20,307 bases of DNA from an archaeon (GTDB lineage: Archaea > Iainarchaeota > Iainarchaeia > Iainarchaeales > JAAZKV01). Positions within the stretch are counted from its first letter, which is position 1; every line of letters begins with the position of its first letter. The position numbers and the translations under genes were made by a program. The stretch spans positions 1 through 20,307 of the forward strand of contig JAVHOV010000010.1 in assembly GCA_036170245.1 (NCBI GenBank), written 5' to 3'. This document shows, piece by piece, positions 1-20,307 of the stretch. The notes below the pieces were generated by a model that had not been told where the DNA came from, ran no database searches, and saw only the letters and a program-made list of their open reading frames with translations.

Positions 1-22
1 GCATATTGTAGAGGATAGTTAC

Positions 23-57
23 AAGCTAACCAATTCATTGGTTAGTAATTGACTCAC
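23..57 (+). mobile_element. Possible right end of an IS200/IS605/IS607-type (tnpB) element: subterminal hairpin plus TAATTGAC/TCAC end
   Basis: AAG-CTAACCAAT-TC-ATTGGTTAG-TAATTGAC-TCAC: a perfect 9-bp inverted repeat (26-34/37-45) followed by TAATTGAC. This resembles the AAGC-stem-TTCA-stem-TAGTT(G/C)AC ending of tnpB-carrying elements. No transposase is visible in the window. Confidence 0.4.
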
Positions 58-91
58 TTCTTTTCCTATTATTAAGCCTTTTTTTTTCCTA

Positions 92-110
92 AGGAGAAGC
101 ATTTTTATAC
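92..110 (+). promoter_or_regulatory. Putative archaeal BRE/TATA promoter of the GGGP synthase gene (leaderless)
   Basis: Purine-rich AGGAGAAGC followed by TTTTTATAC, ending about 21 nt before the ATG at 132. There is no SD next to the ATG. Confidence 0.45.
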
Positions 111-131
111 TTCTTTTTCCACAATTTTGTT

Positions 132-908
132 ATGAAAGAAGGGAAAGTTTACACTAAATTGTTAGCTCAATTAAAGGAAGAAGCAGGGCAACTTTTTTTG
201 GTGATTGATCCTCCAAACCAAGCTCCTGAACTTGCTGGTAAAGTTAGTGCTATTGCAGAGAAAGCAGGCGTTAGTGCTATTGCTGTGGGCGGTTCTTTAG
301 GTGCTCAAGGAAAGCTTTTAGATGATACTTTGGATGCAATTAAGAGTAAATGTCGCTTGCCAACTATTCTTTTTCCAGGAAATATTGCAACTTTGTCAAA
401 TAAAGCGGATGCAATTTACTTTTTATCAATGCTGAACAGTAATGATCCTTATTATATCAGCGGTGCGCAGACTGCTAGTGCTTTTCCAATAAAAAAAATG
501 GGTATTGAAGTTATTCCAACTTCATATATTATAGTAGAACCAGGTAGAGCTGTAGGCTTTATGGGTCGAGCTCAATTAATTCCAAGAAACTTAGGTTATT
601 TAGCAGCAGCTAATGCTTTGGCTGGAGAATACATGGGGTCTAAGTTAGTAATATTAGAATCTGGTGGAGGAGCTCCTGAACCAGTTACAAAGGAAATGAT
701 TGCTCAAACAAAAGCTTCAATTGATGTTCCTTTAATTATTGCAGGGGGAGTAAAGTCTCCGGAGTATGCTTTTGATTGTATTTCAAGTGGAGCAGATATA
801 GTTCATGTTGGTTCTGCAATAGAAAAAACAAAATTGGAATCAGAAGTTAAATCAAAATTAGAAAAAATGGTTGAATCAGTTAGAAAAGGCGCAAAACTAA
901 AGCAATAA
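132..908 (+). CDS. Geranylgeranylglyceryl phosphate synthase (GGGPS/PcrB family)
   Basis: Motifs VIDP, VGGS, ILFPG, ADAIYFLSMLNS, YIIVEPG, LESGGG, PLIIAGGV and GADIVHVG; 258 aa TIM-barrel length. Confidence 0.93.
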   Translation: MKEGKVYTKLLAQLKEEAGQLFLVIDPPNQAPELAGKVSAIAEKAGVSAIAVGGSLGAQGKLLDDTLDAIKSKCRLPTILFPGNIATLSNKADAIYFLSMLNSNDPYYISGAQTASAFPIKKMGIEVIPTSYIIVEPGRAVGFMGRAQLIPRNLGYLAAANALAGEYMGSKLVILESGGGAPEPVTKEMIAQTKASIDVPLIIAGGVKSPEYAFDCISSGADIVHVGSAIEKTKLESEVKSKLEKMVESVRKGAKLKQ

Positions 909-927
909 TTTGAGTGGTTGTTTTTTT

Positions 928-1182
928 ATGCAAAAAAGAATTACCTTAAAAGGAAAGTTGGCGGGGTCGCATAAACATATAACTATAATTAATCCGCATC
1001 TTCCTACAAGAACCCAAACCGAAACAGTTTTTAACATTGTTAAGAGAAGTATTTTAAAAAAAGCAAAGAAGGAAGGAAGACAAATTTCTGCTTTGGAATT
1101 AAGACACGAAATTAGTGAGTTAATGACAAAGTGGCCTAAACAAAATTGGCCAAAACTAGAAAAACAAGTTACAAAAAAATAA
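928..1182 (+). CDS. Small basic hypothetical protein (84 aa)
   Basis: ORF directly downstream of GGGPS. ATG at 928 is preferred over TTG at 910, with a GTGGT SD-like sequence upstream. Lys/Arg-rich with no recognisable motif. Confidence 0.6.
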   Translation: MQKRITLKGKLAGSHKHITIINPHLPTRTQTETVFNIVKRSILKKAKKEGRQISALELRHEISELMTKWPKQNWPKLEKQVTKK

Positions 1183-1187
1183 TTTTT

Positions 1188-2063
1188 TTATTTTTTAGTT
1201 TTTTTAAATTCTTTAACAATTTCTCTGACGGCTTCTCTTAAAGAGTATTTTTGTTTATATCCTAATTTTTTTAATTTTGAGATATTATAATTTCGTTCTT
1301 TTCCTAAGTGTCTTATATTATCCCAAGTAAGTAATTTTATGTTAAATAATTTTCCTGCAATTATTCCAACAAATTGTGGGATGTGCACTAATTTTTTTTC
1401 TAACTTTAATTCTTCCTGAACTAAATTGCAGAATTCATTGAGTGTTTTTTTCTCGTTTCCACTTACAAGATAAATTTCTCCATTTTTTCCTTTTTGAATT
1501 ACTTTTGCGATTGTTCTGGCAAGTTCTTTTGAGTAAATTACTTGAAAAGTATTTTTTCCATCTAAAGGGAGAGGGTATTTTTTCTCTAACATGTTAAACA
1601 TTTTTCTCCAATAGTCGTTTGCTCCAAGAACTATTGCGCTTCTAATTATATTGACGTTTATTTTACTTTTTGCATAAAGTACGATTTTTTCTCCCTCTGC
1701 TTTACTTTTTTCATAATTATTCTTGGGGGTTATTGGAGTCTTTTCATCAATTAGTCCTTTAGTGCTGCCATAAACTCCAGTTGAGCTCATGAAAATAAAT
1801 TTTTTTGCTTTTGAATTTATTGCTGCAGAGAGAACATTAGTTGTTCCTTTTACATTAACTTCCCAAAGTTTAGGATTTGAATTGTCAATGATCCCAGCTA
1901 AATGAATTACACAATCTATTCCTTTCATTTTTTTCTTTAATTGTTCTTCATTAAGTATATCTTCGTTAAGCGTAGAATCAAATTCGACAATTTTGTGCCC
2001 TTTGAGTACTTTTTGTAGCTCTCTGCCCACCATTCCTTTTGATCCAGTTATTAGTATTTTCAT
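1188..2063 (-). CDS. NAD-dependent epimerase/dehydratase (extended SDR)
   Basis: N-terminal ITGSKGMVG Rossmann motif, VIHLAG, VNVKGT, MSSTGVYG and catalytic YEKSK (YxxxK). Confidence 0.9.
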   Translation of the reverse strand: MKILITGSKGMVGRELQKVLKGHKIVEFDSTLNEDILNEEQLKKKMKGIDCVIHLAGIIDNSNPKLWEVNVKGTTNVLSAAINSKAKKFIFMSSTGVYGSTKGLIDEKTPITPKNNYEKSKAEGEKIVLYAKSKINVNIIRSAIVLGANDYWRKMFNMLEKKYPLPLDGKNTFQVIYSKELARTIAKVIQKGKNGEIYLVSGNEKKTLNEFCNLVQEELKLEKKLVHIPQFVGIIAGKLFNIKLLTWDNIRHLGKERNYNISKLKKLGYKQKYSLREAVREIVKEFKKTKK

Positions 2064-2088
2064 ATAAAGTCATCTTCTATTTAATTAA

Positions 2089-2886
2089 TTAAAACAAAAT
2101 CATTATTAAATTAGGACTTATTGTTGCAACAATTACTCCTAATGCAATAAAAGGCCCAAAGGGAGGCAATTCTCTTAATACAATTATTTCTTTTATTTTA
2201 TTTGCTTTTAATAGTTTCTGTTCTTTTTCTCCAACTAAACTCTTTCCCTTCAGAAGTAAAAGTACTTTTTTTGAATTTCTGTTTTCAGCAATTACTTCGT
2301 CTTCTTCAATTTCATTTAGTTTTATTTTTTTCTCAAAAAAGTTCTTCTTTATTCCTTCCTGTAATGCAATAAAAATTAATCCAAAAAAGCTTGCAATGAT
2401 TAAAGGAATTGTACTTATAATTGGGATTAAATGTAATTGTACAAGTGCTGTGAAATAAAATAATAGCAATACCCCAAATATTATTGCCTTGTATATTCCT
2501 TTTTTGTTTTCCTTGAATGTTATTCCAATTTTAAAATATTTTATTGTGTAATATGTTGAATAAAATATCATTGCTCCTGCACAGGCAACAATTATTCCGC
2601 TGAAGAGAAAAAATACATTGTTTGTAGGGTTAAGCAGAGCAATTCCAGTAAATAGTTTTACATCTCCTCCTCCCATTTTTCCAGTTTTATATAATAAGAA
2701 AAGTGAAATAAATATTATTGACCCTAAAATCAAATTATTCCATTGTTGTTGGAATATACTAAAAATTAGTCCTAAAATTATCATAGGGATAGTTACCCAA
2801 TCATAAATGTATCCTGTTTTTGCATCAATTGCGCCACCTAGTATAGTTCCTATCAAAAGAGCGGCTTGTTGAATAATTGCAATCAT
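2089..2886 (-). CDS. Prepilin/class III signal peptidase (A24 family; FlaK/PibD/EppA-like)
   Basis: Polytopic membrane protein with first catalytic Asp in GAIDAKT, GxGD motif MGGGDVK and C-terminal PPFGPFI. ATG at 2886, alternative TTG at 2895. Confidence 0.88.
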   Translation of the reverse strand: MIAIIQQAALLIGTILGGAIDAKTGYIYDWVTIPMIILGLIFSIFQQQWNNLILGSIIFISLFLLYKTGKMGGGDVKLFTGIALLNPTNNVFFLFSGIIVACAGAMIFYSTYYTIKYFKIGITFKENKKGIYKAIIFGVLLLFYFTALVQLHLIPIISTIPLIIASFFGLIFIALQEGIKKNFFEKKIKLNEIEEDEVIAENRNSKKVLLLLKGKSLVGEKEQKLLKANKIKEIIVLRELPPFGPFIALGVIVATISPNLIMILF

Positions 2887-2934
2887 TTTAACCAAGTAGT
2901 ATTGTTTTTTTTGTTATATAAATAGTTGGTTTAT

Positions 2935-2966
2935 AAAAAAAGAAGAAGGAACTTATCCCTCTTCTT
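2935..2966 (-). terminator. Stem-loop plus U-tract terminator after the 2975-3184 gene
   Basis: Minus strand AAGAAGAGGGA-TAAGT-TCCTTCTTCTT followed by a T-run. The 11-bp stem has one G-U pair that forms only on the minus strand. Confidence 0.55.
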
Positions 2967-2974
2967 AATTCAAT

Positions 2975-3184
2975 TCAAATTACGCTTCCTGTATCAATTA
3001 CTTCATTTTCATTGATCCATCCGTCATTTATTTGTTGTTCTACAATTTGAGTATCTGTAGTTGTGTTTGTGTCTAGGGGAGTTTGATTATTTGCATCATT
3101 TACTTTTATTTGATCTTGTGCTTGGGTGCATCCAAACAAAAGCATTGATACTATTAGGAGTGCTATTATTATTTTGTTTATCAT
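2975..3184 (-). CDS. Small putative lipoprotein
   Basis: Basic N-terminus, hydrophobic core and lipobox-like LLFG-C. Start overlaps the stop of the upstream gene (ATGA). Confidence 0.75.
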   Translation of the reverse strand: MINKIIIALLIVSMLLFGCTQAQDQIKVNDANNQTPLDTNTTTDTQIVEQQINDGWINENEVIDTGSVI

Positions 3185-4146
3185 TTTCTCATTCCTCCAT
3201 TTCTGTCGTTGATTTTATCTATTAATCCTTGAATTCTTTGGCTTTGATCTGTTAATCTCTCAGCTCTATTATATCTTCCGTTTGTATTTGCATCAAGTGC
3301 TTTTTTCTCTATCCATTGGTTTAAATTTTCAAATCTTTTTTGGATATTGTTCATTAATTTGTCTTTCAAAGTTTCTCTTGCTTTTTGAATCATTTGTTTA
3401 TTTTCAATTATTTTTTTTATTGAATCATTTTTCATTTTTGAAGCTATTCTTTTCTTTTCCATTGAATTTAAATCCTTAAACTCGTTTAGAATTTCTTTTC
3501 TAGCTTCTCCTAAATTTAGGTCTCCGTTTTGTATTCTTCCAATTAAGTTGTTGTCATTAAAACCCATTAAATCAAATTGGTCTCTCATTCTTTGGGCATT
3601 GAAATTTCTTACAGTTCCTTTTATTGCATTATTTATATTTGCTAATTGATTTCTATCAATTTGTGAGATTTGTCTCATTAGTTCGTTTCGGTCTTGTGGA
3701 GTAATAAGACTTTTTGTCTGATTTTTGAAGTCTGCTGTTAATGTTCTTGCTTCTTTTTTTTGTTCCACAAAAGTCTGAACTAAAACATTTTTGTCTCCTT
3801 CTGTTGGAGTGCTTTTTATATCTTCAAGAAGCATTTCCATTGCATTTAATGTATTTTCTGCTTCTGTTGTATTTGCATCAGAGTGATTTGTATTTATCAC
3901 TTTAATGACTAGGTCTCCGATTAAAATATTTCTTGTTATAGATTTTTCAAGCTGTAATAGCCTTACTTCTGCCCCGTATGGTGAAAGCATGCTTTTTGTT
4001 TCTCTTTCATCAATTGGAGTGATATTTACATCAAGATTTGCACTTATGTTTCCATCTACACTTAAATTTGTGTCCTCTGCTAAAGCGATTGGCATTACGC
4101 ACAATAGCATTAGTCCTAAAAGAACAGCAATTATTTTGTTTACCAT
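3181..4146 (-). CDS. Secreted alpha-helical/coiled-coil hypothetical protein
   Basis: Sec signal peptide ending ALA-E, several N-x-S/T sequons and a long helical charged body. ATG at 4146 has SD AGGTGA at 4160-4155. Confidence 0.8.
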   Translation of the reverse strand: MVNKIIAVLLGLMLLCVMPIALAEDTNLSVDGNISANLDVNITPIDERETKSMLSPYGAEVRLLQLEKSITRNILIGDLVIKVINTNHSDANTTEAENTLNAMEMLLEDIKSTPTEGDKNVLVQTFVEQKKEARTLTADFKNQTKSLITPQDRNELMRQISQIDRNQLANINNAIKGTVRNFNAQRMRDQFDLMGFNDNNLIGRIQNGDLNLGEARKEILNEFKDLNSMEKKRIASKMKNDSIKKIIENKQMIQKARETLKDKLMNNIQKRFENLNQWIEKKALDANTNGRYNRAERLTDQSQRIQGLIDKINDRNGGMRK

Positions 4147-4153
4147 TTTTTTG

Positions 4154-4226
4154 TTCACCTGTACTTGTTGTAGGTGAAACAGCTATTATACCTTATCCGA
4201 AAAAAGCCGGAACAAGTAGGTCAAAC
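4154..4226 (-). promoter_or_regulatory. Promoter with candidate operator repeats
   Basis: Minus-strand TATAATAG (4190-4183) is flanked by an 11-bp direct repeat with one mismatch (GTAGGTGAAAC 4170-4180, GTAGGTCAAAC 4216-4226). An inverted repeat TTCACCT/AGGTGAA (4154-4160/4172-4178) covers the SD. Confidence 0.5.
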
Positions 4227-4232
4227 GCAGAT

Positions 4233-4982
4233 TTATTGCTTTCTTTGATGTTTTTCTAAGGTTAGTAACATTGTCATTCCTTTTCTTTCTTTTTTTAGGA
4301 TTCCTTTTTTTTCTAAAGAAGTTATATTTCTAAAAAGGGAAGCTTTTGGTAATCCAAGAATTTTTTGTATCTCTGATTGGGTGTTTTTCCCGTTTTTCTT
4401 TTCAAGCTGTTCAATTATTAACAATTGTCTTTCTGTAAGTGAATCTTTGTCAAAAGTGTTTTCGTTTGTTAAAGTTACTTTCTTTAAAAATAGTTTATTT
4501 TTGTATTTTTTTATTAGGGTAATTAAAATTCCTATTATAATAAGTGCAAATATCACCCAAACAAGAATGAATCCTAATTGAAGGGGGGGATTAGTTGCAA
4601 CAATTGTGTAATTTATTTTTAAATTTAAATCCATGTTTTCTCCATACCCTTCTATTATTAGTTTTCCGTTTTGAGTTCCAAAGAAGTACTCACTATTAGT
4701 TTCTATTTTTTGTATTTGTATGTCAGAGGGAAGAATTATTTTGTAAGAATATTCGCTAAATTGTGGAGTGCTTAATAAAAAAGTCCAGTTTTTTCCTGTT
4801 TTTGAAGTTAATTCTTGGGTTGTTCTTTGGCTAAGCGGGGAATAGTTTGTTGTTCCGCTGATTATTGTGCTTCCGTCGCTTTGTATTTCAAAAGTAGTGT
4901 TTGCATAGTATTCGATTGCATTTACTCCGAGGCATAAATAGAGAAGAACTAAAATAAATGTTAATTTTTTTAGATTAATCAT
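4233..4982 (-). CDS. Membrane-anchored winged-HTH transcriptional regulator (COG2512-like architecture)
   Basis: Signal peptide, extracellular beta-rich domain, one TM helix (GFILVWVIFALIIIGILITLI), then C-terminal wHTH LTERQLLII...TQSEIQKILGLPKASLFRNITSLEKKGIL. Confidence 0.85.
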   Translation of the reverse strand: MINLKKLTFILVLLYLCLGVNAIEYYANTTFEIQSDGSTIISGTTNYSPLSQRTTQELTSKTGKNWTFLLSTPQFSEYSYKIILPSDIQIQKIETNSEYFFGTQNGKLIIEGYGENMDLNLKINYTIVATNPPLQLGFILVWVIFALIIIGILITLIKKYKNKLFLKKVTLTNENTFDKDSLTERQLLIIEQLEKKNGKNTQSEIQKILGLPKASLFRNITSLEKKGILKKERKGMTMLLTLEKHQRKQ

Positions 4983-5020
4983 AAATATAAATGGTTTTCA
5001 TTTTTAATAAATTTTTTGGT

Positions 5021-5755
5021 TTAGTTCATTTTGACTGAACTTGATATATAATTTTCTTTGTCCCAATTAGCTATTCTTTCATTTAATTTTTCTCTAGCAA
5101 GTTTTCTTTTCTCAATAGATAATTGCCTTAGTGCAATTATTGATAATATTCTATAATCTTCTTTTGTTTTGCTCATTCTTCTTAAAGTCTTTGATAAGGT
5201 TTCCATTTTTTCTGTAGGCGTGTGACTCTTTCTTTCTACAAGCAAATCAATATCTATTGGAACAACTCCTGTTTTGTGCCGAAATGGTTCAACAAAATCA
5301 ATAGTCGGACTGTACCCGAGGTTTGCAACTTTTCCAAACATTTTTGCCGCATCTTCTTTTTCTTCTTGGTGAGCAAGTTCAAGGTGGCTCTTCCAAACAA
5401 GTTTTGATCCTTTTTTTGTTGAACCAAATAATTGTGAAACTTGCACCCATTCTCTAGTTGGAATTTTATAATCTCCTATTTTTGTTCCTGCAGGAATTAG
5501 AGTCATTCCCATTTTTGGAATTGGAAGCCCTGCTTCAATTAGATCATTGATTACTTTTTGATATTGTCTTGCTTCTTCAGTAGTTAATCCTTTGTGGAAA
5601 GTTTTTATTGCAACTCTTGGTTTTTTCCCATCCTTAAAGTGCAGTCTTCCGATATAAACGTTCCCTCGGTTTGATCCTCCGATTGTTATAGCATGTGAAA
5701 AATTTACTTTTTTTGCATCAAGAATAGTTTTTAGGGTTGGTTTTTTTGGAATCAA
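5021..5755 (-). CDS. Hypothetical protein with protein-kinase-like N-lobe (atypical kinase or pseudokinase)
   Basis: IGGSNRGNVY resembles a glycine-rich loop and RVAIK matches the beta-3 lysine motif. No canonical HRD/DFG (PTIDF, PIDID instead). TTG start 15 nt after the srp54 stop. Confidence 0.6.
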   Translation of the reverse strand: MIPKKPTLKTILDAKKVNFSHAITIGGSNRGNVYIGRLHFKDGKKPRVAIKTFHKGLTTEEARQYQKVINDLIEAGLPIPKMGMTLIPAGTKIGDYKIPTREWVQVSQLFGSTKKGSKLVWKSHLELAHQEEKEDAAKMFGKVANLGYSPTIDFVEPFRHKTGVVPIDIDLLVERKSHTPTEKMETLSKTLRRMSKTKEDYRILSIIALRQLSIEKRKLAREKLNERIANWDKENYISSSVKMN

Positions 5756-5770
5756 ATTTAACCACGATCT

Positions 5771-7123
5771 TTATCTTAATCTTAATTTCTTTGCAGCTTT
5801 TCTTCCCTGCATTTGTCTTAATAAATCCCCTATTCCTTTTTCTCCGAAGTTTTTCATTGCTTTTTCGCTTTGAACGTTTTTGAATTTTTTAAACATTTTT
5901 TTCATTTGCTTGAATTGCTTTAGTAATTCTCTCACATCGTTAACGCTTGTTCCGCTTCCGTTAGCAATTCTCTCTACTCGTCCTCTGTTAATTATTTCTG
6001 GTTCTACTCTTTCTTTTTCTGTCATTGAATCAATTATTACTTTGAAAGAATCCATTTTGTCTTGACCACTCTCAAGCATTTCTTTTGGAATTTTAACACT
6101 AAGTCCAAGCATTTCAGCAACTTTGTTGAGTGGTCCCATTTTTTTAGTTGCAGCTAATTGTTGGTAAAACATTCTTAAATTAAAATTTCCTTTCAATAAA
6201 TCTTCCGGGTTTAGGTTTTCCATTTCTGCTTCTTTTGCTTTTTCAAGGAGTCCTTGTAAATCTCCATAACCCATTATTCTTGATAAATATCTATTTGCAT
6301 CAAATGCTTCAAAGTCGTTTATTTTTTCTCCTGTTGAAATAAAGTAGACGCTTGCTCCTGTTTCATTGCATGCAACAATTGCCCCTCCTCCTTTACTTGA
6401 TCCATCCATTCTTGTTATTATTACTCCATTCACTCCCACTGCATTATGAAATGCAGTAGCTTGCTTTTTTGCTAAGTTTCCTATATCTGCTCCAAGTACA
6501 AGCCATTTTTCATCAGCGTTAAATATTTTGTTTATTTCTTGTATTTCAGTAACAAGTTCATCATCAAGTGCACTTCTTCCTGCTGAATCACAGATAATTA
6601 AATCACAGTCTGATAATTTTTTCATTCCTTCTTTAACTACTTTTGCGGCATTAGTTTCTCCTTTAATTCCAAAGAAGTTTGCTCCTGCCAGTTTTGCATT
6701 AGTTTCTAATTGTTCATAAGCAGCGGGTCTAAATACATCTGCACAAATTACTCCTACTTTTTTTCCTCTTTTTTTGTACCAGCTAGAAAGTTTTCCTGCT
6801 GCAGTAGTTTTTCCTGCACCAAATAATCCGCAGAGTAGAATTGTTTTTGGGTTCTCAGGAGCAATACGCCCTCCAAGTAGTTCTACTAAAGCATCATAAG
6901 TGATTTTTGTTATGTGTTCTCTTCTGCTTAACGTTCCGCTTATTTCATTGAAAGCATTATCCTCAATTTTTTTTGATATTTCAAGAACCATTGTGGTTTC
7001 TACATTTGATGCAATTAAGGCTCTTTGGATTTCTCTTATAGTTTCTTTGATAGTTTCTTTGTCTAGCGAAGCAGTGCCTTGTATTTTGCCCATTGCTTTT
7101 CTGAGTGTTTCGCCTAGTCCCAT
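5771..7123 (-). CDS. srp54: Signal recognition particle protein SRP54
   Basis: NG domain with GLFGAGKTT, DVFRPAA, DSAGR and TRMDGSSKGGG, then a Met-rich M domain with IIDSMT and RIANGSG. Confidence 0.97.
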   Translation of the reverse strand: MGLGETLRKAMGKIQGTASLDKETIKETIREIQRALIASNVETTMVLEISKKIEDNAFNEISGTLSRREHITKITYDALVELLGGRIAPENPKTILLCGLFGAGKTTAAGKLSSWYKKRGKKVGVICADVFRPAAYEQLETNAKLAGANFFGIKGETNAAKVVKEGMKKLSDCDLIICDSAGRSALDDELVTEIQEINKIFNADEKWLVLGADIGNLAKKQATAFHNAVGVNGVIITRMDGSSKGGGAIVACNETGASVYFISTGEKINDFEAFDANRYLSRIMGYGDLQGLLEKAKEAEMENLNPEDLLKGNFNLRMFYQQLAATKKMGPLNKVAEMLGLSVKIPKEMLESGQDKMDSFKVIIDSMTEKERVEPEIINRGRVERIANGSGTSVNDVRELLKQFKQMKKMFKKFKNVQSEKAMKNFGEKGIGDLLRQMQGRKAAKKLRLR

Positions 7124-7194
7124 TTAATTCACTAAAATATGATTAGCCAAATACATTTTTAAAGTGTTTAATTCTATTTAACTTAGGTGATTTT

Positions 7195-7764
7195 GTGATA
7201 GAATGGATTCTTATATTTTTAGGAATAATTGGATTAGTGCTTATTGTTGGAGCAGTTTTGATTTACAATTCTTTAGTCACTACAAGCAAACAGGTTGACA
7301 ACGCTTGGACTCAAATTGATGTTCAATTAAAGAGAAGAGCCGACTTAATTCCTAATTTGGTTGAAACTGTTAAAGGTTATGCTAAGTTTGAAAAGAGTGT
7401 GTTAGAAGGAGTAACTCAGGCAAGAACTGCTTTAATGTCAGCAAAGTCACCAAAAGATGCTGCAAAAGCTGATAATATGCTTTCAGGAGCATTGAAAAGT
7501 ATTTTTGCTGTGGCTGAAGCTTATCCTACACTTAAAGCTAATGAAAATTTCAAAGCTCTTCAGGAAGAATTGAGCAGCACTGAAAATAAAGTTGCTTTTG
7601 CTCGACAATTCTATAATGATATGGTTATGAAGTGGAATACAATGATTGTTGTTTTTCCAAATAACATTTTTGCAGGAATGTTTAATATGAGTAAGGATAG
7701 AGAATATTTCAACGCAACTGAAGAAGAAAGAAAAAATATAAAAGTTAATTTCTCAGGACTATAA
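7195..7764 (+). CDS. lemA: LemA family protein
   Basis: N-terminal TM, then YNSLV...AWTQIDVQLKRRADLIPNLVETVKGYA, EAYPTLKANENF, ENKVAFARQFYN and FPNNIFA. GTG start with AGGTGA SD at 7185-7190. Confidence 0.96.
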   Translation: MIEWILIFLGIIGLVLIVGAVLIYNSLVTTSKQVDNAWTQIDVQLKRRADLIPNLVETVKGYAKFEKSVLEGVTQARTALMSAKSPKDAAKADNMLSGALKSIFAVAEAYPTLKANENFKALQEELSSTENKVAFARQFYNDMVMKWNTMIVVFPNNIFAGMFNMSKDREYFNATEEERKNIKVNFSGL

Positions 7765-7781
7765 ATTCTTTGAAATATATA

Positions 7782-7812
7782 AAAGCAAGGCACATGTTTT
7801 GTGTTTTGCTTT
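7782..7812 (+). other. Intergenic RNA stem-loop between lemA and htpX
   Basis: AAAGCAAGGCACA-TGTTT-TGTGTTTTGCTTT forms a 13-bp stem with two G-U pairs valid on the + (coding) strand. Confidence 0.5.
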
Positions 7813-7838
7813 AACCAATTTTTTAATGGTGAATAAAA

Positions 7839-8759
7839 ATGGCAATTGATTTTTACGCACAAATTTCTGAAAACAAGAAGATGACTTATTTTTTGTTTGC
7901 TGCTTTCTTTATTCTAATAGGAATATTAGCATTTTTCATTTCCTATATTTTGGGCGGATTTAACATTTATGGTTTCACTTACTTCACTATTTTTGGAATT
8001 TTAATAATTATTTTTGCATTAATTTCATATTACACTTGTGATTCTATTGTTACTAGGGTGTCTGGGGCAAAGGAAGCTAATCCTAAAGATTACAAACAGC
8101 TTTACAATGTTGTTGAAGAATTAAGTATTGCTGGGGGAATTCCAATGCCAAAAGTTTTCATAATAGAGGATTCTGCAATAAATGCTTTTGCAACAGGAAG
8201 AGACCCAACTCATGCAGTTGTTTGTGTTACAATGGGCTGCCTAAACAGATTAACAAGGGATGAGCTTCAAGGGGTAGTGGCTCATGAATTATCTCACATA
8301 AAAAATTATGATATTAGAACAATGACAATTGCAACAGTGTTAGTAGGAATTGCGGTTCTTCTTTCTGATTTAATTTTAAGATTTACTTTATTTTCGCCTC
8401 ATTCTAATTCTGATTCAAAGGATAACAAAATGTTTTTTGTTTTGATAATAGTTGCTTTGATTCTTGCCGCACTTACTCCTTTAATTGCAAATTTAATTAA
8501 GCTTTCAGTTTCAAGAAAGAGAGAATTTATGGCTGATGCGAGTGCGGTTGAATTAACTAGAAACCCTAACGGGTTAGCTGATGCGTTGGAGAAAATTTCA
8601 GAGGATACAGAGCCTCTTGAAGTAGCAAATAAAGCCACTGCGCATTTGTACATTTCTGATCCTTTAAAGAATTCAAAAGGATTGTGGCTCAAGAATATGT
8701 TTAGCACCCATCCTCCATTAGAAGAGAGAATAAATATTTTAAGAGGGATAAAAAACTAG
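7839..8759 (+). CDS. htpX: Zinc metalloprotease HtpX (M48)
   Basis: NAFATG, HELSH (HExxH), SRKREFMADA and FSTHPP motifs, four TM segments, and the classic lemA-htpX pairing. Confidence 0.96.
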   Translation: MAIDFYAQISENKKMTYFLFAAFFILIGILAFFISYILGGFNIYGFTYFTIFGILIIIFALISYYTCDSIVTRVSGAKEANPKDYKQLYNVVEELSIAGGIPMPKVFIIEDSAINAFATGRDPTHAVVCVTMGCLNRLTRDELQGVVAHELSHIKNYDIRTMTIATVLVGIAVLLSDLILRFTLFSPHSNSDSKDNKMFFVLIIVALILAALTPLIANLIKLSVSRKREFMADASAVELTRNPNGLADALEKISEDTEPLEVANKATAHLYISDPLKNSKGLWLKNMFSTHPPLEERINILRGIKN

Positions 8760-10372
8760 TTTTGCTTTGTAGGAAGTTCTACAACAAAAATACATCCTCC
8801 TTTAGGATTATCCTCAACCCACACTTTACCTTTGTGTATTTCTACAATCTTTTTTGTGATTGTTAATCCTAGTCCGCTTCCTTTTATAATCCCTTTTTCA
8901 AACTTTGAAAATCGTTCAAAAATACTTTTTTTGTATTTGTTAGGAATAGTTTCTCCGCTATTTGCAACTGAAATTAAATAATTGTTCTTGTCTTTAGCAA
9001 TACTTACAATTACTTCTTCATTTTTTAAACCGTATTTGATAGCATTAGTAATTAAATTGAAGAATACTTCATGTATAAGGGGGATTGCTTCTATGAAAGC
9101 ATCTTCTTTAATTGTTGATATTAATTTTATATTTTTTTCTTTTGCTAAGTGAGTAACATCTTTGAATATGTTATTTATAACAAGTTTTAGATTGATTTTA
9201 TTATATTCTAAAGGTACTTTCCCTTCCTCTAATTTTGATAGCAAAGATGCGCTGTTTAGTCGGTCTATGAGTCTATTACATCCATTAAGAATTAAATCTA
9301 GAGTTGATTTTTTATTTAGGTTTTTTTCTGTACTTAAAAGGAGTTGGGTATTCATTTTTATTACAGTTGTGGGATTGAGCAAATCATGTCTCATAATATC
9401 TATAAATAAATCTTTTAGTCTATTGGAATTTTCTAATTTTTTACCTGTATTTTCGAGTTCTCCATTTACTTTTTGAATTTCTTTTTTCTGTTTAGTTACA
9501 ACAAAAAGAAAGACTAAACTGATAAGCAAAACTCCTATAATAAAAACAAGTGCTGCCTGTAACCAAACAGGAATTTCAAAAGTTGTTTCTTTGTATCCTC
9601 CTTTCATTTTATAGATTTCCTGATAATAGATGCTTGTCTGGTTTGATTTTAGTTCAATTAAAGCTGAATCTATTTTTTCAATTAGTAATTTGTTTAGATT
9701 AGCATCTTTTGGAAAAGCAAAGAACTGATTGTTTGGCATGAATAATAAATTAGTAAAAATATATTTTTTGTCAGGGTGGGTCTTTTCATAATAAAAACCA
9801 TAAACATCATTAGCTATTATGGCATCTATTTTTCCTTCATCAAGCATCAAAAATGCAGTTTCATAATTAGGTGTTTGGATAAGGTTGCTTTTTATTTTAA
9901 GTAATTTTTCAAGTGCAGGATACCCATCTGTTGACAGAAAAACACTTCCTTTTAGAGTAGCAATTGTTTTTTTATCTAATTCTCTAAATAGAACAGGTTG
10001 AAAATTAGGATTTGTAATAACTATTCCATAACTTGTTATTACACTTTCATTAGGGTAATCTAAATATTTGGCTCTTTCTTCAGTATATGAAACATCTGCT
10101 AAAACATCTATCTCTCCTTTTTCTGCTTTTTCTAGATTCTCTTGAAATGTTCCAATAACATATTCAATTTTCCACCCTTCTTTTTTTGCAATATATTCTA
10201 TAATTGTTGAGTATATTCCTGAAACATTTTCATTTTCATCAATATTTATTTTTGGAGGATTATCAAAAACCCCTATTTTAATAGTTTGTTCATCAGCAAA
10301 TACAAATTGTGCCAAAAAGATTGCTAAAAATAAGAATATTAGCAAAACGAATATTTTTTGGTTAGTTATCAT
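8756..10372 (-). CDS. Sensor histidine kinase with extracellular solute-binding (SBP family 3-like) domain
   Basis: Signal peptide, SBP-like domain (IKIGVFDNPP...GEIDVL...TEERAKYLDY), TM helix, H-box IMRHDLLNP, N-box NLITNAIKY, IFERF and GSGLGL. ATG at 10372 is preferred over GTG at 10426. The stop overlaps the htpX stop by 4 nt. Confidence 0.92.
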   Translation of the reverse strand: MITNQKIFVLLIFLFLAIFLAQFVFADEQTIKIGVFDNPPKINIDENENVSGIYSTIIEYIAKKEGWKIEYVIGTFQENLEKAEKGEIDVLADVSYTEERAKYLDYPNESVITSYGIVITNPNFQPVLFRELDKKTIATLKGSVFLSTDGYPALEKLLKIKSNLIQTPNYETAFLMLDEGKIDAIIANDVYGFYYEKTHPDKKYIFTNLLFMPNNQFFAFPKDANLNKLLIEKIDSALIELKSNQTSIYYQEIYKMKGGYKETTFEIPVWLQAALVFIIGVLLISLVFLFVVTKQKKEIQKVNGELENTGKKLENSNRLKDLFIDIMRHDLLNPTTVIKMNTQLLLSTEKNLNKKSTLDLILNGCNRLIDRLNSASLLSKLEEGKVPLEYNKINLKLVINNIFKDVTHLAKEKNIKLISTIKEDAFIEAIPLIHEVFFNLITNAIKYGLKNEEVIVSIAKDKNNYLISVANSGETIPNKYKKSIFERFSKFEKGIIKGSGLGLTITKKIVEIHKGKVWVEDNPKGGCIFVVELPTKQN

Positions 10373-10443
10373 GTTGAGTCTGTTTCTATATGGGGGATTA
10401 AGTATAAATAAGTATATTTTAGCCACAGTCTTTTTGTTTTAAG

Positions 10444-12087
10444 TTAAATTATTCTATTTAGAATATATTCTGGAGTGAATTCTTCAAAGTCTTCATATCC
10501 TTGTCCAGTTCCAATAAATATGATTGGTTTTTTTGTTTTGTAAGTAAGGGAAATTGCGGTTCCACCTTTAGCATCAGTATCCATTTTAGTAAGAATGTAT
10601 CCATCAATTCCTATTATTTTTGCAAATTCATCTACTTGATCAAGTAATCCTTGTCCAACGTAACTTTCTCCTACAAATAATTTCAGATCTGGTTTTGCAA
10701 CCCTTTCAAGTTTCTTTAGTTCTTCCATCAAATTTTTATTAGTTTCTTGTCTTCCTGCAGAATCTATTATTACTACATCAATTTTTCCTGCTTTTGCAGC
10801 ACTGATTGCATCAAAAGCAATTGCAGCAGGATCTGCGCCGTACTGGTGTTTGATTACTCTTACCCCTAAGTTTTTGGCATGTATTTCTATTTGGTCAATT
10901 GCTCCTGCTCTGAATGTATCCCCTGCAGCAAGTATGCAAGTTAATTTATTTTTTTGAAAATAATTTACAAGTTTTGCAATAGATGTAGTTTTTCCGGCTC
11001 CGTTTGGGCCCAAAATTAATATTTTGTAGGGTTCTCCATTTCTTTTAGCTTCTCTAGCATTATCAAGCACATTAATTTTTTCAGTTTTCATCATTTCAGT
11101 TAATATTTCTTTGATTTGTTCTTGCAAGTATAGGTCAATATTTTTTGCTAGTACTTTTTTTCCTACAAGTCTTTGTTTTATTTGGTTTACAAGTTCTGTG
11201 GCAGCATCTTGTTCAACATCGCTTTCAATTAAACTAAGTTCCAGTTCAAAGAGCAAATCCTTAATTTGTTTTTCGCTTATTTCTACTCTGCCAAAAATAA
11301 GTCCTTTCAGCCCGCTTCCTACTCCTATCTTTGCCTTTAATTCTCTTTTGTCTTCATCAACTTTTAGGACGTGAATATTTCGTGGTTTTTCTTTTCTTTG
11401 TGATTCTTCTTTTTCTTCTTCTTTAATTAATTCTTCTTCTGCTTCTTCAACTTCATCTTCAATTTCTTCTTCAGAGTTTTCTATTTCTTCTGTTTCTTCC
11501 TTAACAGTCGGTTTTGTTTCCTCAATTATTTTTTTTACTTCAGGTTTAGTTTCTTTTATTGGTTCAATTTTAATTGGTTCTTCTTTAATTTCAACTTCTT
11601 TTTCTTTTACCTGTTGCTGTTTTTCTTCTTTTTGTACTTTCTCAACTTTTTCTTCAATTTTAATTTCTTTTTTTTCTTTGAGTATTTGTTCTTTTTTTCC
11701 AAATCCGAATATTTTGCTTAAAATCCCTTTTGCTTTTGGTTTTTCTTCAAGAAGAAGTTCTTTTTTTGGTTCTGCAAGTTCTTTAGGTTTTTCTTCTTTT
11801 TTATCTTCAATAAGGTTAACTTTCTTTTCCTGTTTTGGTTTTTCTATTTTTTTAATCTCGGGTTTTTTTGTTTCTTTAATTAAAACAGTTTTCTTTTCTT
11901 CAACAACTTTTTTAGTTTCTTTTTTTTCAACTTGTTTTGGCTTTGTTTCTTTTATTGGTTTGTTGATTTCTTCTTTTTTTAGTTCAGTTTTAGTTTCTTC
12001 GTTTGTTTTTGAAGTTTCTTCTTTAGAAATAGTTTGTTTTAATTTATTACTAAAATCAGCAAGTTTTTGTTTTAGGAATCCAAACAT
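10444..12087 (-). CDS. ftsY: SRP receptor FtsY with long charged N-terminal domain
   Basis: GPNGAGKTT, DTFRAGA, DSAGR, TKMDTDAKGG and GTGQ motifs, preceded by a ~250-aa E/K-rich A-domain. Confidence 0.97.
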   Translation of the reverse strand: MFGFLKQKLADFSNKLKQTISKEETSKTNEETKTELKKEEINKPIKETKPKQVEKKETKKVVEEKKTVLIKETKKPEIKKIEKPKQEKKVNLIEDKKEEKPKELAEPKKELLLEEKPKAKGILSKIFGFGKKEQILKEKKEIKIEEKVEKVQKEEKQQQVKEKEVEIKEEPIKIEPIKETKPEVKKIIEETKPTVKEETEEIENSEEEIEDEVEEAEEELIKEEEKEESQRKEKPRNIHVLKVDEDKRELKAKIGVGSGLKGLIFGRVEISEKQIKDLLFELELSLIESDVEQDAATELVNQIKQRLVGKKVLAKNIDLYLQEQIKEILTEMMKTEKINVLDNAREAKRNGEPYKILILGPNGAGKTTSIAKLVNYFQKNKLTCILAAGDTFRAGAIDQIEIHAKNLGVRVIKHQYGADPAAIAFDAISAAKAGKIDVVIIDSAGRQETNKNLMEELKKLERVAKPDLKLFVGESYVGQGLLDQVDEFAKIIGIDGYILTKMDTDAKGGTAISLTYKTKKPIIFIGTGQGYEDFEEFTPEYILNRII

Positions 12088-12127
12088 ATCCTTTCATCTC
12101 TTTTAAGCGTAAAGATTGGTTAGGGGC

Positions 12128-12604
12128 TTATTTTGAAAGTGTTGGGGGTGCTTGTTTTGCCTTTAGAATTCTTTTTTTCTTTTCAGCATCTATTTGCTTT
12201 AGTATTCCAATGTAATTAGTTAATCTGTCCTGTCCTGCTTTCATTTCAGCTTGAACTTTAGTCATTTGTTTTTTTATTTGTTCTTCTTTTTTATTCAGCC
12301 AATTCAAAGTTTCTTCAACACTGTCTTCTTTGTAAGCATTCTCTGCCAAAGCTCTTTTACATTTTTCAGTGTTAGTTACTTGCCCTTCTATTAAAATTGT
12401 TGCGCCTATATTGAACATTATTTTTCCTTTATTTGTTTTTATTTCTTTTAAAATTTCTTTAGCAGTGAGCGTTTCGCCTAACATATGGCCTATTTTTTCA
12501 AGCATAGCCTGCCTGTTGTGTAATGCACTTTCTTCCTGTTGAGCCATTTGCATTAGTTGCTGTTCATTAACAGTAACTTCTTTTTTTGGGGTTTCTTGCG
12601 CCAT
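12128..12604 (-). CDS. pfdA: Prefoldin alpha subunit
   Basis: Coiled coil / beta-hairpin (IMFNIGATILIEG) / coiled coil architecture in the conserved position between LX and ftsY. The likely start is ATG 12604, 1 nt after the LX stop. Confidence 0.8.
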   Translation of the reverse strand: MAQETPKKEVTVNEQQLMQMAQQEESALHNRQAMLEKIGHMLGETLTAKEILKEIKTNKGKIMFNIGATILIEGQVTNTEKCKRALAENAYKEDSVEETLNWLNKKEEQIKKQMTKVQAEMKAGQDRLTNYIGILKQIDAEKKKRILKAKQAPPTLSK

Positions 12605-12605
12605 T

Positions 12606-12782
12606 TTAATTTGCTCCCTTGAGTGTCTTAATCTTAATATCATGTCTTTTCAAATTGTTTTTGCTTCCGAATTCTGCATATATTTTTTCTTTAGCAGCTT
12701 TTTCGCTAGTAGCTTCTAATTCTTTTGTGAATTTGTGTTCTTCTCCTTTTTTTAAGAATATCCCTGTTGCTATGAATTTCAT
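12606..12782 (-). CDS. rpl18a: 50S ribosomal protein L18Ae/LX (eL20), not in ORF track
   Basis: Hand translation gives MKFIATGIFLKKGEEHKFTKELEATSEKAAKEKIYAEFGSKNNLKRHDIKIKTLKGAN* (58 aa), with the FTKE..A.....A.EK.Y...GSK..LKR..I.I signature. Lies between eif6 and pfdA. Confidence 0.9.
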   Translation of the reverse strand: MKFIATGIFLKKGEEHKFTKELEATSEKAAKEKIYAEFGSKNNLKRHDIKIKTLKGAN

Positions 12783-12843
12783 CCTTTCATCTCCTTTAAT
12801 TTTATTTTTAAAAACAAATATATTACTTACTTTTAATTAAATT

Positions 12844-13494
12844 TCATTCTAATGCTTCTTCTATCTTATTTATTTCAAAAGGAGTTGTCTGTTCTCCTAA
12901 AACCATTCCTTTCTTGTTTGCAAGGATGGAGTTTCTTACTAAATAATCTCCTGTGTTTGCAGTACTGCTTCCGCCTTTTACTTTTAGTATTTCTTCTAAT
13001 TTCATCCCTTCTTCTTTAGTAATAAAGGGATTTACCAAAAATCCACTGTTTGTAGTTACTATGCTTGAGCCTGTTATTTCAGTTCTTCCAATATTTGTCT
13101 GGTAAACTGTAAGGCCAGTTTTTTCAAGTTCTTTGATTGTTTTTTGTGCAAGTGATTTTGAAACAATTGCTGCTGTGTCATTTAGTTCAACCAAATTTCC
13201 TAAGGTTTGTTCTGTGTCAAGTACTTTTACTTTTATTTCTTTTTCTATTAGTTCAATTTCGCTTGGCTGTGCAAAACTTGGCAAGTATGCGTACTTGTTG
13301 TTCATTTTTGCAAAAACTGCTACTAAAGGGCTTTCGTAAATATTTGTTTTTAGTGTTTTTACATCAAGTGTGCTTGCAACATTTTTTTCGCTTTTTTCTT
13401 CTACTGATGCAGGTAGTATGCATAAAGAATCATTTGTTATTCCAAATAGTCCTGTGTAGATGGACCCCATTATTCTTGTTCGTATTATATTCAT
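12844..13494 (-). CDS. eif6: Translation initiation factor 6 (aIF6)
   Basis: GSIYTGLF, LGNLVELND, GSSIVTTNSGFLVNP, TANTG and GEQTTPFEINKIEEAL repeats, in syntenic position. ATG at 13494, alternative GTG at 13503. Confidence 0.92.
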   Translation of the reverse strand: MNIIRTRIMGSIYTGLFGITNDSLCILPASVEEKSEKNVASTLDVKTLKTNIYESPLVAVFAKMNNKYAYLPSFAQPSEIELIEKEIKVKVLDTEQTLGNLVELNDTAAIVSKSLAQKTIKELEKTGLTVYQTNIGRTEITGSSIVTTNSGFLVNPFITKEEGMKLEEILKVKGGSSTANTGDYLVRNSILANKKGMVLGEQTTPFEINKIEEALE

Positions 13495-13525
13495 AATTTT
13501 CACTTTTTAATAAATAAAAATAAGG

Positions 13526-13593
13526 AACTTAGGGGTAAAAAACCCCTAAGTTACAATTAATTATCCTGCAAAATGAATTTATCTTCATTTTGC
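13526..13593 (-). other. Two perfect stem-loops in the rpl31e-eif6 spacer
   Basis: AACTTAGGGGT-N5-ACCCCTAAGTT (13526-13552) and GCAAAATGAA-N6-TTCATTTTGC (13568-13593). On the minus strand the former is followed by a T-rich tract. Confidence 0.6.
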
Positions 13594-13618
13594 GTCTAAA
13601 AAACTCCTTTGAAGTTTT

Positions 13619-14014
13619 TTACTCTTTTTTTGCTGTTTTCTTTTCAGCTTTCTTCTCTTCTTTTTTTGGTTCTGCAGCTTTTGCTGTAGTTTCTGTTTTT
13701 GGTGCTGCTTCTTTTTCTCCTTTCACAGTTTTTTTGTCTTGCTTTGCTTCATATTTTTCTTCTGGAAGCATTATTCTTGCAATATCCTTATCCTTAACAA
13801 CTTTAACAGTTATTTTTCTTTGAGCCATATATCTTCCTCTGCTCCAAAGTAACTCGTTTAGTTTGTTACTGATTTTGAATTCTTTTAATCTAGTTTCTTT
13901 TTTTACACCTTCGCAAATTACATGTTTTGCTCCAATAACTCTTTTTGTTGTTGGTTTCAAAAACACTTTTGACAGGTTAATTGTGATTGTTTTTTCTTTA
14001 AATTCTTTAGCCAT
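13619..14014 (-). CDS. rpl31e: 50S ribosomal protein L31e with Lys/Glu/Ala-rich C-terminal extension
   Basis: EKTITINL...KISNKLNELLWSRG...KITVKV signature and synteny. SD GAGGTGA at 14027-14021 favours ATG 14014. Confidence 0.88.
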   Translation of the reverse strand: MAKEFKEKTITINLSKVFLKPTTKRVIGAKHVICEGVKKETRLKEFKISNKLNELLWSRGRYMAQRKITVKVVKDKDIARIMLPEEKYEAKQDKKTVKGEKEAAPKTETTAKAAEPKKEEKKAEKKTAKKE

Positions 14015-14025
14015 CTTCATTCACC

Positions 14026-14286
14026 TCATTGTACCTTTTCTGTGACTCTTGCTGAGTGTTTCTTATGGTCACCGCTCTTTTTGTTTCTTCTTAATTGTTT
14101 GTGCTTTGCTTTGTTGAACTTGATTTTTATATCAATATTTTTCCAAGTTCTTTTTTGCTTTGTAGCCCAAAGTCTCTTTCCGGCTTTTTGCATTAACCAA
14201 ACAGGAGCGTTAGTTAAGCCAGACCCGATTTTTTTTCTTTCACTTATCATGAAGTCTTTGAATTCCTTATCCTTGTGTCTAGCCAT
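14026..14286 (-). CDS. rpl39e: 50S ribosomal protein L39e, divergent and C-terminally extended
   Basis: MARHK...APVWLMQKAGKR...KRTWK matches the L39e P.W...K...R.W pattern. Sits directly upstream of rpl31e. Confidence 0.75.
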   Translation of the reverse strand: MARHKDKEFKDFMISERKKIGSGLTNAPVWLMQKAGKRLWATKQKRTWKNIDIKIKFNKAKHKQLRRNKKSGDHKKHSARVTEKVQ

Positions 14287-14288
14287 TT

Positions 14289-14861
14289 TTAATCACTCTC
14301 CTCTGTTTTGCTTACTTTTTGAGTAGCTTTTTTTGCATCTGGTTTCAAGTGCCCTCTATCTTGCATCTTAAGTGTGTCTTGAACTTCTTTTCTTCTCTTT
14401 TCATCAAATGCTTTCTTTGCTTTAGGCTTGTTAGTGTATACTCCTGCTTTCATGTTCTTTTCAGCAATCTTTGACATTGCATTTAGTAATTTGAAACCTT
14501 TTATTGAAAGTTTTCTTCCTTTTGGTTTTGCTTTTTCTAAGTATCCAACTTTTTCAAGTTCTTGTACGCAAGTTCGAATTACTTTTCCGCCTGCTTTGTA
14601 GTGGTGTTCTTTCTTGACTCCTCTATTTTTTCTTCCACCATAATAAGTTCTTAGTGCTTCAGTACCAAGTACTCCCCATTTGTGGGCTCTGTACATTATA
14701 CTAGCCATTCTCACATAGAACCAATCAGCTCTTTGTGGTGCTCTTTCACTGTGTACACCAGTTTTTACGTATTGCATCCATTCAGGCTGCACTACTTCTT
14801 CTTTTAATTTTGTAGCAGTTTCTTCAATTAAGTAGTCTGCCGGTACATCTTGTATTCCCAT
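14289..14861 (-). CDS. rps19e: 30S ribosomal protein S19e with C-terminal extension
   Basis: DVPAD...PEWMQYVKTGVHSERAPQ..DWFYVRMASI...YGGRKNRG...GGKVIR..VQELEK.G. ATG at 14861 has SD AGGTGA at 14874-14869. Confidence 0.96.
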   Translation of the reverse strand: MGIQDVPADYLIEETATKLKEEVVQPEWMQYVKTGVHSERAPQRADWFYVRMASIMYRAHKWGVLGTEALRTYYGGRKNRGVKKEHHYKAGGKVIRTCVQELEKVGYLEKAKPKGRKLSIKGFKLLNAMSKIAEKNMKAGVYTNKPKAKKAFDEKRRKEVQDTLKMQDRGHLKPDAKKATQKVSKTEESD

Positions 14862-14886
14862 TCGTATATCACCTTTGACATTTTTC

Positions 14887-14935
14887 AGTCTTAATTTCGT
14901 GCTCAATCGGGCAAAAGCCCAAGAGCGAGTAGACT
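14887..14935 (-). promoter_or_regulatory. Structured 5' leader of the rps19e operon
   Basis: Minus strand AGTCT-AC-TC-GCTC-TTGGGC-TTTT-GCCCGA-TT-GAGC-AC-GA-AATTA-AGACT forms a long interrupted GC-rich stem. A TATA-like TTTTAAGG at 14968-14961 puts the start site just upstream of it. Confidence 0.55.
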
Positions 14936-14985
14936 TAATACAAAAGACCCTCTTAGAAAGCCTTAAAAAGCTTGATTTTTGGCCT

Positions 14986-15252
14986 TTAGATGATTTCTAT
15001 TTCTTTGATTTTTATTTTTGTTTCATTTAGGTTCAAAAACAAGTTTGGTTCGTTTTGGATAGGGTCTTCTGATAGGTTGAGAAGTCCTCTTAGTCCATCA
15101 AGTTGGTTGTTGTACTCATTTCCAGAGTTTTGATCATTAGTTTGGGTGATGATTCCGCTTATGCCGATTATTACTACTGCAACAACAAGAATCGAAGCAC
15201 CAATCATCAACAAATACTCAAGAGCCCCTTGTGCTTTTTGATTTCTTTTCAT
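14986..15252 (-). CDS. Class III signal peptide protein (small pilin-like)
   Basis: MKRNQKA/QGALEYLLMIGASILVVAVVII: K-A cleavage site, Q+1, E+5 and a hydrophobic helix. Confidence 0.85.
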   Translation of the reverse strand: MKRNQKAQGALEYLLMIGASILVVAVVIIGISGIITQTNDQNSGNEYNNQLDGLRGLLNLSEDPIQNEPNLFLNLNETKIKIKEIEII

Positions 15253-15348
15253 AATATATTTAAGCTTCTTTCTTTTTATTAAACTTAACTTTGAGTATAT
15301 TTTTACGTTAAAGCAAAGTTTATATTAAAGATTTGTATTACTTTGAAT

Positions 15349-15675
15349 ATGAAAAATATTATTTTACTATTAGTTGTTTTAGCTTTGGTTTTTGGGTGTA
15401 CTCAAGAGCAAGGGACTCAAATTAATAATGAAAATAATAAGAATTTAGTTGATTCAAATATTCCTTCAACTCCGTTTTCAGGAACTTTTGGGATTGCTAT
15501 TCACAATCAAATTGTGGCTACTAATAACATAAATAATTGTAGCCAACTTTTAGATCAAAATAAAATAGATGCTTGTGTTTTTGAAATTTCAGTTAAAAAC
15601 AAAAACAAAGATTGGTGTGCTTCAATTGTCAATATTTTGATTAAATCAAAATGCGAATCAGTTATAAAAAATTAA
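15349..15675 (+). CDS. Putative lipoprotein with C-terminal four-Cys motif
   Basis: MKNIILLLVVLALVFG-C lipobox-like start and C-terminal C..L......DAC.......K..WCASI......C. TATA TTTATATT at 15319-15326 supports a leaderless ATG at 15349. Confidence 0.78.
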   Translation: MKNIILLLVVLALVFGCTQEQGTQINNENNKNLVDSNIPSTPFSGTFGIAIHNQIVATNNINNCSQLLDQNKIDACVFEISVKNKNKDWCASIVNILIKSKCESVIKN

Positions 15676-15691
15676 TTTTTCGTGTCTATTT

Positions 15692-16546
15692 TTATTCTGT
15701 TCTTGTAAAACTTAAAGTCATACAATAATTTGAATAATCAATCCTTCCAACTCTATAATATTTTCCTTCTGGTGTTTTAGCACAAAAATAAGTTGTATAA
15801 TAAAAATAATCATATGGTATTTGTGTTGTTGAATAATAAAACCCATCATTTGATCCACAGTTAGGGTAATTGTTAGTTGTTGCTAGTTCAGCCCCATTTT
15901 CTGGAAAAAAGGATCCTACCCAATAGTAGTAGTTATCTTGTATTTTTGCAAAATCTGCTTCTGTTGATCCATAAGGGGTCATATTTCCATTAGTTAAATC
16001 TAGCCAATCTTCTCCATCACAAATATACGCTTGAATTATTGTGCCTAAAGGTACTACTGAACAAAAAGAATCTGAAGCGCAATCCAAATCTTTGCAATCC
16101 ATTGATCCATCTAAATCATCATCAATTTTATTGTTGCACACTTCAACTTTTGTATTATCTAAAAAAGTAAGGTTTTCTTTTGTTATAGTTCCTGACGAAG
16201 TTGTTGTGGTTACTTTTATTGTGTTTCCATTTTTTATGATTGTATTTCCAGTGCAAGTAGTTCCTAAACAAATTGTAACTCCGGTTGAAGTTTTTTGTAA
16301 ATTTTGTATATTAGTATCAGGTCCGCCATATTGCATATACATTGTGCTTTGGTTTTTTATAAAATATAAATTTTTTAGTTCTGCTTGCTGTTTGTCAAAT
16401 GCATCAAAGGTACTTTCATTGTATGTTGATTCTTGTTTTGCCGTATTAAATACTCCTGAAAGTGCAATTATTACAACAGCCACCACAAGTATTGCAGCTC
16501 CTATTATTAGTAAGTATTCTATTGCTCCTTGTCCTTTCTTGTTCAT
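15692..16546 (-). CDS. Class III signal peptide protein (large pilin/adhesin-like) with Asp/Cys metal-binding-type motif
   Basis: MNKKG/QGAIEYLLIIGAAILVVAVV, internal EVCNNKIDDDLDGSMDCKDLDC and a Tyr-rich C-terminal domain. Confidence 0.85.
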   Translation of the reverse strand: MNKKGQGAIEYLLIIGAAILVVAVVIIALSGVFNTAKQESTYNESTFDAFDKQQAELKNLYFIKNQSTMYMQYGGPDTNIQNLQKTSTGVTICLGTTCTGNTIIKNGNTIKVTTTTSSGTITKENLTFLDNTKVEVCNNKIDDDLDGSMDCKDLDCASDSFCSVVPLGTIIQAYICDGEDWLDLTNGNMTPYGSTEADFAKIQDNYYYWVGSFFPENGAELATTNNYPNCGSNDGFYYSTTQIPYDYFYYTTYFCAKTPEGKYYRVGRIDYSNYCMTLSFTRTE

Positions 16547-16571
16547 AATTATAACACTCTTTTTTAATTTA

Positions 16572-17606
16572 TCAATTATCTATTAAATGTTTCATATTTA
16601 CATCATTATAATAATATGAAATTGCAATATTTCCAGTTATTCCTGTTATTTCTCCACTAGCGGGGTTTATCCCAACAATATTATTTTCAATACTGGTTCC
16701 ATATTGGAGGTCATAAGTATATACTCCCCATTCCCATCCTCCATTAATACTATCAGGCATGCCTGATGTAATTTCTAATTCTTTTATTACTGCACATGGT
16801 CCAGACCAACACGTATTGCTGCACATAAAATAATAATTTTCTGCTGTTGAAACATGATATTTTTCTCCTGTTCTTTGTGGTTCATTTTCTGATTTTTCTA
16901 TTGTAATAAAATCGCTTTTCGTTAAGGGTTGCCAACTTCCAGAATAGCATGCATCTAAACCAATGTCTATACAATCTCCCGCCCACCCAAAATCTTTGCA
17001 GCTGAAAGAGGAATTTGTAATAAATGTGCCTCGTTTTGAATTTGGTTTTGCAACGATTGATAATTCAGCTCCATCTTTATACATTGTAATGTCTCCTGAG
17101 GAATATGCATTTACCAATTCTTGTTGGGTTGAAATAGAGTTTCCATTTTTGGTTACAATTGGATAATGTAGAGTATTTGAATTTTGTATTCTTTCATTGT
17201 CTGCAAAGTGTATTTGTGCTTGTACTAAATCTTTTTTACTAATTGTTCCTGCCCCTGTTGTTGTTTTTATGGTTATTACAGTTCCTGGTGGAATTATGGT
17301 GTTATCTGCACATTCATTCCCATTACAAATTTGAACTCCTGAAGAAGTACTTTTCAAATTAGCTATGTTGGTGTCTGCTCCAGAGTACTTATAATATTGA
17401 ATTATGTTTGGTATTAAATAAAATTTATTTAGTGCTTCCGCTTGTTGTTGTTCTAGTGCATTATTGACTCCGCCATTAGGCAATTTTGAATCATCTTTTG
17501 CACTAGTAAATACCCCACTTATCATTAATATTACTATGGCAACAACCATTATTGCCGCGCCAATAACTAATAAGTATTCTATTGCTCCTTGTCCTCTTTT
17601 TTGCAT
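16572..17606 (-). CDS. Class III signal peptide protein (large pilin/adhesin-like), paralog of 15692-16546
   Basis: MQKRG/QGAIEYLLVIGAAIMVVAIV. The first ~125 aa align with the neighbouring gene, followed by a Cys/Trp-rich C-terminal domain. Confidence 0.85.
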   Translation of the reverse strand: MQKRGQGAIEYLLVIGAAIMVVAIVILMISGVFTSAKDDSKLPNGGVNNALEQQQAEALNKFYLIPNIIQYYKYSGADTNIANLKSTSSGVQICNGNECADNTIIPPGTVITIKTTTGAGTISKKDLVQAQIHFADNERIQNSNTLHYPIVTKNGNSISTQQELVNAYSSGDITMYKDGAELSIVAKPNSKRGTFITNSSFSCKDFGWAGDCIDIGLDACYSGSWQPLTKSDFITIEKSENEPQRTGEKYHVSTAENYYFMCSNTCWSGPCAVIKELEITSGMPDSINGGWEWGVYTYDLQYGTSIENNIVGINPASGEITGITGNIAISYYYNDVNMKHLIDN

Positions 17607-17632
17607 AAGGTAATTAAGTTTTTTGGGATTTA

Positions 17633-17941
17633 TTAGTCTTTCTTTTTGCTTTCTAAAGAATATTTTTTTTCATATTTGCAATTGTTGCACTTTACAATCA
17701 AAAAAGGTTCTTTTTTACTAGTTGTAATATCCATTGAAAAGCACTTTCTACAATATTTTTGTTTTAGTTCTTTTGGCACACTTATTCTGCATTTTTCACT
17801 TATTTTTTTTGCAAGTGTAAGGTATCGTTTGACGTATTTGTCATTTTTTGCATTATTCATTTTCTCTGCAAGTTCAAACAGTCTATAGATTCTTTCCAGA
17901 GCAATTTTCTGATTTCCTCTGATTTTCTTTTCTTTTTCCAT
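17633..17941 (-). CDS. rnp4: Ribonuclease P protein component 4 (Rpp21)
   Basis: IALERIYRLFELA...RYLTLAKKIS...PKELKQKYCRKC...VKCNNC zinc-ribbon pattern. Confidence 0.93.
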   Translation of the reverse strand: MEKEKKIRGNQKIALERIYRLFELAEKMNNAKNDKYVKRYLTLAKKISEKCRISVPKELKQKYCRKCFSMDITTSKKEPFLIVKCNNCKYEKKYSLESKKKD

Positions 17942-17980
17942 AATAAAGAATTAGTGATTGGCTTCTTTATTTAACTCTTA

Positions 17981-18016
17981 TGGAGTGTTGATTTTATTTT
18001 AATAATCAACACGCCA
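17981..18016 (-). terminator. Stem-loop downstream of the micropeptide gene
   Basis: TGG-A-GTGTTGATT (17981-17993) pairs with AATCAACAC-G-CCA (18004-18016), starting 17 nt after the stop at 18034. There is no strong U-tract. Confidence 0.4.
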
Positions 18017-18033
18017 AACAAAACAGAGTGTGC

Positions 18034-18114
18034 TTACTTTTTCTTAGTAGCTTTTTTCTTAGCTGTTTTTTTCTTAACAACTTTCTTAGTTGAACAACAA
18101 CAATCGCATGCCAT
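18034..18114 (-). CDS. 26-aa Cys-cluster/Lys-rich micropeptide, not in ORF track
   Basis: Hand translation gives MACDCCCSTKKVVKKKTAKKKATKKK*. SD-like AAGGGGG 8 nt upstream, TATA-like TTTTTATTTAAG at ~18158-18147 and a downstream hairpin. Confidence 0.7.
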   Translation of the reverse strand: MACDCCCSTKKVVKKKTAKKKATKKK

Positions 18115-18210
18115 GGTTAATTCCCCCTTATCATTAAATTAATTTTCTTAAATAAAAACATTTCTCTTCGAGCAGAAAGGATTTTATCCAGTTTGTTCAT
18201 GTTTTATTGT

Positions 18211-18918
18211 ATGGCGTCTAAATTTTCTTTATTGAGAAAAATAGTTTCTCCAAAAATAAGAAGGGGGAAATTTGTTGGGTGGTATTCCCCTTCAATTGGG
18301 GTTGAAGTTCATTCAAAAAGCGGTATTATTTTTTCTCCTTTTGCAAGAAGATTAATCCGAGCAAACCCTAATCTTAGAAGAAATACTTTTAGTGCGTTTG
18401 AGAAAATAAGAGTGAGTGGGGGGGAAGTTTCAAAAAGCGGGAATGTGTTTTTGCATAATCTTCGTGAAGCAAGGGGTAATGTAGGGACTGGATTCTTTAA
18501 ATTAGTCTTGGGTAAAAGAAATTTTTTCTTAAAAGTTATTGAAAATTCAAAAGTTAAGGAGAAGTTTAATCCTTTGAGTGATCTTGCTATTTCCCAGCAT
18601 AATGCGCTTATTGAAGCAAAAAAGGTGATTACAAAAAATAAGTTATCTGATCTTTTCATGGTTGCTGAACCTCATTTTGCTTTTGTTTCAGACAAATATT
18701 CTTTTCAAGTAACTGATTTTTATGATTGTAAAACAGTTGTAGAAATTCAAAAAGGTTCTGATATGGTTCTTTTTGAAGAAGTAAGAAAAAAGGGAATTGC
18801 TTTTGACAAGGGGTTAATTGTGTTAAAGCAAAATGGGTTTTCAGATTTAGGCCCACATAATGCATTTTATTCGCCAAAATTAGGAAAATTTATTCTTTTT
18901 GATTTGCGTTATAATTAG
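18211..18918 (+). CDS. Protein-kinase-like fold hypothetical protein
   Basis: RGNVGTGFF (loop), FFLKV (beta-3 Lys), FSDLGPHNAFY (D..xN catalytic loop) and ILFDL (DFG-equivalent). TATA-like TTTTATCC at 18182-18189 favours ATG 18211. Confidence 0.68.
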   Translation: MASKFSLLRKIVSPKIRRGKFVGWYSPSIGVEVHSKSGIIFSPFARRLIRANPNLRRNTFSAFEKIRVSGGEVSKSGNVFLHNLREARGNVGTGFFKLVLGKRNFFLKVIENSKVKEKFNPLSDLAISQHNALIEAKKVITKNKLSDLFMVAEPHFAFVSDKYSFQVTDFYDCKTVVEIQKGSDMVLFEEVRKKGIAFDKGLIVLKQNGFSDLGPHNAFYSPKLGKFILFDLRYN

Positions 18919-18944
18919 TAAGAATCAGATTTTATTTTTTTAAG

Positions 18945-19015
18945 TGCGCCCGCGGGGATTTGAACCCCGACAAAAAGCTTGGAAGGCTTTTATGCTACCA
19001 TTACATCACGAACGC
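18945..19015 (-). tRNA. tRNA-Gly (anticodon TCC), intronless, CCA not encoded
   Basis: Minus strand GCGTTCG TG ATGTAATGGTAGCAT A AAAGC CTTCCAA GCTTT TTGT CGGGG TTCAAAT CCCCG CGGGCGC A forms a complete cloverleaf with discriminator A. Confidence 0.95.
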
Positions 19016-19164
19016 ATTTTTTGTTCTTTGAATTAATGCGAAGCCTTTTTCGCGACCTTACAAACTTTTGGTTTGCGGGTCAAAAAAAGCAATTGCTTTT
19101 TCGCGAACCTTTTTTTAAAAGGTTCTGCTTGGCATTACATCACGAACGCATTTTGTTTTGTTCT
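18999..19164. repeat. 22-bp exact direct repeat (tRNA-Gly 5' end plus flank) bracketing a palindrome-rich ~110-bp insert
   Basis: CATTACATCACGAACGCATTTT occurs at 18999-19020 and 19133-19154, both followed by TTGTTCT allowing a 3-nt indel. Four inverted repeats lie between the copies. Confidence 0.85.
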
Positions 19165-19303
19165 GTCAAAGGCTTTGCCTTTAAGGATAAATGAATTCCT
19201 TTTAGTTTCTTTTTTAAATATTGGCTTTTGGTCAAATTTTGGGCATTTTAGTAGTAATTGTTTTTAAGGAGTTTAATTATTACTTTATCAAGGTTTTGGG
19301 AAA

Positions 19304-19969
19304 ATGACAAGGGGTAAACTAATTGTTCTTGAGGGGGGAGATGCTTCAGGTAAAACTACTCAATTGAAGCTTCTTGTAAGTAAACTTGAGGCTGAGGGAA
19401 AAGAAGTAGTAAATATGCACTTTCCTAAGCATGATATTTCTTTTGGAAAAGTAGTTGATGCTTACTTAAGGGGAGAATATGGGGACAAAAAATTAATTCC
19501 TCCTGAATTTGTTGCAATGCTTTATATGAGTGATTTTTATGAATCAAAGAATGAAATGAATAAACTGCTTGATGAGGGAAAAACAATAGTGCTATCAAGA
19601 TTTTTTACTTCTACTCTAACTTATCAGCCGGCTCTTGCTAAAGATGAGGATAAAGAGTCTCTAAGAAACTGGATTTATAATGTTTGTGAAAGACTTCCTC
19701 AACCAGATTTGGTTTTGGTGCTTTATGTTCCAGCTAGTATTGCAAATAATTTTTTAGATAATGCAAATAGAGCCGAGGCTTATAAGCAGGGTGCAAAAAA
19801 GGACCAGCATGAAAATGATTTTGAATTTCAAAAGAACTATATGAAAGAATTTGACAAAGCAATTGATAAATTCGGCTGGAAGAAAATTGATTGTGTTAAA
19901 GATAATACTTTGAAGAGTATTGATAATATTCATTCCCTTGTTTGGAGCGAGGTAAATAAAATTTTATAA
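19304..19969 (+). CDS. tmk: Thymidylate kinase (dTMP kinase)
   Basis: GKLIVLEGGDASGKTTQ P-loop, HFP, VLSRF (DRY-equivalent), YQ, LPQPDLVLVL and DQHEND. Confidence 0.9.
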   Translation: MTRGKLIVLEGGDASGKTTQLKLLVSKLEAEGKEVVNMHFPKHDISFGKVVDAYLRGEYGDKKLIPPEFVAMLYMSDFYESKNEMNKLLDEGKTIVLSRFFTSTLTYQPALAKDEDKESLRNWIYNVCERLPQPDLVLVLYVPASIANNFLDNANRAEAYKQGAKKDQHENDFEFQKNYMKEFDKAIDKFGWKKIDCVKDNTLKSIDNIHSLVWSEVNKIL

Positions 19970-19978
19970 CTGATTTTT

Positions 19979-20260
19979 ATGGCTGGCACTTTTATTGCGT
20001 TTGACGGCGGCCCTGGTTCTGGAAAAGGAACAATGATTAGAAAAACCTTTGAATATGTTTACGGATTAAGTAAAAAGTATGACAATATTTTAGTTACTGA
20101 TGAACCAACTAATGGGCCTTACGGGAAAAAAATAAGAGAATTGTTTAAAGCCCAGAAAAATCCCTCTGATTTGGCTGAAGAACTTCTTTATGCATTTATT
20201 GAGGATAGAAAGTGGCACATTGAAAATATTATTCAACCTGCTTTAGAGAAAAATTTATAA
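19979..20260 (+). pseudogene. tmk: Second thymidylate kinase paralog, C-terminally truncated
   Basis: FIAFDGGPGSGKGT, TDEPT.GPYGKKIR and EDRKWHIENIIQPALEKNL*. It stops at 93 aa, just before the expected IV.xDR(Y/F) motif, and no frame continues it. Confidence 0.75.
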
Positions 20261-20307
20261 CCTCGTGCCAAAAAAACTGACATTTTCAAATGTCAGATGA
20301 ATTGGTT
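20258..20307. mobile_element. Probable terminus of an insertion element interrupting the second tmk
   Basis: Homology to tmk ends abruptly at TTA/TAA. The new sequence (A)ACCTCGTGCCAAAAAAA is followed by a perfect hairpin CTGACATTT-TC-AAATGTCAG (20277-20296), which reads as hairpin plus T7 on the minus strand. Confidence 0.4.

Follow-up and report, generated by a model that had tools for sequence, protein, structure and literature searches.

We report a real, conserved small gene of 26 codons lying directly upstream of rpp21 in the genome of an archaeon (0.87 Mb, 32.6% GC, 86% complete), within a stretch of 20,307 nucleotides that we refer to as the window. That the host is archaeal follows from Rpp21, class III signal peptides and ribosomal-protein genes of archaeal type; we take it to be a DPANN lineage, probably of the Iainarchaeota. 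The encoded peptide joins a cluster of cysteines to a tail of lysine repeats, and this appears to be an undescribed micropeptide architecture, in which a Lys-repeat polycation carries a metallothionein-like module. Our preferred reading, to which we give a probability of roughly 0.45, is that the micropeptide is a metal-binding polycation.

A conserved small gene upstream of rpp21

The gene and the features around it are as follows.

18034 to 18114, minus strand: micropeptide ORF, 26 amino acids, with an ATG start, a CxCCC head, a short linker and a Lys-repeat tail
18122 to 18127, minus strand: purine-rich ribosome-binding site, 7 nt before the ATG; a G-rich site is found there in all seven syntenic copies
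18149 to 18156, minus strand: TATA-like box, identical in 5 of the 7 syntenic copies
18159 to 18165, minus strand: purine-rich stretch preceding the TATA box, which we take to be BRE-like from the general anatomy of archaeal promoters
17982 to 18015, minus strand: conserved 3' RNA hairpin, with no U-tract after it
17967 to 17974, minus strand: second TATA-like box, 25 nt before the rpp21 ATG
17633 to 17941, minus strand: rpp21 (RNase P subunit, PF04032), a downstream neighbour and not an obligatory partner
18211 to 18918, plus strand: divergent kinase-like orphan gene, found beside 4 of the 7 syntenic copies

The repeat unit of the tail is three lysines followed by two small residues, and the whole peptide (calculated pI 9.98, 2.89 kDa) contains 11 Lys, 4 Cys, 4 Ser/Thr, no His and no aromatic residues. 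A sequence-only reading of this DNA had correctly described a 26-codon ORF with a CxCCC head and a Lys-rich tail, but had counted 14 lysines where there are 11. It had also judged a chance ORF unlikely from composition and signals, which holds overall, although composition alone makes chance only moderately unlikely. Short ORFs with at least 40% Lys number 26 in the real genome, against 1 to 11 in each of eight simulated order-3 Markov genomes; when three Cys in the first 10 residues are also required, there is one such ORF in the real genome and one in total over the eight simulations. Composition is thus not decisive, and we accept the ORF as real because its conservation settles the question.

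A survey of 30 rpp21 loci from relatives, the host genome included, placed the peptide gene directly upstream of rpp21 in three: the host and genomes G012 and G003. The G012 copy occupies the same place and is identical to the host peptide at 23 of 26 residues, compared with 72% identity for its Rpp21; the two ORFs differ by seven base changes in six codons, three of them synonymous. The G003 copy has a GTG start, a longer Lys repeat and one Cys, so the cluster is dispensable there. Four further syntenic copies (L234, L256, L261 and L262) came from a metagenome scan. The seven copies, host plus six, run from 22 to 29 codons with the frame intact in every one, and loss of the frame in relatives had been named beforehand as a possible refutation. 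CxCCC is kept in six of the seven and the tail varies in length and sequence; we count this fixed cluster and variable tail in favour of metal binding.

The opposing view, that the ORF is a chance or untranslated one and that only the hairpin or promoter DNA matters, is highly improbable. It can call on the single similar ORF among the simulated genomes and on the absence of the exact peptide from a collection of 15 billion proteins, in which two neighbouring proteins were found as controls. The frame, start, stop, ribosome-binding site and Cys cluster are nevertheless all conserved, and the Cys-Lys architecture recurs in many unrelated contexts. The same collection also misses Lys-repeat proteins of 69 and 82 residues, so a filter may explain the absence.

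The sequence-only reading recognised no described family and this was borne out, with no Pfam family at E up to 1 and no match in NCBIfam or among PDB sequences, searches in which short low-complexity queries have little power. We found nothing on a Cys-Lys micropeptide family in a literature search whose coverage stopped short of subscription papers and supplements; small-protein catalogues in paper supplements may list such peptides without describing them.

Expression signals and the 3' hairpin

Judged from its position, the upstream TATA-like box would give a short leader containing the ribosome-binding site. A sigma-70 scan, which is uninformative for an archaeal host, gave three sites against 2.7 expected. 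Downstream, the 101 nt from the micropeptide stop onward fold with -22.4 kcal/mol (z -4.2; none of 200 shuffles as good), and an Rfam search returned no family for the hairpin. All 11 of its pairs are kept in six syntenic copies and none is broken, a count that leaves out L261, whose hairpin differs; four pairs show a one-sided change to G-U and one a compensatory change, a pattern more in keeping with a folded RNA than with a palindrome in the DNA. A search for terminator-like sites with a U-tract after the hairpin found none, and the second TATA-like box suggests that rpp21 may have a leaderless transcript of its own. Taken together, the lack of a U-tract and the second box indicate a unit with a stable 3' hairpin rather than a classical terminator. 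The ribosome-binding site, TATA-like box and hairpin of the proposed complete expression unit do lie in the places given by the sequence-only reading.

A kinase-like gene divergent from the micropeptide had been proposed and is indeed present at 18211-18918. Its product has no Pfam or NCBIfam match, and language-model features place it near kinase-like clusters, a lead only. A second orphan (5021-5755, minus) has kinase-like motifs by eye and no Pfam match, and tblastn detected no likeness between the two products.

Other features of the surrounding region deserve mention in their own right. A tRNA-Gly gene lies at 18944-19015 (minus); a second copy of its 5' end is found near 19135-19152, within the 19040-19155 region, and inverted repeats are plentiful between the two. 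Several relatives have insertions in or beside tRNA-Gly, and the genes between tRNA-Gly and rpp21 vary, which suggests an integration hotspot. On the other side, between rpp21 and a run of ribosomal-protein genes, 14986-17606 holds three genes whose starts resemble class III signal peptides, as Pfam confirms for one of them; these genes are fewer or missing in close relatives.

Distribution of the cysteine form in archaea and metagenomes

A pattern search for relatives in archaeal genomes, which had been suggested as a check, found peptides of 16-29 residues that combine a Cys cluster with a Lys-repeat tail. Of the phylum's 215 genomes, 15 from seven families carry one, which is a lower bound. 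The cluster is N-terminal in ten genomes (G000, G012, G039, G068, G072, G074, G110, G112, G131 and G176) and C-terminal in five (G002, G009, G011, G021 and G022), and we take the recurrence of the two modules in either order as a further point for metal binding. Among members some Cys codons are TGT and others TGC, which we likewise count in favour. The same architecture is present at 13 of 53 metagenome loci, the other 40 being dropped for want of a Lys tail or as long ORFs.

Neighbours of the archaeal members are varied (PTH2, NucS, RNase Z-like, diphthamide synthase, glycosyltransferases, a PCC-domain gene, NifU_N and radical SAM), and one member, L251, sits directly after a NifU_N gene, a position that we count for metal binding. 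That the archaeal neighbours are unrelated housekeeping genes counts against the metal-binding reading.

A strict Cys-head pattern, which misses other Cys spacings, matched nine of 401 genomes from the class of a Pacearchaeota genome; none of these matches had a Lys tail, and every one overlapped another gene. On viral contigs the Cys pattern gave one match, inside a longer ORF. Two patterns were too loose and returned mostly chance frames; from one loose pattern, 18 hand-picked sites and 30 loci yielded one new member, G068.

Bacterial members in hydrogenase and cbiM clusters

In the class of a Magasanikbacteria genome the Cys pattern matched two of 251 genomes, one of them truly (G783), and there the peptide gene has a sulfhydrogenase gamma-like gene on one side and cbiM with a PDGLE gene on the other. 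A cbiM homologue is present in nine of 20 genomes of the Patescibacteria family to which G783 belongs; the peptide gene is upstream of it at six of the nine loci, with a small membrane-protein gene intervening in two, and is missing at three. In genome G880 it immediately follows the hydrogenase gamma-like gene. Among the bacterial neighbours are matches to models of sulfhydrogenase beta, gamma and delta and of CbiM, with scores under the curated cut-offs of NCBIfam. A family match to the NiFe large subunit turned up in all five of the bacterial carrier genomes tested.

Queries with cbiM or hydrogenase led to six of the seven bacterial genomes, which are also kin. They are consequently not independent, and we place the weight on three bacterial-looking members found by the peptide pattern alone, all of which lie near genes of these kinds (L278, L407 and L237). 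For L278 and L407 the neighbour was assigned by family match, and for L237 by its likeness to the neighbour of L278, read by eye; L278 and L237, metagenome members that have no ribosome-binding site, are upstream of a hydrogenase beta-like gene. Given sequences of such low complexity, the archaeal and bacterial peptides may be homologous or convergent.

Loci from the family and order of G783 (L439-L459) share a conserved Patescibacteria cluster, in which genes resembling those for sulfhydrogenase beta and gamma stand together with cbiM, PDGLE, an EamA transporter and DUF6390. Three of them (L442, L443 and L447) have before cbiM a gene for a small membrane protein of about 45-50 amino acids, which is also likely unannotated.

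A proposed metal-binding polycation

The sequence-only reading had offered both a metal-binding peptide and a nucleic-acid-binding polycation. Both are plausible, and the bacterial gene context lends support to the former. Look-alikes across the phylum and inside bacterial nickel-hydrogenase clusters make it likely that the peptide binds metal while sitting on nucleic acid. The four clustered cysteines would bind soft metal ions through their thiolates, either within one chain or with several peptides bridged by shared ions. The lysine tail would bind polyanions such as RNA or DNA, keeping the peptide both soluble and in place. Expressed in abundance, the peptide would buffer or store metal on a small scale, much as metallothionein or Hpn does.

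Delivery of nickel to a hydrogenase is unlikely in this host. Neither hydrogenase nor cbiM was found in its 86% complete genome, in searches run with positive controls, and no NiFe large subunit was detected in 22 genomes of its family. Across the phylum there is no enrichment, with a large-subunit match in six of 15 archaeal carriers and in 54 of a sample of 141. In this host the bound metal would more probably be a soft ion such as zinc than nickel destined for a hydrogenase.

Metallothioneins are small and Cys-rich, with their cysteines in CC or CxC clusters and no aromatic residues; SmtA is a bacterial example, and the members have more cysteines than the micropeptide's four. By prediction, the micropeptide resembles the bacterial metallothioneins as a small Cys-rich peptide for soft metals. 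It is unlike them in having four Cys of 26 residues in one CxCCC cluster and about 40% Lys, and it gave no profile or sequence match to the described metallothionein families, a comparison of little power for a short low-complexity query. MymT is named as a copper-sequestering metallothionein (PMC11672702). Hpn is described as a small nickel-sequestering protein missed by annotation, with CC motifs at either terminus (PMC4671568). The micropeptide form shares with the Helicobacter Hpn and HspA modules (PMC4671568) small size, biased composition, omission from annotation, CC motifs at either terminus and a tie to NiFe hydrogenase. Hpn, however, is histidine-rich; the micropeptide has no His and a polylysine tail, and its host has no detected hydrogenase.

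Lysine-repeat relatives without cysteine

Lys-repeat peptides free of Cys are far more widespread than the Cys form. When the phylum's 215 genomes were searched for a start and then the three-lysine repeat, 40 had a match, as against one for the reversed control. Forty-four Lys-repeat ORFs were listed from pattern matches and earlier loci, a ribosome-binding site being required by the filter; 32 are closed ORFs of 12-43 residues. Most of the closed ORFs have, by eye and with no shuffle control, a TATA-like box upstream and a hairpin with a U-tract downstream. The host genome itself holds two such relatives.

G000:C22:12989-13030 (L513), plus strand: 13-residue Cys-free polylysine paralogue
L514 2813-2989 (G000:C6), plus strand: 58-residue Lys-repeat form with a helical-looking head

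The 13-residue paralogue has a TATA-like box, a ribosome-binding site and a hairpin with a U-rich tail, and stands alone near a contig end; before it lie a gene that by eye resembles UDP-glucose dehydrogenase and a divergent gene of 147 aa. Its presence in the same genome marks the Cys form as a distinct type. The 58-residue form belongs to a third type of 58-103 aa, whose conserved, helical-looking head of some 25 residues leads into a Lys-repeat tail of varying length; further members are at L044, L055, L105, L107 and L111, and several genomes of the host's family have them.

In a GTDB scan the Cys-free pattern gave at least 120 loci, and the titles listed include Planctomycetota, Bdellovibrionota, Acidobacteriota, Rokubacteria, Verrucomicrobiota, Bacteroidota, Patescibacteria, Nanoarchaeota, Aenigmatarchaeota and others. 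Among the GTDB matches listed, 81 of 124 are stand-alone ORFs of at most 60 residues; 67 of these have a ribosome-binding site, and no short stand-alone ORF among the matches listed has a Cys cluster. On viral contigs the Cys-free pattern gave 63 loci, some of them short peptides and others N-terminal tails or off-frame matches. The repeat is also fused to the N-terminus of longer bacterial proteins (L142, L215, L231, L170 and L208); judged by eye, three of these presumably have a SWIB-like domain, and two presumably begin like a phosphofructokinase. In an Elusimicrobia record (L179) three polylysine micropeptide genes stand in tandem, and a ribosome-binding site precedes each.

Alternative explanations

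The alternative that we take most seriously, though we consider it unlikely, is a protamine- or Hc2-like condenser in which the Lys tail acts and the cysteines only cross-link chains through disulphides or zinc, raising valency and compacting chromosome or RNA. It differs from the metal-binding reading in which module does the work. The chlamydial protein Hc2 (HctB) and Bordetella BpH1 are described as runs of successive Lys-rich pentamers, spaced by Ala, Val, Thr or Pro and varying in repeat number, and Hc2 is reported to bind both DNA and RNA (PMC2848022); the micropeptide tail is similar in being three to four consecutive Lys-rich pentamers with small spacers. Hc2, however, has 165-237 aa and two basic residues per pentamer (PMC2848022), while the micropeptide has 26 aa, three Lys per pentamer, a Cys cluster and no Pfam match. 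That the Cys-free Lys-repeat peptides form the larger family, that G003 has a Cys-poor form at the same locus and that the host genome has one histone match and no Alba match all speak for condensation, but it leaves the position inside hydrogenase and cbiM clusters unexplained, the host already has a Cys-free paralogue, and the neighbours of the Cys members show no link to chromatin genes.

Regulation in cis is improbable. Here the micropeptide would be a leader ORF, and a ribosome that stalls at its Cys codons, or on a nascent chain carrying metal, would control the gene that follows. A precedent exists in mycobacteria, where attenuation by unannotated leaderless short ORFs with consecutive Cys codons is described, pairing of the Cys tract being shown for one locus and not claimed for all (10.1101/834739). 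The micropeptide ORF is likewise short, with at least two Cys codons following one another, and at five bacterial loci the next start is 16-39 nt past the stop, with a metal transporter among the downstream genes. Unlike the mycobacterial ORFs, it is led by a ribosome-binding site and its Cys tract is unpaired with the next start: over 19 pairs of Cys tract and downstream start region, none exceeded the non-cognate mean by more than about 1.4 sd and ten were weaker. The genes downstream of Cys-Lys members (rpp21, PTH2, RNase Z-like, diphthamide synthase, PCC domain, cbiM and 4Fe-4S hydrogenase beta-like) are, where tested, not cysteine-metabolic, several members are followed by a convergent gene, and rpp21 has its own TATA-like box. 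The Lys tail, moreover, is kept everywhere and would be needless for a pure attenuator. Less probable still is a dedicated partnership with a neighbour, the sequence-only reading having proposed both a substrate of the divergent kinase-like protein and a small RNase P or ribosome subunit. The micropeptide does adjoin both genes in the window, has four Ser/Thr residues and lies beside the kinase-like gene in four syntenic copies, but that gene is absent beside G012, G003 and L261 and accompanies none of the other Cys-Lys members whose neighbours were listed, which leaves the substrate proposal weak. The RNase P association fares no better, given that the peptide precedes rpp21 in just three of 30 loci, that rpp21 has a box of its own and that other members sit in unrelated contexts; Pfam, NCBIfam and the PDB sequences, which gave no match, include known small ribosomal proteins.

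Implications

Returning to the micropeptide as a metal-binding polycation, we tentatively suggest something wider, which we regard as somewhat unlikely: that it belongs to an unrecognised minimal class of metal store or metallochaperone, with a cluster of four to six Cys and a polylysine anchor, present in small-genome archaea and Patescibacteria and recruited into bacterial nickel-hydrogenase clusters. This class would derive from a very large hidden family of polylysine peptides of 12-30 residues spread over many bacterial and archaeal phyla. To our knowledge, few metal-storage or nucleoid proteins are known from small-genome archaea and Patescibacteria. A thiol cluster and a polycation within 16-29 residues would be among the smallest such devices, cheap to synthesise and lying unannotated inside a hydrogenase cluster, and its relatives without cysteine suggest that very small lysine-repeat genes, discarded in gene calling, form a class of wide occurrence.
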